From the IMG/VR virus record IMGVR_UViG_3300020048_000002: 64,000 nucleotides of DNA. One strand, 5' to 3'. Positions 1 through 64,000 of the stretch are shown in pieces. Position numbers and translations under genes: made by a program. This DNA comes from a virus. Its lineage: Duplodnaviria; Caudoviricetes. How positions within the stretch are numbered: position 1 is the first letter of the stretch; each line of letters opens with the position of its first letter. The notes beneath the pieces were generated by a model. The model was not told the origin of the DNA. It saw only the letters and a program-made list of their open reading frames with translations, and ran no database searches.

Positions 1-291
1 GCAGAGCTGGCAAACCCCACCCTCTTCCCGCCACGCCCAACCGTTCCGGCTCCACTCCTTGATTGCCCCATCGACGTCAGAAGAAGACGAACAGGAGAGG
101 AGCTTGGCTCGGATTTTCGACCAGTAGGGGCCACTTCGAGGCCCGCCTTGTTTTGTTGCCGACTCAATCTCTTGGAGCCCCGCCTCGATTTCAGGCAGTT
201 CGTCCAAGTTTGCATCGAACTTTACCCCGCCACTCGACGCAGATCGAAGCGTATGGTCATGCTGTGCGTTGATGGCGTAAAGGAGGAACAT
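1..291 (-). CDS. hypothetical protein, truncated by the window edge
   Basis: Read by hand: ATG at 291 with AGGAG upstream; frame open to position 1 (MFLLYAINAQHDHTLR...WREEGGVCQLC). Not in the ORF track. Confidence 0.6.
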   Translation of the reverse strand, partial: MFLLYAINAQHDHTLRSASSGGVKFDANLDELPEIEAGLQEIESATKQGGPRSGPYWSKIRAKLLSCSSSSDVDGAIKEWSRNGWAWREEGGVCQLC

Positions 292-339
292 GTCCGGGTG
301 CTCCTAGCAGGTTCTACGTTGAGGCACCCGATAGGAGGA

Positions 340-591
340 CTATGCGTCCTCCTCGAACAACGCCTCGAAGTCGTTCGCTGTGCGAAGGAGGCGAGAGTAG
401 TCGTCGACCCCATCTTTCCACCCCTCGATGAACTGTAGAAGGGTGGCCGTCACTTGGTCCTGCTCCTGCCCCGTCCGAGCACGGCGGTACATCAGCTCAA
501 ACTGAGCCACTTCCTCCGGCTTCATCTTTGCCGCAAGGGCACGGGCCTTTAGTACGGTGATTAGGAGTGTCTTGCGATCTCGAATGCCCAC
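340..591 (-). CDS. hypothetical protein (83 aa)
   Basis: Tiles with minus-strand neighbours, natural helical composition, GGTGTA motif 9 nt upstream of the GTG. Confidence 0.65.
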   Translation of the reverse strand: MGIRDRKTLLITVLKARALAAKMKPEEVAQFELMYRRARTGQEQDQVTATLLQFIEGWKDGVDDYSRLLRTANDFEALFEEDA

Positions 592-599
592 ACAGAGAT

Positions 600-851
600 C
601 TACACCAGAGCGTAGGCAAAGTAGACGTCAAATTTGCGGCATTCGTCCTGAGTCAGCCGCCGTAACACCCCCTCGTCCACCAGACTCTCCAAGAGGTCCT
701 CCATGGGCCGGAGGTTCGCCCACCACCCAAGCTCTACGGCGAGGTTGCCGATGAGAATCGGACACTTGACACGGCGGCAGTAGTCAACCGTCCTCTGGCG
801 AATCCCCGCTGGGGTCGGCTTGGGCGGTGGTTGGGAGGGTCGGGATGACAT
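600..851 (-). CDS. hypothetical protein (83 aa), possibly winged-helix-like
   Basis: AGGAGG RBS upstream. The pattern 'LAVELG...LLESLVDEGVLRR' resembles a wHTH. Confidence 0.6.
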   Translation of the reverse strand: MSSRPSQPPPKPTPAGIRQRTVDYCRRVKCPILIGNLAVELGWWANLRPMEDLLESLVDEGVLRRLTQDECRKFDVYFAYALV

Positions 852-1047
852 CGAATTCCTCCTGAACGTCGAGCGGGTGGACCCGCTTTACGGTGACGTC
901 CATGTCTGCAAGTGTGCGAAGGAACTCATCTACATTCGGGACGATCAGGTTGAAGGCGTTCATTCCAGGATCGAGAACGAGCCGATGCTCTGGGAGCACC
1001 AACTCCCGTAGGGCATGGACGACGAAGGAGTAGAACCCTGATTGCAT
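784..1047 (-). CDS. hypothetical protein (87 aa)
   Basis: Fills the gap between minus-strand genes; protein-like composition. Confidence 0.55.
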   Translation of the reverse strand: MQSGFYSFVVHALRELVLPEHRLVLDPGMNAFNLIVPNVDEFLRTLADMDVTVKRVHPLDVQEEFDVIPTLPTTAQADPSGDSPEDG

Positions 1048-1072
1048 CTACTTTGCCCGATCTATCAAAGGG

Positions 1073-2182
1073 CTAAAAGACTACGTGGGTAGTCGCAGGC
1101 ACTTCGATGCGGAGGCCGCGAATCTTGTCCCAGTCAACGTGGAACGTGAAGTCCACGGCAGCGGCCACTTCCCAACGGTCGAACACCTCTCGACTCACAA
1201 CCCGGTAACTATCGGAGTGAATCTGAAGGACCCCCGCTTCGTGAGGCAGCCCAAGGGCTACCGGGAAGTCCCCGTAGTAACACTGTCTACGGTAGAAGGG
1301 TTTTTTGGCCGAGGCGTCCACCACCCAAAACCTGCCAAGGGTGTCCTCGTCGTGAATGTCCTCGACGTTCTTTGGTTCCGGGTTCGGGTGCGAAGCTCCA
1401 AGGAACCTCGCCATTTCCATGACCCACGTCGTTCCGATGACCCCCATCTGCATCGAAAACGGGTCAAACCGAACGTTGAAAGACTTCAGGTCTGCCAAGG
1501 GCGTGCGTGTACGAGCAAACGCAGTAGCACGAGGCAGGGTCTCTAGACCACTGTATGGGTTCTCCGCAGAATCGAGGACCTGAAACCGATCAAGGAAGTC
1601 ACAGGCACGTCCCCCCAGCCCCTTGAGGATGTTGGGGGCCGAGTCCTCGATGCGTTTGGTTAGCCCTTGCCGCCCAGCGTAGGTCATCTGCTGCGCCGCT
1701 GGAGTCGAGGCAACCCATGGAGCTAGGGTGGAGACGTGCTGCTCTTCTCGGGAGCGGTCGAACACCCACTGGACTAGGAAGCCTTCGAGGTCGGGACGTA
1801 GCCTCGGGAGGGGCTGAACAAGAGTCCCGTCCTCTCGGCGTACCGGCTTCGGTTGCCAAACGTCCTCTTCAGCCAATCTGGCCAGGGCAAGTCCTGTTGT
1901 TTGAGACACAACGAGGATCCCATCGCCGCCTTGGAGGTACTCGTCCGCCAAGTAGAGGGCCACCTCACGGAGATCTTCCGGGGTCCCGTCCAACTTCTCC
2001 TCTAGGACGGGTTGGATCTGCTCCACCAACCGGTCCGCCGCCCATCCCTCTGCCTTGGCTTTTACGAAAGCCACTTGCAGATCGGCGTTCCGTTGCACTT
2101 CCCCCCGAGCCGCCAACAGGGGCTTTGCGGAGGGGCGTGCGAGCGTGTGGACTTCGGGGGCTAGCTTGGTTAGATCACTCAT
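1073..2182 (-). CDS. hypothetical protein (369 aa)
   Basis: Long ORF whose start overlaps the end of the AAA ATPase gene. Confidence 0.75.
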   Translation of the reverse strand: MSDLTKLAPEVHTLARPSAKPLLAARGEVQRNADLQVAFVKAKAEGWAADRLVEQIQPVLEEKLDGTPEDLREVALYLADEYLQGGDGILVVSQTTGLALARLAEEDVWQPKPVRREDGTLVQPLPRLRPDLEGFLVQWVFDRSREEQHVSTLAPWVASTPAAQQMTYAGRQGLTKRIEDSAPNILKGLGGRACDFLDRFQVLDSAENPYSGLETLPRATAFARTRTPLADLKSFNVRFDPFSMQMGVIGTTWVMEMARFLGASHPNPEPKNVEDIHDEDTLGRFWVVDASAKKPFYRRQCYYGDFPVALGLPHEAGVLQIHSDSYRVVSREVFDRWEVAAAVDFTFHVDWDKIRGLRIEVPATTHVVF

Positions 2183-3755
2183 CGTTGCCGACCAGTTTCA
2201 GCGCCCCAGTCTTTCGATCGGGAGCGGAAGCGAACTTTGCCCTTACACCGTCGTTGGCTTCAGCATCGTAGCCAACCCAATCCAAAATCTCACGTACATC
2301 GTCCGTCATTGTACGGATAATGCGAGGCTTGTGGGCCAACTCGTTTGCGAGTAGCTTCTCATCGAGAGCCGCTTTGCCCTTGTCGAAGCTCTCGACCATC
2401 GCCGCCCCGATGGCTTGCTCCATCTCGCGCCCGACCATTCCGGCAGCCTTCTCGGAGAGCATGGCAAGGTCAAAGTCGTCGGGCGTCTGCCCAGCCTTCC
2501 GGAGATGGATCTTCAGGATGTCTACCCGATCTTCCTCGGTCGGCATGTCGAAGAAGAACCTCTCGTCCATACGGTTGACGAACTCGACAGGCAGCGTCTT
2601 GAGGCTGTTGGCCGTCATGGCGAGACACACCTTGGCGTCCGTCTCCTGGAGCCAGGTAGAGAGAATCCCGATGGTCCGGGACGTGGTTCCGGCATCCGAT
2701 TGCGCCGACGACGCCCCACCCGAGAGGCTCTTTTCAGCCTCGTCGATCCATACGACACATGGGGCCGCCGCCTCGATGAGTCTGGTTACCCGATAGACAT
2801 TGGCCTCGGATTCGCCGACGCCCGACGAGCGGAGCTTGCCCATCTCGACCTGCACAACGGGAAGGCCCCATGCGTGGCCGAGAGCCTTGACGGAGAGGCT
2901 CTTGCCGCACCCCCAGACCCCCACGAGCAAGACACCCTTCGGTGGCTTGAGGCCGAACTTCTGCCCCGCATCCGTCCACGTCGCACGGGTCTTTTTGGCC
3001 CACGCCTTGAACCGCCCAGCACCCCCAACGTCGTCGAAGTTGAACGTCGAAGTGTCGATGTACTGAACGAGGTCCGACTTCTTGAGCTGCTTCTGCCGGT
3101 ATTCGGCAATGAGAGCCGGTTCGATACGGCGTGGGTTCTTCGTATCTTTTTTCGTGGCGATGATACTCTGTGAAATCGCCATCTTGATCTCGTAGCTCGT
3201 GAGACCCTTGAATACCTTGGGTGTATCGGCAGGCACTTCGGTACGAAGGTTCTTGGCCGCATCCTCGACGAGAGCCAAGATTTCGTCCCCTGTGAGCCCC
3301 TTGTCCTGAACGACCTCGATGTACCTAGACAGTTTCTCGGGAATGACCTTCCGGGTCCCGACAAAGATGAGTGTCTTGACGATCGTGTTGTCCTGGTGGA
3401 GCTGATGGGCGATGTTCAGAACACGCCGCTGGACATGAGGGTCCGCTAACCAACGCTCCGGATCGGTGATGACGTAGAAGTTCTGTTCCCGCTTCGGGTC
3501 ATCCTTGTAGATTTGGACGAGTGCTTGATGGATGTTGATCGTGTCCGGGTTCTCGGTGTGTGTGCGTTGCTTCCAATCGACGAGTAGGCCGTCGATAGGC
3601 ACGAGACCCAAGGCAGCGTTGTAGACCCATGTCCGCTTGCTGTACTCCTTGAGCTTCTGCTGGAGCTTCACGAGAAAGCGGTCTTCTTCGTCCGTCACGA
3701 AGTAAATAAAGCGAGCCAGCGAACTGAGGTAGAAGTTCAACTCGGGGGTGGTCAT
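2175..3755 (-). CDS. Ycf46/SpoVK-like AAA+ ATPase
   Basis: Walker A GVWGCGKS, Walker B VVWIDEAEK, 'GVGESEAN', 'MTAN', 'RMDERFF', plus an N-terminal degenerate AAA-like region as in the Ycf46 family. Confidence 0.9.
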   Translation of the reverse strand: MTTPELNFYLSSLARFIYFVTDEEDRFLVKLQQKLKEYSKRTWVYNAALGLVPIDGLLVDWKQRTHTENPDTINIHQALVQIYKDDPKREQNFYVITDPERWLADPHVQRRVLNIAHQLHQDNTIVKTLIFVGTRKVIPEKLSRYIEVVQDKGLTGDEILALVEDAAKNLRTEVPADTPKVFKGLTSYEIKMAISQSIIATKKDTKNPRRIEPALIAEYRQKQLKKSDLVQYIDTSTFNFDDVGGAGRFKAWAKKTRATWTDAGQKFGLKPPKGVLLVGVWGCGKSLSVKALGHAWGLPVVQVEMGKLRSSGVGESEANVYRVTRLIEAAAPCVVWIDEAEKSLSGGASSAQSDAGTTSRTIGILSTWLQETDAKVCLAMTANSLKTLPVEFVNRMDERFFFDMPTEEDRVDILKIHLRKAGQTPDDFDLAMLSEKAAGMVGREMEQAIGAAMVESFDKGKAALDEKLLANELAHKPRIIRTMTDDVREILDWVGYDAEANDGVRAKFASAPDRKTGALKLVGNDE

Positions 3756-3776
3756 CTCAATCTCTACTTACACCGG

Positions 3777-3815
3777 AAAAAGCGAAACGGTCTGCCTTTT
3801 TGGGGCAGACCGTTT
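3777..3815 (-). terminator. intrinsic terminator after the DUF1257 gene
   Basis: Perfect 12-bp stem AAACGGTCTGCC/GGCAGACCGTTT (3785-3815) followed on the minus strand by CGCTTTTT. Confidence 0.75.
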
Positions 3816-3835
3816 GGGTCGTAGGATCGGGGAAC

Positions 3836-4162
3836 TCAACCCACCGCGCAGATCATCTCGATTTCGCCGTTCCTGTTGATCGTGCGAGACTCGATCATGA
3901 TCCCTTGTCGAGCACACTCCAACTTGTACTTGGCTTCGCTGTAGTGGAGCTTGAGGAGCCCGAGCTTGTCCTGGGTGTGCCCGAAGTCGGTGTCCCCAGA
4001 GATCTGCCCCGTCCGAAGGTCGAGGACAGCGTGGTTGAGCGCCCCACTCGTGAACCGGAGGAAAGAGCCGTCCTCCGTGACCCCGATGCCCGCTGCCTTG
4101 GCCGCCTGCATGGCAAGGGCCTTGTCCTTGATTTCCGTGGAAGTCGTCACGCGATGAGACAT
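3836..4162 (-). CDS. DUF1257 (Ycf35-like) protein
   Basis: N-terminus MSHRVTTSTEIKD matches the MSHF..IKT.I.D pattern; sits between a DUF2997-like gene and a Ycf46-like ATPase. Confidence 0.7.
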   Translation of the reverse strand: MSHRVTTSTEIKDKALAMQAAKAAGIGVTEDGSFLRFTSGALNHAVLDLRTGQISGDTDFGHTQDKLGLLKLHYSEAKYKLECARQGIMIESRTINRNGEIEMICAVG

Positions 4163-4192
4163 GGTTCTATCCTTTCGTGTCCGGGCCGATCC

Positions 4193-4375
4193 TTACGACC
4201 CCTGAATCTCGTGGACGGAGTCGCACTCAGGGCCGATCTCCTCGTCCGAAAGCTGCTTGCCGACGGCGTTCGTGACCTTGTAGATCTCGCTACAGAGGTG
4301 CGATCCGCGATCCAGCACCTCCGTCACGACGGTGCCGTCCTTCTTGATCACAACCTTGAACTTCATGGCTGACAT
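4193..4375 (-). CDS. DUF2997-like small protein
   Basis: 'FKVVIKKDGTVVTEV...LCSEI...VG' fits the I.PDG.V..EV...C pattern. Start moved to ATG 4375 because of an AGGAG RBS. Confidence 0.7.
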   Translation of the reverse strand: MSAMKFKVVIKKDGTVVTEVLDRGSHLCSEIYKVTNAVGKQLSDEEIGPECDSVHEIQGS

Positions 4376-4394
4376 GTTTGTTCTCCTGTCCCCT

Positions 4395-5009
4395 TCATAC
4401 ACCAGAACCACCTAGTTTGACCCGACCACCTACAGGGATCACATTCTCCGCAGGTTCGGGGGCTGCCCAGGGGTCTTTGACCGGCGCTGCTTGTTGGGGT
4501 TTTACACCGGAGAGCATCATGCCTCCCTGTGATTGTGCGTTCATCGATAAAACTTCGGGTCGGACCACAGCACCGACGAAGGGAGTCGAAGGTCGAACCG
4601 CCGTTGTTGAGTCCACCACAGGTTGAGGCTCAGGGGCGTTCACTTTAGGAAGTTCGGGAACAACCACCGGTTCTGGAGCAAGTGCTACGACCGGGGCTCT
4701 TGGGGCCGGTTCCGTTGCTGCTACAGGGTCTACCCACGACCTAACCTCCGGCGGGGCGCTCATGTCCACGGTCAAGAACCGCTTGCCGGAAATCTCCTTG
4801 AATCGAGGGTCCTTCGAGTCCATTCGAGGGGGATTCTTGAACAAGCGATCCTCCCAAGAGTTGACCCGAATGTCGAACCGGCTCTGCCCGTAAAGACTAC
4901 GGGTGCATTCGGGGTTGACGCAACGTTTGCACCACCCCTCGAAAAATACGGGGAGGGCTTCGTTCTCCGTATTGCACTCGGCCAGTAGATCTCGACGGGA
5001 GGCTTTCAC
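4395..5009 (-). CDS. hypothetical protein with N-terminal Cys cluster and Pro-rich linker
   Basis: C...CKRC...C motif, GAGGT RBS, GTGA overlap with the polA stop. Confidence 0.7.
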   Translation of the reverse strand: MKASRRDLLAECNTENEALPVFFEGWCKRCVNPECTRSLYGQSRFDIRVNSWEDRLFKNPPRMDSKDPRFKEISGKRFLTVDMSAPPEVRSWVDPVAATEPAPRAPVVALAPEPVVVPELPKVNAPEPQPVVDSTTAVRPSTPFVGAVVRPEVLSMNAQSQGGMMLSGVKPQQAAPVKDPWAAPEPAENVIPVGGRVKLGGSGV

Positions 5010-8000
5010 GAAGACACCTCTTCTCCTACCTTACCATCGGACAAGTTCATCTCCAACAAAGAGCGAGCAAACTTGTTGGCGTCCACCCGAATCTTGAGGT
5101 TGGGGTCGATGAGGACATTGCCGAACCCATCGACGAGGCGCAGGTACGGACCCGTTTTCGAGATCCATCGAGCTACAGCCCCACGCACCTGCCCTACCGT
5201 GATGGCCTTCGTCATGGTCAGTCGCACCGTGGCGATGGAGGCTTTCTCCGACGTCGGAGGATTTAGCGTAGGGGTAGGCCGGACGGTTGTAGCGGGCACG
5301 GATGCCGCCACAGGTTCGACGACATGAGCTTTCCCCACCCCCTCGGTAGGTTGCACCCCTACGGGAGCAGGCTCAGGTACGTGACCTTCTGCGGGGATGA
5401 ACGGATGAAGGGCCTCTGGCACTTTACCGTAGACATACCCGTGAGCGATGAAGCCGCCCTCTTTCGGTTTCTCCCCCTCTTTTGCTCGATGGCAAGAGTA
5501 CTCAGCCCCCCATGACTCTCCGATGAGGGGTTCGGTGATGAGGGGTACCTTCCAAGGTGGGGAGTACGGTGGGCGAGCCATCTTCGTGGGGCTCTCCATC
5601 TTCTCCGTGAAGACAGGTACAACTTCAAATACCTTCTCGTGTTTTACCTCAAACACCAACTCGTCGTGGACGGTGAGGAGCATACGGACGGTATCGGTCT
5701 GGTTTCTCAGCCACCCGCGACGGTAGAACTCCTTGTGGAGCACAACCATCGCAATCTTCATGATGTCGGCCCCTGAGTTCTTCGTGATGACACCATCCGC
5801 CTCGAACCGGTGCAGAGGGTCGTTTACCGAGAGAGTGAAAGTATCATCCTCTTCCGTCCGCTCAATCTTCGAGGCCAGACGCTTGAACCCATAAATGGGG
5901 GAGTCGAGCACGACCCCCAACGCCTTGCACAAGCGGTCTAGCGTGTAAACGCTGACTTTGCCCCCGGTCTTGAGCCGGAGGTACATATTGTAAAGAGACT
6001 CGTCGGAAAAGTCTTTGCGGACCCATGCGCCCTTTGAGAGGAGGTTCCGGACGAGAAAGCTCGGAGCGAACATATCGTGGAACTTCGGGTGACGAAGTTC
6101 CGTTCGTCCCATGACATTACGCTCGAACATCCGCCGCTGTATGTCGAGCCGGTAGCTGGTCGTCTCAGATCCCTCACTGTTGACGCCCTGGTACGGACCT
6201 CGGAGGCACGACTCCACCCCCAGCGTGCGGAGCAAGAGTTTCGTGTCAACCAGAAGCTCCCGTTGACAGAGATGCAGATTATAGGGGTTACCTTTGGCTG
6301 TATCGAGCGGAGGACGATGCCCGTCCGAGTCCATGAAGCCACGCATGAACGACCGACGATGAGCCAGGGTTTCTTGAAACAAGCGAACTGGGAGTCGCTT
6401 GGTATGCGCTGTTGCCGGGTTGAAACCAACCCTGCTCAACCACCTTGTCAACTCGACCCCCCAGACTTCGACCCGTGCGCGGGTCGAGCTTTGCACAGCG
6501 GGGGTGTGCGTGGACCAAATCACTTGAGGGTTCAGTCCACACGACTGCCAAAAGCTGACGCAGGCGTCAATCGCTGCCCGCTCATGATCCCCGAACGTAT
6601 AGCTGAGCCCCCCACGGGGATCCAACCAACCGTCCCCCATGTACCGGCCAAGCCAGTACCAGAGATCTGCAAGCGCCTCGTTCGCAACCGCGACCTTGTT
6701 TCTCGCCTTGGGTTGCTCCTCCATTGGGGGAAGAGGCTCGGGGCTCATCTCCACAGGCTTGCACAAGGACGTTGCCACACGGTCGCCAGGCTTCAAGTCA
6801 GCGTACTCGACCCACGAGTAACCCTCGTCTGTGACAACCAAGAGCTTGTGGCGCGTGTCACACTCAACGGTAGTTCCGTCCGCCAGTAGAATGTCGGCAA
6901 GCTGCCACCGACCCATGTTGTGAGCCGTGAACGTCGCCCACTTGGTGCCCGTCCAGACGCGCAGTCCATCTGTGCCTTGAGCCTCAAGCTCTCCAATGGA
7001 CTTGTACCCTTGATCGGTTAGGACAACCGAGTGCGCTTGCAGGCACCCTTGGATCGGGTAGTTGGTGGCGTGACGTTCACAAGCAGCTCGTAAGGCTCGT
7101 ACGTCGTCCTCGCTCACGAGCATCCGACCGTTCGAGTCCTTCTCGTTGAGCTTTGCGTTGGCATCGGGGATCGCCACCCAACGACCAAACGCCGTGTGTA
7201 CGCCGAGTTGCTTCTTGACCCGCTCGTGTTGGCCTTTGACCCAGTTCGCGAACGTCGGGACGGCCTTGTCGAACGCTTGCTTGCGCCGCTGGGCTTCGAG
7301 CTTGTTGCAGCCAGTAGCCCTCATGATGGAGGCAGGCCCACCGCCGTAAACGAGGGCGAAATTGGCCGTGTTGTGGGTAACGTGCCCATTTGCCCAATAG
7401 ACGTGGGTAGGCTCTACGGTAAGGTCTACGCACGGCCCATCTTCGGCGGGAAGAACCGCCTTCACAACGTACCGATCTGTTACTCGACCTGCGTACTTAG
7501 GTTCACGCAGACGAGCCTTTTTACCCTCGTGGCGAAGGTACGAACGCATCTCCCATGAGGACGCAACCGTGAGACGTAGGCGAACATAGTGTCGCTCGTA
7601 CGTCCGGTTGAACGTAAGCTCCGTCTGAAAGTCAAAGCCGAAGGCCCGAAGCGAGGCCGCCACTTGACCCGCTAGAACCATGTCCTTCGTGGTCCAGTCA
7701 AGGTTGGGACTATCGAGCCCCACCGTGCCGTCGGTGTCGAGAAGGCCCGCAAAGTAGTGAAGGAACGAGGTACGGCCTGCCCCGAGTACCCAAGTCGGAA
7801 TGCGGAGTGCTTTGCCGTGCTTTCGCTGTAGACCTAGTCCAGTGAAAAGCCGCACCACTACCCGACTACCAAGGTAGAGTTGCTTTTCGTCTTTGCGTGT
7901 CGTTGTGAGCCCACAACGGGTAGCGGCATCTTCGAGGGTACGAATCCAATCCTCGTACGGGTTCCCGTAGGCATCGATCTTCTCGGCCTCCCCGTGCGTA

Positions 8001-10144
8001 AGGTACGCGGAGGAGTCGTTCCCGGTCCCGTCCCCCGCGTAGGCCCCAGCAAAGTAAGCCCAATCGTGAGAGAGGTCGTAACGACTTGTCGGGATCCCTT
8101 CCCATAGGGAGAGGCAAAGATCTGGGTAGGGTGAGTCCGTGAGGGTGGGATGGGACGAAGGCTCAAGGGTATCCCCTTCCTTCAAGTCCCCCGCCGCCAC
8201 AAACGAACCATCCCGCATCTTGAAGCGATGTTGCGGGGTACACGTCACGATACCCGCCTCCGTCACGACATGGACGAGGGACTTGACCCCGCCGTTGTAA
8301 GTGGCCGTGAGGGGCTTGTTGTCGAGCCCGTCCCAAATGACGTGTCCCTCGACTCCTCGAAAGGTGTCGGGTTCGTCGGGAAACCCCATCACACTCAAGG
8401 GAGTGAGCCGCCCATCCCGTACCACAAGGGTGTCGGGATGAACGCACTTGCCCATCTTGCGTTCCTCCTTCGTGACCTCCTGCTTGCCGAAGAACGCTCG
8501 GGCCGTGATGCTGTGGAGGTCGCCACCCCCCTCCATGAACTCCTTGATCCAAACCGGCTCGTTCGAGAGGTTCGTGACGATGCGAAGCTCCTCGCCCGCG
8601 TAGTCACACTTGACCATCGTGTAGCCGTCACGGGCCACGAAGCATTGTCGAATATCCGACGTCCCCGGAATCCCATGGATCGGAATCCCAGAGTACCCTT
8701 GGTCGTTGTCGCCAGCCGGAGCACTGAAACGACCCGTGGCAGCTCCAACCTGCTTGAAGTTGAAACGTAGCTCGTTGTTCGCATCGGGGTTGGTCGAGAG
8801 GCTTTCGAGATAAGTGCCAAGCATCTTATCTTCTTCTCGGTACGCCATGATCCACTTGAGAATCTCCGGCGCATTGTCACCAAGCTCCTCGGAAAGCTGG
8901 TGCATCGAGTCGTAGTCGGTCTTGTACTGGCCCGACTTCTCGTTCAGCGGTGGCTTCGGATTGATGTTGAGGCCACGCTCGCCAAACAAGAAATCCGAGA
9001 GTTGCTTGGGTGAGCCCGGCTCAAAGTCGGGAAAACCCTTATTCGCCGCAAGAGCAATGATCTTGGCTCGGTGCTCTTCACGAATGGCCCGGTGCTTGTC
9101 CCGAAGCTCCGTCAGCTTGTCTCGATCGACTCGAACGCGGTTGCGCTCCATGACTCGAACGACCTGGCTTACCTGCTTCTCCAGCCGGTATGCGAATGCC
9201 ATGCCCTTGTTATTGCGGATAACCGGCAACAAATCGGGACGGGCACATAGAAGGCGTGTGCAAATGGCATCCGACCCGGCATACCGGACGACACCGGGTT
9301 CGTCGGGTGAAAGCGAAGGGAAACTGATCTTCCGTCGATTCGGAAACAGTTCCTTCAGTTCGATCATCTCGTAAGGGTCGCCATCGGGTGACCGCAACAC
9401 TTCGGCGGCTTTTGCCTTGAGGCCGAGGTGTTTGTCTCCCGTGAAAAGCACGAAGTAGGCTAGTTGCCCGTCCTCGAAGCTATCCGGGTGCCAGTAGTCG
9501 ATACCCGTCACAGGGTAAAGGAACTCCTGGTCGAACTTGGCGTGCCAGAAGTCAATGATGACACGAGGGGGTGTCTCAAACGTCGTGAACCCAAGAGGGT
9601 CAAACTCACCTTCCTTGGGTTTCGGTTGGGCCTCTTGGCAAAGGCGGCGGATGGCCGCTTCAACCCGTTCGACGGGCTTGACGTTGATGTCGGGGCCACC
9701 GTCCGAGGGGTTGTGACGAACGGGGATGTAGTAGCCCTTTTTCGCTTCCCCTACGGCAATACAGAAACCGACGATTTGGTGAACCGTCCTCGGCTTTCCG
9801 ACTGCATCGTAGTTGATACGGTTGTCGAGACCTTCGGTTTCAAGGTCGAGCGACACATGACCGCACGCAAGAGCCTCCTCAACAATGGCCTCGACCTCTT
9901 CGGGCGTTTTGACGAGCACAAACTCGTGGTGCCGCATCCAAGGCTTGATGATGTCGGGCACATCCCTCTCGGCCTTCGTGCCCGTGGCGGACAAGAACGT
10001 GTCGAGGTCGTCCCCCTCATCCTCGTTCGGGGCCGAGGCTTTGGGCTTGCTAACGTGAGGTTGCGCTTGCGGGGCAGGAGCCGGTTCCGCCGTATTCAGG
10101 ATAGCGTAGATGTCGTCCAAGTCGTCTGTGTCGTTGTCGTTCAT
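5006..10144 (-). CDS. polA: family A DNA polymerase (3'-5' exonuclease plus polymerase, no 5'-3' exonuclease) with two inteins
   Basis: Exo I DLETEG, HAKFD, YAGSD; TGRFS; motif A DYAGEELR; motif B RKMGK|TANFALVYG; NYPIQG|SGADIMK; motif C VHDELV. Start at ATG 10144 (GAGGAG RBS, ATGA overlap). Confidence 0.95.
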   Translation of the reverse strand: MNDNDTDDLDDIYAILNTAEPAPAPQAQPHVSKPKASAPNEDEGDDLDTFLSATGTKAERDVPDIIKPWMRHHEFVLVKTPEEVEAIVEEALACGHVSLDLETEGLDNRINYDAVGKPRTVHQIVGFCIAVGEAKKGYYIPVRHNPSDGGPDINVKPVERVEAAIRRLCQEAQPKPKEGEFDPLGFTTFETPPRVIIDFWHAKFDQEFLYPVTGIDYWHPDSFEDGQLAYFVLFTGDKHLGLKAKAAEVLRSPDGDPYEMIELKELFPNRRKISFPSLSPDEPGVVRYAGSDAICTRLLCARPDLLPVIRNNKGMAFAYRLEKQVSQVVRVMERNRVRVDRDKLTELRDKHRAIREEHRAKIIALAANKGFPDFEPGSPKQLSDFLFGERGLNINPKPPLNEKSGQYKTDYDSMHQLSEELGDNAPEILKWIMAYREEDKMLGTYLESLSTNPDANNELRFNFKQVGAATGRFSAPAGDNDQGYSGIPIHGIPGTSDIRQCFVARDGYTMVKCDYAGEELRIVTNLSNEPVWIKEFMEGGGDLHSITARAFFGKQEVTKEERKMGKCVHPDTLVVRDGRLTPLSVMGFPDEPDTFRGVEGHVIWDGLDNKPLTATYNGGVKSLVHVVTEAGIVTCTPQHRFKMRDGSFVAAGDLKEGDTLEPSSHPTLTDSPYPDLCLSLWEGIPTSRYDLSHDWAYFAGAYAGDGTGNDSSAYLTHGEAEKIDAYGNPYEDWIRTLEDAATRCGLTTTRKDEKQLYLGSRVVVRLFTGLGLQRKHGKALRIPTWVLGAGRTSFLHYFAGLLDTDGTVGLDSPNLDWTTKDMVLAGQVAASLRAFGFDFQTELTFNRTYERHYVRLRLTVASSWEMRSYLRHEGKKARLREPKYAGRVTDRYVVKAVLPAEDGPCVDLTVEPTHVYWANGHVTHNTANFALVYGGGPASIMRATGCNKLEAQRRKQAFDKAVPTFANWVKGQHERVKKQLGVHTAFGRWVAIPDANAKLNEKDSNGRMLVSEDDVRALRAACERHATNYPIQGCLQAHSVVLTDQGYKSIGELEAQGTDGLRVWTGTKWATFTAHNMGRWQLADILLADGTTVECDTRHKLLVVTDEGYSWVEYADLKPGDRVATSLCKPVEMSPEPLPPMEEQPKARNKVAVANEALADLWYWLGRYMGDGWLDPRGGLSYTFGDHERAAIDACVSFWQSCGLNPQVIWSTHTPAVQSSTRARVEVWGVELTRWLSRVGFNPATAHTKRLPVRLFQETLAHRRSFMRGFMDSDGHRPPLDTAKGNPYNLHLCQRELLVDTKLLLRTLGVESCLRGPYQGVNSEGSETTSYRLDIQRRMFERNVMGRTELRHPKFHDMFAPSFLVRNLLSKGAWVRKDFSDESLYNMYLRLKTGGKVSVYTLDRLCKALGVVLDSPIYGFKRLASKIERTEEDDTFTLSVNDPLHRFEADGVITKNSGADIMKIAMVVLHKEFYRRGWLRNQTDTVRMLLTVHDELVFEVKHEKVFEVVPVFTEKMESPTKMARPPYSPPWKVPLITEPLIGESWGAEYSCHRAKEGEKPKEGGFIAHGYVYGKVPEALHPFIPAEGHVPEPAPVGVQPTEGVGKAHVVEPVAASVPATTVRPTPTLNPPTSEKASIATVRLTMTKAITVGQVRGAVARWISKTGPYLRLVDGFGNVLIDPNLKIRVDANKFARSLLEMNLSDGKVGEEVSS
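5777..7045 (-). mobile_element. intein 2 in PolA with LAGLIDADG endonuclease (423 aa)
   Basis: PIQG|CLQAHS ... GVITKN|S; endonuclease motifs LGRYMGDG and MRGFMDSDG. Confidence 0.9.
7370..8446 (-). mobile_element. intein 1 in PolA motif B with LAGLIDADG endonuclease (359 aa)
   Basis: K|CVHPDT ... HVTHN|T; endonuclease motifs FAGAYAGDG and FAGLLDTDG. Confidence 0.92.
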
Positions 10145-10557
10145 GGCTCCTCGACGATGACGATATACACCGACTCGCGCCAAAGCCGGACGACTTCGTA
10201 GCCCAGTTCAGTGGGGTGCCCCTCTGGCTGGAAGCAGTTGGGTAATTTCGGCGACTTAGGCACACAGTCAGGCTTGCGGTAAAACACACAATCTCCCCAC
10301 AACGCACACTGTCTGGCGTTCGGGGAGATTCGGTGTAGGATGAGATTTGGAGCGTAGCTGAGACCCTTTGTCAGCGGACTGGTCCAGCCATGAAGGGCAT
10401 GGTCCATCGTCTCCTTGCTGACCTTGCTGAAGTGCTCAGCGTAGGGAGTGCCCTTTAGCGGTGCCCACTCGGGCTCCCATTCGCCACCCTTTGAGCGAAC
10501 GAGCATGAGGTGCAGATCGCCCATCTCACGGGTTTGGAGCTTGATCTGACGGGGCAC
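10141..10557 (-). CDS. hypothetical Cys-rich protein (138 aa)
   Basis: Cx5Cx7Cx9C cluster; stop overlaps the polA start. Confidence 0.7.
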   Translation of the reverse strand: MPRQIKLQTREMGDLHLMLVRSKGGEWEPEWAPLKGTPYAEHFSKVSKETMDHALHGWTSPLTKGLSYAPNLILHRISPNARQCALWGDCVFYRKPDCVPKSPKLPNCFQPEGHPTELGYEVVRLWRESVYIVIVEEP

Positions 10558-11173
10558 GTTCGCGTTCTCCGATCTTCGCCAACACTTGCTGGAGTGCCTT
10601 CTGCACGTCCGGGCCTGTGGTGGTACCGTGCTCCAACCGGTAACGCAACCGATCTAGAAGGCTTCCTAGCTTCAGGTATGACTCACAACGGAATAGCGCC
10701 TTCGCTCCCACAAGACGGCGCTCACACACCCCAAAGAGTTGTTCCAGTTCAACGCTTACAGCTCTATCCTCGTCGAAGCGGATGGCCTCACGGGGCATCT
10801 CAGGAGTCTGGAGCCCGAAAGCTCGCTCCATGCTGGTCAGGGTACGAGTGAACGGCCCCTCAAGCTGCTCGAACTTCTTGAACAGAGTGATGCAGTCCCA
10901 CCGCTCCTGGCAGACGAAACACCAGACGCCTTCGGGTTTGCCGCCCTCCGAGGGGTAAAAGCGAGTGCTCGGCTTGTTGTCCTTGCCGTGGAACGGACAC
11001 GAGAACTGCTCGGGCTTGTGGCCCCCGTACCGGAGCCGGACACCGTTACGGGCAAGCACATCCTCACACGACACCTGTCTGTGAATCTGCGATACACGAA
11101 TGGCCACCCATTGGCGGAACGCCTCGGATTGACGGGCCTCTTTTTCAGCTTCACCACGAAAGTCTCGGCTCAC
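10526..11173 (-). CDS. primase-type CHC2 zinc-finger protein without a TOPRIM domain
   Basis: CPFH..D.KPS ... WCFVC...WDCI. Probable GTG start at 11173 overlapping the MTase stop (GTGA). Confidence 0.8.
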   Translation of the reverse strand: MSRDFRGEAEKEARQSEAFRQWVAIRVSQIHRQVSCEDVLARNGVRLRYGGHKPEQFSCPFHGKDNKPSTRFYPSEGGKPEGVWCFVCQERWDCITLFKKFEQLEGPFTRTLTSMERAFGLQTPEMPREAIRFDEDRAVSVELEQLFGVCERRLVGAKALFRCESYLKLGSLLDRLRYRLEHGTTTGPDVQKALQQVLAKIGERERAPSDQAPNP

Positions 11174-12963
11174 TCTTGGTCTAGCCCCATCATGGCATCG
11201 AACCCCTGCCGCTCCTTTTCGAGATCCTCGGCAGGACGCAACCGCTCCTCGATGAGCTTGTGGTACTCCGGGTTCAGTTCGACCCCGAGGTAGTCCCGGC
11301 GGAGATACTTGGCGACCGCGAGAGTCGTACCGGAGCCCGAAAAGGGATCGAGCACGAGATCCCCTTCCTTGGATCCTGCTCGGATACAAATCTCTGGAAG
11401 CTCCTCGGGGAAAGTCGCGAAATGGGCTCCCTTGTAGGGCTTCGGATTGATGTACCAGACGGTGCGTCGGTTGCGAGTCTGGGGTAGCCCGCTCTCCTTG
11501 TACCTGCTGAGCAGGTCAGTAAGGCCGCTGTTCCCACCGTTCCCAGCCCCATAGTGGAATGTTTCTGTGACCTTTGCGCCGGGCATGTGAGTGGTGACAG
11601 CGGGCTCACGGACAGCCTCGTGGTCGTAGAAATACCGCTCATTCTTGGTCAGGAGGAAGATGTACTCGTGGGCCTTGGTGGGCCGATCCGTGACGCTTTC
11701 CGGCATCACGTTTCCCTTCGCCCAGATGATGTCGGAGCGAAGGTACCAACCATCAGCTTGGAGGGCGAGTGCCACTCGGGCCGGAATTTGAGCGTCATCT
11801 TTGGGTTTCAGTACATACGCAGGACGAAAGTACCGATAAAGATGTTCTGGGATTTCAGAAAATCGAACCGTTATCTCCAAACGACGACGGGGATGGACGC
11901 GATGAACCGCAGAATGGGGGCGTACTCCATTTCGTGATGGCGAAACTGTTGGTGGCAATCTCGGCACAAAATCACCCCGTTCGACTCTTCCCACCGATGC
12001 TCTGGATGCGTCGAGTACGGGAGGATATGATGGGCTTCCAGATAGTCCCCCGTGTGACACAGGCGACAATGGTACTGATCGCGTTTCAGCACCTCCTTGC
12101 GCCATTTCACCGCTTCGGGACACATTCTCCCGTTCTGCCCGCCCGACCAAAGATAGTGGTTGTCCCGCTGATTGAAGCTGTACCAACACGTCGGACTGCA
12201 AAAGTGCTTGCCGTGCCGATTCTTCTTGATCTCCGCAACATACTTCTCGAACGGAATACCGCACGTCTTGCACGACACTTGTGGGGTTTGCTTCTTTCGT
12301 GTCGGACTTCCCGATCTCGCACAACTGCGAGAGCAGTACATCCCCTGCCCCATGCGTGTCTGACTTCGATGGATCGTGAAGGGGACCCCGCACTTGAGGC
12401 ACCCCCTCGTAAGGTAGCTCTCGGGACGCACTGTGTTCTTCAAGTGGCATTTCCGACACGTCCGACTCTGCCGGTTCATACTCTCCCCACAAACCGGACA
12501 GGGCTTCCCAGTACTCTTCGTCTGTGAGGTCTTCTCGGATGATGGCATGGTCTGACTGAATCCTACCACTAACGTAGGATGACGCAAGGTTGAGCCACAA
12601 CGTCCCATCGTCCCGAAGAACCCTGCGGACTTCGCGGAAGACCTTGACCATCTCGGCCACATAGGCATCGGGGGTCTGCTCTAGGCCGATCTGAGAGTCA
12701 ATGCGCTTGGCTCCACAATGGCAAACTGTCCTACTAAGACAGTTGGCTTTAGACGAGTGACCGGACTGGGCTCCCTGTGTCTGTTTAGGGCCATCCCACC
12801 TCGTAACCCCGTGAGGACATGACGGATCCCCACCCTCCCACTTGCCCGTACCGTAGTCCCGAAGCCCGAAGTAGGGAGGACTCGTCACGCAGGTTTGCAC
12901 GACCCCATCGGGGACTTCCTTGAGCTTCTCTCGAACATCGCCAAGTAGAACTACGTTTCTCAT
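11170..12963 (-). CDS. site-specific N4-C/N6-A DNA methyltransferase (beta class) with a large in-frame insertion
   Basis: GDV..L, TSPPY, LWLNL, GWYLRSDIIWAK, HEYIFLL, HFATFP, VLDPFSGSGTT. Start ATG 12963 with GAGG RBS. Confidence 0.93.
   Translation of the reverse strand: MRNVVLLGDVREKLKEVPDGVVQTCVTSPPYFGLRDYGTGKWEGGDPSCPHGVTRWDGPKQTQGAQSGHSSKANCLSRTVCHCGAKRIDSQIGLEQTPDAYVAEMVKVFREVRRVLRDDGTLWLNLASSYVSGRIQSDHAIIREDLTDEEYWEALSGLWGEYEPAESDVSEMPLEEHSASRELPYEGVPQVRGPLHDPSKSDTHGAGDVLLSQLCEIGKSDTKEANPTSVVQDVRYSVREVCCGDQEESARQALLQSDVLVQLQSAGQPLSLVGRAERENVSRSGEMAQGGAETRSVPLSPVSHGGLSGSPSYPPVLDASRASVGRVERGDFVPRLPPTVSPSRNGVRPHSAVHRVHPRRRLEITVRFSEIPEHLYRYFRPAYVLKPKDDAQIPARVALALQADGWYLRSDIIWAKGNVMPESVTDRPTKAHEYIFLLTKNERYFYDHEAVREPAVTTHMPGAKVTETFHYGAGNGGNSGLTDLLSRYKESGLPQTRNRRTVWYINPKPYKGAHFATFPEELPEICIRAGSKEGDLVLDPFSGSGTTLAVAKYLRRDYLGVELNPEYHKLIEERLRPAEDLEKERQGFDAMMGLDQE
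11871..12548 (-). CDS. HNH homing endonuclease with zinc-ribbon repeats, nested out of frame inside the MTase gene
   Basis: WRKEVLKRD.Y.C.LC....LEAHHI...N...LC..CH HNH signature, several CxxC and YCSxxC fingers, probable ATG at 12548. Confidence 0.88.
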   Translation of the reverse strand: MPSSEKTSQTKSTGKPCPVCGESMNRQSRTCRKCHLKNTVRPESYLTRGCLKCGVPFTIHRSQTRMGQGMYCSRSCARSGSPTRKKQTPQVSCKTCGIPFEKYVAEIKKNRHGKHFCSPTCWYSFNQRDNHYLWSGGQNGRMCPEAVKWRKEVLKRDQYHCRLCHTGDYLEAHHILPYSTHPEHRWEESNGVILCRDCHQQFRHHEMEYAPILRFIASIPVVVWR

Positions 12964-12970
12964 TTGATCC

Positions 12971-15900
12971 TCATACGTCAGCCATCGCATCGAGCACGGC
13001 TTGGTGGTCATCGATGCTCATGCCGCTGCCATCGGCCCCCTGATACGAGTCAAGATTGTAGATCCGACGACAGGCAAACTCGACCTTCGCCATGAAAGGC
13101 TCGATGAGCGGGTTGTCACGGTTCTTGAGGTTGCAGAACAGGGTGGTCCCGTTCTTCCGGTGCTCGTCGTTCAGGTAGGTGGTCGTGATCACGTCCGCCG
13201 ATTTTTCGCAGTTGTGCGAAAGGAACCCGTTCGTCGAGTACTCGTGATCTCCCGTCACCTCTAGGTCATAGACCCTGATGGGAGCTTCCTGCACAACACC
13301 TGTGACCTTCAAGGGCAGCACGCAATCCAACCGTTCTTGCAAAGTTGCTCTATCTGGGTCGGTCTCAGGCAACCTGTCAATGACTTCGCGGATAACGCCA
13401 AGGCTCGCGTAAACAGCCCCCATACGAATGCGTCGAGCGGCCTTTTTGGCAGCACGGCTCATCCCTGAGCATCGCTCCACAACGTCGGCGAGAAGCGTCC
13501 CGATAGGCCACGTCGCTCGATTGTCCTTGGTGCTGCCCACCACATTACGGAGGCGTTCGGTCTTGTGTGGCTCTGTGAACCCCACGGTCTCCATGAACGT
13601 CCGAACGCCTAGCCGTGACCCTATGCGCAACACGAAACGTTTGTAGGACTTGCCGTTCAATCGTGTGCTGCCTTCCGACAAGGTCGAGTCAATGCCAAGA
13701 CCGAGGAGCATTAGGTGAACTTCTTGCAAGAGACGTTCGGACTTCGCCGCCATTCCCAAGGCTACGCTGCCTTGATTGTTGATCGACCCGTCCGTGTCAA
13801 ACAACCCTTGCAAGAATGCCTGTACTTGAGACTTGGTTGCCCGTCGAATAACGTCAGGGACGGCAGTCGCCCGACCTTCCCCCACGACGACTCGCTTGAA
13901 CCATCTCGTCAGAGCCTTGTTGCTTTTCAGGAGATCGAACGATCCCGACCGTGACGGGCTCTCCAGCAAGGTCATGTCCTGTCCAAAAGTGCTTCGGAAC
14001 GCCTCCATGAGGCGAGTCCGGACAGCGACCTCTTTCCGATTCCCCGTGAAGCCTACAGTGCTCAGGCCCTCCTTGAAAACACCGTCGCCCATGAAGGCCC
14101 CGATCAAGTAGGCTAGGTCGCTCGTCAAGTGATTTGGCACCACAAGGGGCTGTTGTTTCATGCCTTGTGGTTTCTCGTATGCCTGAAAATCCAGGGCGGG
14201 AAGGTTAGGAGGATCCTTGGCGAAAGGGTAGTCTCCAAAGGTGGTGCCTACGTAGTCGCCAACCTTCAGGTTCTCCGCATAACCCCACCCCCAACCATCC
14301 AAACCTCCAACCCTCAGACGGTGGTTGGAAGTGACTTGAAGAGTGAGCCCCTTATCCGTCTGCACCCGGAGGGTAGGTCGTACCCCATTGTCGAAACGAT
14401 TCAGAACCGTTTTCCACCCCGAACGGCTCCACACCAAGGCACCCATGGGCACCGACTCAATGGGTACCAAGCCCTCGTCCGTAAGCACGAGAGTGCCCTC
14501 TGCTACGCACTCGTTGGCGTAGGAAAGTGCCGACGCCTTGTAGCGACCATCGTTCTTGTTGGCCTCTTCCTTACCTTGACGGTTGATCTGAAACAACATG
14601 AGGACGGGGATCTTCTCGCCGTGGTTGAAGTGGAGGCAGAACTTCTTGGTGTCGCGAATGATGGAGTTCAGCTCCACCACGTAGTCCTTCGACTTCTTAG
14701 CCTTCCGGGCTTCCATGAGCTGCCCGTGGTCGATGACGATGAGCCCGACCTCCATCTGCTTGTGGGTCAACTCCGCATCGAGGCGAATATCGTCGATGGT
14801 CATGTCGCGATCGGGGGACCGAATCTCGAACTGACAATACTCGGGGTTGTTGCAGAAGTCGTCGATGACCTTCTGGTAAAAGGCTTCCTCCTCGGGGGTG
14901 AGTTCCCCGTCACGGACTCTCCGGTAATCGAGGGGGCGATAACCCTGAGCCCGCCACTTTGCATGACTCGAATGAATGACGTAGACTTGCAGCCGTAGCT
15001 GTTCGTACGGCATTTCGAGCGAGTAGTAGAGGATGTTCGACTTGTAACGGGTGGCGAGGTTGTAGCACCAGTTGAGGGCGAACGATGTGTTATGCGTTAC
15101 GATGTCGTTCGCGACGAACGTGTGATGCTCTGGCACGGATAGGTCGTACGTCATCTCCCGTCCACGAGAGACGACGGAAGTAACTTGCTCCCAGGTGAGA
15201 TCGCCGTCTAGTACACGAGCCACGTCGGGGTATTGCCGGAAAAGCGTCGCAGTATCCGCCCGCATGGTGGACCGTCCCTTGACTTGGCTGGCATACCTAA
15301 ATTTACCGTGGACGAAAGGCACCTTAGCCCCATCGGGCACGAAGTCTGATGGGATGGACATGTCGTCCCCCGGCAACAACCGAGCACGAACTTCCGCGAA
15401 GTCGGCCTCTTTCCCGACCACCACGACTCGATGGGCAAACACTCGCTTGGACTCGCGCGTCACCACACGAACCGTGTGGAACGTGTAAGGCTCCCCCCTG
15501 TACGTGGTGTTCACCTGAGTGACCGTGGACTGAATGCCGAGACGTAGCAAGAGGGCCTGCACGTCAAGGCACAATCCACGGCTAACGGAGGCATACGAGA
15601 TGTCGTTTCGATGGCAATCGCTTTCACGATCATCTCGTTCATGGTCCCCGTGATGACATGAACCATCCGTCGACCACAAGGCCCCGATAAGCAAAGCGAC
15701 TTGGTCCTCGGGAAGGGAGAAGAAGTCGTCAGGGACGCGCTTATCGTAAGACCCCTTGCCATATAGGCCGAGCAAATCGAGAAGCCCTCTGACTGGAGAT
15801 TCCATAGGGCTGTTACCGTCGCCCGCGCTGTTGCTGACCCGCACGCTAGGGGCACGATTGGGTTGGAAAACCTCGCGAAACGTGGGGGTCACGTAGTCGG

Positions 15901-17026
15901 CGGCACCCTTTACCAAACCCATGTCGATCAGGCACGCCATGAAGTCTCGCCGGATTTCCTCGTTAGAGGCAGTCAAGGTGATGTCTTTCGTGAGGGACCC
16001 GTCCCCGATGAGGTACCCCACCACCTTGACCTCTGCGTCCGTAAACAAACGCTGACCCTCGAAAGACATTTGCTTTGGGGTCGCTACCCAATCCCCTTCC
16101 CGAAGAGTGGATAGTTCCTTCCAACCTGCCGGGGTAAAAAACTTGTGGTTGTCCGTCGCCCCAATGGTTCGTCCCGACGACAAGGTCAGGTCGAACACTT
16201 CGCGCACCCCGTTCTGAACGAGATGTGAGGCTGGGGTGCGAATCAGCCGGAAGGTTTCGCCCTCACGGTCGAGAGCGGTGACAACGGGCACGTCACCCGT
16301 CTCATACATCTCTTGCAAGGTGCGACGCCGGTTCGTGCGGTGGTCATACACCGTCACGTCTCCCGCGAGACACTTGAGTTCCCCCGGAAATGCAGCGTGA
16401 ACCCACAACTCGCCCTTCTTGATACCGTGGCTCACCGAATCGATGTTGTTGAGTCCGGTGAACTTTCCCCACACCTTGTCTTTGTTGACCTTGGCGTCGA
16501 GATAAGAGTCCCACATGGCTTGCCCGTCGAGCCGGATGTCTCCCGCCGTCCGAGCATTGAAGTCCGATAGGACGAGATCATGGGCCTTTTGCGTGAAGTA
16601 AATGAGCCCCTCTCGAACTCCCTGCTTCCGAATCTTCTCCCGACCCTCCTGGATGATGAGCCCCTTGTTGATAATCTCATGGGCTTCCTTCAGAAGGGTC
16701 GTTGCCTTGATTCGATTCTGCTCCTCTAGGAGAGTCGTAATCAGGTGAGCGAAGTTGGTACGAACGTACCAAGGGGCTGCTGCAATGTCCTTCAGCCGTT
16801 CGTTGGCCTCTAGGTCGCCCGTCTTGTCGAAGTAGTCGATGACGGTCTGAGCCGAAGGCATTTCCAGTCGTTGCTGGAAGTACGAAGCAAGGAAATCGTA
16901 AACCTTGGCATCGTCCGGGCGGTTCCATTCGATGCGCGCCTGCGTCACCTTCTGGAAATTTTGGACAAGCTGCTCCGGGGTGATCTGCCCGTCGAAGTCA
17001 ATGCAGGATCGGAGTAGGCGCTTCAT
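12971..17026 (-). CDS. dnaB: DnaB-like replicative helicase with two inteins
   Basis: P-loop AAFPGELK|TSFALN, SLEM, IVIDH, FQINR, E|CEKSAD, KNRD. Confidence 0.9.
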   Translation of the reverse strand: MKRLLRSCIDFDGQITPEQLVQNFQKVTQARIEWNRPDDAKVYDFLASYFQQRLEMPSAQTVIDYFDKTGDLEANERLKDIAAAPWYVRTNFAHLITTLLEEQNRIKATTLLKEAHEIINKGLIIQEGREKIRKQGVREGLIYFTQKAHDLVLSDFNARTAGDIRLDGQAMWDSYLDAKVNKDKVWGKFTGLNNIDSVSHGIKKGELWVHAAFPGELKCLAGDVTVYDHRTNRRRTLQEMYETGDVPVVTALDREGETFRLIRTPASHLVQNGVREVFDLTLSSGRTIGATDNHKFFTPAGWKELSTLREGDWVATPKQMSFEGQRLFTDAEVKVVGYLIGDGSLTKDITLTASNEEIRRDFMACLIDMGLVKGAADYVTPTFREVFQPNRAPSVRVSNSAGDGNSPMESPVRGLLDLLGLYGKGSYDKRVPDDFFSLPEDQVALLIGALWSTDGSCHHGDHERDDRESDCHRNDISYASVSRGLCLDVQALLLRLGIQSTVTQVNTTYRGEPYTFHTVRVVTRESKRVFAHRVVVVGKEADFAEVRARLLPGDDMSIPSDFVPDGAKVPFVHGKFRYASQVKGRSTMRADTATLFRQYPDVARVLDGDLTWEQVTSVVSRGREMTYDLSVPEHHTFVANDIVTHNTSFALNWCYNLATRYKSNILYYSLEMPYEQLRLQVYVIHSSHAKWRAQGYRPLDYRRVRDGELTPEEEAFYQKVIDDFCNNPEYCQFEIRSPDRDMTIDDIRLDAELTHKQMEVGLIVIDHGQLMEARKAKKSKDYVVELNSIIRDTKKFCLHFNHGEKIPVLMLFQINRQGKEEANKNDGRYKASALSYANECVAEGTLVLTDEGLVPIESVPMGALVWSRSGWKTVLNRFDNGVRPTLRVQTDKGLTLQVTSNHRLRVGGLDGWGWGYAENLKVGDYVGTTFGDYPFAKDPPNLPALDFQAYEKPQGMKQQPLVVPNHLTSDLAYLIGAFMGDGVFKEGLSTVGFTGNRKEVAVRTRLMEAFRSTFGQDMTLLESPSRSGSFDLLKSNKALTRWFKRVVVGEGRATAVPDVIRRATKSQVQAFLQGLFDTDGSINNQGSVALGMAAKSERLLQEVHLMLLGLGIDSTLSEGSTRLNGKSYKRFVLRIGSRLGVRTFMETVGFTEPHKTERLRNVVGSTKDNRATWPIGTLLADVVERCSGMSRAAKKAARRIRMGAVYASLGVIREVIDRLPETDPDRATLQERLDCVLPLKVTGVVQEAPIRVYDLEVTGDHEYSTNGFLSHNCEKSADVITTTYLNDEHRKNGTTLFCNLKNRDNPLIEPFMAKVEFACRRIYNLDSYQGADGSGMSIDDHQAVLDAMADV
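13211..14509 (-). mobile_element. intein 2 in DnaB with LAGLIDADG endonuclease (433 aa)
   Basis: E|CVAEGT ... GFLSHN|C; endonuclease motifs IGAFMGDG and LQGLFDTDG. Confidence 0.92.
15089..16372 (-). mobile_element. intein 1 in the DnaB P-loop with LAGLIDADG endonuclease (428 aa)
   Basis: K|CLAGD ... DIVTHN|T; endonuclease motifs VGYLIGDG and IGALWSTDG. Confidence 0.92.
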
Positions 17027-17889
17027 ACTGGACCTCCCCCTTTGTCGCCCTTCTTACCCTTTTTCCCCTTACGGTTACCACTTTCGCCAAGAATGGCTGC
17101 GTAGTCTGCCATGTCCACAACGGGGGCGTAGAACCGCTCTTTCGGCTGCGCCTTTGGCATTGGGGATGGACCTAGACCAACGTCCTCTACGGGTTCAGTG
17201 GACTCGCCCTCGAACCCGTGAGGGGCATCCTGAACGTCTCTTTCTCGCACGAGGTTGACGACATCGAAGAGGCGTTCGATGTAGTTCGCCACGTCCTCGT
17301 TGTAGGAGAAGTGCCCTGGACCAAACACACTCGATGGCACTTCCACCACCCAAGTAGGTTTGAGGGCCGATTCCCGAAGCATCAGGGCCTCTTTGAGGAT
17401 GCCGGGCATGGCGACGTTCTTGTAGCCGAGAAAGCCAAGTCGCAGCACGACAAGATCGAGATCCGGACCCACGAGATCCCCAATGCTGTTGTAGGTCACG
17501 ATCTCGTTCCGCACTTCTTTGGACCGTTGCCCGTAGCTCTCACCGCCGAGGTACACGGTCTTGAGCTTCTCGTCGGTCACAACCCGGTAGCGAAACATCG
17601 GACCCTTGCAGGCAAGGGTCCACTTGAGATGAGGGAGAAGGTCGGACCAGTACGACTTGATGAACAGGTTGTCCTTGGTCCGATCCACGGACGGAGGCGC
17701 ACCCTTCTCCCCTACCGCGTACAGCGGGCTTCGAGTCACCGTTGGGGCAGCGGCGATTTCTGGCCCCAGGTACGCCTTGAGCGTCTTAGCGTAAGAGCAG
17801 ATGCACTGCTGCACCCGCGAGTCGTCTCCGTTGACGTGGAGAAAACCCGTGTAGTTGCACTTGGGGCAACCGGTCTGCGGGACTGTCAT
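17023..17889 (-). CDS. DnaC/IstB-like helicase-loader homologue with degenerate ATPase motifs
   Basis: N-terminal CPKC..TG...C.C zinc ribbon, 'DLVVLRLG', 'R....KPT'. Directly upstream of dnaB with an ATGA overlap. Confidence 0.55.
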   Translation of the reverse strand: MTVPQTGCPKCNYTGFLHVNGDDSRVQQCICSYAKTLKAYLGPEIAAAPTVTRSPLYAVGEKGAPPSVDRTKDNLFIKSYWSDLLPHLKWTLACKGPMFRYRVVTDEKLKTVYLGGESYGQRSKEVRNEIVTYNSIGDLVGPDLDLVVLRLGFLGYKNVAMPGILKEALMLRESALKPTWVVEVPSSVFGPGHFSYNEDVANYIERLFDVVNLVRERDVQDAPHGFEGESTEPVEDVGLGPSPMPKAQPKERFYAPVVDMADYAAILGESGNRKGKKGKKGDKGGGPV

Positions 17890-17908
17890 GTTGAGCCTTT
17901 TACACCGA

Positions 17909-19657
17909 TCATTCGTCGTCGTCGCCCTTGCCTTGCATACGACGAACAAGATCCTTCGTGGACGACTCCTTGCCGAAGTCGAGAGCGCCGACAGCGGACT
18001 CCCCGAGCACCCGATCGATCAGGTTCTTCTTTGACTGAAGAAGGGCCAGGACGTGGTGGTCGATGGTCTTGCGGTCCTTCTTCTTCTCACGGGGCCGCTC
18101 AGCGACAAGGTGGTAGCAGACGATGTGCTGATGAGGGCTCCCGATACGGATCGGACGACCAAGGAGCTGGACGTAGTTGCCCCACGACCACGGGGCGTCG
18201 TAAAACACCATCGCAGAGGCGGCTTGAAGGTTGATGGCTTCCGAGCCCGCATCCGTGATGAAGATGACCTTCGTGTCGGATTCGAGGTTCTGGAACGCCT
18301 CTTGGTTGCGACGACGGGCCTTGTCGTCTTCCTTACCGGTGATGCGGACGCTCTTGATCTTGGCCTCGGCCAGGATGTGCTGAAGACGTGGGACGATACT
18401 GGCGAACCTCGTGTAGACAATGACCTTTTCATCCTCTAGCTCATCGACGATGAGGTCGAGAAGCGCCTGTTCCTTTGAGCCGAGCTTGTCGATCTTGAGG
18501 TACTCGTCGCGGAACATGCCCGTTTCGATCTCGGTCCCTTCCTCGAACTTCAAGGTAGCGAGCGAGTTCACGACCTGCTGGCAATAGATGAGGCTGACGA
18601 ACGCCTTGTGCTCCTCGTAGTCCTTGACCGTACCGTCCCCTAGCTCGAACACGCCGGTTAGGGCCTCGGAGTACTTGGCGTCCTCGGCAGGGGTGATCTC
18701 GCAAGCGATTTCTTTCGTGATGAGGGTCGGAAGCTCCTCACTGATCGTGTGCTTTTGCCGCCCAAGAAAGAAAGGGTCGATACGGTCCCGGAAGTGCTGA
18801 AGATTCCGGTAGCCTACGACCAACGGGACCGAACGCCCACCGCCAACCGGCATGAGACGGGTCACGCAGTAGTCGTTCATGAACGCCGTCTTTGTCGAGA
18901 AAAGATCCGGTACGAGCGCCTTGTAGATCGAGAACCCCTCCATCAGGTTGTTCTTGAGCAAGGTCGCCGTGAGCCCGTAGACCCTATGAGATCTCTGCGA
19001 GAGCTGAGAGACCACCTGCCATGTCTTGGTCGAATGGTTCTTGAACGCCGTAGCTTCGTCGAACACAACGACGATGCTCTCCAGGTCGTTGGTGAGCCCG
19101 TTGACGAGCCCCCGCATCATCACACCCTTGTCCTTCGGGTGACTCTTCTTCAGCCCGCCACCGTGATCCCAGTCTCGTACTAGGATGTGGTAGTTGACGA
19201 GCAAAACGGGCTTCGTGTCCCCGTCCACCGGGTGCTTGGCCCAGGCTTCGTAGGTCTTGCGCCGTTCGTCCAGACTACCCGAGACGATGTACGTTTTGAC
19301 CCCCGTGGTGAACCGCTGAATCTCGCCGTCCCACTGACGCAGGGCGGACTTCGGGGTCACGACGATGACCTTGTTGGCCGGTTCCTTCGGCCAAAGGTAA
19401 CAGAGGGTACCTATCGTCTGAAGCGTTTTACCCGTGCCCGTGGCGTCCCCGAGCACGAGGCGCTTCATCATGAGCAGGTGGTAGATGCCCTGACACTGGT
19501 AGTACCGGAGCCGGAGAGGCTGAGGTTTCCCATCCAGCCCCTTGATCTCCGCCCGAAGCATCGGGGTCGGCTTGAGGGCTATCGTTTTGGACGCTCGAAC
19601 CTGCCTGAGCTTTTCGTAGGCAGTCGCAATCTCGGGAGGCAGTGGTTTATCAGCCAT
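17909..19657 (-). CDS. SNF2-family (SF2) helicase/ATPase
   Basis: LGDATGTGKT, VFDEAT, LTATLLKNNL.E, EAINLQ.A, PW, GRPIRIG. Start ATG 19657 (GAGGGGG RBS). Confidence 0.92.
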   Translation of the reverse strand: MADKPLPPEIATAYEKLRQVRASKTIALKPTPMLRAEIKGLDGKPQPLRLRYYQCQGIYHLLMMKRLVLGDATGTGKTLQTIGTLCYLWPKEPANKVIVVTPKSALRQWDGEIQRFTTGVKTYIVSGSLDERRKTYEAWAKHPVDGDTKPVLLVNYHILVRDWDHGGGLKKSHPKDKGVMMRGLVNGLTNDLESIVVVFDEATAFKNHSTKTWQVVSQLSQRSHRVYGLTATLLKNNLMEGFSIYKALVPDLFSTKTAFMNDYCVTRLMPVGGGRSVPLVVGYRNLQHFRDRIDPFFLGRQKHTISEELPTLITKEIACEITPAEDAKYSEALTGVFELGDGTVKDYEEHKAFVSLIYCQQVVNSLATLKFEEGTEIETGMFRDEYLKIDKLGSKEQALLDLIVDELEDEKVIVYTRFASIVPRLQHILAEAKIKSVRITGKEDDKARRRNQEAFQNLESDTKVIFITDAGSEAINLQAASAMVFYDAPWSWGNYVQLLGRPIRIGSPHQHIVCYHLVAERPREKKKDRKTIDHHVLALLQSKKNLIDRVLGESAVGALDFGKESSTKDLVRRMQGKGDDDE

Positions 19658-19706
19658 GCCCCCTCTTACACCGGAGGACGGACCCAACCCGGTGTTTTTT
19701 GCAGCC

Positions 19707-19745
19707 AAAAACGCGAAAGGCCCGCATCCTTTCGGAGCGAGCCCT
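19707..19745 (-). terminator. intrinsic terminator closing the non-coding unit
   Basis: Minus strand reads AGGGCUCGC-UCC-GAAA-GGA-U-GCGGGCCUU, then UCGCGUUUUU. Confidence 0.7.
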
Positions 19746-20256
19746 GCACGGGTTCTGGAGCACGTTTGCCTATGTTGGGCGTCTGTCGGCTCCTTGCGGT
19801 AGCCTTCCACCGATCCCATTCGGGGACCAGCCTTTCGACTGGTCACGACCTCCGAGGGGCCTCAGTATGCGGTTGCCCGCGATACCGTTCCACCTCTGCC
19901 CTCCTTGACCTCACCCGCCTGTTGCTTGCGGGGTGTTGGGGGCTGTCTCTCAGCACCTAGCTTGAGTCGGCTCTTTCGAGCGTTCTCACCGCACCCGTCC
20001 GGCCCGCTTGGATGGTGTTACCCACCGCGCTGCCTTCCCGGTCTGCCTGCCCGAACGGTGTCCGTTTCCTTCCACCGTCCTTGCCGCTTGACCGGCGGAC
20101 CCTTTCAGGTCCGTGGTCCCCTTCGAGCTTCTCGGCGATCCTTTCGGGGTCCGATTCACCGGCAGCCTTGCGCCTACCGTGTGTTGCTCTCTTAGGGGAA
20201 GACCGACAAACCCTTGGCCTTGCGGCACTCAGGTTCGGCGGTCAGCGCCGAAGACG
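19707..20256 (-). ncRNA. candidate large structured non-coding RNA (about 550 nt), family unknown
   Basis: No credible CDS; about nine GNRA-capped hairpins on the minus strand; flanked by a promoter and a terminator. Confidence 0.75.
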
Positions 20257-20262
20257 AGGCCC

Positions 20263-20290
20263 ACTATACGCAGGCTGAGACGAAGTGCAA
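20263..20290 (-). promoter_or_regulatory. sigma70-like promoter TTGCAC-16 bp-TATAGT
   Basis: -35 at 20290-20285 and -10 at 20268-20263, with an A/T-rich tract upstream. It points into the non-coding region. Confidence 0.65.
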
Positions 20291-20321
20291 CAACTATTTT
20301 CGACACCGATGTCGATTTTTC

Positions 20322-20885
20322 TCAATCGGCGGAAAACATGCTGTTTTGGAGCGATAAAAACCGCTGGACGACTCGTTCCGATGCAAGTCGGCAGTCGAGG
20401 TTGCGGGGTGGGGGCGTGTCCTGACGCCCCTTCCAGAACGTCGTGATGACGTGGGCCGTACGCCCACGTAGCTCGAACACGACTTTCAAGCTGTTCTTCC
20501 CCACCCACTCGATCTTCCGACCTTGAGAAACGTCACGGTACATCCGATCGTAGTTCGGATCTCGCTTCGCCTTCCACTCGTCCAGTTGACGCACGAAATC
20601 GGAGAGGGCCTGTCGAACATCCTCTACCGTGATGCTGCGCAAATCCATGCGGTATTGCCCGTGGGCCGTGATCAAGATCTCTTGGATCGGCCCGGTGCCC
20701 CGCTCCTTGTCCAGACGATAGATCTTGGAGGCATCGGAGTTGGATAGGTCCACCCCAGACTCCACCTCATCGATCATGTCCTCCTTGAGCTGAGGCTCCC
20801 GGACGGCACGATCGATTCGTTGGACTACCTGGCATGGGCCACCGGGCTTGCCGAGGGGCGGCGTGAGATCGGCTTCGTGTTTCAC
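20322..20885 (-). CDS. protein with a C-terminal DUF4258-like (RelE/BrnT-type) putative RNase domain
   Basis: 'ITAHGQYRMDLRSITVEDV ... LKVVF....VITTF' fits the T.HA..RM..R.I...V.....IT pattern. Confidence 0.55.
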   Translation of the reverse strand: MKHEADLTPPLGKPGGPCQVVQRIDRAVREPQLKEDMIDEVESGVDLSNSDASKIYRLDKERGTGPIQEILITAHGQYRMDLRSITVEDVRQALSDFVRQLDEWKAKRDPNYDRMYRDVSQGRKIEWVGKNSLKVVFELRGRTAHVITTFWKGRQDTPPPRNLDCRLASERVVQRFLSLQNSMFSAD

Positions 20886-20892
20886 GGGGGCC

Positions 20893-21996
20893 TCACTTCA
20901 TCTGCGAGATAGCAGCTTCGAGCGTCGCTTTGGTGGACGGGGAGAGGTTGAACTTGTCGACGAATAGTTGCAGGAGCTTCTTGCCGTCCCGCATCCGAGT
21001 GACGTTCTTCTTCTCGCCTCCGTAGGTGTAATCCCCAAAGATCTTCCGTAGAAGCCCCGCCTGCATGAAGCGCGTGATGTCGTTCTCGTCAAGGTACTCA
21101 GCCTTGCCGTTACAAACGATGGCCACCGACTGCCAATCCGACGTGGAGTATCGTTCCTTCACCTGGTAGTGATGAGGCTTCTGGTCGTAAGACTTGCCGT
21201 AGGCAACCTCGATGACGTGCTTGCGCCCCATGACCTTGGGGTCGTCCCCGGCCACAGCTCCAGACTCAGCGAGCCAGTGCTTGATCGAGAGGGCCGATCC
21301 ACGCGGAGCCTTTTCGCTAAAGTGCCAACCACGGGCGTCCACAACCTTCGAGTTGAACTTGCCCTCGAAGCGAATGAGCTTCATGGCTTTGACGACATTC
21401 CCGTAAAGCCATGCCGGTTCGGTGCCTTCGCTACCCGAGATCGGAATCTCAAGCACCTTCATGGCCCACTTGTCCTGGTCGGCACCCGCACCGATGAAGT
21501 ACTGCTTGTAGATGAAGTGCTGTGCGGCCACGAAGACATGCTTTGAGTCCGTCTTGCCGTAAGCCACCCAGCAAGTATCCGAGCGGTAGAACTCGTCCGA
21601 CGAGTACCCGGTGCCCCGCTGCGTGTCGGTCACGAACTGCCAATCGACGCCGCCAGGGACACCAGCCTTGCTCTTGGCCTCGTCGAAAGAGACTTCCTCC
21701 GTCTTGGCTTTTTCCCAGTGCGTCTTTGTTGGACCACCGGAGCTAGGAGCGTCGTAGGAGCTAGGTCCCGAACGATCGTAGGTCGGACGCTGCTTGCCCG
21801 TGAGAACGTCCTTGGCGACGTTCACCTCGACCATCTTAGCGGGGTCGCCACCCCGGTCAGGGTGCATCTCGAACGCCTTGGTTCGCCATGCCTTCGTAAT
21901 CTCGGCCTCGGAAGGATTGTCTTGGGGGCCGAAACCAAGGAGGGCCTTGGCTTCTTCCATCGACATCGCGAGCATCAAAAAGGCGTAACGGTTCAT
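20893..21996 (-). CDS. J-domain (DnaJ-like) protein
   Basis: 'ITKAWRTKAFEMHPDRGGD...VNVAKDVL' J-domain with HPD. Start moved to ATG 21996. Confidence 0.85.
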   Translation of the reverse strand: MNRYAFLMLAMSMEEAKALLGFGPQDNPSEAEITKAWRTKAFEMHPDRGGDPAKMVEVNVAKDVLTGKQRPTYDRSGPSSYDAPSSGGPTKTHWEKAKTEEVSFDEAKSKAGVPGGVDWQFVTDTQRGTGYSSDEFYRSDTCWVAYGKTDSKHVFVAAQHFIYKQYFIGAGADQDKWAMKVLEIPISGSEGTEPAWLYGNVVKAMKLIRFEGKFNSKVVDARGWHFSEKAPRGSALSIKHWLAESGAVAGDDPKVMGRKHVIEVAYGKSYDQKPHHYQVKERYSTSDWQSVAIVCNGKAEYLDENDITRFMQAGLLRKIFGDYTYGGEKKNVTRMRDGKKLLQLFVDKFNLSPSTKATLEAAISQMK

Positions 21997-22001
21997 TGTC
22001 T

Positions 22002-22610
22002 TCACCAAAGGTCGAAAGAAATGGTCATGTGCGGGTTGTGCTGCCACGTACCCCAAGTTACAGCGTATCCAGCGTACAGCCCTACCGTATCTGTGAGATC
22101 GAACCCCAAGCCAGCACCGACGGATCGAAACCCGACGTAGGCATTGAGGTTGGACCATTCAAGGAAAAATGGCTCGGCAAGGAGCCCAAAGTCCAGGCCC
22201 GCGTAACCGTCCTTCTCGACAAGGGCTGTCACGGGCAGGTAGCCCGGTGCAGCCTTGAGCCGGAATCGGAACCCCCACGTTTCTGGCTCGGCTCGCGCCA
22301 CAACGACGTTGAGCTTGGACTTAGCCTCAACCTCGTAGCCACACCACTTGAACCGTACCGTATACGGGATGGGGTCGCTCCCAGAAAGGAACACGCGCCC
22401 GTCCTTGTCCTGCACGACGGAGATCTTATCCAGATCAAGCTCCGGGGGCTTCGACTGCAAACAGTCCTTCTCCTGAAGGAGCTTCACGAATACGGCCATG
22501 TCGTCGGGCGGTACGCACGTCGACCCGTCTTGACACTCCGCCCCCAAACTCGACGATGCACACAGCAACACGAAAAGACATGCCGCCAAGGGTAAGAACT
22601 TGCGCATCAT
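22002..22610 (-). CDS. secreted or outer-membrane protein, possible outer spanin analogue
   Basis: Signal peptide; C-terminal amphipathic beta-strands ending in FDLW; overlaps the upstream membrane-protein gene. Confidence 0.5.
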   Translation of the reverse strand: MMRKFLPLAACLFVLLCASSSLGAECQDGSTCVPPDDMAVFVKLLQEKDCLQSKPPELDLDKISVVQDKDGRVFLSGSDPIPYTVRFKWCGYEVEAKSKLNVVVARAEPETWGFRFRLKAAPGYLPVTALVEKDGYAGLDFGLLAEPFFLEWSNLNAYVGFRSVGAGLGFDLTDTVGLYAGYAVTWGTWQHNPHMTISFDLW

Positions 22611-23110
22611 CGTTTCCCGTACTTGTCGAGAAGGCTTTTGACGGTTGACGGTTTGACGTCGGACTTGTCCGTCACCTGGACCTGAGTGACGGTGGGCTGG
22701 ATCACCACGACTTGATCAACGTCATCGGCCTCAACCCCCGTTGGCAACTTCACTTCGGTAGGCTGCTTGTCCCCCGGAACCGCCACCGTGACTTGAGTCT
22801 TGTCGTCAAAGATCCCCGGAGGGGTCAAAGGTACAACGGGTACTTGAACTTGTCCCGTAGAGTCGGGTGTACCCAAAGGGATCGGTTGACCGTCACCGTC
22901 AACACGTCCAGGGGGTGGTGTGTTGGCTGGTCGCAAGGGCTCTTTCTTCCGCCCAAGGATGCGATCGACCAACCCCCCAACGTTTAGCTCTTTCCAGCCT
23001 ACGGCGATAAGGATGAAGCCTCCAACAAAAACGAGGAGAGCGACCCCAGGAGCCATCAGCTTCTCCCAGAGCCACTTTCCAATCGCTTTGAGACGGTCAG
23101 AGAGACTCAT
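22607..23110 (-). CDS. single-TM membrane protein, possible inner spanin
   Basis: One N-terminal hydrophobic helix then a Pro-rich soluble region; lies between the holin-like and secreted-protein genes. Confidence 0.5.
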   Translation of the reverse strand: MSLSDRLKAIGKWLWEKLMAPGVALLVFVGGFILIAVGWKELNVGGLVDRILGRKKEPLRPANTPPPGRVDGDGQPIPLGTPDSTGQVQVPVVPLTPPGIFDDKTQVTVAVPGDKQPTEVKLPTGVEADDVDQVVVIQPTVTQVQVTDKSDVKPSTVKSLLDKYGKR

Positions 23111-23654
23111 CGGCAGGCTTCGACTCGGGCTTGGCAACTTCGCTAGCCACTTCTTCGAGGTTCTTTGCAGCTTCCTCGATCTTCTCCGCCTTCTCCGAAA
23201 CCTTCTCGGCCTTCTCCGCTAGCTTGACCGCTGCATCCGCAACCTGGGCCAACTTGTCATCGAGAGCTTCCGGCTTGGGCGAAAGACTCGGGATCATGTT
23301 CGCTCCGTTGTCCGGTCCTTGGGCTTGACCCTGTCGGAAAAAACCACGAACACGAGCGTAGAGCCACCCACAGAAAAGGCCGCACACGATGGCGTACATG
23401 GCCCGGGCCGAAGCCGATTCGGCTACAGCAGGAGGCCACGGGAACTGCTTCAACGTGACAGCAAGGAGGAGTCCGTTGCCGATGGGGCCAAGCGGCAGGA
23501 GCACCTCGTACCACCACTTGTTCGTGGTCGCACCCTTCCACGCCGTCTCGACGACTCGCCGAACGGCTGCCGTCATCACGTAGATGGTGAGTCCCAAAAG
23601 AAGCGTTTGCCAGTTGGCAAACACGCTCAGTCCGTCATCAAGTGTAGTAGGCAT
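23097..23654 (-). CDS. putative holin
   Basis: Three hydrophobic segments and a charged C-terminal tail; positioned just after the tail genes. Confidence 0.55.
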   Translation of the reverse strand: MPTTLDDGLSVFANWQTLLLGLTIYVMTAAVRRVVETAWKGATTNKWWYEVLLPLGPIGNGLLLAVTLKQFPWPPAVAESASARAMYAIVCGLFCGWLYARVRGFFRQGQAQGPDNGANMIPSLSPKPEALDDKLAQVADAAVKLAEKAEKVSEKAEKIEEAAKNLEEVASEVAKPESKPADESL

Positions 23655-23682
23655 CGGGGTCTCCTAAACTGGAGACCCCGAT
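23653..23682 (-). promoter_or_regulatory. RBS-sequestering hairpin over the holin start
   Basis: Perfect 12-bp stem ATCGGGGTCTCC/GGAGACCCCGAT that contains the GGAG SD and the AT of ATG. Confidence 0.7.
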
Positions 23683-23693
23683 AGAACGATCCA

Positions 23694-23900
23694 CTACTTA
23701 GCTGTCTCAGGCTTGACTACGGCGATGAGACCCCGTGCCCACTTTTCGAGGTGAGCGACTTGATCTTGTAGACCCTTTCGCTGCTCGTCCGTAAGCATGG
23801 GGTTCATCATGGCCGAGCGAAGCCGATCCTTCGCTGCCTTGGCCCCCGACCGTCGTTGCTCGGGGGTCAGATCCAAGTATGTGAGAGTCTTGATGCCCAT
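23694..23900 (-). CDS. hypothetical protein (68 aa)
   Basis: Tiles with neighbours; helical composition. Confidence 0.65.
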   Translation of the reverse strand: MGIKTLTYLDLTPEQRRSGAKAAKDRLRSAMMNPMLTDEQRKGLQDQVAHLEKWARGLIAVVKPETAK

Positions 23901-23909
23901 GGGTGTGTC

Positions 23910-26900
23910 TCAGGGTGCCGGGGGCCGACGAGTCAGAGCAAGCGTCGAGGGGTCAACGTTTGCTCGAATGTTGTCCCGAACAAGCGGGTGGCCCTCGATG
24001 CGGTAGAGGTCAACTGCCGCATTTCCTTCGGCCATGCCGTTCGTCGAGAGGTCCACCACTTGAGGCGCTGGTCCGACAGTCCCAAACGTGTCTTGGAACT
24101 GCGTTGCCACCACCAGCATCAACTCGCCTCCGGCCGAAACCTCCGTGGCCCCCTTGAGGGTCGGAGCATTTCGCACGAGATAGGCGGTCCCCGCAAGCAC
24201 GTTGGATACGCCGTTCGTCAGGTTGGACGAACCTACGAATCCGGGTGAGAACGAGCCTCCGGGGTTGTCCCCAGAAGCCAGGAAGGCTGAGCCGCCTCGG
24301 AAGGTTCGGTAGTTCGTGAGAAGGGCGTAGTTCCCCTGCTCACCGTCAACGTGAACCATCACGTTTCCGGGTTCAACCGAAGCGTCCGCAAGAGCCACCA
24401 AGCTGGTTGCGTCGAGGGTCGAGTTCGTGGCTAGCCCACCAAAGTACCCCAGAGACATGTTCTGGTGAACTTGCGTGTGACCCGGTTGAAGGTTCGAGAA
24501 GAACACCGCTCGGAAGTCCTTGTCGCGACGGAGAGCCCCAAGGGGAAGGCGTTCCGTGCAACCATTGTACTTCGAGAGGTAGTTCGAACTCTGAGGCTCG
24601 CCAGCAAGGCCGCCCGTAAAGAAGTTGGGACGGGGATCCAGCGAGGTCAAAGGCGGGTAAGGCGTCGGCCCTGATTGGCTGATGTCCTCGTACCCTGCGT
24701 TCCCCAGAGGGCTGTTGAGGTTGGGGGCACCCCCGATACGTCCCGTTCCAGCCGTCGTCGCGAAGTTGAGGGCGGCTAGGATCTCTAGCGGCTTCTGGTT
24801 CGGACGAGTCAGAGCACTCTCGTTGATCTGCGTCGAGGCGATCTGGTAGGCCACACCGGTCTGGAGAGGGCCGGGGTTGTAGGAGATGTCGATGTTGTTC
24901 GTCTGCGTGCCCCACGCATCTCCACCGTACGGGGTACGGCTGAAGTTCACGAGGGCACTGTCACCCGCCGTCATGGGGCCGGGCAGAATCCCGACGGGTC
25001 CAGCGATGGCAATGTTGACGTTGTTGGCTCGTGTAACGAGATCGTTGGCCTGCTGGCGCATCCCCGACGAGGGAGTTGCACGGGTGAGGACAATCCGAAC
25101 CTCACGGCGGTTAAGCGTCGGATCCGGACGGAACGTGTCCCGGTCGAACCCAAAGATGCTCGCCTCGATGATGTAGTTCCCCGCCGCAAAGTTCGCGATG
25201 GGAGCCGGGGACTTCGAGATGTCAATGGCAGCCGCGTTCAGCACGAACGTCGAATCTCCATCGTCGTCCGTTTCGATCCAGAAGGTCGGGCCGACAACGT
25301 TTTGACGAAGGAGGTTCGTCGCCGCCGTGAGAGAGCCCGTCCGCTCACGGGTCGAGCTGTCAAAGGGCGAGCCGTTGATCTTGTAGTCGTTGGCTTCGTA
25401 GACGCCGAAGAGTCGAGTGACCCCGTAGAACGGAGGAAGCTGTAGCCCTTGCCGACCCGAACCCGTGGTGTCCGTGAACTGCCGGATTCCAGCGTAGTTG
25501 TTTCCAGAGTACGAGATCGCCGCATTGTAGGGTGCGGGGTTCGTACCCGGAGGGTTCAAGTCCAGCGTCGTGAACACGGCGTAGCTGAACGTACCGTTCG
25601 AGTAGGGCACGTAGTTACGATCCGAGTTCGCTTGAGGCGACGCCCCCTTCAACGAGTTGAAGAAGAAGTTGACCCCCTCATCAAAGCTCGTCGTATCGAC
25701 CGGGAGGATCGGTACGTGAACTGCCCCGTTCTGGGGAATCAGATGGCCGGGGAGCGACACGTAGAGGTTCTTCGTCGCCGCCGTGGTATCCGTCGTCCCT
25801 GCGAACAGTTGGAGCGGATCCGTCGTCGTCCACTTGGCCGTCACACCATCCCGCTTCAGGAGCGGCATGAGCCCTTGCGCCTTGTAGACAAGGTAGCTTG
25901 CACTTCCGGTGTTGCCGCACGGGCGGTCGAGTACAAGCGTGTCGTTCGGGTTCACCGTGGTCGTGATGGCCGTGATTGTGAACCTGCCGGTGCGCACACC
26001 CGCCGTGATCACGACCGCATCTCCAACCATGACCCCGGCTGCTGCGAGGTTGGTACCCGTGACGTCTTGGAGCTGGTTTCCCGTCGCTCCAGCAAGGCCC
26101 GCAGGGGTAAAGAAGGGGGTGGGCCGAAGGTTGGCGGCCGTACCCTCGATAGTGATGAAGTTGTCCGGCCAATCCATGAGCCGGAACGGCTGAAGGACAA
26201 GCGTCTTGCTTCCGTGGTCGAGGTAGGACTCGGCTGTTACAGGCGGTCCGTCGAACCCGGTCTCGTAGCGGAACTTGCTCCATTGAACAACGTGGCCCGT
26301 GCTCAGTCGGTAGTTGTTCGAGGGGAACTGCGCCGCCGTGTGCATCAGGTTGACGGTCGGGCTAAGCAGGCTGACCGAGTGCAGAGCATCCGGTCGCCTC
26401 GAAACACCACGACCAGCCCCGTACATGACGTGGAGGGTGATGTAGAGCTGCTTGCCGGTGATCGGGAACCCGCCACCCAAGGTGATGACGAGATCCGTCC
26501 CGGACGTGAGCGTTGCCGGAGTCACCGTATACACAGCAGGGGTCAGCGGGTCGGTGTCCCCGTCGATCCTGATTTTCACTTCGTACGGGGCCTCGTTGCA
26601 CCAACGGACCTGATCGGAGTCTCCCCCAGGGAGCCCTGCCTTGAGCTGTGCGACGGGGATCTGAATGACCGTGCCGGGCTCGAACTGAGCCACACCCGGA
26701 GCCGCAGAGGTGCGGTTGGCCGTAAGGGTGAGAGCCCAAGGCGCACTCAAAAGGGCCGGGGGTGCGTTCGTGTTCGGAGCGACCACAAGCTCGACTGGCT
26801 GAACCACCGACGCATCCGAGAAGATCATTCGGATGTTGTCGGGAGCGTCGAGCTTCGTGACTCCAAGCGCCACACCGCCACCCGTCACCTTGTCCTGGTA

Positions 26901-28277
26901 GGCGACGAACGTCCCCTGCTGGGTGCTGTTGCCAGCACGCTTCCAGTTGGAGCGAAGCTCACCACGAAGGAGCTTGTCGAAGTTCGAGCGGAGCAGGGCG
27001 TTGTAATCGAACCCGTTCGGGTTGACGAGATGCCGAAGATCAAGGATGTCCGTCTGGGCTACCTGATCGGAGTAGAGCCCATCCGGACGACCGGCCACCG
27101 GAGTGATGGTCGAACCCAAGGGGTGCGGCTCAGCAACCGTGCCCGCAAGACCACGAACGAGCCCGCTCATGGTCGTCCCGGTGATGCTCGTGTACGTCAT
27201 GATCTCATCACCGATCTGGATGTAGACCGGCGTGAGTGGCGTCAGGGGCAGAGGGATGTTGGCGACCGAGGCCAAAGTGAGCGTCGTGCTGCTTGCCGTC
27301 ATGGCAGCGTTGAGCGAAGGGATCGTCGAGAACGTCTTGACCCCAGAACGGTCTACAGCGGTTGGGTTGCGGTTGAACCCACCGTTGAGGTTGGGAGAAG
27401 GGTCCCCCGTCCACACGACAGCGTTGCGACGGAAAACGCCGCAAAGGGGGATGGCGTAGACGTACCCATCGACCGTGTTGAGGTTGTTGGCCGTCCCGTC
27501 ACCCGCACGCCAGAGGCCAGAGTCCCCTAGCTCCTGACGCATGTTCGAGTACGTGTAAGCGGTCACCGTGTCCGGGTTCGTCGGATCGTAGGCACCCTTG
27601 GCCTTCACGACGCTCGGATCAAACCCGTCTGGGTAAGAAGACAACCCGAGAAGTCCCTTGACGACTCGGATGCGATACTGGAGCTGAACCCGCTGGCTCG
27701 TCTCGAAGCCCAAGGCAGGGTCTACCATGTCGTCGGCCAGATACGTGTTGCCCGACTCCACGTTGCCGTACTTGAAGATGCCAGACGAGCTGGGCTTGTT
27801 CGTAGACGACGGGTTGGGGGCCACACGGGCCTTCCACACCTCTAGGAACACGAAGTCCGTTCGGAAATCGCCCGAGTTGGCAGGGGGCGGGTCGAGGGCA
27901 ATGAGGTTCCATGCGTCCACATCGTTCGGAGCACCCGGGGGAGTGCCCGTGCGAGTCGAGGTGACCGGGACCAGCCAGCCGTTGACCACGGCCCACATGA
28001 TCGCCTGCTTCTCACCCGTCCGCTGCGACCCGAACTTGAACCAGTTCGACCACTGGGAGTTCGTGATGTAGTCCGCCATCGTGCTGGTCTCGTTTCCGAG
28101 CCATCCCGAGGGAGTGCCACGAAGCACGGCCGTACGGCTAAAATCAGCCGCAATCTCCTGGAGCAGATTGAACTCTGCGTCCATTGGCGGCTTGCCTTGC
28201 TGAAGGATGACCTCAAGGAACTCCCGTCCGTTGGGGTCTAGAACGCGCGAAACGCCGGGGCCAAGATTACTTGCCAT
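23910..28277 (-). CDS. large virion (baseplate/fibre-attachment) protein, 1455 aa
   Basis: N-terminal 'LQQGKPPMDAEFNLLQE' resembles DUF6519/DUF4815-type baseplate N-termini; paralog of 31493-34078. Confidence 0.7.
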   Translation of the reverse strand: MASNLGPGVSRVLDPNGREFLEVILQQGKPPMDAEFNLLQEIAADFSRTAVLRGTPSGWLGNETSTMADYITNSQWSNWFKFGSQRTGEKQAIMWAVVNGWLVPVTSTRTGTPPGAPNDVDAWNLIALDPPPANSGDFRTDFVFLEVWKARVAPNPSSTNKPSSSGIFKYGNVESGNTYLADDMVDPALGFETSQRVQLQYRIRVVKGLLGLSSYPDGFDPSVVKAKGAYDPTNPDTVTAYTYSNMRQELGDSGLWRAGDGTANNLNTVDGYVYAIPLCGVFRRNAVVWTGDPSPNLNGGFNRNPTAVDRSGVKTFSTIPSLNAAMTASSTTLTLASVANIPLPLTPLTPVYIQIGDEIMTYTSITGTTMSGLVRGLAGTVAEPHPLGSTITPVAGRPDGLYSDQVAQTDILDLRHLVNPNGFDYNALLRSNFDKLLRGELRSNWKRAGNSTQQGTFVAYQDKVTGGGVALGVTKLDAPDNIRMIFSDASVVQPVELVVAPNTNAPPALLSAPWALTLTANRTSAAPGVAQFEPGTVIQIPVAQLKAGLPGGDSDQVRWCNEAPYEVKIRIDGDTDPLTPAVYTVTPATLTSGTDLVITLGGGFPITGKQLYITLHVMYGAGRGVSRRPDALHSVSLLSPTVNLMHTAAQFPSNNYRLSTGHVVQWSKFRYETGFDGPPVTAESYLDHGSKTLVLQPFRLMDWPDNFITIEGTAANLRPTPFFTPAGLAGATGNQLQDVTGTNLAAAGVMVGDAVVITAGVRTGRFTITAITTTVNPNDTLVLDRPCGNTGSASYLVYKAQGLMPLLKRDGVTAKWTTTDPLQLFAGTTDTTAATKNLYVSLPGHLIPQNGAVHVPILPVDTTSFDEGVNFFFNSLKGASPQANSDRNYVPYSNGTFSYAVFTTLDLNPPGTNPAPYNAAISYSGNNYAGIRQFTDTTGSGRQGLQLPPFYGVTRLFGVYEANDYKINGSPFDSSTRERTGSLTAATNLLRQNVVGPTFWIETDDDGDSTFVLNAAAIDISKSPAPIANFAAGNYIIEASIFGFDRDTFRPDPTLNRREVRIVLTRATPSSGMRQQANDLVTRANNVNIAIAGPVGILPGPMTAGDSALVNFSRTPYGGDAWGTQTNNIDISYNPGPLQTGVAYQIASTQINESALTRPNQKPLEILAALNFATTAGTGRIGGAPNLNSPLGNAGYEDISQSGPTPYPPLTSLDPRPNFFTGGLAGEPQSSNYLSKYNGCTERLPLGALRRDKDFRAVFFSNLQPGHTQVHQNMSLGYFGGLATNSTLDATSLVALADASVEPGNVMVHVDGEQGNYALLTNYRTFRGGSAFLASGDNPGGSFSPGFVGSSNLTNGVSNVLAGTAYLVRNAPTLKGATEVSAGGELMLVVATQFQDTFGTVGPAPQVVDLSTNGMAEGNAAVDLYRIEGHPLVRDNIRANVDPSTLALTRRPPAP

Positions 28278-28329
28278 GTGGATTCCCTGCCGATGTGGAT
28301 CCGATTAGAAGATCAAGACGCAAGGGGAC

Positions 28330-28962
28330 TCAGTAGATCACGGCCCAAGATCCCACGTAACGCCGACTTCCCGCCGTGTTCGCGAACCGAATCTTGAAGT
28401 CCGTGCCTTGCCCGATCAACGGGATGTTGAACACAGCACCGTCGCTCACCGTGTACCAGTTTACACCGTTGTCGAAGGACACTTCGCAAGTCAGATCGCT
28501 GGCGGGCTCCTCCGTGTAAGTTCTCTGCAACCGAGCCAGAGCGAGATCTGAAACGGCGACAGAGTACGTTTCCCAAGTGATCACAGCCTGAGTTGGGGCA
28601 GGACCAGAGAGCATCGAGGTCGTTGAGAAAAGCGCCCCGGCAGATCCGACCTCGAAGATGCTCACCGCCCCACGCTCCCCGAAGATGCCCCGTAGAAGGG
28701 GAGCGGTGAGGTCGATGCCTGCGATGTCGAGGAAGTCGTCGTACGTGACGTAGGAGAACCCGGCGTAGTACGCAAGGAGTCCGGCGTACTTCTTGGCCAC
28801 GAGATCCATCGTGTTCGTAGGATCTTGCACCTGGATGTAGTCGGGTACCCGAATTACACCCCCGCCGTTCATGGGGCTTGTTCCCATGGGGGCTTCCACT
28901 ACATCGAGAATTCTCGACATGGGGAAGCTCGGGCTGTGAATGTCGACCAAGTAGTGGCTCAT
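28330..28962 (-). CDS. putative virion structural protein (210 aa)
   Basis: Beta-rich, contains 'EVSFDNGVNW', within the tail cluster. Confidence 0.65.
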   Translation of the reverse strand: MSHYLVDIHSPSFPMSRILDVVEAPMGTSPMNGGGVIRVPDYIQVQDPTNTMDLVAKKYAGLLAYYAGFSYVTYDDFLDIAGIDLTAPLLRGIFGERGAVSIFEVGSAGALFSTTSMLSGPAPTQAVITWETYSVAVSDLALARLQRTYTEEPASDLTCEVSFDNGVNWYTVSDGAVFNIPLIGQGTDFKIRFANTAGSRRYVGSWAVIY

Positions 28963-28993
28963 GGTTCAACCTTTGATCTAGTTACAGCCCCAA

Positions 28994-29179
28994 TCAGCTA
29001 GGCTCAATAAGTTTTAAGTGGATCGCAACAACTTTTAGAAGAGCCTCTTTGTCCTCCGAGGACAAGTCCTCAAAAGTTTTCCCTGTGAAGCTCTGCTTAC
29101 CGGCCTGTTGCTGTTGTTTCGCCTCTAGGCGAGACTGCCATTGAGGCACATGTTGCCGCACTCGTTTGGCCTCAGCCAT
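28994..29179 (-). CDS. small hypothetical protein, possible fibre chaperone
   Basis: 61 aa, coupled to the upstream gene, downstream of the fibre gene. Confidence 0.5.
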   Translation of the reverse strand: MAEAKRVRQHVPQWQSRLEAKQQQQAGKQSFTGKTFEDLSSEDKEALLKVVAIHLKLIEPS

Positions 29180-29570
29180 TGGACACCTCTTCCTTGGGCT
29201 TCACGCAGCGGAAAACACGCATGTCGACTGTCGCCAAGTCAGACGTGTCTGGTGGAATGTCTGCCAATAGGAACAGATGAAGATTGATATAGGGATCATC
29301 TTTTTCCCATCGGTAGCCCTGACCGTGAGGCGCATCGTCAACAAGCAACGTGACTTCGTTTGTAGCCTTTTCCTGGACCAGGTACACCGAAAGAGCGCAA
29401 CGGGAGGTCATCGAGTCTAGGGTGAAGAAATGGTCCTCCCCCAACTCGTAAGTCACCCTACCCACGCCAAAGGACCCAGCCCTAATTGTTACAGTCAAGC
29501 CTTCAACTTCAACGGGAAGTTCGACAAAGTTGCTCGATGAGCCCAGAGTGTCAACGAACGTGATACCCAT
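29172..29570 (-). CDS. hypothetical protein, possible fibre assembly protein
   Basis: 132 aa; start overlaps the fibre stop. Confidence 0.6.
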   Translation of the reverse strand: MGITFVDTLGSSSNFVELPVEVEGLTVTIRAGSFGVGRVTYELGEDHFFTLDSMTSRCALSVYLVQEKATNEVTLLVDDAPHGQGYRWEKDDPYINLHLFLLADIPPDTSDLATVDMRVFRCVKPKEEVSNG

Positions 29571-31480
29571 TAGCTATCCTGCTCCCCAACAATCATGAAT
29601 GTGATGTCCTCAGCCGACGAAGACAGATCGGTTTGGATCCCAGAGCTAGCATCGAAGTGGCTAATTCGAACAGAGCCCACGGCGTAATTGTGGTACGTGA
29701 TGATCTTGTCGGTTGTGTTTCGAGCCATACCGGCCACGACATAACTGGTGTCCGCGAAGTTCGAAGCAAAAGTAACTACTAAGTCAAACCCCGAGTACGA
29801 AACGCTGGCAATGTTGAAACCATTGAGCACATAAGGGGGTACGAAAGGGAAAACTACAGGTCCAGTTAGAACCACGCCCCAGCACTTGACAATGTTCTTC
29901 GCCTTTAGAATATTGAGGTGCCCTTGAGTCGATGGCGGATTTGTATCCGACCCGGAAACATTGTTCGTATTGAGGACTTGAAATTCCCCGTTTTCAACAG
30001 TGAGGGAACACACAATCGAAGCAGGGCCAACAATCGTAGAGTTGCCAAGACTGATTGCTTGCGAACCGTATGTCCCGGATTGGTCCCAGCCGGACGTCGA
30101 CCATGGAATAACAGTCGAAGTCTTACGGTAGATCGACAAAATACCCGGGGAGTCCTCGAACCGGTACATGATCGCTGGTGCGCCGGTATAGTCAGCTTCC
30201 CACTGCGTGCCGTTCCAAAGGGCATTGCTCGTAACGACAAGAGACTGAAAGCTCCTATCGTTGTAGATCCGCTTATAGTAATCTGGGCCGCTTGCGTTGT
30301 TGTTTTTGATCTGCCAAAGGAGCTTACGGGCAGTTGGGATCGTCTCTGTGGCAAAGACCGGTTCTGTGTCTCCTGCCTGCCCCTCAACGACCTGAGCATT
30401 GGTCCAAATATTAGACCTGCTCAACTTGCCCCAATTGACGTCCAGCTCATCTAGTTGGGCTCGAACGGAGACTCCAGTTAGATTGGTTCCGGCCCCCGCT
30501 TTAGCTCCAATGCGTGAAGCGCCATCGTCATTACCAACTGAATTGTCGCTTAGGTCGTTGACGACTTTATCAAGCTGGGCTTGAACTGTCGTATCGGGGT
30601 TCGTGCGACCCCCGAGCCACGCCGGGCCAGTGTTGTACTGATTGTACTGTGCTCGGGTGGAGTCTTGAACTGTTTTGACAAGCTCCTGTGCTGGAACCGT
30701 AAACGACGTGTTAACAATCTGCTCACACCCGATCTTACGTGCCCCACTAGCTAGAGCAGTAGTGTCTGCAAGTCGGTTGACTACCTGATCGAGGCTACCC
30801 TGAACGTCATCGGAAGGAAATGCGGTGGCATCTGCCCAGGTTGCCGAGCTAGTGTAGTCAATGTTGCTCGCATAACTGAGATCGTCGAGTTGGCTGTCGA
30901 TTGTACCGGATGCGATTGAGATCGCACCGTGGGCAATTGCACGGGTCCCAATCTTCTTGGCCCCGGCCGGATCCGTGACCGCACTGAGATCCGTAATGAT
31001 CTTGTCGATCTGGTTCCCGAGGGTGTCGGCGGGGTTGGTTGTACCATCTGCCCAAGCTCCACCCCCATCATACTGAATCTTCCCAGCACCGTCCCCAGTC
31101 GCTAGATCCGTAATGATCTTGTCGATCTGGTTCCCGAGGGTGTCAGCGGGGTTGGTTGTGCCGTCAGCCCAAGTGCCACCCCCATCATACTGAATCTTTC
31201 CAGCACCGTCCCCAACAGCCAAATCCGACACAATCTTGTCGAGTTGAGTCTCAACGTCACTAGCGGGGTTGGTTGTGCCGTCAGCCCAAGTGCCACTACC
31301 GTCGAACCCGATAGCAGATCCATCATGGGCATCTACAGGGTCCGTGATGTGGGCATTAAGAGCTGCTAGCGAGTTAGACCCACCACCAGGAAAAATAAGA
31401 GCACTTGCCGATACAGTGGACGACGGAAGACGTCCAGGCCCGGGTTGAATAACGGTAATCGGGTTCTTATTGCTCGGCAT
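29570..31480 (-). CDS. tail fibre / receptor-binding protein
   Basis: 'LNAHITDPVDAHDGSAI' fibre-type motif, 39-aa repeats, C-terminal 'KCWG...GFNIASV...VTF...DTSYVV' domain. Confidence 0.75.
   Translation of the reverse strand: MPSNKNPITVIQPGPGRLPSSTVSASALIFPGGGSNSLAALNAHITDPVDAHDGSAIGFDGSGTWADGTTNPASDVETQLDKIVSDLAVGDGAGKIQYDGGGTWADGTTNPADTLGNQIDKIITDLATGDGAGKIQYDGGGAWADGTTNPADTLGNQIDKIITDLSAVTDPAGAKKIGTRAIAHGAISIASGTIDSQLDDLSYASNIDYTSSATWADATAFPSDDVQGSLDQVVNRLADTTALASGARKIGCEQIVNTSFTVPAQELVKTVQDSTRAQYNQYNTGPAWLGGRTNPDTTVQAQLDKVVNDLSDNSVGNDDGASRIGAKAGAGTNLTGVSVRAQLDELDVNWGKLSRSNIWTNAQVVEGQAGDTEPVFATETIPTARKLLWQIKNNNASGPDYYKRIYNDRSFQSLVVTSNALWNGTQWEADYTGAPAIMYRFEDSPGILSIYRKTSTVIPWSTSGWDQSGTYGSQAISLGNSTIVGPASIVCSLTVENGEFQVLNTNNVSGSDTNPPSTQGHLNILKAKNIVKCWGVVLTGPVVFPFVPPYVLNGFNIASVSYSGFDLVVTFASNFADTSYVVAGMARNTTDKIITYHNYAVGSVRISHFDASSGIQTDLSSSAEDITFMIVGEQDS
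30987..31310. repeat. 117-bp tandem repeat, about 2.7 copies, encoding 39-aa fibre repeats
   Basis: AGATCCGTAATGATCTTGTCG starts at 30987 and 31104; a diverged third copy starts at 31221. Confidence 0.9.
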
Positions 31481-31492
31481 GGTAGGACCTCA

Positions 31493-34078
31493 TCAGGCTC
31501 GCTTGTTGAGCAGGTTGCCCTTGATGCGGAAAACGGTCGCAACCGTCGTGTTCGCCGTCGGGTCGGGGTCAAACACCACATTGTTCTGGTTGTCGAACTC
31601 CGCCTCCCGGAGGAGAAGGATCAAAACAAGTTGACCCTTGAAACCAAGAGGGCTGTCCGCCGTCAACTCCGCCAACATGGGGAGGAAGTTCCGGTGCTTC
31701 TTGGCGTCCGTGAGAGGTTGGGCGTAGGCATTCGGCACGTACGTCCCAACTGGAACCGTGGGGAAGTAGCTACGCCCTTCAATGTCGACGTCACCTGCAA
31801 GTCGAGTGAAAACCGCCTCTTGCGGGTTCGGGGTATACCCAACATAGGTCGGCATCTTCAGCATACCGGTTGAGGCGTTGAACTCCCCGGTGTAGATCGC
31901 CGCACCAGCGGCAAGCTCGTGGTCCCCGTTGAACGTCCCCACAGACGTTGGGAAGATACCCCCCATCTGAACATAGGCCGTCTCGTAGGGATACGCCGTA
32001 TCCTCCGACCCGGAGCCCACCGTGAGGCTATAGATCGACGAGTCGACGCTACGTGGAATGACTGTAAGAGTCGTCCCGATCAGGGCTTCCCGTGCCGTCT
32101 GAGGTGCTCGGCTGTAGAAGTACAACGTAATCTGAGCGCCACCTTCGGGGTAAGGGCGCAAAGCACGGTATGTGATTGTTAGAATGTCCGTCCCGATCGT
32201 TGTCGTGCCGTTTAGGTTGATACGACGCCCATCAGGCTCCAGAGTCGGGATGGTGAAAATCGGAAGCCCGTTCTTCAAGATAGTGATCGGACTCGCGTCC
32301 GAAGCACGCTCTGGAAGGATGCAGTAGGTCGCCAAAAACGGGCTTTCGGCTATCTGAGTGATGGTGTTGACGACCGTGTACTGCAACTGCACCTCTCGGT
32401 GCGGGGCGTCAAAAACAGGGTTGTTCACCGAGAAACCCGGCGGGAAAACACCAGGGTTATTGAGGGCGAACGTGTACCAAAGCGGGGCACTCTCGTACGT
32501 GTCCGTGGGAGTCCGCGTTAGACCCAGACCAGAGGGCCATGCGACAAGCACATCAACGAAAATGCGCTCATCCGTCAAGCCAGGGGGCAGCACAGCATCC
32601 AAGGTCACCGTGGGAGCGATGATGGGCTGAATACCAAGACCTGTAACTTGAACGATGTAGGCCAAAGCATCGGTCGTTACCTTGCCTGCTGCCTCACCAA
32701 CCCAGCGAGCCGCAGTCACGTCCAAGAACATGACCTCGGGAGGGTTTCGAGAAGCCCAGTTGAAAGCAGCGTTGGGGTAAATCGGCAAGCTCGTTGGGTC
32801 GATCGTGAACGTGTCGCCGGGGAGCCAGTTACCGCCACCGGAACGACTGATGGCTACCGTGATGATCTCGTAGATCGGACGATCCGAGAAAAACCGTCGA
32901 GCGTTGTCGAACTGTCCGATGAACTCACCTCCGGGGGTATCCCCCGTGATGATGCCATCGCCAGGCAGCACTCCAATCTCGTTCGCCGTGAGCACGGTGT
33001 GTCCGTCACAACCACCGCCTGAAGTCGTCGTGGTCCAATCCGTTCGGATCACGTTGTCGAGCAAGTAGCTCAGATTCTTCGCCAGAACCTCTTGGTAGTT
33101 CCAGCCGACAGGGCTCACGCCCATGCGAAGGTCTACAATGTCCTTCGAGTCGAGGATGTCGTAGAACAAGCCATCCGGACGATCCGAAGGCCCAGGAGAC
33201 GCCACACCGCCGTTGTGGTTCGTGTTGCGATCAAAGGCCGTCTGGTTGCGTCGGAACACCGCCATCAAGGGGATGGCGTACATGTACCCGTCCACCGTGT
33301 TGAGAGCGTTGAGGGGGTTTCCGTCCCCTGCGACCCAAAGGCCCGCATCCCCAGCCGCCGACTGGTTCGCGTACAGAAAGGCAGTAGCAACACCGTCGGG
33401 TGTTGCTGCATTCGGGGGCACCGAGTTGGCCACAACCGAGGGATCGTCGATGCCGTAGGGGTAGGCGAACAGGTCCACCCCTGAGATGACACGTAGGCGA
33501 TACTGGATCTGAACTCGCTTGGTCGTCTCTGCCCCTACGGCCACATCGAGGATGTCGTCGGCGGGGTTGAGGGCCGCATCATCCGCCGGGTTGATCTTGA
33601 CGTTACCGTTGAGCCAGATCCGACCAAGAGGGCTCTTTCCATCCGTAGAGGGGGAAGCCGAGATGAGCTTCCGCCAAACCTCTAAGATGACAAGATCGGT
33701 ACGTTTGGACCCAGCGCCCACCGGAGCTGCCGGTAGGATAAAGTCGTTGCTCGTGGCGCTATCGGTGTAGCTAATGTTGAGCAGCCAACCGTTGACGTGG
33801 GCTTTCAGGTCGTTGGGAATCGACAACTGGTCGGCCACCACGGAAGGGGTGAAGATGGCCGCAGCCATGTCCGACGAAGCGGTAAAATCGTCAGAAATCC
33901 ACCCCGAAGGGGTCGAACGACGAAGAGCGGCTTGCCCATACCCGGAAGAAAGATCCTCGACAAGATTGATCTCCTTGTCGAGAACCGGCTTACCGGCCTG
34001 GAATACTGGATTCTCCCAGTTACGCCCCGAAGGATCGAGGTAGCCGGATACTGCGGGTCCGTAGTTCTTGGTGGTCAT
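31493..34078 (-). CDS. virion (baseplate) protein, 861 aa, paralog of 23910-28277
   Basis: 'FQAGKPVLDKEINL', 'RVQIQYRLRV', 'TVDGYMYAIPL..VFRRN', 'RPDGLF.D'. Confidence 0.7.
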   Translation of the reverse strand: MTTKNYGPAVSGYLDPSGRNWENPVFQAGKPVLDKEINLVEDLSSGYGQAALRRSTPSGWISDDFTASSDMAAAIFTPSVVADQLSIPNDLKAHVNGWLLNISYTDSATSNDFILPAAPVGAGSKRTDLVILEVWRKLISASPSTDGKSPLGRIWLNGNVKINPADDAALNPADDILDVAVGAETTKRVQIQYRLRVISGVDLFAYPYGIDDPSVVANSVPPNAATPDGVATAFLYANQSAAGDAGLWVAGDGNPLNALNTVDGYMYAIPLMAVFRRNQTAFDRNTNHNGGVASPGPSDRPDGLFYDILDSKDIVDLRMGVSPVGWNYQEVLAKNLSYLLDNVIRTDWTTTTSGGGCDGHTVLTANEIGVLPGDGIITGDTPGGEFIGQFDNARRFFSDRPIYEIITVAISRSGGGNWLPGDTFTIDPTSLPIYPNAAFNWASRNPPEVMFLDVTAARWVGEAAGKVTTDALAYIVQVTGLGIQPIIAPTVTLDAVLPPGLTDERIFVDVLVAWPSGLGLTRTPTDTYESAPLWYTFALNNPGVFPPGFSVNNPVFDAPHREVQLQYTVVNTITQIAESPFLATYCILPERASDASPITILKNGLPIFTIPTLEPDGRRINLNGTTTIGTDILTITYRALRPYPEGGAQITLYFYSRAPQTAREALIGTTLTVIPRSVDSSIYSLTVGSGSEDTAYPYETAYVQMGGIFPTSVGTFNGDHELAAGAAIYTGEFNASTGMLKMPTYVGYTPNPQEAVFTRLAGDVDIEGRSYFPTVPVGTYVPNAYAQPLTDAKKHRNFLPMLAELTADSPLGFKGQLVLILLLREAEFDNQNNVVFDPDPTANTTVATVFRIKGNLLNKRA

Positions 34079-34118
34079 TGAGCAACCCTCTGCGCCATGA
34101 TTCGAACCTAAGACCCGA

Positions 34119-34763
34119 TTAGAAGGTCAAGCGCCAGGTGATCGAAAGAGTCGACGTAGGTGGCTTGGTGATCGCGCCGAAGGTCAGGTAGTTCACCAAC
34201 GTCTCTTTTGTGGTTAGATCCACCGAAGGATTATAGGGGCCGTTGGGTGGAGACACCGGATTCTTGATGGCAAGGTTCGTCGAAACGTTGCCGCCCAAGA
34301 TCCCCATCTCGCATAGCGGGCCGACCGCCTCCGACTCTGCGAACGTTGTCGTGAAGTCCACGACGTTGGTCGGGATCGCAGTCGGGGCACCCCCGGCATC
34401 AATGAACTGAGTGTTCGCAAACGTCTTGCGGCTCAGCTCCGAGTACAGGGCACGCTGCGTCACGGTAGGAGCTGGGGGGTTCAAAGGGTCCCAACCCACA
34501 TCCCCGGTACCGACCGCCAGACAGAAGGCCCCGAACGGGGGCTCCTGGTTGTCCTTCATCAGGCGAGCGATGAGGATACTGGCATCCCGAACCACGAGGT
34601 TACGGTGCTCCCGCTTCTCCTGAAGCTCTCCCGTGGCCCCGTCACGAAGCTCCAAGAATACGTCGCCACGAATGTGGTAGCCCTTGGGCTCTTCGGCGCG
34701 AGTTGCAAGGTTGAGTGCAAAACGGGTTTCTTGCGGGCGAGGAAGTGCCTCGACGTTCTTCAT
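34119..34763 (-). CDS. tail-collar/baseplate protein
   Basis: 'NLVV...LAVGTG...L..EL.RK...F...EA.G.L.EMG' pattern of tail-collar fibre N-terminal domains. Confidence 0.65.
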   Translation of the reverse strand: MKNVEALPRPQETRFALNLATRAEEPKGYHIRGDVFLELRDGATGELQEKREHRNLVVRDASILIARLMKDNQEPPFGAFCLAVGTGDVGWDPLNPPAPTVTQRALYSELSRKTFANTQFIDAGGAPTAIPTNVVDFTTTFAESEAVGPLCEMGILGGNVSTNLAIKNPVSPPNGPYNPSVDLTTKETLVNYLTFGAITKPPTSTLSITWRLTF

Positions 34764-34836
34764 CTGGGTCTCCTGCGTTCAACAAGGGCGGGCGAATAAG
34801 AGGAACCGCGCCCACCCCAAGGCGACCCAAGCTCGT

Positions 34837-36123
34837 TTAGCTAACTACCAAGTCAGCCGCAACACCGGAGTCCGCCGTGAGTGTCCCTGCTGCCGAGAAT
34901 ACACCACTCGCCGCCGCCGTGACCACCGAAGAAGCAACCATCGAAGCAGAAGAAGGATCTCCCACCAGAATGGTCGTCATCGGACCCGGTGGGATGGGAG
35001 CCAGGTTGTTTGCCGTGATGAAAGCCACCGGAGGAGGCCCCACCGGAGTGAAAAGCCCCCAGTAGGTGTTGTTGAGCAGGGACACGAAGTCCTTGTCCCA
35101 AGGCTCCCGCACCTGAATCTCGGCGCGACCCGAGTGCGGAGGAGGTACCGTCTCCTCGTAGATCGCCCCTAGCTCTAGCTTCGCTTCCACCAACCGGGGG
35201 AACGGAGCCCACAGGGCCACCCCCGACTGCCCCAACCCCGTCTGAGGCCCGCCTTGCTGCCAAGTGTAAAGGGCTTTAGGGTCAACAGGGGAGGGAGGGA
35301 CGTAAGTGTCGTAAGCGGTCGTACAGACGTCAACCTGATCAATCTGAATGACCGAGTTAGCGAGAGGGACTTCGAGGGCCGGGCTGAAGAACACAAGCCC
35401 CAAAGGGTTCCCGTAGAGACCCCCTTGCACCTCACCCGTGAACGAACTCAGCGTGGCCGTGAACGACTTGCTTGTCTCGACATACTGGATGGTCCGGGTG
35501 TTTGGCACCAAGGACAATCCCCCCGTGCTCTTCACGGCCAGGCTAACGTAGACCGCGTACCACTCCAAGGAGACGAGATCCGTCCCAAGGGTAAGGACGA
35601 GCGAGAGTACGTTGCTCGGTTGCTCCAGCTCCACACTGTCGATGGGGAGGATATTCCCATCGATCATGCGAACGCCGTAACTTGCCAGGTTCGTCAGGTT
35701 GACGTCCGCTTGCATGGTCAACGAGAACTGCAAGCGAATGCGTCGTTTTGTCAGTGCCTTGGCGATAAAACCAGGGTTGATCGCAAAACCGGTGAAGTTC
35801 GCCGTACGGTAAACAACATCGAGGGGAAGCCCAGCAGTTGAGCGAGCTTGGCCTACGGTGACTGTGTAAAGAGCGTAGCTCTGCTCACTCGTCGTGAGAC
35901 GAATCGTATTGATCGAGGCGAACTCAGCCGAAATAACCGTGAGGCCCGGAATCGTGTAGTTGGCCGGGCTGAGAATCGGCGGAAAGGCTACGTCCAAAGG
36001 TTGAGTGAACTGGACGAGAACCGTGTACGGGTTTGGAGCCTCTGCGGAGTGGACTCGAAGATCCCCAGAAGTCCCCCCGTAAGGGCTTTTGCCGTACGCG
36101 CCTTTGCCGAAGTATCCGATCAT
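34837..36123 (-). CDS. virion protein with two Ig-like domains
   Basis: Two 'V.F...L.......NY.I' Ig-type repeats; G.YG repeats at the N-terminus. Confidence 0.65.
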   Translation of the reverse strand: MIGYFGKGAYGKSPYGGTSGDLRVHSAEAPNPYTVLVQFTQPLDVAFPPILSPANYTIPGLTVISAEFASINTIRLTTSEQSYALYTVTVGQARSTAGLPLDVVYRTANFTGFAINPGFIAKALTKRRIRLQFSLTMQADVNLTNLASYGVRMIDGNILPIDSVELEQPSNVLSLVLTLGTDLVSLEWYAVYVSLAVKSTGGLSLVPNTRTIQYVETSKSFTATLSSFTGEVQGGLYGNPLGLVFFSPALEVPLANSVIQIDQVDVCTTAYDTYVPPSPVDPKALYTWQQGGPQTGLGQSGVALWAPFPRLVEAKLELGAIYEETVPPPHSGRAEIQVREPWDKDFVSLLNNTYWGLFTPVGPPPVAFITANNLAPIPPGPMTTILVGDPSSASMVASSVVTAAASGVFSAAGTLTADSGVAADLVVS

Positions 36124-36124
36124 G

Positions 36125-39100
36125 TTAGCTCACCACGGAGACGCTGACTTGATTCTGCCCTGGGTTTCGCTCGATACGGTACGTGTGGAAAGCTCCGTCG
36201 AGGAAGTCGAACGGAACGCCTCCAAGCACAAGACCGCTGTTGAGATCCAGGACAACAACGTACCTGTCTCCCGACGGGTACGTCACGAACGCTAGGGCTA
36301 GCGTCATCCCAATCGCTGAGAACCCAAGACGAATCTGCGAGTCTCCCAACCCAAACGTACCGTCTGAGAGAACTCTCATCCGGAAAGTGATTTGGGTGGA
36401 TAGACTCGGGGAGTCCGTGAGCGGGGTGGCGTTGCGGTAGATGGCTCTTGTTCCAACAACATCCGTTCCGAAGGTCAAACTTCCAGCGAACGAAGTTGCT
36501 GTGACGTGAGAGAGATCGTCGGCTGCCAGGACCCAAGGCGTTGGCTGGTCCGGGGCGTTCTCTGGGAGGGTGCTGCCATCGTACGAAAGACACACCTCTT
36601 TTTGCCAAGTGAAGGCGTACGACTGAGGGTTGCACTCGTCGTCGAACGGGGCGATGATGTCTTGTGTGCCGGTCGTTTGCTCGATGACCTGCAAGCTGTT
36701 GTAAAGGACGTCATCGGGCACGAGGAGTCGCCAACGAGTGGCCCCATCGTTGAACTTGAAGTCCCCGTCCGAGTTGAACACGTCCTCCGGGGTGTTGAAC
36801 GACGAGATGAACTCACGTACGGGGGTTGGGATCTGTCCCTGTCGGATTGGATGGATCTGGAACTCCAGCCCCGCAGCCGTCGAGTACAGGAAGCGGTCAA
36901 GGTAGAGGGTATCGTTCCCGCTCGGTGCGATCTGCATGATCCGGTAGACCCCAGCAAGAGGGCCGCTGCGGATCACCAGAGAAGCGCCTACGAGAAGCCC
37001 CGGAACAGCGGTGAAGTTGACACCTACGGCCTGGAACGTTCTCGATCCGTTGGCTTGCCCGGTCGACCCTCTTGCAAGAATAACGTCCGGTAGGTACCCC
37101 TGATCGTACATCGCCCAGGTCTGAGTCCAGGGGACGAGGGGCGTACCATCGTTGAGCTGAGTGTAAGCCAAAAGGGCTGGGTTCGCCAAGAAGTCTGGAT
37201 CCGTCTGGGGCGGAATTCCAGTGGAGCTGCTCCAGTAGTCCGTGTGGGCGTGAGGCAGAACCGTCCTCAAGTGCTCGGGGGACGCGATCACGTTCCGTTG
37301 GTTCATCACCTGGTGGTGAGGAACGATCCGAAGCTCCGTGGGCGACCGGGTGATTCCGTAGCGAACGTAATCCCACGACGAAGAAGACAGGTTGGTCGGA
37401 TCGAAAGCGCCCCAAACAATGGAGGGGAGCCCTCCCGAGATGACCGTGGGTACACCAAGGCCGCTCGGAGGCAAGTCGGCGTTGTTGTAGCCTACCTGGA
37501 TGAGCGGTACAGGGTCGGAGTCGAGAAGGACCGACACATCGCCGCTTGGGGTTCGTAGCAACCGGTACTTGTGGTAGGTAGTCCAGTCCGTCTCACTTGG
37601 AACCCGGTAGTCTACCTCACTCGGCTGAAGCGGGAACGGGGTCGCAGCATTGACGACGAGCGTGGTCGGGTTGGGGACCGCCGCAACCTCGTACGTGCCC
37701 TTATTTCCACCGCTGTCGATAACAAGCACGTCCCCTGGAACCACCGAGGCCAAGAAGTTGGCCAACGTATCCGTGAGAACGTTGCCGACAACCGTGGCGT
37801 TTGACCCTCGAACTTTGAGCGGCAAGTGGTAGCCGACCAGGCTATTGGAATCCGCACCTCGCCAAAGGCCAACGTAATACTTCTGTCCAGGCAAGACTCG
37901 CCAAGAGTTGACGTAGTGCCAATCCACCACGCTGACTGCGAACGAACTCAGAGGGTGAGCCGATCCGAAGGAAAGAACTCCATTCGGACCACCTCCCGGA
38001 GCCGTGAAGCTCGTGTAGGCTAGAGATCCCAGGAACGTTGAGTCAACGAACAAGGAAACGATGTCCGCTCCCGTGTTCTTGATGATTCGGTACGTGTGCG
38101 GCTGACCGTCGAACCAGTTGAAGGTAAACGCAGCGAGCACCGTCCCGTCCGAGTGGAGGGCAACCTTCCGAACTCCGGCCACTTCTTGAAGAAGGACTCC
38201 AAGGGTTCGGCCCCCATCGAACACGTCCGCCGTCACTCCGGCAAATCCGATGGGGTCAGTGACGTAGGATCGGACTTGGCAACGGAACTCCATCATGTAG
38301 TCCGTTGCCGATCCGATGACCCGTGCAGGGTTAAGCTGCGGGGCAAGGTCGTCTACGTAGTAAACGAGCCCGTTTGTGTTCGAGGCATCCTCGATTCGGA
38401 GGACACGCCCGAGCATGGACCCGGTTGCTGTCCCCGTGGAGAACCACGGGGTGGGAGACCACGAGGTAGGTAGACTACGGCCACCATAGCCTAGTTTTGG
38501 TGCCGCCTGGCTCGTCAGAAACGACAACTGAGTAAGGCGATCCCCGTCGTCGATGGCCGCCATGATGGCGTTGGGGGCGATACCGTGCGTTGAGGTCAGC
38601 CCCTTCAAGTTGACGTCCAAGACCACATCCGAGGAAGCCGCCAAAAGGGGCTCCAGTCGTGTGAACCCTCGGAAGTCCCCTCCGATCAACCCAACAGCGG
38701 CTTCGGTCGCCGTGTCTGTGGCGCTGGTTGACTCCAACAGCAGGTAGTTCGAGCCTTGAATCGTCTCCGTCCCGTGGTAGCCGATCGGGGTCCACGGTGG
38801 GGGCGACGCTTCGGGCTTCTGGTTCGCCTCGTAGCTGACGAAGATGCTCGGCTCTGTCTGTAGCGGGTTGGTGGGAAGCACCTGATACCGCACGAAACCC
38901 CAGACCGAAGTGCTCGTGGCGGGTCGAGAGATTGACCCCCAGAACGCCTGTTGCACCTCGTTGAACGGTGCCGCCACCTCCTCTAGGAAAGGAAGGTCCT
39001 CTTCGTAAACCCGAAGGGTCTCGACTACCCCGCCGTCGAGATAAATGCGAACGATACCATCTTTGCCCCGGTAGAGACGGTAGCTGTGGACTACGGTCCA

Positions 39101-41533
39101 GTCGAGATCAACCGGAGCGTTCGTGGCGTTGTTCGATCCGTCGATCCCTCCAATCCAAGCTGCGGGATCTCCTGGGTTGTCTCCGTACCCTTGGCGAAGG
39201 ACACCAAACTTCTTGACGCCCCCAACCTCAACGAAGCCCACGACCACAGCTCGCTTGTCCGTCGAGTAGCCCGCTGCTACCCCGGAGAAAACTCCTTGGT
39301 ACGAAGGGACCGCCGTGACGTACATGCGCCAAGCTAAGGCAAACACATGGGGGAAGGTGAGGTCCAAATCCCGCCGCCAAAAAAGCGGTTGACCAGAAGG
39401 GAACGGACCGCTGAGCGTATCGTCGACGTACAGCTCGTTGCCAAAGATGCTGGCCGACCCCGATCCGAGACGATCCCATGGATCGGTCGTCATGTTCTCC
39501 GGGAGATCCGTGGGGTCGTACGTGACGAAAGATGCCGATACTCGACGCTCCAAGGGAGGGTAAGCTACCTTGTGGATCGGCGTGTTGAACACCAGAAGGT
39601 TGGGGTCGTTAAGAACCGGGGTGTAAGCTCGCTCGTAGGCGCGGTAGTGTAGCTCCCGGTTGTAGGGCTGCTCCGAAGTAGCCAGCACCACACTGCTTTG
39701 GTCGAGAATCGCCCAAGAGGCGTAAGGTCCAACCAAAGACGCTGGGGACACCTGCACCGACGTCGTGGACAGGACGGAATCGATGCGATAAACGCTGCCA
39801 TCCGACAGGGCAAGCGTCAGCCCTACGAAGTCCGTCAGGCAGTTGGATCCGGCGAGCGTGATTTGGTTCGGCGCGACAACCGTGGTCCCGGTCCCTTGCT
39901 GGATGGTCGTCGATGGGGTGAAGGACGACGGTTCCAGCAGGACGTTGTTGTAGCGGTACTTGTGGCTCGTGATGTCGTTAGGTCGACCAAGGTCTCGGTT
40001 CCAGTTGTTGAACCGGAACTCTTTGGAGTTGAGCCGGGCGCAATCCACCGTGGGGTTACAAACCCACGAGTAGTCCACCTTGACATCATCCGAGGGTGCT
40101 GGGACAAAAGGCAGCACGACCTGCCCCAGCAAACCGATCACGGACTCGGGTACAACAGGGGTACCGTTGATCCGCACCGAAACATGGGCCGGGTCATCTG
40201 CGATCTGCCCGTCCCGAGGGTCGTAGATCGACCACGTTGTGGCCTGTGTGTCGGGTAGCGAGAAGCTCGCTTTGACGCGGACACGGTTCGACGCCAGTAC
40301 TTGCGTCACCATGTAGTCGCCGTCGTTTTTCCCGGTTCCGATGAGCTTCAAGTAGCGACCCACAACGTCGCTAGCCATGGTACCCACGGGTACCTGGACA
40401 TCGGTCGTGTTCAGGATCGTTGCGTTGATCCCCTCTCGAAGGTTGAGCGGGGGTCGAGCAATCGGTCCCTTGTCCGTGAAAATGCTCCTGGAAGCTAGGG
40501 GGATGGAGCTACTGAAAACGGACGTGTTGAACAGAGGGTCGATGGGGTTGCCAGCGACATCCTTGGGCGTACCCGCCGCATTGACCGTCAGAAGATAGGA
40601 TCCGGCCGTTAGCCCGCTGAGCTTGAGCGCAACTTGACTCGACGAGACGGGCCGCACACCCACGACTTCAACTGTGGAAGGCCCTGTCACGGTGTACTCG
40701 TTTGGATCCGTGAGGGCGGCGTCAAAACGCATCGCCTCTCCGAAGTCGAGCACCAAGTCACCCTCTGCCTCTTGCCCGGTAGCATCCAACTGAGGCCGTT
40801 CGGCGTAGGCCACCCAAGTCCCAGAGAACGAAACAGGATCGCCTGACTTGGAGAAGGCCCGGACACGACCGTAGTAGGTCGCCCCGTTCGTCGCCTTCGA
40901 GGTGGTGATGTCGAGCCCTTGAACAGCCGACGTGATAACGAAGTCGAACTGTTCTGCGTCTCCCGTTACCAAGGGGGAGTCTAAAGACACAAGAGGCGAA
41001 ACAAGAGCCGTGATCCTGTACCGGCCTACATTTGGCCCCTCAAGAATCGAAAGGTAATCCCCGATCTGGATTTGAGGTAGAAGGGCTCCACCAACATCGA
41101 TCGTGAGCGAATCGACAACAACGCCAGAGCCGGATTGTTTGGCTGTGGTGTCAGTCTGGATCCGCTCGATCGAAAAGGGGTAAGCCCCACCGAGGGGGCG
41201 GAAGTCGAAGTTGGCGGCATCGGTGGTGCCCTCGAAACGAACTTCCTGGGGGAAGTTGACTCGGAGCTTTCGACCCGTAAGGTTGAGAAAGAGATCCCCT
41301 GAGCCGAGGTCGCTCACGACCGACGAATCAGCGACGATGCCCGCTGAGAGGTCGAGCACTACCCGAGGGATGAACGTCGAGTCGGCTACGAGATCGGCTT
41401 GCAGGTCTAGAGGTAGGATCGGAACGCAAGCCGAGTCCGCCACAAGATCAGCTTGCAAGTCGACTGTGGGTCCCCCCTCAGCCTCACCGCCGTAGGCTGC
41501 GTGCCCGTAGCTATCGTGGCCGTATCCACTCAT
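36125..41533 (-). CDS. very large virion protein (1802 aa) with Ig-like and repeated lectin-like beta-sandwich domains
   Basis: Recurring 'LP....PW' ... 'H.YR' modules (HSYRL, HTYRI, HKYRL, HTYRI). Confidence 0.7.
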   Translation of the reverse strand: MSGYGHDSYGHAAYGGEAEGGPTVDLQADLVADSACVPILPLDLQADLVADSTFIPRVVLDLSAGIVADSSVVSDLGSGDLFLNLTGRKLRVNFPQEVRFEGTTDAANFDFRPLGGAYPFSIERIQTDTTAKQSGSGVVVDSLTIDVGGALLPQIQIGDYLSILEGPNVGRYRITALVSPLVSLDSPLVTGDAEQFDFVITSAVQGLDITTSKATNGATYYGRVRAFSKSGDPVSFSGTWVAYAERPQLDATGQEAEGDLVLDFGEAMRFDAALTDPNEYTVTGPSTVEVVGVRPVSSSQVALKLSGLTAGSYLLTVNAAGTPKDVAGNPIDPLFNTSVFSSSIPLASRSIFTDKGPIARPPLNLREGINATILNTTDVQVPVGTMASDVVGRYLKLIGTGKNDGDYMVTQVLASNRVRVKASFSLPDTQATTWSIYDPRDGQIADDPAHVSVRINGTPVVPESVIGLLGQVVLPFVPAPSDDVKVDYSWVCNPTVDCARLNSKEFRFNNWNRDLGRPNDITSHKYRYNNVLLEPSSFTPSTTIQQGTGTTVVAPNQITLAGSNCLTDFVGLTLALSDGSVYRIDSVLSTTSVQVSPASLVGPYASWAILDQSSVVLATSEQPYNRELHYRAYERAYTPVLNDPNLLVFNTPIHKVAYPPLERRVSASFVTYDPTDLPENMTTDPWDRLGSGSASIFGNELYVDDTLSGPFPSGQPLFWRRDLDLTFPHVFALAWRMYVTAVPSYQGVFSGVAAGYSTDKRAVVVGFVEVGGVKKFGVLRQGYGDNPGDPAAWIGGIDGSNNATNAPVDLDWTVVHSYRLYRGKDGIVRIYLDGGVVETLRVYEEDLPFLEEVAAPFNEVQQAFWGSISRPATSTSVWGFVRYQVLPTNPLQTEPSIFVSYEANQKPEASPPPWTPIGYHGTETIQGSNYLLLESTSATDTATEAAVGLIGGDFRGFTRLEPLLAASSDVVLDVNLKGLTSTHGIAPNAIMAAIDDGDRLTQLSFLTSQAAPKLGYGGRSLPTSWSPTPWFSTGTATGSMLGRVLRIEDASNTNGLVYYVDDLAPQLNPARVIGSATDYMMEFRCQVRSYVTDPIGFAGVTADVFDGGRTLGVLLQEVAGVRKVALHSDGTVLAAFTFNWFDGQPHTYRIIKNTGADIVSLFVDSTFLGSLAYTSFTAPGGGPNGVLSFGSAHPLSSFAVSVVDWHYVNSWRVLPGQKYYVGLWRGADSNSLVGYHLPLKVRGSNATVVGNVLTDTLANFLASVVPGDVLVIDSGGNKGTYEVAAVPNPTTLVVNAATPFPLQPSEVDYRVPSETDWTTYHKYRLLRTPSGDVSVLLDSDPVPLIQVGYNNADLPPSGLGVPTVISGGLPSIVWGAFDPTNLSSSSWDYVRYGITRSPTELRIVPHHQVMNQRNVIASPEHLRTVLPHAHTDYWSSSTGIPPQTDPDFLANPALLAYTQLNDGTPLVPWTQTWAMYDQGYLPDVILARGSTGQANGSRTFQAVGVNFTAVPGLLVGASLVIRSGPLAGVYRIMQIAPSGNDTLYLDRFLYSTAAGLEFQIHPIRQGQIPTPVREFISSFNTPEDVFNSDGDFKFNDGATRWRLLVPDDVLYNSLQVIEQTTGTQDIIAPFDDECNPQSYAFTWQKEVCLSYDGSTLPENAPDQPTPWVLAADDLSHVTATSFAGSLTFGTDVVGTRAIYRNATPLTDSPSLSTQITFRMRVLSDGTFGLGDSQIRLGFSAIGMTLALAFVTYPSGDRYVVVLDLNSGLVLGGVPFDFLDGAFHTYRIERNPGQNQVSVSVVS

Positions 41534-41544
41534 GGGGATCCTCG

Positions 41545-43239
41545 TCAGACTCCCGTAAAGGTGATAGTAACATCGAACGTGCCTTCACCACCATCCAGGA
41601 AGGTGTCAAAAGACGCACATTCGATGGAGTACGTACCCGCCGTCAGCGGTGCAGTAATCCGAGAGTCCGTGGCCGGGCCACCATCATCATCCGAATCCAG
41701 AATGACATCGTAAGAGCATGGACCGTCCTTTAGGTACAAGTACGTGTCCAGTGTCCCTCCCGGTGTCGTGTCCGTCATATCAATCTGATAAACGCCCTCT
41801 TGGCCTGGCGCGACGGTGAAGTAGAAGTAGTTGCACTTGTACCCGGCCCCATCCTCAGCAATTCGAGCAACTGCCGCAGGCGAAGAAGCCTGGATGTCCC
41901 CCGACTCAGTAACAAAATCTCCGGGGAGACTCAGAGTGGAGATGTCGATCTCCGATGCCGGGTAGGTGTCGGCGGGACATGCAGGGTTTAGAATACCCCC
42001 AACCTCAATGTTCTCCCCCCACCGATACTCCACCAAGGCCCAAGAGCAAAAGGCTTGAGCGATGGTCATGGGGTCCCCCGAGTTGAGCCGAAGCTGAACC
42101 TCGTAAGGAGCCGGACCCGTGGTCACCTGATCGTCGAGCGCACCTAGCGTCAGCTCGACCTCCAACTCCTCCGGTGTCTCCGAAATGCTGGTCAGCAAGG
42201 AAGAAGTAACGGGGGTTGGTAGCGCCGTGTTGAGGCGCACAAGGCGCAGTTCTGCGGCTTCTGCCGAAACCGAGGTTGTCTGGAGCACGGCTTTGAGCCA
42301 CGCTTGACCTAACGGATACGCTAACGGATTGAGGACAACACACCCGATGCGGGTCCAAGTGAGTCCGGCAGCGAAGTGCCCGGCAACCAACTGAGTGGTC
42401 GCTTGAAGGTCCTTCTTGGGGTCGACTCGGGGAGATACTAGCCGCGAGGTGGCAGTCCAACCAGTCCCGGTCACGTACCGACACAGGAACTCCGTGGTCA
42501 GGGACGTCTGTAGGCCAACAGGCAAAGGTGCCGCCAAGGCATCCGTCCCCTCCAAGTTGAGGCGAAACCCGGAGGCCCCGTTCTCGACAGTCACTAACAG
42601 TCGGTAGAAGGAGCCGTCCTCCTCCAAGTACCCAGTCGTCAAGTAGATGGTGAAAACGCCGCTACCGGCAGCCAGGGTAATCTCTTGATTCGTCGCGTCT
42701 TCGCCGTAAGTGAGGAACCGACCCCCGCTTCCACCACTCGTGTAGGTGTTAGCTTCCGTTCTCCCTACGTACCGACCTTCCCGGAGACGCCGCTTTCGGA
42801 GGAAAGCATCAAGGAGAACGTTCGAGGACCCTGTGGCACCACCGGCCCAGCCAAAAGGTTCCGAAACGGTCCCATCGATGTTGGCCATGACTCGGGTCAT
42901 GCCCGCCGAGGGCAACGAGAGGCCGTCGGCGTCCCCGACGCCAAAGAACTTGATGTCGGTCGTCAGACCGTCCACCGGATCGTCTCGGGTCAGCTTGACG
43001 ATGAACACCCCGTCCGTGAACGGGTTGATCACATCGGTCGTATCCAACGTCGGAGAAGTGAGCGTTGGAGGGGCCGAGTCAGGAGAGGGCCAAGAAATGA
43101 TCTCCCAGAGGTAGCTCGTTGCTCCGGGACCCCCGGCGTCCACCAAGGTGACATCGGAATCGGGAGCAAACCCCAAGACAGAGCGTCCCGGAACCCCTAC
43201 GGTGAACCCTTGGGTGAACTGAATCGTCGCAGTGGCCAT
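41545..43239 (-). CDS. virion protein with N-terminal PKD-like and C-terminal PPC-like domain
   Basis: 'SYLWEI.S.P' PKD-like start; 'LDTYLYL.DG....DDDGG...DSRI...L.AGTY.I' pre-peptidase C-terminal motif. Confidence 0.7.
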   Translation of the reverse strand: MATATIQFTQGFTVGVPGRSVLGFAPDSDVTLVDAGGPGATSYLWEIISWPSPDSAPPTLTSPTLDTTDVINPFTDGVFIVKLTRDDPVDGLTTDIKFFGVGDADGLSLPSAGMTRVMANIDGTVSEPFGWAGGATGSSNVLLDAFLRKRRLREGRYVGRTEANTYTSGGSGGRFLTYGEDATNQEITLAAGSGVFTIYLTTGYLEEDGSFYRLLVTVENGASGFRLNLEGTDALAAPLPVGLQTSLTTEFLCRYVTGTGWTATSRLVSPRVDPKKDLQATTQLVAGHFAAGLTWTRIGCVVLNPLAYPLGQAWLKAVLQTTSVSAEAAELRLVRLNTALPTPVTSSLLTSISETPEELEVELTLGALDDQVTTGPAPYEVQLRLNSGDPMTIAQAFCSWALVEYRWGENIEVGGILNPACPADTYPASEIDISTLSLPGDFVTESGDIQASSPAAVARIAEDGAGYKCNYFYFTVAPGQEGVYQIDMTDTTPGGTLDTYLYLKDGPCSYDVILDSDDDGGPATDSRITAPLTAGTYSIECASFDTFLDGGEGTFDVTITFTGV

Positions 43240-43286
43240 ACCGGTCCCTCAATAGGGGGTGGAGCATTGAAGGACTAAGGGTGAGA

Positions 43287-44099
43287 TCAGAAGTCAGCCG
43301 AATGATCCTCGTCGGCTACAGCCACGTTCGTCTTGCGACCGAGGCGATCCTTGTCCTTCAACCCTCTCCAGTAGGACCGGAAGTCGTCGTAGTAGTACGA
43401 CGACATCGCCCACCGCATCGCGTCCTGAATCTTTCCGTCCACGGTCGGGATGTACTTGTCCTGGAAGATGAACCGGATTCGGTACAACGTGTGCGCCGGG
43501 CGAACGATGTCGATGAGCTGCCGGATGGTCGCATCCACGTTGAAGATGTCGGGCGGAAACCCACCCCCAACCGGAATCACGATGTCGATGTCGAACCCAA
43601 ACTGATCCGAGATGTCGAGCCCGCTCACCCCTCTACGAACAAGGATGAAGTTCTCAGTGACTCGAATATCGCCCGAGATGAACAAGTTGACAATATCCGC
43701 CATCGACTTGGGGATCGACCCTTGGAAGTAGATCCGGATCAAGTTGAGGAGAATGTTGCGGAACTCCGCGTCGTCGAACTCCAGGTTGGGGAGCTTCCCG
43801 TTCAGGAAAATGAAGTACCCAACGATGGTGTAGAGGAACTCTGGCCGGGTTTGACTAAAGTCAGAGTCCCGGTTGACGTCCTCTAACGCCAGTTCCAGTC
43901 GTGCCAGCTCCATAGCCACCGCCTTTAGTTCGACGGTGTAGTTCGGCCCTTCGATGGCCGAGGAGTAGTTCGAGGGAAGAAGGTTTAGAAGCTGACTGAA
44001 GATGCTCTGGGCACGCTGGACGAGACGGAGGTTGTACTCCCGACCCGTCTGAGAGAGGGTGAAGTTGACTCGGTTCGGATCAGTTTGGAAACGAGCCAC
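43287..44099 (-). CDS. baseplate wedge protein (P2 gpI / Mu gp48-like)
   Basis: 'D.EFR..L', 'VRPAHT'; follows baseplate J. Confidence 0.75.
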   Translation of the reverse strand: MARFQTDPNRVNFTLSQTGREYNLRLVQRAQSIFSQLLNLLPSNYSSAIEGPNYTVELKAVAMELARLELALEDVNRDSDFSQTRPEFLYTIVGYFIFLNGKLPNLEFDDAEFRNILLNLIRIYFQGSIPKSMADIVNLFISGDIRVTENFILVRRGVSGLDISDQFGFDIDIVIPVGGGFPPDIFNVDATIRQLIDIVRPAHTLYRIRFIFQDKYIPTVDGKIQDAMRWAMSSYYYDDFRSYWRGLKDKDRLGRKTNVAVADEDHSADF

Positions 44100-44102
44100 G
44101 GA

Positions 44103-47100
44103 TCAACTCCCCGTGCGGTACGTGATGGTGAAGGCTCCAAGGTCCACGTACTCGACTTCGGACCCGTAGACATCGTGAGAACCACTGTCTCCTCGAACGT
44201 TGTAGGAGACGGTGTACGCATGGTTCGACGGGGTGTCGGGCGGGAGCCCTGCCCCGGAAAGAGCCACCACGATGTGATTGGCCGTCCGAGCCAAAAGCTC
44301 TGCTTGACGGGCAGCGGGGGTTGTGAAGCCTGCGGCAATCAACGTGGCGTCATCCGTGTACCCGTAGATAACCGCCCCGGAAGACCCGATGATGTAGGCT
44401 TGGTTCGCCATGCTGCCGACTAGCGAGAGGTCGCTCACCAACCCCATCGCGATCTCGTCTTGGAACACTCCCCTGTGCTCTGTTTTGAGGCCGCCCCCGT
44501 CCGTCGTGGGGTAGTTCAAGCGATCTCGAAGAATGAAGACTCGTTGACCCCCGATGTCGAGAGTCGAGAGACGAGTAGCTTCGGAGAGAATCTGCTCTCG
44601 AAGGATTCGAGAACCATCCGCATACGCCATACGTGCCAACGGGACGATTTCGTAGTCGACCCCCGTCGTCGAATCGACGGCGTTGATGACATCGGACTGA
44701 GCGATGCCTTGTCCGATCACTCGGCGATTCAACTCCAGGCTGACGTCGGTGCGAATCGCCGGGTCTACCTTGTCCTTGGCGTACCCCGCCTTGAGCTGAA
44801 CCGTCGTCTCAATGTCGATCGAGTTGACGATAGCCTGCTTCACAACAACATCCGCTGTCACATGTCGCCGTGTCTCGATGACTTGCTGGAGCTGCTGTAG
44901 AAGGTCGTTTACGACGTACGTAACCGAGAAGTTCTCGTCCTTCGTGTAGTCGACAGAAACCTCTTCGCCGTTGACGATGGTTGAGGCATCCGTCCGGACA
45001 ATCTTTACGGGGGTCCGGTCCGTCCCCTCGATGATCTCGAAGTCAGGGGCTCCCGACTCAGGCCCGTTGTACTCAACCGTGCGGGCTAGGTTGAACACCC
45101 GGATCGTCTTGGTGTTGATCCCAATGGAGTCGAGGGGCTCTTGGACGAACCCGATCAAGACGTGATTTTCGTCGTTGACCGTGATCTGGTTCCCAACGGG
45201 GAGCCCCGCTGCTTGGACCACGGAGATGTAGTCTTCTGAAATGGTGCTCTCTCCGATGAGGAGAGGGTCGTCCGTCTTGTAGAGGTCGTAGTTCGTTCCG
45301 GGGACCAGCGCCCCCGACACCTCGCCGACTACGGAAGTGATACGACGAACGGGCTGCAAGCTGAAGATGAACTTGTTGCTCGTGCGGAACCGGTAGTCCG
45401 CATAGACCACATCGTCCACGGTCGTAGCAGGTTGCGCTACCGCCGTGCTCAGCTTGAACGTTTGGTAGTCTAGGACGCTGACATCCGTCAGGTCGTACGA
45501 CGTCCCAAGGGTGGCGTTCCGAACACCAAGCCCCTCCGAAGGGACATTCAGCATCTCGATGATGGGGGTCGTAGGCGTGACCCGAGAATCAAGAACTCGG
45601 AAGATGAGGTTGATGGGGTCAACGATCTGGCACTGAACATCCCGTGCAATCTCGAACGAAAACGCAAAGTTCTCGGTGACTTGCCTCTCCCGAAGGCCCT
45701 GCACCCAAACGTCCACCTTGCCGCCGATGTGCTTCTTGCGGACGTCATCCCAGTCTCGCATCATCAGACGGTCGCCCGACTTCACGATCTTGGTTTTGAC
45801 GATCCCCACCTGTTCAGCAGCGGTGGAGTAGTACCCGTACTCGGTCCCCGTATCGACGGACGCAAATGCGATGATGCTTCGAGCGGCCAGTTCGGCGTTG
45901 GTTTCCTGGTCCGTGCCTCCAACGGTAGCCTCCGTGTTCACCACGGAGAAGTTGGAGACCGACCCGGAAGTGATGGAACCTGCGGGAACGTTCCCGTCCG
46001 CTCCAGGGTTCTCGGCGGAAATATCAGCTACAATCTCATACCGCTTCGTGTTGAAGTTGTAGTATGCCTCCGCCGTAGCAGCCGGAAGGGTGTAGGCTCC
46101 ACCAACTCGAAATCGAACGGTTGTTCCAGTCGTGTCCCCGCCCGTGGTCACAACGGCACCTGCCGGAATCACCAGATCGAGCGTTGGCCTCGTGGTCGTA
46201 TAGAAAACGACCTGGCCTGTAGCCAAACGGCCCGAGAGTCGGGTCTTATTGACGTTTTTGGCGAGCTTGTCGAACTGAGTGTTGACGAGATTCTGGACCG
46301 CGCCGTCGCTGGTGTAGCCAAGAGCCGACTTTAGAGCGGACTTGTAGGCGCTGTCTCCAACGGCATCGCTCACACCATCGTTGTTCGCGTCATCGACCTG
46401 GAGCAACGTCACGAAGCTCTGGCTTCGGTGTACGAAGTCCATGAGGAACCACAAGCGTTCGGCCTCGCTTGCGAAGGGGTCGATGCTTACGTCACGGGTC
46501 GTTGAACCGGGGATCAAGCTGATCTCAGCGTTGACCTGGTTGACCCGGTTGATGTAGGTCGTGATGATGCTCGTCTGCGTCCGGTTCGGCAGGTCGAGGA
46601 TCGCCGTATCGATGATTAGAGGTTGCCCAAGGACCTCTTGGCTGTAAGGCGACTCATACTCCGCACTGAGGGTGCTGTCGTAGTAGACTCCGGTCACAAC
46701 GTAGTAGAGTGGGGCCGTGTCGAGAACGCCCGCCCACTGATCGGTGTTGATCGTGTTGGCCCCACCAGCTCGGTTGTGTCGGAACGAACAGTACTTCGTC
46801 TGGGTGTAGCTCGTGAGGGTCGAAACGAAGCGCACCCGATCGAAGAAGCTCGACGCATCTTGGACGGAGTTTAGCCTCTCGGCCAACTCTGTCTGAAACT
46901 CGTCCTCTTCCGTCACTCGAATCCGAATGAACTGCCGATCCGACTCCTGCCAGAAAGCCTGATCTTCAAGCGTCTGAAATGTCGTATCGTCGTAGACATC
47001 ATCGTCCGTCGTGACGAGAGCGTCGTTGATTCGATAGTACCCAGTACGCCCGGCTGGGGTAGACGAAGCGTAAATGTTGAACCCCAGGAAGGTAAGGTTC

Positions 47101-47531
47101 GTGAAAAGCGACAGGGGTGCAGCCGCCTGCACATCGACGTAGTTTCGTCCTCGCCGCACCCTGATACCCGAAGGGATGATCGTTCGTGCGTTGACGGTCG
47201 CTGCATCCTGAATCGAGCCAATCGTGGCCGTCGAGGGCGCGGAGAGGCCCCCAACGATGTCGATGGCACGAAACGTAATCGTATGCCGACCCGATCCAAG
47301 AATGTACCCAGACGGATAGATCGAGGGGTTCGGAAAAACGAAAGTGTTTAGCTCGATTTTGAGCAACGACGGGTCGGTAACAAAAGCGGCCCCATCGATC
47401 GACACCTGCAAAGCCACGGTATCGGGCGTTAGAACGCCTCGGAGCGTGATGGCTTCCTGGTTCGTCGTGAAGTACAGATTTGTCGTGTACCCCGACTTGT
47501 CTCGAAGCTCTAGCTGAGGTGCGGTTGCCAT
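44103..47531 (-). CDS. baseplate J-like wedge protein, extended
   Basis: 'PGSTTRD', 'ATGQVVF', 'IPAGAVV', 'G..GNVPAGSI', 'GGTDQETNAEL'. Confidence 0.85.
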   Translation of the reverse strand: MATAPQLELRDKSGYTTNLYFTTNQEAITLRGVLTPDTVALQVSIDGAAFVTDPSLLKIELNTFVFPNPSIYPSGYILGSGRHTITFRAIDIVGGLSAPSTATIGSIQDAATVNARTIIPSGIRVRRGRNYVDVQAAAPLSLFTNLTFLGFNIYASSTPAGRTGYYRINDALVTTDDDVYDDTTFQTLEDQAFWQESDRQFIRIRVTEEDEFQTELAERLNSVQDASSFFDRVRFVSTLTSYTQTKYCSFRHNRAGGANTINTDQWAGVLDTAPLYYVVTGVYYDSTLSAEYESPYSQEVLGQPLIIDTAILDLPNRTQTSIITTYINRVNQVNAEISLIPGSTTRDVSIDPFASEAERLWFLMDFVHRSQSFVTLLQVDDANNDGVSDAVGDSAYKSALKSALGYTSDGAVQNLVNTQFDKLAKNVNKTRLSGRLATGQVVFYTTTRPTLDLVIPAGAVVTTGGDTTGTTVRFRVGGAYTLPAATAEAYYNFNTKRYEIVADISAENPGADGNVPAGSITSGSVSNFSVVNTEATVGGTDQETNAELAARSIIAFASVDTGTEYGYYSTAAEQVGIVKTKIVKSGDRLMMRDWDDVRKKHIGGKVDVWVQGLRERQVTENFAFSFEIARDVQCQIVDPINLIFRVLDSRVTPTTPIIEMLNVPSEGLGVRNATLGTSYDLTDVSVLDYQTFKLSTAVAQPATTVDDVVYADYRFRTSNKFIFSLQPVRRITSVVGEVSGALVPGTNYDLYKTDDPLLIGESTISEDYISVVQAAGLPVGNQITVNDENHVLIGFVQEPLDSIGINTKTIRVFNLARTVEYNGPESGAPDFEIIEGTDRTPVKIVRTDASTIVNGEEVSVDYTKDENFSVTYVVNDLLQQLQQVIETRRHVTADVVVKQAIVNSIDIETTVQLKAGYAKDKVDPAIRTDVSLELNRRVIGQGIAQSDVINAVDSTTGVDYEIVPLARMAYADGSRILREQILSEATRLSTLDIGGQRVFILRDRLNYPTTDGGGLKTEHRGVFQDEIAMGLVSDLSLVGSMANQAYIIGSSGAVIYGYTDDATLIAAGFTTPAARQAELLARTANHIVVALSGAGLPPDTPSNHAYTVSYNVRGDSGSHDVYGSEVEYVDLGAFTITYRTGS

Positions 47532-47534
47532 CGA

Positions 47535-48677
47535 TCACCCGGTAAGGACGTAGTTGCGAAGGGACTCACGGAAGATCCCTTGCTCTTGCGTGGAGCCAAG
47601 TAGATCCGCAGGCTGAGGGACACGGACGCCCCGGTCGAGGATGATGGGCGTCTGAGACCGGTTCTGGACCGTCATGTTGACGAAGAACACTGTGTAGTCT
47701 TGCTGACTTTGCTGGACAGACACGTTGAGTAGCCGATACGGGTACTCCGCGTCGGAAACGAACTGGCCAATCGCAATCTCCTGTTGCTTCTTGATGCTCT
47801 GCCATCGACCGAAAGCCCGGTAGATGTCCTGAATGATCATGTTTTGCAGAAGATTGCCGACCGAGATCTTCCGTCCGATCTGGTCGTTGAGCGACGTCCC
47901 GTACCACGTATGGAACGGGTTGGACTCAATCTCCGTGAAGATGAGCTTGAGGACCTCTTGAATGAGCAGGGCCTCGTCCACGACCTGGATGACATCGCCC
48001 GTAACCGTGTACCGCCAGTCGTTCTCAACCCCCGTACCACCACACCTGCGACACTCTGACTGAACAGTTGTGTAGTTTATCTCTACGTAGTCGATGGTGG
48101 ACCGAAGGGGTTGATCAAACACGATGTGACGTAGGGGTCGAATGTTGACCGTGCCCGGTGCTTGCAACAGGTACCAGCCCGGCACCACGTTCTTGCCTCG
48201 GTACTCTCGGTTTACCGAGATCCCCAACGTAGTCGCTAGAGTGTTCGCGGAAGGCAAGAAGAAGGTGTGCGCGTCCCCCGACTGAAGCCCCTGGACCATC
48301 ACACGGTTCCCGGAGTTGGAGAAGTTGACACCCAACTGGCTCTGGTTGAGAAACCGGACGAGCTGGTCGGTAGTGATGTTGTCCGTGGGAGGTACGGTGA
48401 CCTCAAAGACCGTGGGGTCCACTCCCACTCGAACCTGGAACTTGTCGTTGACCCCAGCCTGAATTCGGAAAGGGCCAAAGATGCGCCCCTCCGCAGAAGG
48501 CGGCAACTGAACCCCCTCCGAAGGGACGACAATCTCTCCGTTGAGCTTGACCTGCAAACCCTGAGCAGATGCGATCGGCCGGAGGGGTTTGATCGTTTGC
48601 CTGTCCGTGGTGACGTACAAGGTTTCGTTTGCCACGGCGTGCTGGCAGACTTGATCGATTTTCCGGTCGTAGCTCAT
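47535..48677 (-). CDS. baseplate protein with C-terminal gp25/GpW-like domain
   Basis: 'FTEIESNPFHTWYGTSL'; CxxC; directly upstream of baseplate J. Confidence 0.7.
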   Translation of the reverse strand: MSYDRKIDQVCQHAVANETLYVTTDRQTIKPLRPIASAQGLQVKLNGEIVVPSEGVQLPPSAEGRIFGPFRIQAGVNDKFQVRVGVDPTVFEVTVPPTDNITTDQLVRFLNQSQLGVNFSNSGNRVMVQGLQSGDAHTFFLPSANTLATTLGISVNREYRGKNVVPGWYLLQAPGTVNIRPLRHIVFDQPLRSTIDYVEINYTTVQSECRRCGGTGVENDWRYTVTGDVIQVVDEALLIQEVLKLIFTEIESNPFHTWYGTSLNDQIGRKISVGNLLQNMIIQDIYRAFGRWQSIKKQQEIAIGQFVSDAEYPYRLLNVSVQQSQQDYTVFFVNMTVQNRSQTPIILDRGVRVPQPADLLGSTQEQGIFRESLRNYVLTG

Positions 48678-48680
48678 GGA

Positions 48681-49442
48681 TCACGTCTGGGAGGTTATGC
48701 CGGGTACCCGAGCCCCGTCGATGTCGCGTTGGTAGCCGCCCGTCTCCGTGGGGAGGTTCTCGGGTTTTGCGTCCGCTGTAGAGTACGGAGCAAAAGGAGC
48801 ATAAGTGAGCTTGCCGTAGGGGTCCAACCCCTTGTCGTCGTAGATGGGCCTGTAGTTCTGATCCGTGAGCAGGTCTTCGATGGCTTGAAAAATCGAGCCC
48901 AACGACCTTGGGGCCTCAGCGGAAGCCGCAAGCGCACTCATCAGGGCTGTCTCAGCCGTCAACTGATCGGCGTAATCAAGAGATCTCCGAACCTTCCGCT
49001 CAAGGTACTCTCGCTTGTAGTGCAGGGCTGATGTGAGGTGCGAACGAGCCGAACGCATCAGTTCGGCGGTAAGAGCGTCCGCCAAACCCTTCTGGCCTAC
49101 GATCTCCCCGTTGCTCATGAGTTGAGGCGGGGCCGTCTCCGAGGCTGGCATGAGGTAAACTGCTTGAGTGAGGGACCTCACCTGCAAGTCGTACTGAACG
49201 TCTCCCCCTAAAACCTCATAGGCCGCCACGAGTCGGCCGATGTACGTCGAGGTGACGTCGGAGGAAGTGAACTTGATGGGTCTACCCCCGCTATCGTACT
49301 CAAACGTCAAACTACCGAGACGGTTGACTTCAGATACGTTGTGAGCAACTCGTGGCCCAAAGGTCAAGAGCTGATCTTTCGCAAATGTGGCGAATCGATT
49401 GTACTGGCTCTTGTTGAACGTACCTAAAAAGTCGAACGCCAC
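48681..49442 (-). CDS. hypothetical virion-associated protein (253 aa)
   Basis: GAGGT RBS; within the baseplate cluster. Confidence 0.65.
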   Translation of the reverse strand: MAFDFLGTFNKSQYNRFATFAKDQLLTFGPRVAHNVSEVNRLGSLTFEYDSGGRPIKFTSSDVTSTYIGRLVAAYEVLGGDVQYDLQVRSLTQAVYLMPASETAPPQLMSNGEIVGQKGLADALTAELMRSARSHLTSALHYKREYLERKVRRSLDYADQLTAETALMSALAASAEAPRSLGSIFQAIEDLLTDQNYRPIYDDKGLDPYGKLTYAPFAPYSTADAKPENLPTETGGYQRDIDGARVPGITSQT

Positions 49443-49455
49443 TTTGCACCTCGTG

Positions 49456-51843
49456 TCAGAAGATGAGCTTTAGGGCCGCTTCTAGGGGAGCGATGTCCGG
49501 GGCCAAGTACGCCAGACAGAGGCCCGCTGTGTAACCCCCATCTGCGGTGCTCTTGGGCACGTCACCTCCAGCGTTGTCGATCGCCGCAAACCAATCTCCG
49601 ATGCCTTGGTCGAGGCCAGATGCAAACAGCAAGTAGAACCCGGCTGAAAGCTGTTCAATGAAGTTCAGGATCATGATGATGAACTCGATGAACGCTTCCA
49701 ACGTCTCGATTTTACGAATGATCATGTCGATGAACTGGACAATCTCATCGAGCAGACCGTTGAAGGCGTCGACCAACGCCTGAATCTTCGCCAAAATGTC
49801 GTAGAGGATTTGCGAGGACCAAGGGATGAGGTCCTGCAAGATGCTGAACCGTACCCAATCCGGTGGCTGCCCTTGGTAGCCGAGAGCCTTGAGGTAGTTG
49901 ACGGCCGCGAGAAGATTTCGTCGAACCCGAGCATCCGAGAAAGCAGTGCCGTATGTTTTCGCTGTTGCGAGGTCTGTTTCCCAAGAGAAGATCCCGTTTT
50001 TGATAGCATCTACAAGAGCGTCTCCAACGGTGAGAGATCCGACCCCCTCGCCTACTTCCGCGAAGAAACTCCCAGTCGCCGACCCCCCGTCAGGGGGTTC
50101 CACGATATAGGTCAGAGCAAAAACCATCTTCTCAAGCGTGTCCGCATCCTTGAGAGTGCTATCGCCGTTGTAAAGCTCACTCTTCTCGAACGGCGAAAAG
50201 GGTAAGGACCCTTGCATCAGGTCACGGAAACCCTCGATTATTTCTCCCCCCGCCTCCAACATGAGACCCGCATACAGGTTCGCTAGGCGTGCCGCCTTGA
50301 GGCGAACGAGCGGGGAGATCCAGGGGGCACTCTCAGGCGTTATCTCCGTGGTGGGCGTATCTACGGCCCCTTGAGTGAGCAGTCCCGTTGCTATGCTCAC
50401 CCCTGGGACGGCCTCAAAGGCCACCAAAGAACCGGCCTGAGCCGTGAGGGATCCTTGCCCGATGATGAGGTTGCTGTACGGAGGGTTGACCGGAGTGCCG
50501 TCCGGGTTGAACACCGGCTTGTAGATGGGGTACCCCAAAGAATCGAGCTTGTTGACCATGTTCCCGGTGATCGGGTCTTGGACAAGCACGGGTTCTCCCA
50601 CGGGGGCCGGGGCCTGGAAGTTGAACGAGAACGCCGCCAAGAAGATCCGACGCAGGTTCTCGTAGACGTCGAACTCAGGCGGGATCTCAGGGAGGCGGCC
50701 TGGGATCAGCGGCGACGCTTTGCCCATGACCACCTTGTTCCCTGAGTCGTTGCTCGGGTACTCCAGGTACCAGGAGTCGCGTCGGTTGGGGTCTTGGACA
50801 ATGTTGTCGGAAGAAAACTCAATCTTCTTCGTCGACTCGTTGTAGGCGAGATCCCCACTGTATGCCCGAACGCGATACCAGTAGGGTTTGTCCTTTGCCA
50901 CGTTCTCGTCGATCCAACGAAACTTGGAATAACCGAGGATGCTCAACACGGTCTGAGCGGTTTCTGTGCTCGCCGTGATGGGGTACGCCTCCTCCATGAG
51001 CACGACCGGTTCGCCGAACTCATCAACGACCCGAGTTTTTTGAAGGATCGGTTTCCCGGTTCGCGGGTTCTTTGCCGTGGTCTCTACGAGCTTGTACAGT
51101 CGACCCGGTTGGTTGAAGTCCGTAACTTCGTCGGAAGGGTAAACAGACGTTCTCTCAACGAGGAAGTTCGGAGGCACGAACTGAGTGCGGATGTCCGCCG
51201 CCAACCCGTTGAAAGCGTCCGTGGGCGTCGGAGTGTTGCCCGGTAAACCCCACTCCACGACCAACCCCTGAAGGTCGGAGTTGAAGTACTGTGCGATTTG
51301 AAGAGGGGTGTCTCCGTTAGCTCCGATGGGCAAGACCTTGGCGTTCGTCGGGGCTCCGTATTGCGGAGACGTGATGGACGACCCAAAGAACTTGATCAGG
51401 ATCATGATGAGACGCAGCAACTTGGCCGGACCCTGAACGTCGGCCAAGATGATCAAGAACCCCCCGGTATTGAACCCTGGGATGGGTCTTGGACGATTCG
51501 GATCTCTCGCGTCGAGTAACGAACCCTTCCACCGTTCGACGAACGCCGGATACCCCCCGGCTAGGCGCTTCATCCAGGGGTCCACGGAGAAGTCGGGGAA
51601 GTGGTACCACATGTAGAAGCCGGAGCGCCTGAGCGACTCCAAAAAGCTCTCTACGAGGGCGATGATGGCTTGAACAAGCGCCTTGATCGGGTTGCCGATG
51701 AACTGAAGGAAAGTCTTGATGACTTCAAGCAGGGTCTTAGCGATGTCCAAAAAGACGACAAGTGTCTCCAGGACCTCTCGGACCTGCTTGAGAATGTCCT
51801 TGCCAGGGATGGCGACTTCAAGAGCCTTCCAAGTATCGGCCAC
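49456..51843 (-). CDS. hypothetical virion-associated protein (795 aa) with amphipathic helical termini
   Basis: Long ORF with hydrophobic heptad-like helices at both ends and a central FN3-like 'YWYRVRAY'. Confidence 0.7.
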   Translation of the reverse strand: MADTWKALEVAIPGKDILKQVREVLETLVVFLDIAKTLLEVIKTFLQFIGNPIKALVQAIIALVESFLESLRRSGFYMWYHFPDFSVDPWMKRLAGGYPAFVERWKGSLLDARDPNRPRPIPGFNTGGFLIILADVQGPAKLLRLIMILIKFFGSSITSPQYGAPTNAKVLPIGANGDTPLQIAQYFNSDLQGLVVEWGLPGNTPTPTDAFNGLAADIRTQFVPPNFLVERTSVYPSDEVTDFNQPGRLYKLVETTAKNPRTGKPILQKTRVVDEFGEPVVLMEEAYPITASTETAQTVLSILGYSKFRWIDENVAKDKPYWYRVRAYSGDLAYNESTKKIEFSSDNIVQDPNRRDSWYLEYPSNDSGNKVVMGKASPLIPGRLPEIPPEFDVYENLRRIFLAAFSFNFQAPAPVGEPVLVQDPITGNMVNKLDSLGYPIYKPVFNPDGTPVNPPYSNLIIGQGSLTAQAGSLVAFEAVPGVSIATGLLTQGAVDTPTTEITPESAPWISPLVRLKAARLANLYAGLMLEAGGEIIEGFRDLMQGSLPFSPFEKSELYNGDSTLKDADTLEKMVFALTYIVEPPDGGSATGSFFAEVGEGVGSLTVGDALVDAIKNGIFSWETDLATAKTYGTAFSDARVRRNLLAAVNYLKALGYQGQPPDWVRFSILQDLIPWSSQILYDILAKIQALVDAFNGLLDEIVQFIDMIIRKIETLEAFIEFIIMILNFIEQLSAGFYLLFASGLDQGIGDWFAAIDNAGGDVPKSTADGGYTAGLCLAYLAPDIAPLEAALKLIF

Positions 51844-51845
51844 GG

Positions 51846-52115
51846 TTAGCTCCCGTACGTGAGCTTCTCGATTTTTCGACGAAGCCTAGCAATCTCGGTT
51901 TCCGTTGCCTGCCGAGTCAAGTTCAGAATCTCCCGCATCTGGGTGTTGATCCGGAACTCCGTACGGTATTCCCAGTTGGCCTGTGGCGGCTTTTTGGGTT
52001 GTTCGGGCTCCTTCGCCGAAGCCTCGTCGGGAGAAGTCTCCGAAGAACCCTCCTCACCCGGAGCCTGCTCCGGCTCCTCTCGGGAGCTTTGGTCGGATTC
52101 GATCTTGGTGTTCAT
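51846..52115 (-). CDS. hypothetical protein (89 aa)
   Basis: ATGA overlap with the upstream gene; C-terminal coiled coil. Confidence 0.6.
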   Translation of the reverse strand: MNTKIESDQSSREEPEQAPGEEGSSETSPDEASAKEPEQPKKPPQANWEYRTEFRINTQMREILNLTRQATETEIARLRRKIEKLTYGS

Positions 52116-55100
52116 AGCAGACTCTCTAACGATGCGAGCTTGATAAGATCCCTACGCTGTTTCACGAGCGCCGAAGCCCGAGCCAGGACTGCCCGCTGCT
52201 GCATGTAGAGGAAGCCCTTCTCGACGTTTGCCCGACCGTCGATCCAAATGTACCGCTTATCGTAGAGCAAGTCTCTGGACTTGAGCGTGGTCTCCACCTT
52301 CACGATCGGTCCGCTGGTCGTGTCGTTGACCACAGTTTGACGGTTTGAGATTGCCGTCAGCCTGTCGGTCAAGTCCGAAGTCAGCAGGGCGTTGGCGTAG
52401 ATCTGAGGGTCCACCCCGATGGGGGGTGTGTTCACGATGACTGGGACAGTCGAGGACAGAAGCGAGATCCACGTCAGAGAATCGGTTGCCCAGGTCGTGG
52501 ACTGAACGAGCACGGCTAGAAGGTCGTTCAGTCCTTCCAAACTCATACCGTACGCCGTCACGATGCGGTAGGTCACAGCCCCGGCGGAAGGGAAAGGCGT
52601 GGTGACGGTCAAACTGGTTGGCGACAGGACCGATGCGACCTTGTAGAAACCGAGGTTTGCGCCCGACTGGATGTAGACGAAACACGAAGAGTTGACGTTC
52701 GCCGCAAGGAAATCCGTAGTCCCCGTGAGGGTTGAGACGTTGACCGTCCCTGCCTGTGCGGACGGAGACAAGAGATCCGACAAGTTGCCGTCGATTCCCT
52801 CGGCCACGCTTCCCTCAAAGAAGCGAGTGATGCCAATCACTTCTGAGTCCACCTTCGTGGGGTCTACCGTAACGTCGTTCGTCAACACGACGTTGATGAC
52901 CTCCTGAACGTTGGTTGGGATGTCGAAGTCTCGGCTGAACGTCGAGAGGTGTCTCGACACCCGGTAATTCGAGGGAATGACCGGAACGAGGACTGGGTAG
53001 TCGAGCTTCGCCGTGTTTGCCGCCGGTTTGGCTACGATCTGACGCCGAAGCCCCGTGTGAGGAGCACTCGTAAAGATGATTGTCTGGCCCACAGCGGCGG
53101 TCCCCAAACCAGCCTCCGTGACCTCATCTCCAGCCAGGTTGAACGTAGCTCCTAGACCCGAGGTAACATCGGCCCCCGCCGTGATCACAACTGAGTCGGA
53201 GGCCGTGGCGTTGGTGAAGGGAGCGTCAACCGTCACCGTTGTTGGGGTGACCGTCAGGATACGGCGGAACCCGTCCGATGCGTTGGGACCCGTCGTAAAC
53301 CGAACCAAGTCGTGAACTTGGATGGCAGGGGCAGGCCACGGAACGGGAGACGTGAGCAGGGTCTTTGCTGGATCCAAGGAGATGTTCGCGATGGGTACCG
53401 CTGGAACAGTCGCAGCGATCAGCCCGACAATCCCCGTGTTCTCGTCTCCAAGGTATTCCTTCTCGCAGTCGAACGTCTTGATCTTCATGGGGATACCCGT
53501 GTCCCCGGAGTCGTTCGCCGCAACACCGTCGAGAGCCGGAAACCTGTAGGGCTCCAAGAGGGAGTTGGCAAACTTGACGTTGCTCAACTGGAGGTAATCT
53601 CCCTTGTAGGGCGTCTGCACACACAGTTCATTTGGTATCGCCGGAATGCTGCCATCGAACGGCCAGTAGGGGTCGAGGTAGAGCACCTTGCCGTTGATCG
53701 AGTCGAAACCAACGTCCGAATCGAGGCGGTAGTTCTTCTGGTAAACTTCGTCATCAAAGGCCAGCGTGACCGTGGACCCCTTGGGGACCGTGACGCCCAC
53801 AGCGGCAGTAAGCTCGATACGGGGTGGGCTCGTGTGGATCGCAGCGATCTCCGCTGAGAATACGATGGGTAAGCCGATGGGGTCATAGACCATGCACTTA
53901 CCGCCAACAGTTGAAGCGCCGGTTGCGTTACTCCAGGGCGGGCGAAGGTAGTCCGCACTACCCTCCACGTTGTCGACGTACAGCTCGATGTCCGAGCCAG
54001 CCGCTTCTTGGACGACAAGTGAGCGTGGGTGTCGTCGCCCAATGGACACGGGAGGCGAAAACACGTTCGTGAGGCCGAGGTCAAAAATCTCCTCCCCGTC
54101 CTCAGCGTCTCCAGCTTGGAACAACACCACCTGAGCAGGGGCGTCCGTTGGGGCAGGAACCGTGTCTACGCCGTTGGTCGTGAACCCGAAGACGGACTCT
54201 CGTCGTTCTGGATAGACTCTGGACTTCACGCTCGCCTGATACATCGGGCGGTAGCTCGACAAAAACGTGAACGTTGGGGGCGGCCCAAACATGTCGAGGC
54301 GAATCGGGAACGGCGATACCTCGAACTGATCGTCGAGGTCGTTCGTCACCTGAGAGTAAAGGGTACGAACAGGGTTCGTTGTGATGCCGTCGAACCGGAA
54401 CCTTCCCGAGTTGGCTCCAACGATGCGCCCATCGAAGCTCTGTAGCGTATCCTCTAGCTTGTTGATCCCGTCGTTGATGTACTTGAGGATCTTCCGAGCC
54501 ACATAGTCCTGGTTGGCAATGTGGCCTTCCGGGAAGTAAACCGACTCTCGACCTTGCTCGTACAAGGTGGGGGAGGATGCGTTCGATGTCCGTGGGCCGT
54601 TGGTTTGAACGCTGCCTTGAGCTTGCGTTTTGAGGTACCTTGCCGTCTCTCCTGAGAAGTTCGTCAGGGTCTCGACCCGGTAGTACCAGGAGTCCGGACT
54701 GAAGATCGTGAAGTCCGCATACAAGAACTGGTTGAGCAGCCCGTTGGTGGCCGTTGGGGCGACGCTGTGGGTATAGGACGCCCTGAGCTTCACCCCCGGA
54801 CGGGTCGTCTTGTTCCCCGTGTAAAAGATGCCGATTTCCTCTCCAATGGCGAGAGGCGGACTGAACTTCAACGCCCCGGCGGCATCGATCTGGTACCCCA
54901 AGGGGCTTTCGAGCAACTGACCGACCTCACCCACCTTCTTCCGGTAAACCCCGTAGGGCTCCGTAAGCACGGGTGTCTGGAGAGTCGTGGCACTCTCAGA
55001 TCCTTCCGGCAGGATAGGTCGAACAGAAGCCTTCAGGAATGCGCTGCCAGGGAGATACTGGCGTTGCATGTTGGAGGTGACGGTGACTTCCGTCCACCCG

Positions 55101-58100
55101 TCCGCCGTGAGCGTCGACCCCGTTGCCATGTAGAAGTCGAAGTACGTCCCACCAGGATCCGTGAACAGGAGCACGGTGTTCGTCTGGTACGACTTGCGCT
55201 TGTCCCCAAACACCTTGAACTTGTTCATCCCTCTCGGAATGACTTGGTAGGGACTCGACTCGGTACGGAAGTAGCTCTGAACGAACAGAGTCGAACTAAT
55301 AGGGGTCGTACCCGACGCAAGGAACAGCTTGGGGTTTGTGAAGTTGTCTTGGAAGTATTCGCCGGGGGATAACGTGACCGTCGTTTGGTTGGTAGGTAGG
55401 TCGTACGTGGACGTGGCGATACGGTAAACGTAATCCCGCTCGACCCGCAGGAGGTAACCCGGAAGGAACACTCCCGTTTGATCTCCCGTAACGGTAAAAT
55501 CCGAGGCGTCTTCTGTTAGGGCCACCTGAACAACCGACATGTTGTTCAACAGGGTGATGCTACGCTCCCCACCTACAGCTTCGTAAACGTTGTAGTCGAC
55601 GTAAACCCGCTCATCCGGCAGCACTCTCGAACCGTGAGGCAGGGTATCCGTCATGTACCCCTGATCTGGGAGGAACAGAATGGACGAGGCCGCCGTATTG
55701 ACAACGATCTGCTGGTCCGTCTGAGGTCGCCCACCACGGTAGATCTGAGGTGCGGGGTTCGAGGCCACCGTGCGCCCTTGTGGGTTGAAAAACAGGGTGT
55801 TGGTGACCGCCGTGCGGGGAGTCGGGTTGGTCAACTCCTTTCGGATCAAAAAACTGACCCGTTCCGCCGTCAACGGGAGAGGGTCCCCATTCGCGTCCAG
55901 CGGGATATAGGTGACAAGAGCCTCTTCCCCTGTAAGGAAACGCTCAGTGAAGTTGATGAACGCCAACAACGGCTGAAGTTGGTAGTCCACCAGCGGTGTC
56001 AGCTTCCGCACCCAGTAGACATTTTGAGGTGTCAGATCTGCGGAGCTGAAGTTCAGGTTCCCCGTGGCTTCACTGACCTCTACCGTTCCACTCGGGATCG
56101 TTGCTGGGGGCGAGAACAGCCCATCGTCCGCAACCACCGTGGTCGTTGTCGAGAACGTGGTTTGGCCAAAGCGAAAACGAGTCGCAGGGCCGTCAACAAC
56201 CGGAATCCGTAGTCTCCGGTAGACTCGGAAGGTGGCGGAACCAGAAATTGAGTTGAAAGGGGTGGCGACCTGGATGGTGTTCGTTTCGACGATGGTGATC
56301 GTCCGGTAGGTTCCTGCTTCAGGGCCGGAGAGTAGCTCCAAAGTGTCCCCAAGCTGAACACCAGCGGCAACGAAGTCGGTCAGCGAACTCAGCGTCGTGT
56401 CGTCCGGGAAAGTACCCGTGGACGATGCGATCAAAGTCGTTTGGTTCTGAGCCATACCAAGGAGTCGAATCTTCTCGACCTTGGTGTTGGGGTCGACGAG
56501 CGTGATGGGGCTCCAAAATCGATCGGCGACAATCTCTCGGTTCCGTCGAATCTCGTAGATGACATTCGAGGTGGTCCCCCCAGAGACATCCGTCGTGACC
56601 CCCGAACTCAGCGTTCCAGCAAAGAGGTTGTAGACACCTTCCGCTGGTCCGGAACGGACAACGAGAAGGTCTCCCAACTGAGTCGTGGCAGGGTTGGCTG
56701 CATCGGTAAATGTCGTACCCGAAAAAACGCCCTCCGAACCCTCGGCAACGAGCAACCCGGAAGTGGACGTGAACGTAAGGATGCCAGGGGTCGGGTCCAG
56801 AAGGGCATCCTGTCCCATGACGAGAGGCGCGAACACACCCGAGTTCGGGGCAATCTCTAGCTCAAACTCGTAGTTGCCCCCAAGGATCAAGGGGTCGGGT
56901 AGCGGGGTAGCCCCTACTGCTACGGGCAGAGTGATTTCGTTCGACGCCTTGTCTCTACGGTTCGCAAACTTGAACTGCTTTGCCTCGAAGTCGATGAAGT
57001 AGCCCAAACCCGGTACGGGAGAAGGCCCATCGAGACGAGGGAGGACCCCCGTAAAAGAGCCTGTGCCTTGCTCCACACGAAACTGAAGCAAAAACTGAGG
57101 GTCGTCAATCGGAGCGGATGGCAGGAGGACTTGCGGTGAGCCTATGATCGGGCTCGCAATCACAGCATCCGTTGTCGGGTAAAAGAGAGTGACGTCCTTG
57201 GGGGTATCGAGCGTGTTGCCCGGATTGAGGATGGTGCGGTACAACCGGAGAGCAACGCCGTGTTCGATCGGCAGGTCTCCCGGAATGAATTCAACCGGAA
57301 AGCCCCCGTAAATCACTTGGTCGGCTTCGGAGAAGTAGACCACCCCGGTCACGCCTGAAACTTGCACCGTGCCGGTGCTGCCAGGGACGTCCGGGAAAAT
57401 GTCGAGGATGTCGTCCGACCTCTTAAAGTAAGGGAACTGGCGGCCCACAGCGGGGACGTAGAAAATGAGATCCCCTCCACTTGGAGGCAAAGTCGCTAGC
57501 GGGATCGGAGTTGGAGCGGCAACAGTCCCGATGTTGTACCGTGGGAGCTGAACGTTGCGCTGAATGAGCACCCCGTCGTAGTAAATCGGTGCCCCTGCAT
57601 TTGCGGTCACGTCCGTAGGGTTGAACTTGAGGCGACCCGTCTGAGCCGACCACTTGAAAGAGCCAGCGGGAGGATCCACGGCCAAGCCAGAGTCGTTGGG
57701 TACTTCTACCGGCTCTAACCACAGGCCAAAGCCGATGCGGATCATCGGATACTGCCCGGTGGCCGGTAAGGGGCTCAGGAGCAGGTCCGCATCATCGATG
57801 AGCCCAATCTTCCCCTTGCTTTCCGAGTACGTGTAAAACTGTTGACGCTGCCACCTGACGGTCTGCCCATCTAGGGCGGTGACGTCAGAGGCGTTCCAGT
57901 TTAGCTCGCCCGTAGACTGAAGGATCTCGACCGTCCCAGCGGTAGGCGACCCAAAGACATTGACCAGAGACGTGAGGAGAGTCGTCCCGCTTCCCGCAGA
58001 CCCATAAGAAAGGCGATAGGGAGCAGCCGCGAGAACCCCGATTGGAGGAGTCACCTTCAACCGACTGGTGTTGGCATCCGGGCCTACTACACCCACGGTC

Positions 58101-58420
58101 TCAATGGGTGCGCCAGGCAACAGCTTGAAGGCTTGTGCTGAAGAATCGAAGTCGAACCTTTGCAGGTTGGCTGTCGTTGTCCCCTCGTTCTTCGTCCACC
58201 CAAACTTTGCGTCGATAAGGGCTCGACCGGCATCTGAAGACCCGTCAGGGAGGACGAGGACGAAGTACTCGACGCGAGGGTTCGGCTCGGCACCCTCTGG
58301 AAAGGCTGCGTTGTACGCCACCTGATCCAGAATCACGGTGTTCGGGTTCGCCGTACTAGCTGCGTTCGACGTGCTGAGCCGAGGGGGTTCTAGTACGTAC
58401 CCCTTGATGGAGAGTCCCAT
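52112..58420 (-). CDS. very large virion structural protein (2102 aa)
   Basis: Beta-rich with repeated 'GD.L....GP..G.Y.I' modules; within the baseplate cluster. Confidence 0.75.
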   Translation of the reverse strand: MGLSIKGYVLEPPRLSTSNAASTANPNTVILDQVAYNAAFPEGAEPNPRVEYFVLVLPDGSSDAGRALIDAKFGWTKNEGTTTANLQRFDFDSSAQAFKLLPGAPIETVGVVGPDANTSRLKVTPPIGVLAAAPYRLSYGSAGSGTTLLTSLVNVFGSPTAGTVEILQSTGELNWNASDVTALDGQTVRWQRQQFYTYSESKGKIGLIDDADLLLSPLPATGQYPMIRIGFGLWLEPVEVPNDSGLAVDPPAGSFKWSAQTGRLKFNPTDVTANAGAPIYYDGVLIQRNVQLPRYNIGTVAAPTPIPLATLPPSGGDLIFYVPAVGRQFPYFKRSDDILDIFPDVPGSTGTVQVSGVTGVVYFSEADQVIYGGFPVEFIPGDLPIEHGVALRLYRTILNPGNTLDTPKDVTLFYPTTDAVIASPIIGSPQVLLPSAPIDDPQFLLQFRVEQGTGSFTGVLPRLDGPSPVPGLGYFIDFEAKQFKFANRRDKASNEITLPVAVGATPLPDPLILGGNYEFELEIAPNSGVFAPLVMGQDALLDPTPGILTFTSTSGLLVAEGSEGVFSGTTFTDAANPATTQLGDLLVVRSGPAEGVYNLFAGTLSSGVTTDVSGGTTSNVIYEIRRNREIVADRFWSPITLVDPNTKVEKIRLLGMAQNQTTLIASSTGTFPDDTTLSSLTDFVAAGVQLGDTLELLSGPEAGTYRTITIVETNTIQVATPFNSISGSATFRVYRRLRIPVVDGPATRFRFGQTTFSTTTTVVADDGLFSPPATIPSGTVEVSEATGNLNFSSADLTPQNVYWVRKLTPLVDYQLQPLLAFINFTERFLTGEEALVTYIPLDANGDPLPLTAERVSFLIRKELTNPTPRTAVTNTLFFNPQGRTVASNPAPQIYRGGRPQTDQQIVVNTAASSILFLPDQGYMTDTLPHGSRVLPDERVYVDYNVYEAVGGERSITLLNNMSVVQVALTEDASDFTVTGDQTGVFLPGYLLRVERDYVYRIATSTYDLPTNQTTVTLSPGEYFQDNFTNPKLFLASGTTPISSTLFVQSYFRTESSPYQVIPRGMNKFKVFGDKRKSYQTNTVLLFTDPGGTYFDFYMATGSTLTADGWTEVTVTSNMQRQYLPGSAFLKASVRPILPEGSESATTLQTPVLTEPYGVYRKKVGEVGQLLESPLGYQIDAAGALKFSPPLAIGEEIGIFYTGNKTTRPGVKLRASYTHSVAPTATNGLLNQFLYADFTIFSPDSWYYRVETLTNFSGETARYLKTQAQGSVQTNGPRTSNASSPTLYEQGRESVYFPEGHIANQDYVARKILKYINDGINKLEDTLQSFDGRIVGANSGRFRFDGITTNPVRTLYSQVTNDLDDQFEVSPFPIRLDMFGPPPTFTFLSSYRPMYQASVKSRVYPERRESVFGFTTNGVDTVPAPTDAPAQVVLFQAGDAEDGEEIFDLGLTNVFSPPVSIGRRHPRSLVVQEAAGSDIELYVDNVEGSADYLRPPWSNATGASTVGGKCMVYDPIGLPIVFSAEIAAIHTSPPRIELTAAVGVTVPKGSTVTLAFDDEVYQKNYRLDSDVGFDSINGKVLYLDPYWPFDGSIPAIPNELCVQTPYKGDYLQLSNVKFANSLLEPYRFPALDGVAANDSGDTGIPMKIKTFDCEKEYLGDENTGIVGLIAATVPAVPIANISLDPAKTLLTSPVPWPAPAIQVHDLVRFTTGPNASDGFRRILTVTPTTVTVDAPFTNATASDSVVITAGADVTSGLGATFNLAGDEVTEAGLGTAAVGQTIIFTSAPHTGLRRQIVAKPAANTAKLDYPVLVPVIPSNYRVSRHLSTFSRDFDIPTNVQEVINVVLTNDVTVDPTKVDSEVIGITRFFEGSVAEGIDGNLSDLLSPSAQAGTVNVSTLTGTTDFLAANVNSSCFVYIQSGANLGFYKVASVLSPTSLTVTTPFPSAGAVTYRIVTAYGMSLEGLNDLLAVLVQSTTWATDSLTWISLLSSTVPVIVNTPPIGVDPQIYANALLTSDLTDRLTAISNRQTVVNDTTSGPIVKVETTLKSRDLLYDKRYIWIDGRANVEKGFLYMQQRAVLARASALVKQRRDLIKLASLESLL

Positions 58421-58432
58421 GCCGTTGCCCTC

Positions 58433-59005
58433 TTAGACGATCTTACCGTAACCTACACCGCCGCCAGCAGAAGGCGTCGTAGGTCCGACAATCGGGATGG
58501 GAATAGTAAAGGAAGCGAACGAGAAATCCAAACCCAAACCGATTCCAGTGGCAAGTTGTGCGTTGTTGCTGCCCACCATCCCAGCCGACGCAAATCCGGT
58601 GAGCATCGAAGGGACACTCGACGGGCCAGGAAAAGTCACCGTTGCGACTCCCGTGCTCACCGCTGGGTGAACCGTAGTGATGACCCCTGTCGGGAAAGCT
58701 AGAGCCAAACCAGAGGTCAAACCTGCGAGCAAAGAAGGGACGGAGATCCCCACCAATCCCGCAGAGGCGAACCCTAGCGTCAAACCCGCAAACAACAAAG
58801 GCGGGGGGATGACACAAGGGAATGCCCCAACGCCAGCCCCCAGTGTCCCGGTGTCCACGGTTGCGACGAGCAAAGTGCCGGACGTCCAGAGACACAGCCC
58901 ATTGGCTACCCCTAAAGCCAACTGCGGAACAGAAACCCCAATGTTTCCAGTAACCACCAGTTGTTGGGTGAGGATCCCGGCGACGTTGAACGGTGTGAGA
59001 GGCAT
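58433..59005 (-). CDS. Gly-rich hydrophobic protein, possible spike tip
   Basis: 190 aa, almost uncharged, three internal repeats; immediately after the spike gene. Confidence 0.55.
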   Translation of the reverse strand: MPLTPFNVAGILTQQLVVTGNIGVSVPQLALGVANGLCLWTSGTLLVATVDTGTLGAGVGAFPCVIPPPLLFAGLTLGFASAGLVGISVPSLLAGLTSGLALAFPTGVITTVHPAVSTGVATVTFPGPSSVPSMLTGFASAGMVGSNNAQLATGIGLGLDFSFASFTIPIPIVGPTTPSAGGGVGYGKIV

Positions 59006-61156
59006 TTAGTTCGACCGGACTGTTGCGGACCCGAGTAGGGGAAGCCCGGTGATGAAATCCAGGGTTGGAACTCCTGGAGGAAGCGCAGGTACCGCACGGA
59101 CCACGCCAAGAACTCCCGATGGGCCTCCAAGCTGAATGTTGGTCGACGTGAGAACAATACTAGCTGGGGCTGTGACTACAAAGGCTGTCGAGGCCGTTGC
59201 CGTGATGGCAGCAGCGGCGGTCAAAGAGATGGCAGCCCCAGCATTGACGGTGACAGCCGCTCCAGCCGTCATGTCCATGGCCGCCCCGGCCTGAGAGGCC
59301 ATGGCTGCTCCAGCCGTCATGTTGATGGCCCCTGCACCAGCGGTGGTCTGAATGGCTCCAGCCGCTACCGTTGTGACTAGGGCTCCAGCCGCCACGGTCT
59401 TGACCTCACCTCCAGCAGCGATCGTCTCGACCTTTGCCAAGGCGTAAGTGAGGGTTGTCAGACCTGTCACCGTCTGCTGGTACCCACCTGTGTTCATGGT
59501 ACAGCCGCTCGTGCCGGTGACAATGAGCTTGTCGCCTTGGATCGTAGTGGCTCCGTTTGACGTCAAGTTGACCGACCCGCCCGTGCTGAGAAGGAAGTCG
59601 CCCGTCGAATCCAAGCCCATGTTCCCAGTGGTAGACAGGACCATGCCGCTACCGTTGTCGTCGCCGGTCCCAATGATTTTTGTGTAAAGAGGACCATCCA
59701 AAACTAAGTCGATCGCATTGTTGGTGTCTCGGTTGCGCCCTACTTCTAGTTTGATACCCCCGGCGAGCTTACCGAAGATGCTCGTGTTCGATGGGGAGGC
59801 TGCCCCGGCGTAGAGCTTCAGGGCTCCCTTTAGGTTGACCTCCGCCGAGATCCCCTTGCACCCATCGCCGTAGTTCTCGCTCGTGGGACGAGGAATGTTG
59901 ACGTAGAGCTTCCCCTGCTTCTCGACTGCAACAGCAAAGGGGTCGTCGTCCGCTGTTGTCTCCGGGCCGAGGATCCGTAGAAGGTAGGCGGCGGCTCTTT
60001 GTCGGATGTCGAGATCACCGCTTTGTGGGTCTCGACGAACCGGCTCCATGCGGAACGTGCCGATTGTCTGCGCTTCTCCATTGGACCAAATCTGCGGGGC
60101 AAGAGCTTGGCCGTACTGAGCTATACCCACTGTCGAGTTGGGGTCGTTGCCGATGACCGTCCCCATGACGTGCTCGATGAAAACACGCTGAGGATTGATG
60201 TTTACACCATCGATCTCGGCGTGGACCTCCTGTACGAGATCCGTCTCGTGGAGGATTTCCGTGCGAACTTCAGTGTAGGCGTTCCCACCCCCTTGATCGA
60301 CGGGACCCTCAACGCTCACGTTGGGGGTCGTAGAGGGGTAGAAGACGATCTTCCCGTTCGAGTACATCACCGGGGGGTACTCGGTGAAGTTGTTGAAGAT
60401 GGATAGGAGCGACCCGTCTGTTTTCGCGTACTTGCTCTCTTCTCCAGGTCGAACGCCGGGACCAAGATTCTGCAACTCGTCCCGTCCGAAATACCTCTGA
60501 TCGGAGGTCTTCAGCGTACGCTTTCCCTGCGAGTCGACCGTGTAGACTTCCGGGGGAAGGAAGAACACTTGCCGACGTACCGGGCCGGAGTACCGCTTGA
60601 CCCCACACTCGTTGTCGAAACGATGGATGGCCTGAGTGACGAGCGTCCGTTCCTCGTCCCGTAGCTCGATGATGTCCCCAGCCCGGTTTGTGACCGAAAC
60701 GCTTTTTGACAGCACCAGCTCCGATCCAGCCGAGGACATACCGCCGACGTCGCCAGGCTGAAGACGGAGCCTCTTTTTTCGACTTGGGCCTCCGAAGGCG
60801 GTCTCAAAAGCGTCCCGATCTTCGGGATCAATCTGGGACATGTCCGTTGGGCTAAACGGGTCAAATCGTAACCCAAGACGATTGCCAGTAGGCAAATAAC
60901 CTAAGATAACGGCTTCCGATTGCTCGTTCGCGATGTACCTGTAGCCGACGAGACACAAGGATCCGACCTCGGGCACACCGCCCCAGAAGCTACGAGGCCC
61001 TGCGAGAGTTTGAGTGAGATCTACCTCTGCGCGAAAACCGCCACCCGTGAGGATCTTGATGTCCGCCTTGAGGTTGAACTCGTCAACCCGTTGGAGGATT
61101 CCGACTCGAATCCCGTCCGGTCGACCGAAATCAAGAAAGGAGGATAACGATGTCAT
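59006..61156 (-). CDS. baseplate central spike (gp5/gpV/VgrG-like)
   Basis: N-terminal OB-fold 'GVPEVGSLCLVGY'; C-terminal 8-aa beta-helix repeats (AGAAM/I/V.xT). Confidence 0.8.
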   Translation of the reverse strand: MTSLSSFLDFGRPDGIRVGILQRVDEFNLKADIKILTGGGFRAEVDLTQTLAGPRSFWGGVPEVGSLCLVGYRYIANEQSEAVILGYLPTGNRLGLRFDPFSPTDMSQIDPEDRDAFETAFGGPSRKKRLRLQPGDVGGMSSAGSELVLSKSVSVTNRAGDIIELRDEERTLVTQAIHRFDNECGVKRYSGPVRRQVFFLPPEVYTVDSQGKRTLKTSDQRYFGRDELQNLGPGVRPGEESKYAKTDGSLLSIFNNFTEYPPVMYSNGKIVFYPSTTPNVSVEGPVDQGGGNAYTEVRTEILHETDLVQEVHAEIDGVNINPQRVFIEHVMGTVIGNDPNSTVGIAQYGQALAPQIWSNGEAQTIGTFRMEPVRRDPQSGDLDIRQRAAAYLLRILGPETTADDDPFAVAVEKQGKLYVNIPRPTSENYGDGCKGISAEVNLKGALKLYAGAASPSNTSIFGKLAGGIKLEVGRNRDTNNAIDLVLDGPLYTKIIGTGDDNGSGMVLSTTGNMGLDSTGDFLLSTGGSVNLTSNGATTIQGDKLIVTGTSGCTMNTGGYQQTVTGLTTLTYALAKVETIAAGGEVKTVAAGALVTTVAAGAIQTTAGAGAINMTAGAAMASQAGAAMDMTAGAAVTVNAGAAISLTAAAAITATASTAFVVTAPASIVLTSTNIQLGGPSGVLGVVRAVPALPPGVPTLDFITGLPLLGSATVRSN
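59200..59420. repeat. 24-bp-period degenerate repeats encoding the spike beta-helix
   Basis: TVAAGALV/TVAAGAIQ/TAGAGAIN/MTAGAAMA/SQAGAAMD/MTAGAAVT-type repeats; CTCCAGCCG recurs in the DNA. Confidence 0.75.
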
Positions 61157-61166
61157 GGTGTCTCAC

Positions 61167-64000
61167 TCAGGTATCGGTCGCGTTGCCATACGCAACAACC
61201 TCGACCGTCTGGTCGGTGACGTCGTTGCCCTCGTTCGTCAAGATGGACTCGACGAACGCTTCAATGCTAGGGGTGACTGAGCCTCCGTTCTGGAGCTGAC
61301 CCAGGTACATCTGCGCCTTGTCACGGCGTTCCTGGTTGATCTCAAGCTCTTTCTCCAACTCTTTCTTCGTTTGAGCGTACCCAGGAACAGTCGGGTCTAG
61401 GCTAGCAAGTTGCTGCTGGGCGTTCGCGATTCGCGAATCGAGCTGCGAGATGTACCTCTCCAGTGCCGCGATGTAGGGCTTTGTCTTGAGATCTGTCTGA
61501 AAGTCCTCCCACGCTTGCTCCAGGCTGTTCGCGTTGGACTCGATCGCCCCAAGAATCGCGTCGGGATCCCCCAAGGAGTACCTCTGTGCCGCATTGTAGG
61601 GCGGCGAAAGCTGACCGTACGTGGGGGAAGAGGGCGGGCCAGAGAGTAGGCTCTCCCGGCTAACTTGGGGGGTGTTTTCACCTCGGATGGCCTTTTCCCA
61701 GACCTGATGAGGTTCGTCGAGCGCCTTGTAGAGGTTGTACAAGAAGGTGTCGACCGACTGAGCTACGTCCTCGATGGACTTGGATGGGAAGGCTTTGCTC
61801 GTCTCCACCGGCTTTGCGAAGTCGATCTCATTGGCGTCACCGATCAAGAAGTTGGTCGGAACGGCCGGTGTCCCCGCCGTGTTTGACTTGACTTTAGTAC
61901 CGGTAAACAAGAACGTGAGATCAGGTCGGCTCAGGATACAACCGCAAGGCTCACTACTTCCGTCTTGGTACTTCACGGTCATCTCGGCCAAGGTCAACGC
62001 CTTGCTGAGCTGTGTGGCCTCCACCGGCTGGAGCTTGTTCGTTTCCGTGGAGCCAAGTGCCTGGGAACTGATGAAAGGGGGCGTAGCGTTCGAGAACGTG
62101 GCCTCCTTCGTCTCAGGGTTGTACACCGCCCCTGTCTGCATGTCCTCGGGCAACATCGTTGCCAAGTTGGCAGCCGGATTAGGGTACGTGGTCGTTATGG
62201 TGGTGAGCCCCTGCGACTGAGCCATTAGCTGAGCCGACAAATCCCCGGACAAAGCCGTTTGGTATGCGACCGTAGCTGTCGATTGGGTCTCTCCTACGAG
62301 ACGACCATCCCGCAGAGCGACGTTCCTACCGTAACGGAAATGTCCGATGTGCTCAAACCCACGGGAATCGCTCACGGGTCGAATAAGACCGCTGTATTTG
62401 GCAGTAGCCTCGACCTTTTTACCAGCATTGTTCGTGAATATGCTCGACGGATCTTCGAGCTTGATTCGTGACGATGGAAGCAAAAGGACCTCATCCACGC
62501 AGTGGTCCACAGACTGACCTCCAGCGTCGTAGAGGTAGACAAACACACCCGCGCTGTTCAACCCGTACATGTAGCGGTTCTGCATGTACTTGATGCGCAG
62601 GGCATCGTCTTCGGTCACTTCTGTGTTGTACTTGACTTGATTGGCTATCTCCTTCGAACGTTTTTCGAGTTCCTTGTTGTCTTGTTTCGTGAGCTTCCTC
62701 TGCTTTCCCTGAGTGCCAGTCTGAGGATCGATCTCCGGATCGTTGTCCTTCGACACAGCAAAGGGTCTGGTGTACGCCATGACAACGTTCGGGAAGCCAC
62801 ACGACCTACCCGTTTTGGGATGCCGAAAGACCAGGGGGCGGTAGGGGCTTTCTGGGTCGCTGAGCTTTTGGTCTAGCTCCTTGCCGGGGTTTGGACCCTT
62901 CGTGGCCACGGGGATGGAAGCAGCCTCCCCAAGTTTGATCTTGAATAGACCGCCCTTCGCAAGTTGCCTGGAGCTGTACGCCAACCGCTTCTCGCCCGTG
63001 CCGTTCACGTCCAGTTCGAGTGGCTTGCTAACAGCCCCTTGCGTTTCTTGAACAGCCTTGGGGTCGAACCCGGTCAACTCTAGACGACCGATACCACGAG
63101 GAGCAAAGAACTTCGTCCTTCGAGCCGTAAGAGTGAGCGTAGTCTGAGCGGAGCCACCAAATTGGATTTGGTGGCTTATCCCGCTCACATACCACATCTG
63201 GTCTTTGGGTGCGACGTAGATAGGGAAACCGAGCCGCAACTCGGGTCGAAGAGGGATGGAGACCGTGCCTCGATGACGCCTTGAGTTAAGGCGATCCATG
63301 ATGTCCAGCCCATGGTAGAACATGAGCATCGGGTCCCCAAGGAACTCCGAGTTGACCTGGTGCGAACGCCACCCGTACTTGCGGAGCAAGTGGTAATCCG
63401 TCACGGACGTGAAGGGCTCGACGTCTGGAGGGAACCCGAAGTCCACGTTCCCGCCAAAACTTCCGGCCATTTGAACTTGTGTGACGACTTCAGCCTCGGA
63501 CTCGGAGAAAGACCAGTCGATGATGTCGATGTCTTGGATCCACGACACCGGCTTGTTCGGGAGCGTATCGAGGTTGTAGAAGGGAGGCTTGAAAACGAGG
63601 TCCCCCGTTACGTCCATGTAGAACTCGAACCCGATGGCCTCTTTGCAAAGGTTGGCGATCTCTAGCTTCGTCTGGAACTCAGACTGCCAGAAGTTCACTT
63701 GCCCTGCATTGTTGAACTGTGTCTTGAAGGCCGTGACGTTATCGGCTGTGGTGTCAAACACCATCTGACCGCCATACTTGCCGCCGTTAGCGTTGCGCAC
63801 AGTGCTTGCGGCAGACCAGCCTCGTTGTTTGGCACTCTTCGCTCGATTGTAATCCAACCCCTTTGTATCTCGTGCGCTCACATACTGTTCGTAGAGAGTG
63901 TCCCCACGCACAGCCACACCCTGCGTCCCATATAGGAGTAGGTTGCTGCGCATCCGAGAAAAGCGACTCTGCCAGTAAAGGGATAGGTCGGAGAGCGCCG
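61167..64000 (-). CDS. baseplate hub protein (gp27/gpD-like), 5' end beyond the window
   Basis: 'KLEIA....GFEFYMDVTGDLVFKPPFY', 'RPELRLGFP...YVSGISH'. The frame stays open to the window edge upstream of 63953. Confidence 0.75.
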   Translation of the reverse strand, partial: ALSDLSLYWQSRFSRMRSNLLLYGTQGVAVRGDTLYEQYVSARDTKGLDYNRAKSAKQRGWSAASTVRNANGGKYGGQMVFDTTADNVTAFKTQFNNAGQVNFWQSEFQTKLEIANLCKEAIGFEFYMDVTGDLVFKPPFYNLDTLPNKPVSWIQDIDIIDWSFSESEAEVVTQVQMAGSFGGNVDFGFPPDVEPFTSVTDYHLLRKYGWRSHQVNSEFLGDPMLMFYHGLDIMDRLNSRRHRGTVSIPLRPELRLGFPIYVAPKDQMWYVSGISHQIQFGGSAQTTLTLTARRTKFFAPRGIGRLELTGFDPKAVQETQGAVSKPLELDVNGTGEKRLAYSSRQLAKGGLFKIKLGEAASIPVATKGPNPGKELDQKLSDPESPYRPLVFRHPKTGRSCGFPNVVMAYTRPFAVSKDNDPEIDPQTGTQGKQRKLTKQDNKELEKRSKEIANQVKYNTEVTEDDALRIKYMQNRYMYGLNSAGVFVYLYDAGGQSVDHCVDEVLLLPSSRIKLEDPSSIFTNNAGKKVEATAKYSGLIRPVSDSRGFEHIGHFRYGRNVALRDGRLVGETQSTATVAYQTALSGDLSAQLMAQSQGLTTITTTYPNPAANLATMLPEDMQTGAVYNPETKEATFSNATPPFISSQALGSTETNKLQPVEATQLSKALTLAEMTVKYQDGSSEPCGCILSRPDLTFLFTGTKVKSNTAGTPAVPTNFLIGDANEIDFAKPVETSKAFPSKSIEDVAQSVDTFLYNLYKALDEPHQVWEKAIRGENTPQVSRESLLSGPPSSPTYGQLSPPYNAAQRYSLGDPDAILGAIESNANSLEQAWEDFQTDLKTKPYIAALERYISQLDSRIANAQQQLASLDPTVPGYAQTKKELEKELEINQERRDKAQMYLGQLQNGGSVTPSIEAFVESILTNEGNDVTDQTVEVVAYGNATDT

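What the first reader, a model, noticed from the sequence alone, without database searches (positions are those of the whole stretch)
19707..20290. Stand-alone ~550-nt GNRA-rich structured RNA gene between the virion and replication modules
Seen in sequence: this is the only large gap in a tightly packed genome, and it has the layout of a complete transcription unit, with a sigma70-like promoter (TTGCAC-16-TATAGT, 20290-20263) and a terminator (19745-19707). The minus strand carries a perfect 5' hairpin UUCGGCG/CGCCGAA (20252-20234). It then carries GNRA-capped hairpins at 20217-20226 (GCC-GCAA-GGC), 20161-20178 (GCAA), 20137-20151 (GAAA), 20097-20112 (GGACCU-GAAA-GGGUCC), 19970-19981 (GCUC-GAAA-GAGC), 19869-19880 (GCGG-GCAA-CCGC), 19825-19844 (GACCAGUC-GAAA-GGCUGGUC), 19789-19803 (GCAA), and in the terminator (GAAA). 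G-U pairs and GNRA loops work on the minus strand, which argues for RNA rather than DNA structure. Established: dense GNRA loops mark tertiary-folded RNAs, and phages carry large ncRNAs of this size range (ROOL, GOLLD). I see no RNase P (GAGGAAAGUCC), tmRNA or group II intron domain V hallmark. Inference: a new or highly diverged large ncRNA class, transcribed early by host polymerase.
Basis: partly seen in the sequence, partly recalled or inferred. Interest (0 to 1): 0.9.

Follow-up and report, generated by a model that had tools for sequence, protein, structure and literature searches.

The report
New large folded phage RNA gene
The gene-free stretch in this huge freshwater phage is a real, separately transcribed gene for a roughly 550-nucleotide, intricately folded non-coding RNA that matches no catalogued RNA family; its function is still unknown.

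Summary
Window 19705-20290 (minus strand) is a self-contained unit with a promoter, about 550 nt and a terminator. It lies between a 187-aa gene and an SNF2 helicase gene in a 310-kb freshwater phage contig.

- **Strand:** only the minus strand folds better than shuffles (z -3.97 against +0.18).
- **Known families:** Rfam 15 gives nothing, even at E<=10.
- **Homologues:** I found three. One is near-identical and one is about 76% identical in the same slot. One is about 81% identical in an unrelated phage contig that shares only this cassette, including its promoter and terminator.
- **Fold:** across them, 99.4% of cells in a 168-pair consensus fold form pairs. Twenty-seven pairs change on both sides, against 0-1 in slid controls. 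All tetraloops stay GNRA.
- **Not coding:** indels are single bases, substitutions show no codon periodicity, and all frames have stops.
- **Expression:** three freshwater metatranscriptomes from three studies hold contigs only inside the RNA, while a DNA run covers the flanks.

The RNA is a new family of the ROOL/GOLLD kind (large ornate phage RNAs); the mechanism is inferred only. This scan has noted other large jumbo-phage RNAs on other DNA, but not this family.

The parts
20300..20315 (.). Palindrome TCGACA-N4-TGTCGA flanked by A-tracts, 9 nt upstream of the -35 hexamer. It may be an operator, an upstream promoter element or a hairpin.
   Evidence: The arms TCGAC/GTCGA are kept in the window, L049 and L012 while the spacer varies. 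Homology between the window and L049 starts just upstream of it.
20263..20290 (-). Sigma70-like promoter TTGCAC-16-TATAGT
   Evidence: Exact match. Both hexamers are conserved in L049 (TATAGT) and L012 (TATAAT). That the host polymerase uses it is inferred.
19705..20262 (-). Structured non-coding RNA gene, about 550 nt. The 5' end is inferred to lie within 20255-20262 and the 3' end at the U-run near 19705-19710.
   Evidence: z = -3.97 on this strand only. The consensus fold has 168 pairs, 99.4% of cells paired and 27 compensatory pairs. Each sequence has 14-19 G-U pairs that would be A-C on the other strand. There is no Rfam match. RNA-run contigs lie within 19795-20247.
19945..20255 (-). 5' domain: a multi-helix junction closed by a long-range 12-pair helix (20255-20244 with 19957-19945). 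It encloses six hairpin arms, five of them capped by GNRA loops.
   Evidence: RNAalifold helices 2-14. Helices 3, 4, 5, 7, 8, 9, 10, 12, 13 and 14 each have 1-3 pairs changed on both sides.
19922..19951 (-). 30-nt block identical in all lineages (GAGAGACAGCCCCCAACACCCCGCAAGCAA). It spans the 3' strand of the closing helix and the next hairpin.
   Evidence: Alignments A2 and A3.
19854..19943 (-). Middle domain: two irregular hairpins (helices 15-18). One has a GCAA/GUAA loop and a stem that is almost entirely replaced by compensatory changes.
   Evidence: Helix 18 has 4 of 7 pairs changed on both sides.
19776..19844 (-). 3' hairpins: GACCAGUC-GAAA-GGCUGGUC (19825-19844) and a branched GCAA/GAAA-capped hairpin (19776-19818).
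   Evidence: helices 19-22, with compensatory pairs in 19, 20 and 21.
19705..19761 (-). Intrinsic terminator: a long GC-rich stem with a GAAA loop followed by UUUUU.
   Evidence: It is 100% identical between the window and L049 over about 35 nt. Homology to L049 ends right after it.
20322..20885 (-). Upstream neighbour: a 187-aa conserved phage protein with no Pfam or PHROG family. It is not an obligatory partner of the RNA.
   Evidence: Its homologues in L010, L014 and L015 are not followed by the RNA. L049 has the RNA without this gene.
17909..19657 (-). Downstream neighbour: an SNF2-family helicase, the first gene of the replication module.
   Evidence: Pfam SNF2-rel_dom 2e-25 and Helicase_C 5e-19; PHROG 62 DNA helicase.

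Best explanation
This is the gene for a previously uncatalogued, stand-alone, roughly 550-nt structured non-coding RNA carried as a self-contained promoter-to-terminator cassette (a non-coding 'moron') by huge freshwater phages.

**Shown**
- The conserved unit runs from a small palindrome and a sigma70-like promoter to an intrinsic terminator.
- It is the only thing shared between two otherwise unrelated phage contigs.
- Its sequence evolves so as to keep an ornate fold: a long-range helix closing a multi-arm junction, further hairpins, ten GNRA tetraloops and many GAA/A-rich junction strands.
- It does not code for protein.
- It is assembled from metatranscriptomes in which the neighbouring genes are not.

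**Inferred**
- It is transcribed by the host sigma70 holoenzyme.
- It accumulates as a stable RNA.
- It acts in trans as a compact tertiary-folded particle held together by GNRA-loop/minor-groove and A-minor contacts.

**Mechanism I commit to.** My most likely single mechanism is an RNA-only, possibly homo-oligomeric, scaffold or container of the ROOL/GOLLD type acting during infection. I put that at about 0.3. It is a resemblance in size, phage carriage, ornateness and abundance, not a tested property. The confidence figure below refers to the core claim: a genuine new structured ncRNA gene that acts in trans.
For: - **Strand-specific folding:** z = -3.97 against +0.18.
- **Homologues:**
  - L013, near-identical.
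  - L012, same slot, 75.7% identity over 440 nt.
  - L049/L134, 81.5% identity over the full length in a different context.
- **Only the cassette is shared with L049:** tblastx finds nothing else in common.
- **Conserved fold:**
  - 168 pairs, with 99.4% of cells paired.
  - 27 pairs changed on both sides, against 0-1 when partners are slid by 1-3 columns.
  - 0 of 500 shuffles reach the observed values.
- **GNRA loops:** tetraloops vary only within GNRA (GCAA/GAAA/GCGA/GUAA). GNRA hairpins are enriched on this strand only.
- **G-U pairs:** 14-19 per sequence.
- **Not coding:**
  - Substitutions per codon position are 35/29/40 and 33/35/39.
  - All 7 and 5 indels are single bases.
  - Every frame has stops.
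  - The longest sense ORF has no relative among 5.8 billion protein clusters.
- **Transcription signals:** promoter hexamers and terminator are conserved.
- **Expression:** metatranscriptome contigs from three studies lie only within 19795-20247, while a DNA run covers all 3 kb. Two diverged variants also occur in an RNA run.
- **No known family:** Rfam gives no match.
Against: - Only three independent lineages were found, so covariation statistics are descriptive (no R-scape-type test). Several helices, including the outermost 5-pair helix and the terminator, never vary.
- Expression evidence comes from assembled contigs, which give no strand, ends or level.
- The RNA is absent from the closest relatives (79-89% identical SNF2) and from IMG/VR, INPHARED and GTDB representative genomes at the sensitivity used. 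It is therefore rare and dispensable for this phage group.
- Nothing tested here bears on oligomerisation or on any target.
- No tRNA genes lie nearby in the window, unlike many ROOL/GOLLD loci.
Confidence: 0.85

Rival explanations
1. It is a protein-binding decoy or sponge RNA. The folded RNA titrates a host or phage RNA-binding protein, for example a defence sensor, a global regulator or a ribosomal component. Binding would go through repeated purine motifs (three conserved GGAAGG copies, many GAA bulges) presented on a rigid scaffold.
For: - The RNA is purine-rich and U-poor (G 35.5%, A 23.6%, U 12.4%).
- GGAAGG recurs three times, and GAA junction strands are conserved in all lineages.
- Its presence in metatranscriptomes suggests high abundance.
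- Its patchy, cassette-like distribution fits an accessory or counter-defence function.
Against: - No protein gene co-occurs with it; the flanks differ between lineages.
- Most GGA-type motifs lie in or next to helices rather than in open loops.
- Ten conserved GNRA loops point more to RNA-RNA tertiary packing than to protein sites.
Confidence: 0.2
2. It is a new ribozyme, a catalytic RNA that processes phage or host RNA or cleaves or ligates itself.
For: A large multi-helix junction, several invariant single-stranded blocks (for example the 30-nt block at 19922-19951) and dense GNRA loops are typical of large ribozymes.
Against: - No match to any RNase P, group I, group II or small-ribozyme model, even at E<=10.
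- It does not interrupt a gene.
- No conserved pseudoknot of 5 or more pairs was found among unpaired columns.
- No processing joint appears in the laid contigs (tables 5-6), though contigs cannot show ends.
Confidence: 0.1
3. It is a replication-origin transcript, a G-rich pre-primer or R-loop RNA in the manner of ColE1 RNA II or T4 oriF/oriG, placed in front of the replication module.
For: - It sits immediately upstream of the SNF2, DnaB and polymerase genes.
- The RNA strand is G-rich, and its size is close to that of RNA II (my own knowledge).
- A sign change in G-C skew lies nearby, at 23,851.
Against: - A strong, perfectly conserved intrinsic terminator ends the transcript.
- The skew minimum is 3.5 kb away, not at the RNA.
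- The L049 copy is not next to helicase or polymerase genes.
- Close relatives replicate without it.
- An origin primer does not need ten conserved GNRA loops.
Confidence: 0.04
4. It is a cis-acting leader or attenuator that controls the SNF2/replication operon.
For: It is co-oriented with SNF2 and directly upstream of it. The 3' stem-loop has alternative pairings (a CGAAAGG...CCUUUCG hairpin or a longer stem).
Against: - The downstream gene differs in L049.
- Relatives with 79-89% identical SNF2 lack it.
- The terminator is invariant.
- RNA-run contigs do not continue into SNF2.
Confidence: 0.03
5. It has no function of its own: a decaying gene remnant, or a small protein-coding gene missed by ORF calling.
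For: Spurious ORFs of 80-130 codons exist in several frames of this GC-rich stretch.
Against: - Every frame has stops, indels break the frames, and there is no codon periodicity.
- The ORF translation has no protein relatives.
- Compensatory changes maintain 168 pairs.
- The cassette borders are conserved in an unrelated context.
Confidence: 0.02

Closest known systems
ROOL and GOLLD RNAs (large ornate RNAs of phages and prophages; RNA-only nanocages by cryo-EM, PMC12286853)
   Same: - It is phage-encoded and a stand-alone gene.
- Its length of about 550 nt is of the same order as ROOL env-120 (659 nt) and somewhat shorter than many GOLLD members (over 800 nt).
- It has an elaborate multi-helix fold supported by covariation.
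- It has no associated protein gene.
- It appears to be highly abundant as RNA.
- Its function is unknown.
   Different: - It matches neither covariance model, even at E<=10.
- Its helix layout is different.
- No tRNA genes lie nearby in the 64-kb window.
- Its distribution is very narrow: freshwater huge phages, three lineages.
- Oligomerisation was not tested.
Other orphan large bacterial ncRNAs (OLE, raiA, HEARO/omega RNA)
   Same: It is a large, strongly structured RNA conserved by covariation, with high expression.
   Different: - There is no Rfam match.
- No partner genes are nearby: no OapA-C genes, IscB or raiA.
- It is phage-borne rather than chromosomal.
Uncatalogued large RNAs of Rak2/121Q-like jumbo phages noted earlier by this scan (e1-306744, e1-249167, e1-325540)
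   Same: They are ORF-free promoter-to-terminator units of 450-800 nt in jumbo phages, with no Rfam family and unknown function.
   Different: - A partial covariance model of the present RNA (R1, 157 positions) finds nothing in the RaK2 genome.
- The present RNA is single-copy in the window.
- It is GC-rich and comes from freshwater phages.
- The comparison used only one sub-domain model, so a distant relationship is not excluded.
phi29 pRNA (packaging RNA ring)
   Same: It is a phage-encoded structured RNA expressed from its own promoter that works as an RNA multimer (my own knowledge; cited as reference 35 in PMC12286853).
   Different: pRNA is about 170 nt and has intermolecular loop-loop pairing. 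No palindromic or mutually complementary conserved loops were found here. No packaging genes are adjacent.

Membership tests
ROOL RNA | Significant match to the Rfam covariance model (sequence plus secondary structure) | tested here: not met
   cmscan against Rfam 15 gave no hit at gathering score over the whole window. It gave none at E<=10 on 19500-20500 and none at E<=1 on the homologues.
ROOL RNA | Homo-octameric RNA-only nanocage | not testable with these tools
   This needs native gels, mass photometry or cryo-EM of the transcript.
GOLLD RNA | Significant match to the Rfam covariance model (conserved 3' domain) | tested here: not met
   Searches gave no hit.
ROOL/GOLLD (shared habit) | Encoded in phages or prophages, often beside tRNA islands (PMC12286853) | tested here: inconclusive
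   The phage context is met. ARAGORN finds no tRNA in the 64-kb window. Earlier unchecked notes place tRNAs about 140 kb away in the same genome.
Bacterial RNase P RNA | Match to the RNase P models; conserved CR-I (GAGGAAAGUCC) and CR-V (ACAGAAnCCGGCUUA) forming P4 | tested here: not met
   No Rfam hit at E<=10. By inspection, only loose resemblances occur (AGGAAACGGAC, CCAGAACCCG), and their consensus pairing partners differ.
Group I / group II introns | Match to intron models; insertion inside a host gene whose halves are contiguous in intron-less relatives | tested here: not met
   No Rfam hit. The unit is intergenic with its own promoter and terminator. Relatives carry unrelated small genes in the slot.
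Type III toxin-antitoxin RNA (ToxI-like) | Tandem direct repeats of a short unit next to a co-inherited toxin gene | tested here: not met
   No tandem repeats. The upstream 187-aa gene occurs without the RNA, and the RNA occurs without that gene.
Cis-regulatory leader / riboswitch | Constant position upstream of the same gene family, with expression platform read-through into it | tested here: not met
   The downstream genes differ between the window and L049. The terminator is invariant. RNA contigs stop before SNF2.
Stand-alone structured ncRNA gene (generic criteria) | Own promoter and terminator, conserved structure with compensatory changes, no coding signal, and RNA detected | tested here: met
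   Promoter and terminator are conserved. Twenty-seven compensatory pairs, 99.4% of cells paired. No coding signal. Metatranscriptome contigs are confined to the unit; this last point comes from contigs only.

The most novel reading that the evidence does not exclude
The RNA is the founding member of a third structural class of phage RNA that self-assembles into an RNA-only quaternary particle (cage, ring or lattice). It would use its ten GNRA loops and A-rich junctions for contacts between molecules. Alternatively, it is a new large ribozyme class. It would be spread between unrelated huge freshwater phages as a portable promoter-to-terminator cassette.
Probability: 0.3. Interest if true: 0.85.

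Novelty: new variant of a known kind. Interest (0 to 1): 0.66.

Why it matters
Few RNAs of this size outside ribosomal RNA are known in bacteria and phages. Those examined so far (OLE, ROOL, GOLLD, raiA) each turned out to have unexpected architectures. ROOL and GOLLD form RNA-only cages whose biological role is still open (PMC12286853).

This RNA is a new, unrelated family with a clean gene structure, a well-supported secondary structure and evidence of abundance in nature. That makes it a ready target for cryo-EM and biochemistry. It would also give a third independent case for testing whether large phage RNAs generally work as self-assembling particles.

It also shows that such genes move between phages as independent cassettes. 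Finally, large viral RNA screens limited to motifs of about 150 nt or less (PMC10690425) would not describe it as a whole.

Tried and rejected
- **SNF2 relatives.** I looked upstream of SNF2 in six IMG/VR relatives (L001-L006) and in closer relatives L009-L011, plus two contigs listed without DNA. That slot holds small reverse-strand genes, and nhmmer found no similarity.
- **20-mer hits.** Hits to GACCAGTCGAAAGGCTGGTC in IMG/VR (L007, L008) are unrelated terminator hairpins.
- **INPHARED phages.** blastn found no match.
- **IMG/VR pattern scans.** Five further scans with conserved 17-21-mers gave either no hits or chance hits. L070 lies in an integrase CDS, and the other 65 loci gave no nhmmer hit.
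- **IMG/VR protein scan.** A scan with the 187-aa protein found no relative.
- **Metagenome scan.** Of 39 hits, 38 were chance matches and one (L049) was real.
- **GTDB genome scan.** Both hits were chance matches.
- **Related jumbo-phage records.**
  - BLAST against G001-G005 gave only short chance matches.
  - Covariance model R1 against the same records gave one weak hit (E = 0.022), which lies in a collagen-like CDS.
- **RaK2 genome.** R1 found nothing.
- **Longest sense ORF.** I searched it as a protein to fish out spurious gene calls on homologous loci. Nothing was found.
- **Exact-protein look-ups around L049.** They returned only an identical contig, L134.
- **Extra conserved helices.** A search among unpaired columns for pseudoknots of 5 or more pairs found none.
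- **Promoter and palindrome elsewhere.** I checked whether they recur in the window. Only chance-level matches turned up.
- **No cover in RNA runs.** RNA-run contigs did not cover 19705-19794 or the flanking genes. The tool treats this as a weak hint only, and contig ends there probably reflect assembly-graph branching.
- **Gap analysis.** My greedy ORF-based script filled the RNA region with spurious GC-rich ORFs and was uninformative.

Full report
**What is in the sequence**

On the minus strand, the 187-aa ORF ends at 20322 and the SNF2 helicase ORF starts with ATG at 19657, which leaves about 660 nt. All long ORFs of the window are on the minus strand. Tail and baseplate genes lie upstream. 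SNF2, an intein-bearing DnaB, a DNA methylase and a family-A DNA polymerase lie downstream. The window belongs to a contig of 310,849 bases, so this is a huge phage.

Inside the gap are a sigma70-like promoter and a terminator:
- The promoter TTGCAC-16-TATAGT is at 20290-20263.
- A long GC-rich stem with a GAAA loop followed by UUUUU is at about 19705-19761.

**Is it more than chance?**

- The minus-strand transcript (19700-20262) folds to -264.5 kcal/mol, with z = -3.97 against dinucleotide shuffles. The plus strand gives z = +0.18.
- GNRA-capped hairpins with at least three contiguous pairs number six on the minus strand and none on the plus strand. Markov simulations average 1.35, and 5 of 2000 reach six.
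- No tRNA or tmRNA is present.
- Rfam 15 gives no match at gathering thresholds over the window, and none at E<=10 on 19500-20500.

**Homologues**

In IMG/VR relatives and in closer relatives from ENA and Logan (SNF2 79-89% identical), the slot holds small reverse-strand genes and shows no similarity to the RNA.

The upstream 187-aa protein led to two short contigs:
- L013 is 99% identical in that protein and carries the whole RNA, nearly identical to the window's.
- L012 is 81% identical in that protein. Its RNA is truncated by the contig end after about 440 nt.

One scan of JGI metagenomes with an invariant 18-mer gave L049, a full-length homologue on an 8.4-kb contig. An identical copy, L134, occurs in an ENA assembly.

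Nucleotide identities are 81.5% (window against L049), 75.7% (window against L012) and 81.6% (L049 against L012).

L049 encodes a DHH phosphoesterase, a YAcAr/SLOG protein and other phage-type proteins. It has neither the 187-aa gene nor SNF2. tblastx finds nothing in common with the window except the cassette.

Homology between the window and L049 begins just upstream of a small palindrome (TCGACA-N4-TGTCGA, 20300-20315) that precedes the -35 hexamer. It ends just after the terminator. The conserved, and apparently portable, unit is therefore the whole transcription unit.

**Structure**

RNAalifold on the four sequences (A3) predicts 168 pairs in 24 helices.

- A 12-pair long-range helix (20255-20244 with 19957-19945) closes a junction that carries six hairpin arms.
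- A second domain (19854-19943), two 3' hairpins and the terminator follow.
- 99.4% of cells form standard pairs.
- 27 pairs change on both sides, against 0-1 when the 3' partners are slid by 1-3 columns. No shuffle out of 500 reaches the observed values.
- Compensatory changes occur in 16 of the 24 helices.
- Every tetraloop stays GNRA while changing within the consensus (GCAA/GAAA, GCAA/GCGA, GAAA/GCAA, GCAA/GUAA).
- Many junction strands are GAA, CAA or AAC.
- The apical part of the longest hairpin reads G-GAA-G-GAAA-C-GGA-C. I read this as three purine-purine pairs under a tenth GNRA loop (inspection).
- 14-19 G-U pairs per sequence would be A-C mismatches on the other strand. Together with the promoter, terminator and z-scores, this fixes the minus strand as the RNA strand.

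Its 5' arm is part of the long-range helix. Its 3' arm pairs with 20199-20211, with two compensatory changes. It may be a transient co-transcriptional hairpin, but that is inference.

**Not coding**

- Substitutions are spread evenly over codon positions (35/29/40 and 33/35/39).
- All indels are single bases (7 and 5).
- Every frame has stops in every homologue.
- The longest sense-strand ORF (129 codons in L049) has no relative among 5.8 billion protein clusters.
- Gene callers left the region empty on L012, L013, L134 and L135.

**Expression and habitat**

The stretch is held by 20 public runs from 11 studies, labelled freshwater, aquatic or subsurface. Eight of them are metatranscriptomes.

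I laid window 18500-21500 on four runs:
- Three metatranscriptomes from three studies have contigs only within 19795-20247, several with zero differences.
- The DNA run covers all 30 bins, including the flanking genes.
- One RNA run also holds two diverged variants (20 differences in 157 nt, and 32 in 208, with small indels). More family members therefore exist and are present in RNA libraries.

Contigs give no strand, ends or level, so this is suggestive rather than proof. Even so, DNA carry-over would not spare the flanks.

**Distribution**

I found no homologue in any of these collections:
- INPHARED phages.
- IMG/VR, with six pattern scans (checked).
- GTDB representative genomes.
- Five related huge-phage records, by BLAST and by a covariance model of a 157-nt sub-domain.
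- Phage RaK2.

The family is rare. It is missing from the nearest relatives of this phage, and it is present in an unrelated phage contig from the same kind of habitat. That pattern fits an accessory cassette exchanged among phages.

**What it most likely is and does**

Shown: this is a stand-alone gene for a structured, non-coding RNA of a family absent from Rfam 15.

Inferred: it is transcribed by the host sigma70 polymerase from a conserved promoter, accumulates as a stable RNA, and acts in trans.

The dense GNRA loops and A-rich junctions argue for a compact tertiary fold. The closest analogues are ROOL and GOLLD. These are phage and prophage RNAs (ROOL env-120 is 659 nt; many GOLLD members exceed 800 nt) of unknown function that assemble into RNA-only cages (PMC12286853). 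I commit to that type of mechanism as the single most likely one, at about 0.3.

The rivals, with their probabilities, are:
- protein decoy or sponge, about 0.2;
- ribozyme, about 0.1;
- origin or primer transcript, about 0.04. The G-C skew minimum is at 23,851, 3.5 kb away, and the unit has a strong terminator;
- cis-acting leader, about 0.03.

Each occurs without the other, so this is not supported.

**Novelty**

There is no Rfam match. The papers I searched describe no RNA of this kind. The large IMG/VR screen for viral structured RNAs reported motifs of 29-151 nt only (PMC10690425). This scan has reported other uncatalogued large RNAs in jumbo phages on other DNA, so the kind is recurring. 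This family is separate as far as I could test.

**Limits**

- Only three independent lineages were found.
- One homologue is truncated.
- The consensus structure was derived from the same sequences on which pairs were counted.
- There are no raw-read data.
- The rest of the 310-kb genome was not available.

Noticed in passing
L049:7291-7960: Directly downstream of the RNA homologue in the L049/L134 contig lies a further 670 nt with no called gene. It folds with z = -4.0 on the strand opposite to the RNA and z = -2.1 on the same strand (20 shuffles only). It carries a repeated CGCUCACCUCGUAGA motif. It may be a second, convergent structured RNA.
   Followed up: partly
window 23654-23910 (minimum at 23851): Cumulative G-C reaches its minimum here and the skew changes sign, although all genes stay on the minus strand. 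This may be a replication origin or terminus, or a compositional boundary between the tail-fibre and lysis/replication modules.
   Followed up: partly
window 19658-20321 and the same slot in L001, L009, L010, L011, L014, L015: The slot between the conserved 187-aa gene (or the DnaJ-domain gene) and SNF2 varies greatly among related huge phages. It holds different small reverse-strand genes (43-132 aa, including DUF6891 and cREC_REC hits) or, in three contigs, the RNA.
   Followed up: partly
window 20300-20315: A perfect palindrome TCGACA-N4-TGTCGA between A-tracts lies just upstream of the RNA promoter. Its arms are conserved in all three lineages while the spacer varies. It reads as a terminator only for the non-coding (+) strand. 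It may be an operator or an upstream promoter element.
   Followed up: partly
window 12971-17026: The DnaB-like helicase ORF (1351 aa) carries intein splicing and LAGLIDADG domains, with two stretches each. Several SNF2 homologues in related phages are also intein-bearing (about 950 aa, Pfam intein/LAGLIDADG hits).
   Followed up: no
L001:3440-3730: In the IMG/VR relative with 79% identical SNF2, the equivalent slot has about 290 nt of GC-rich, ORF-free sequence with a repeated GCTTCATCGGG motif and a terminator. A small acidic reverse-strand gene sits beside it. It is not similar to the RNA studied here.
   Followed up: no
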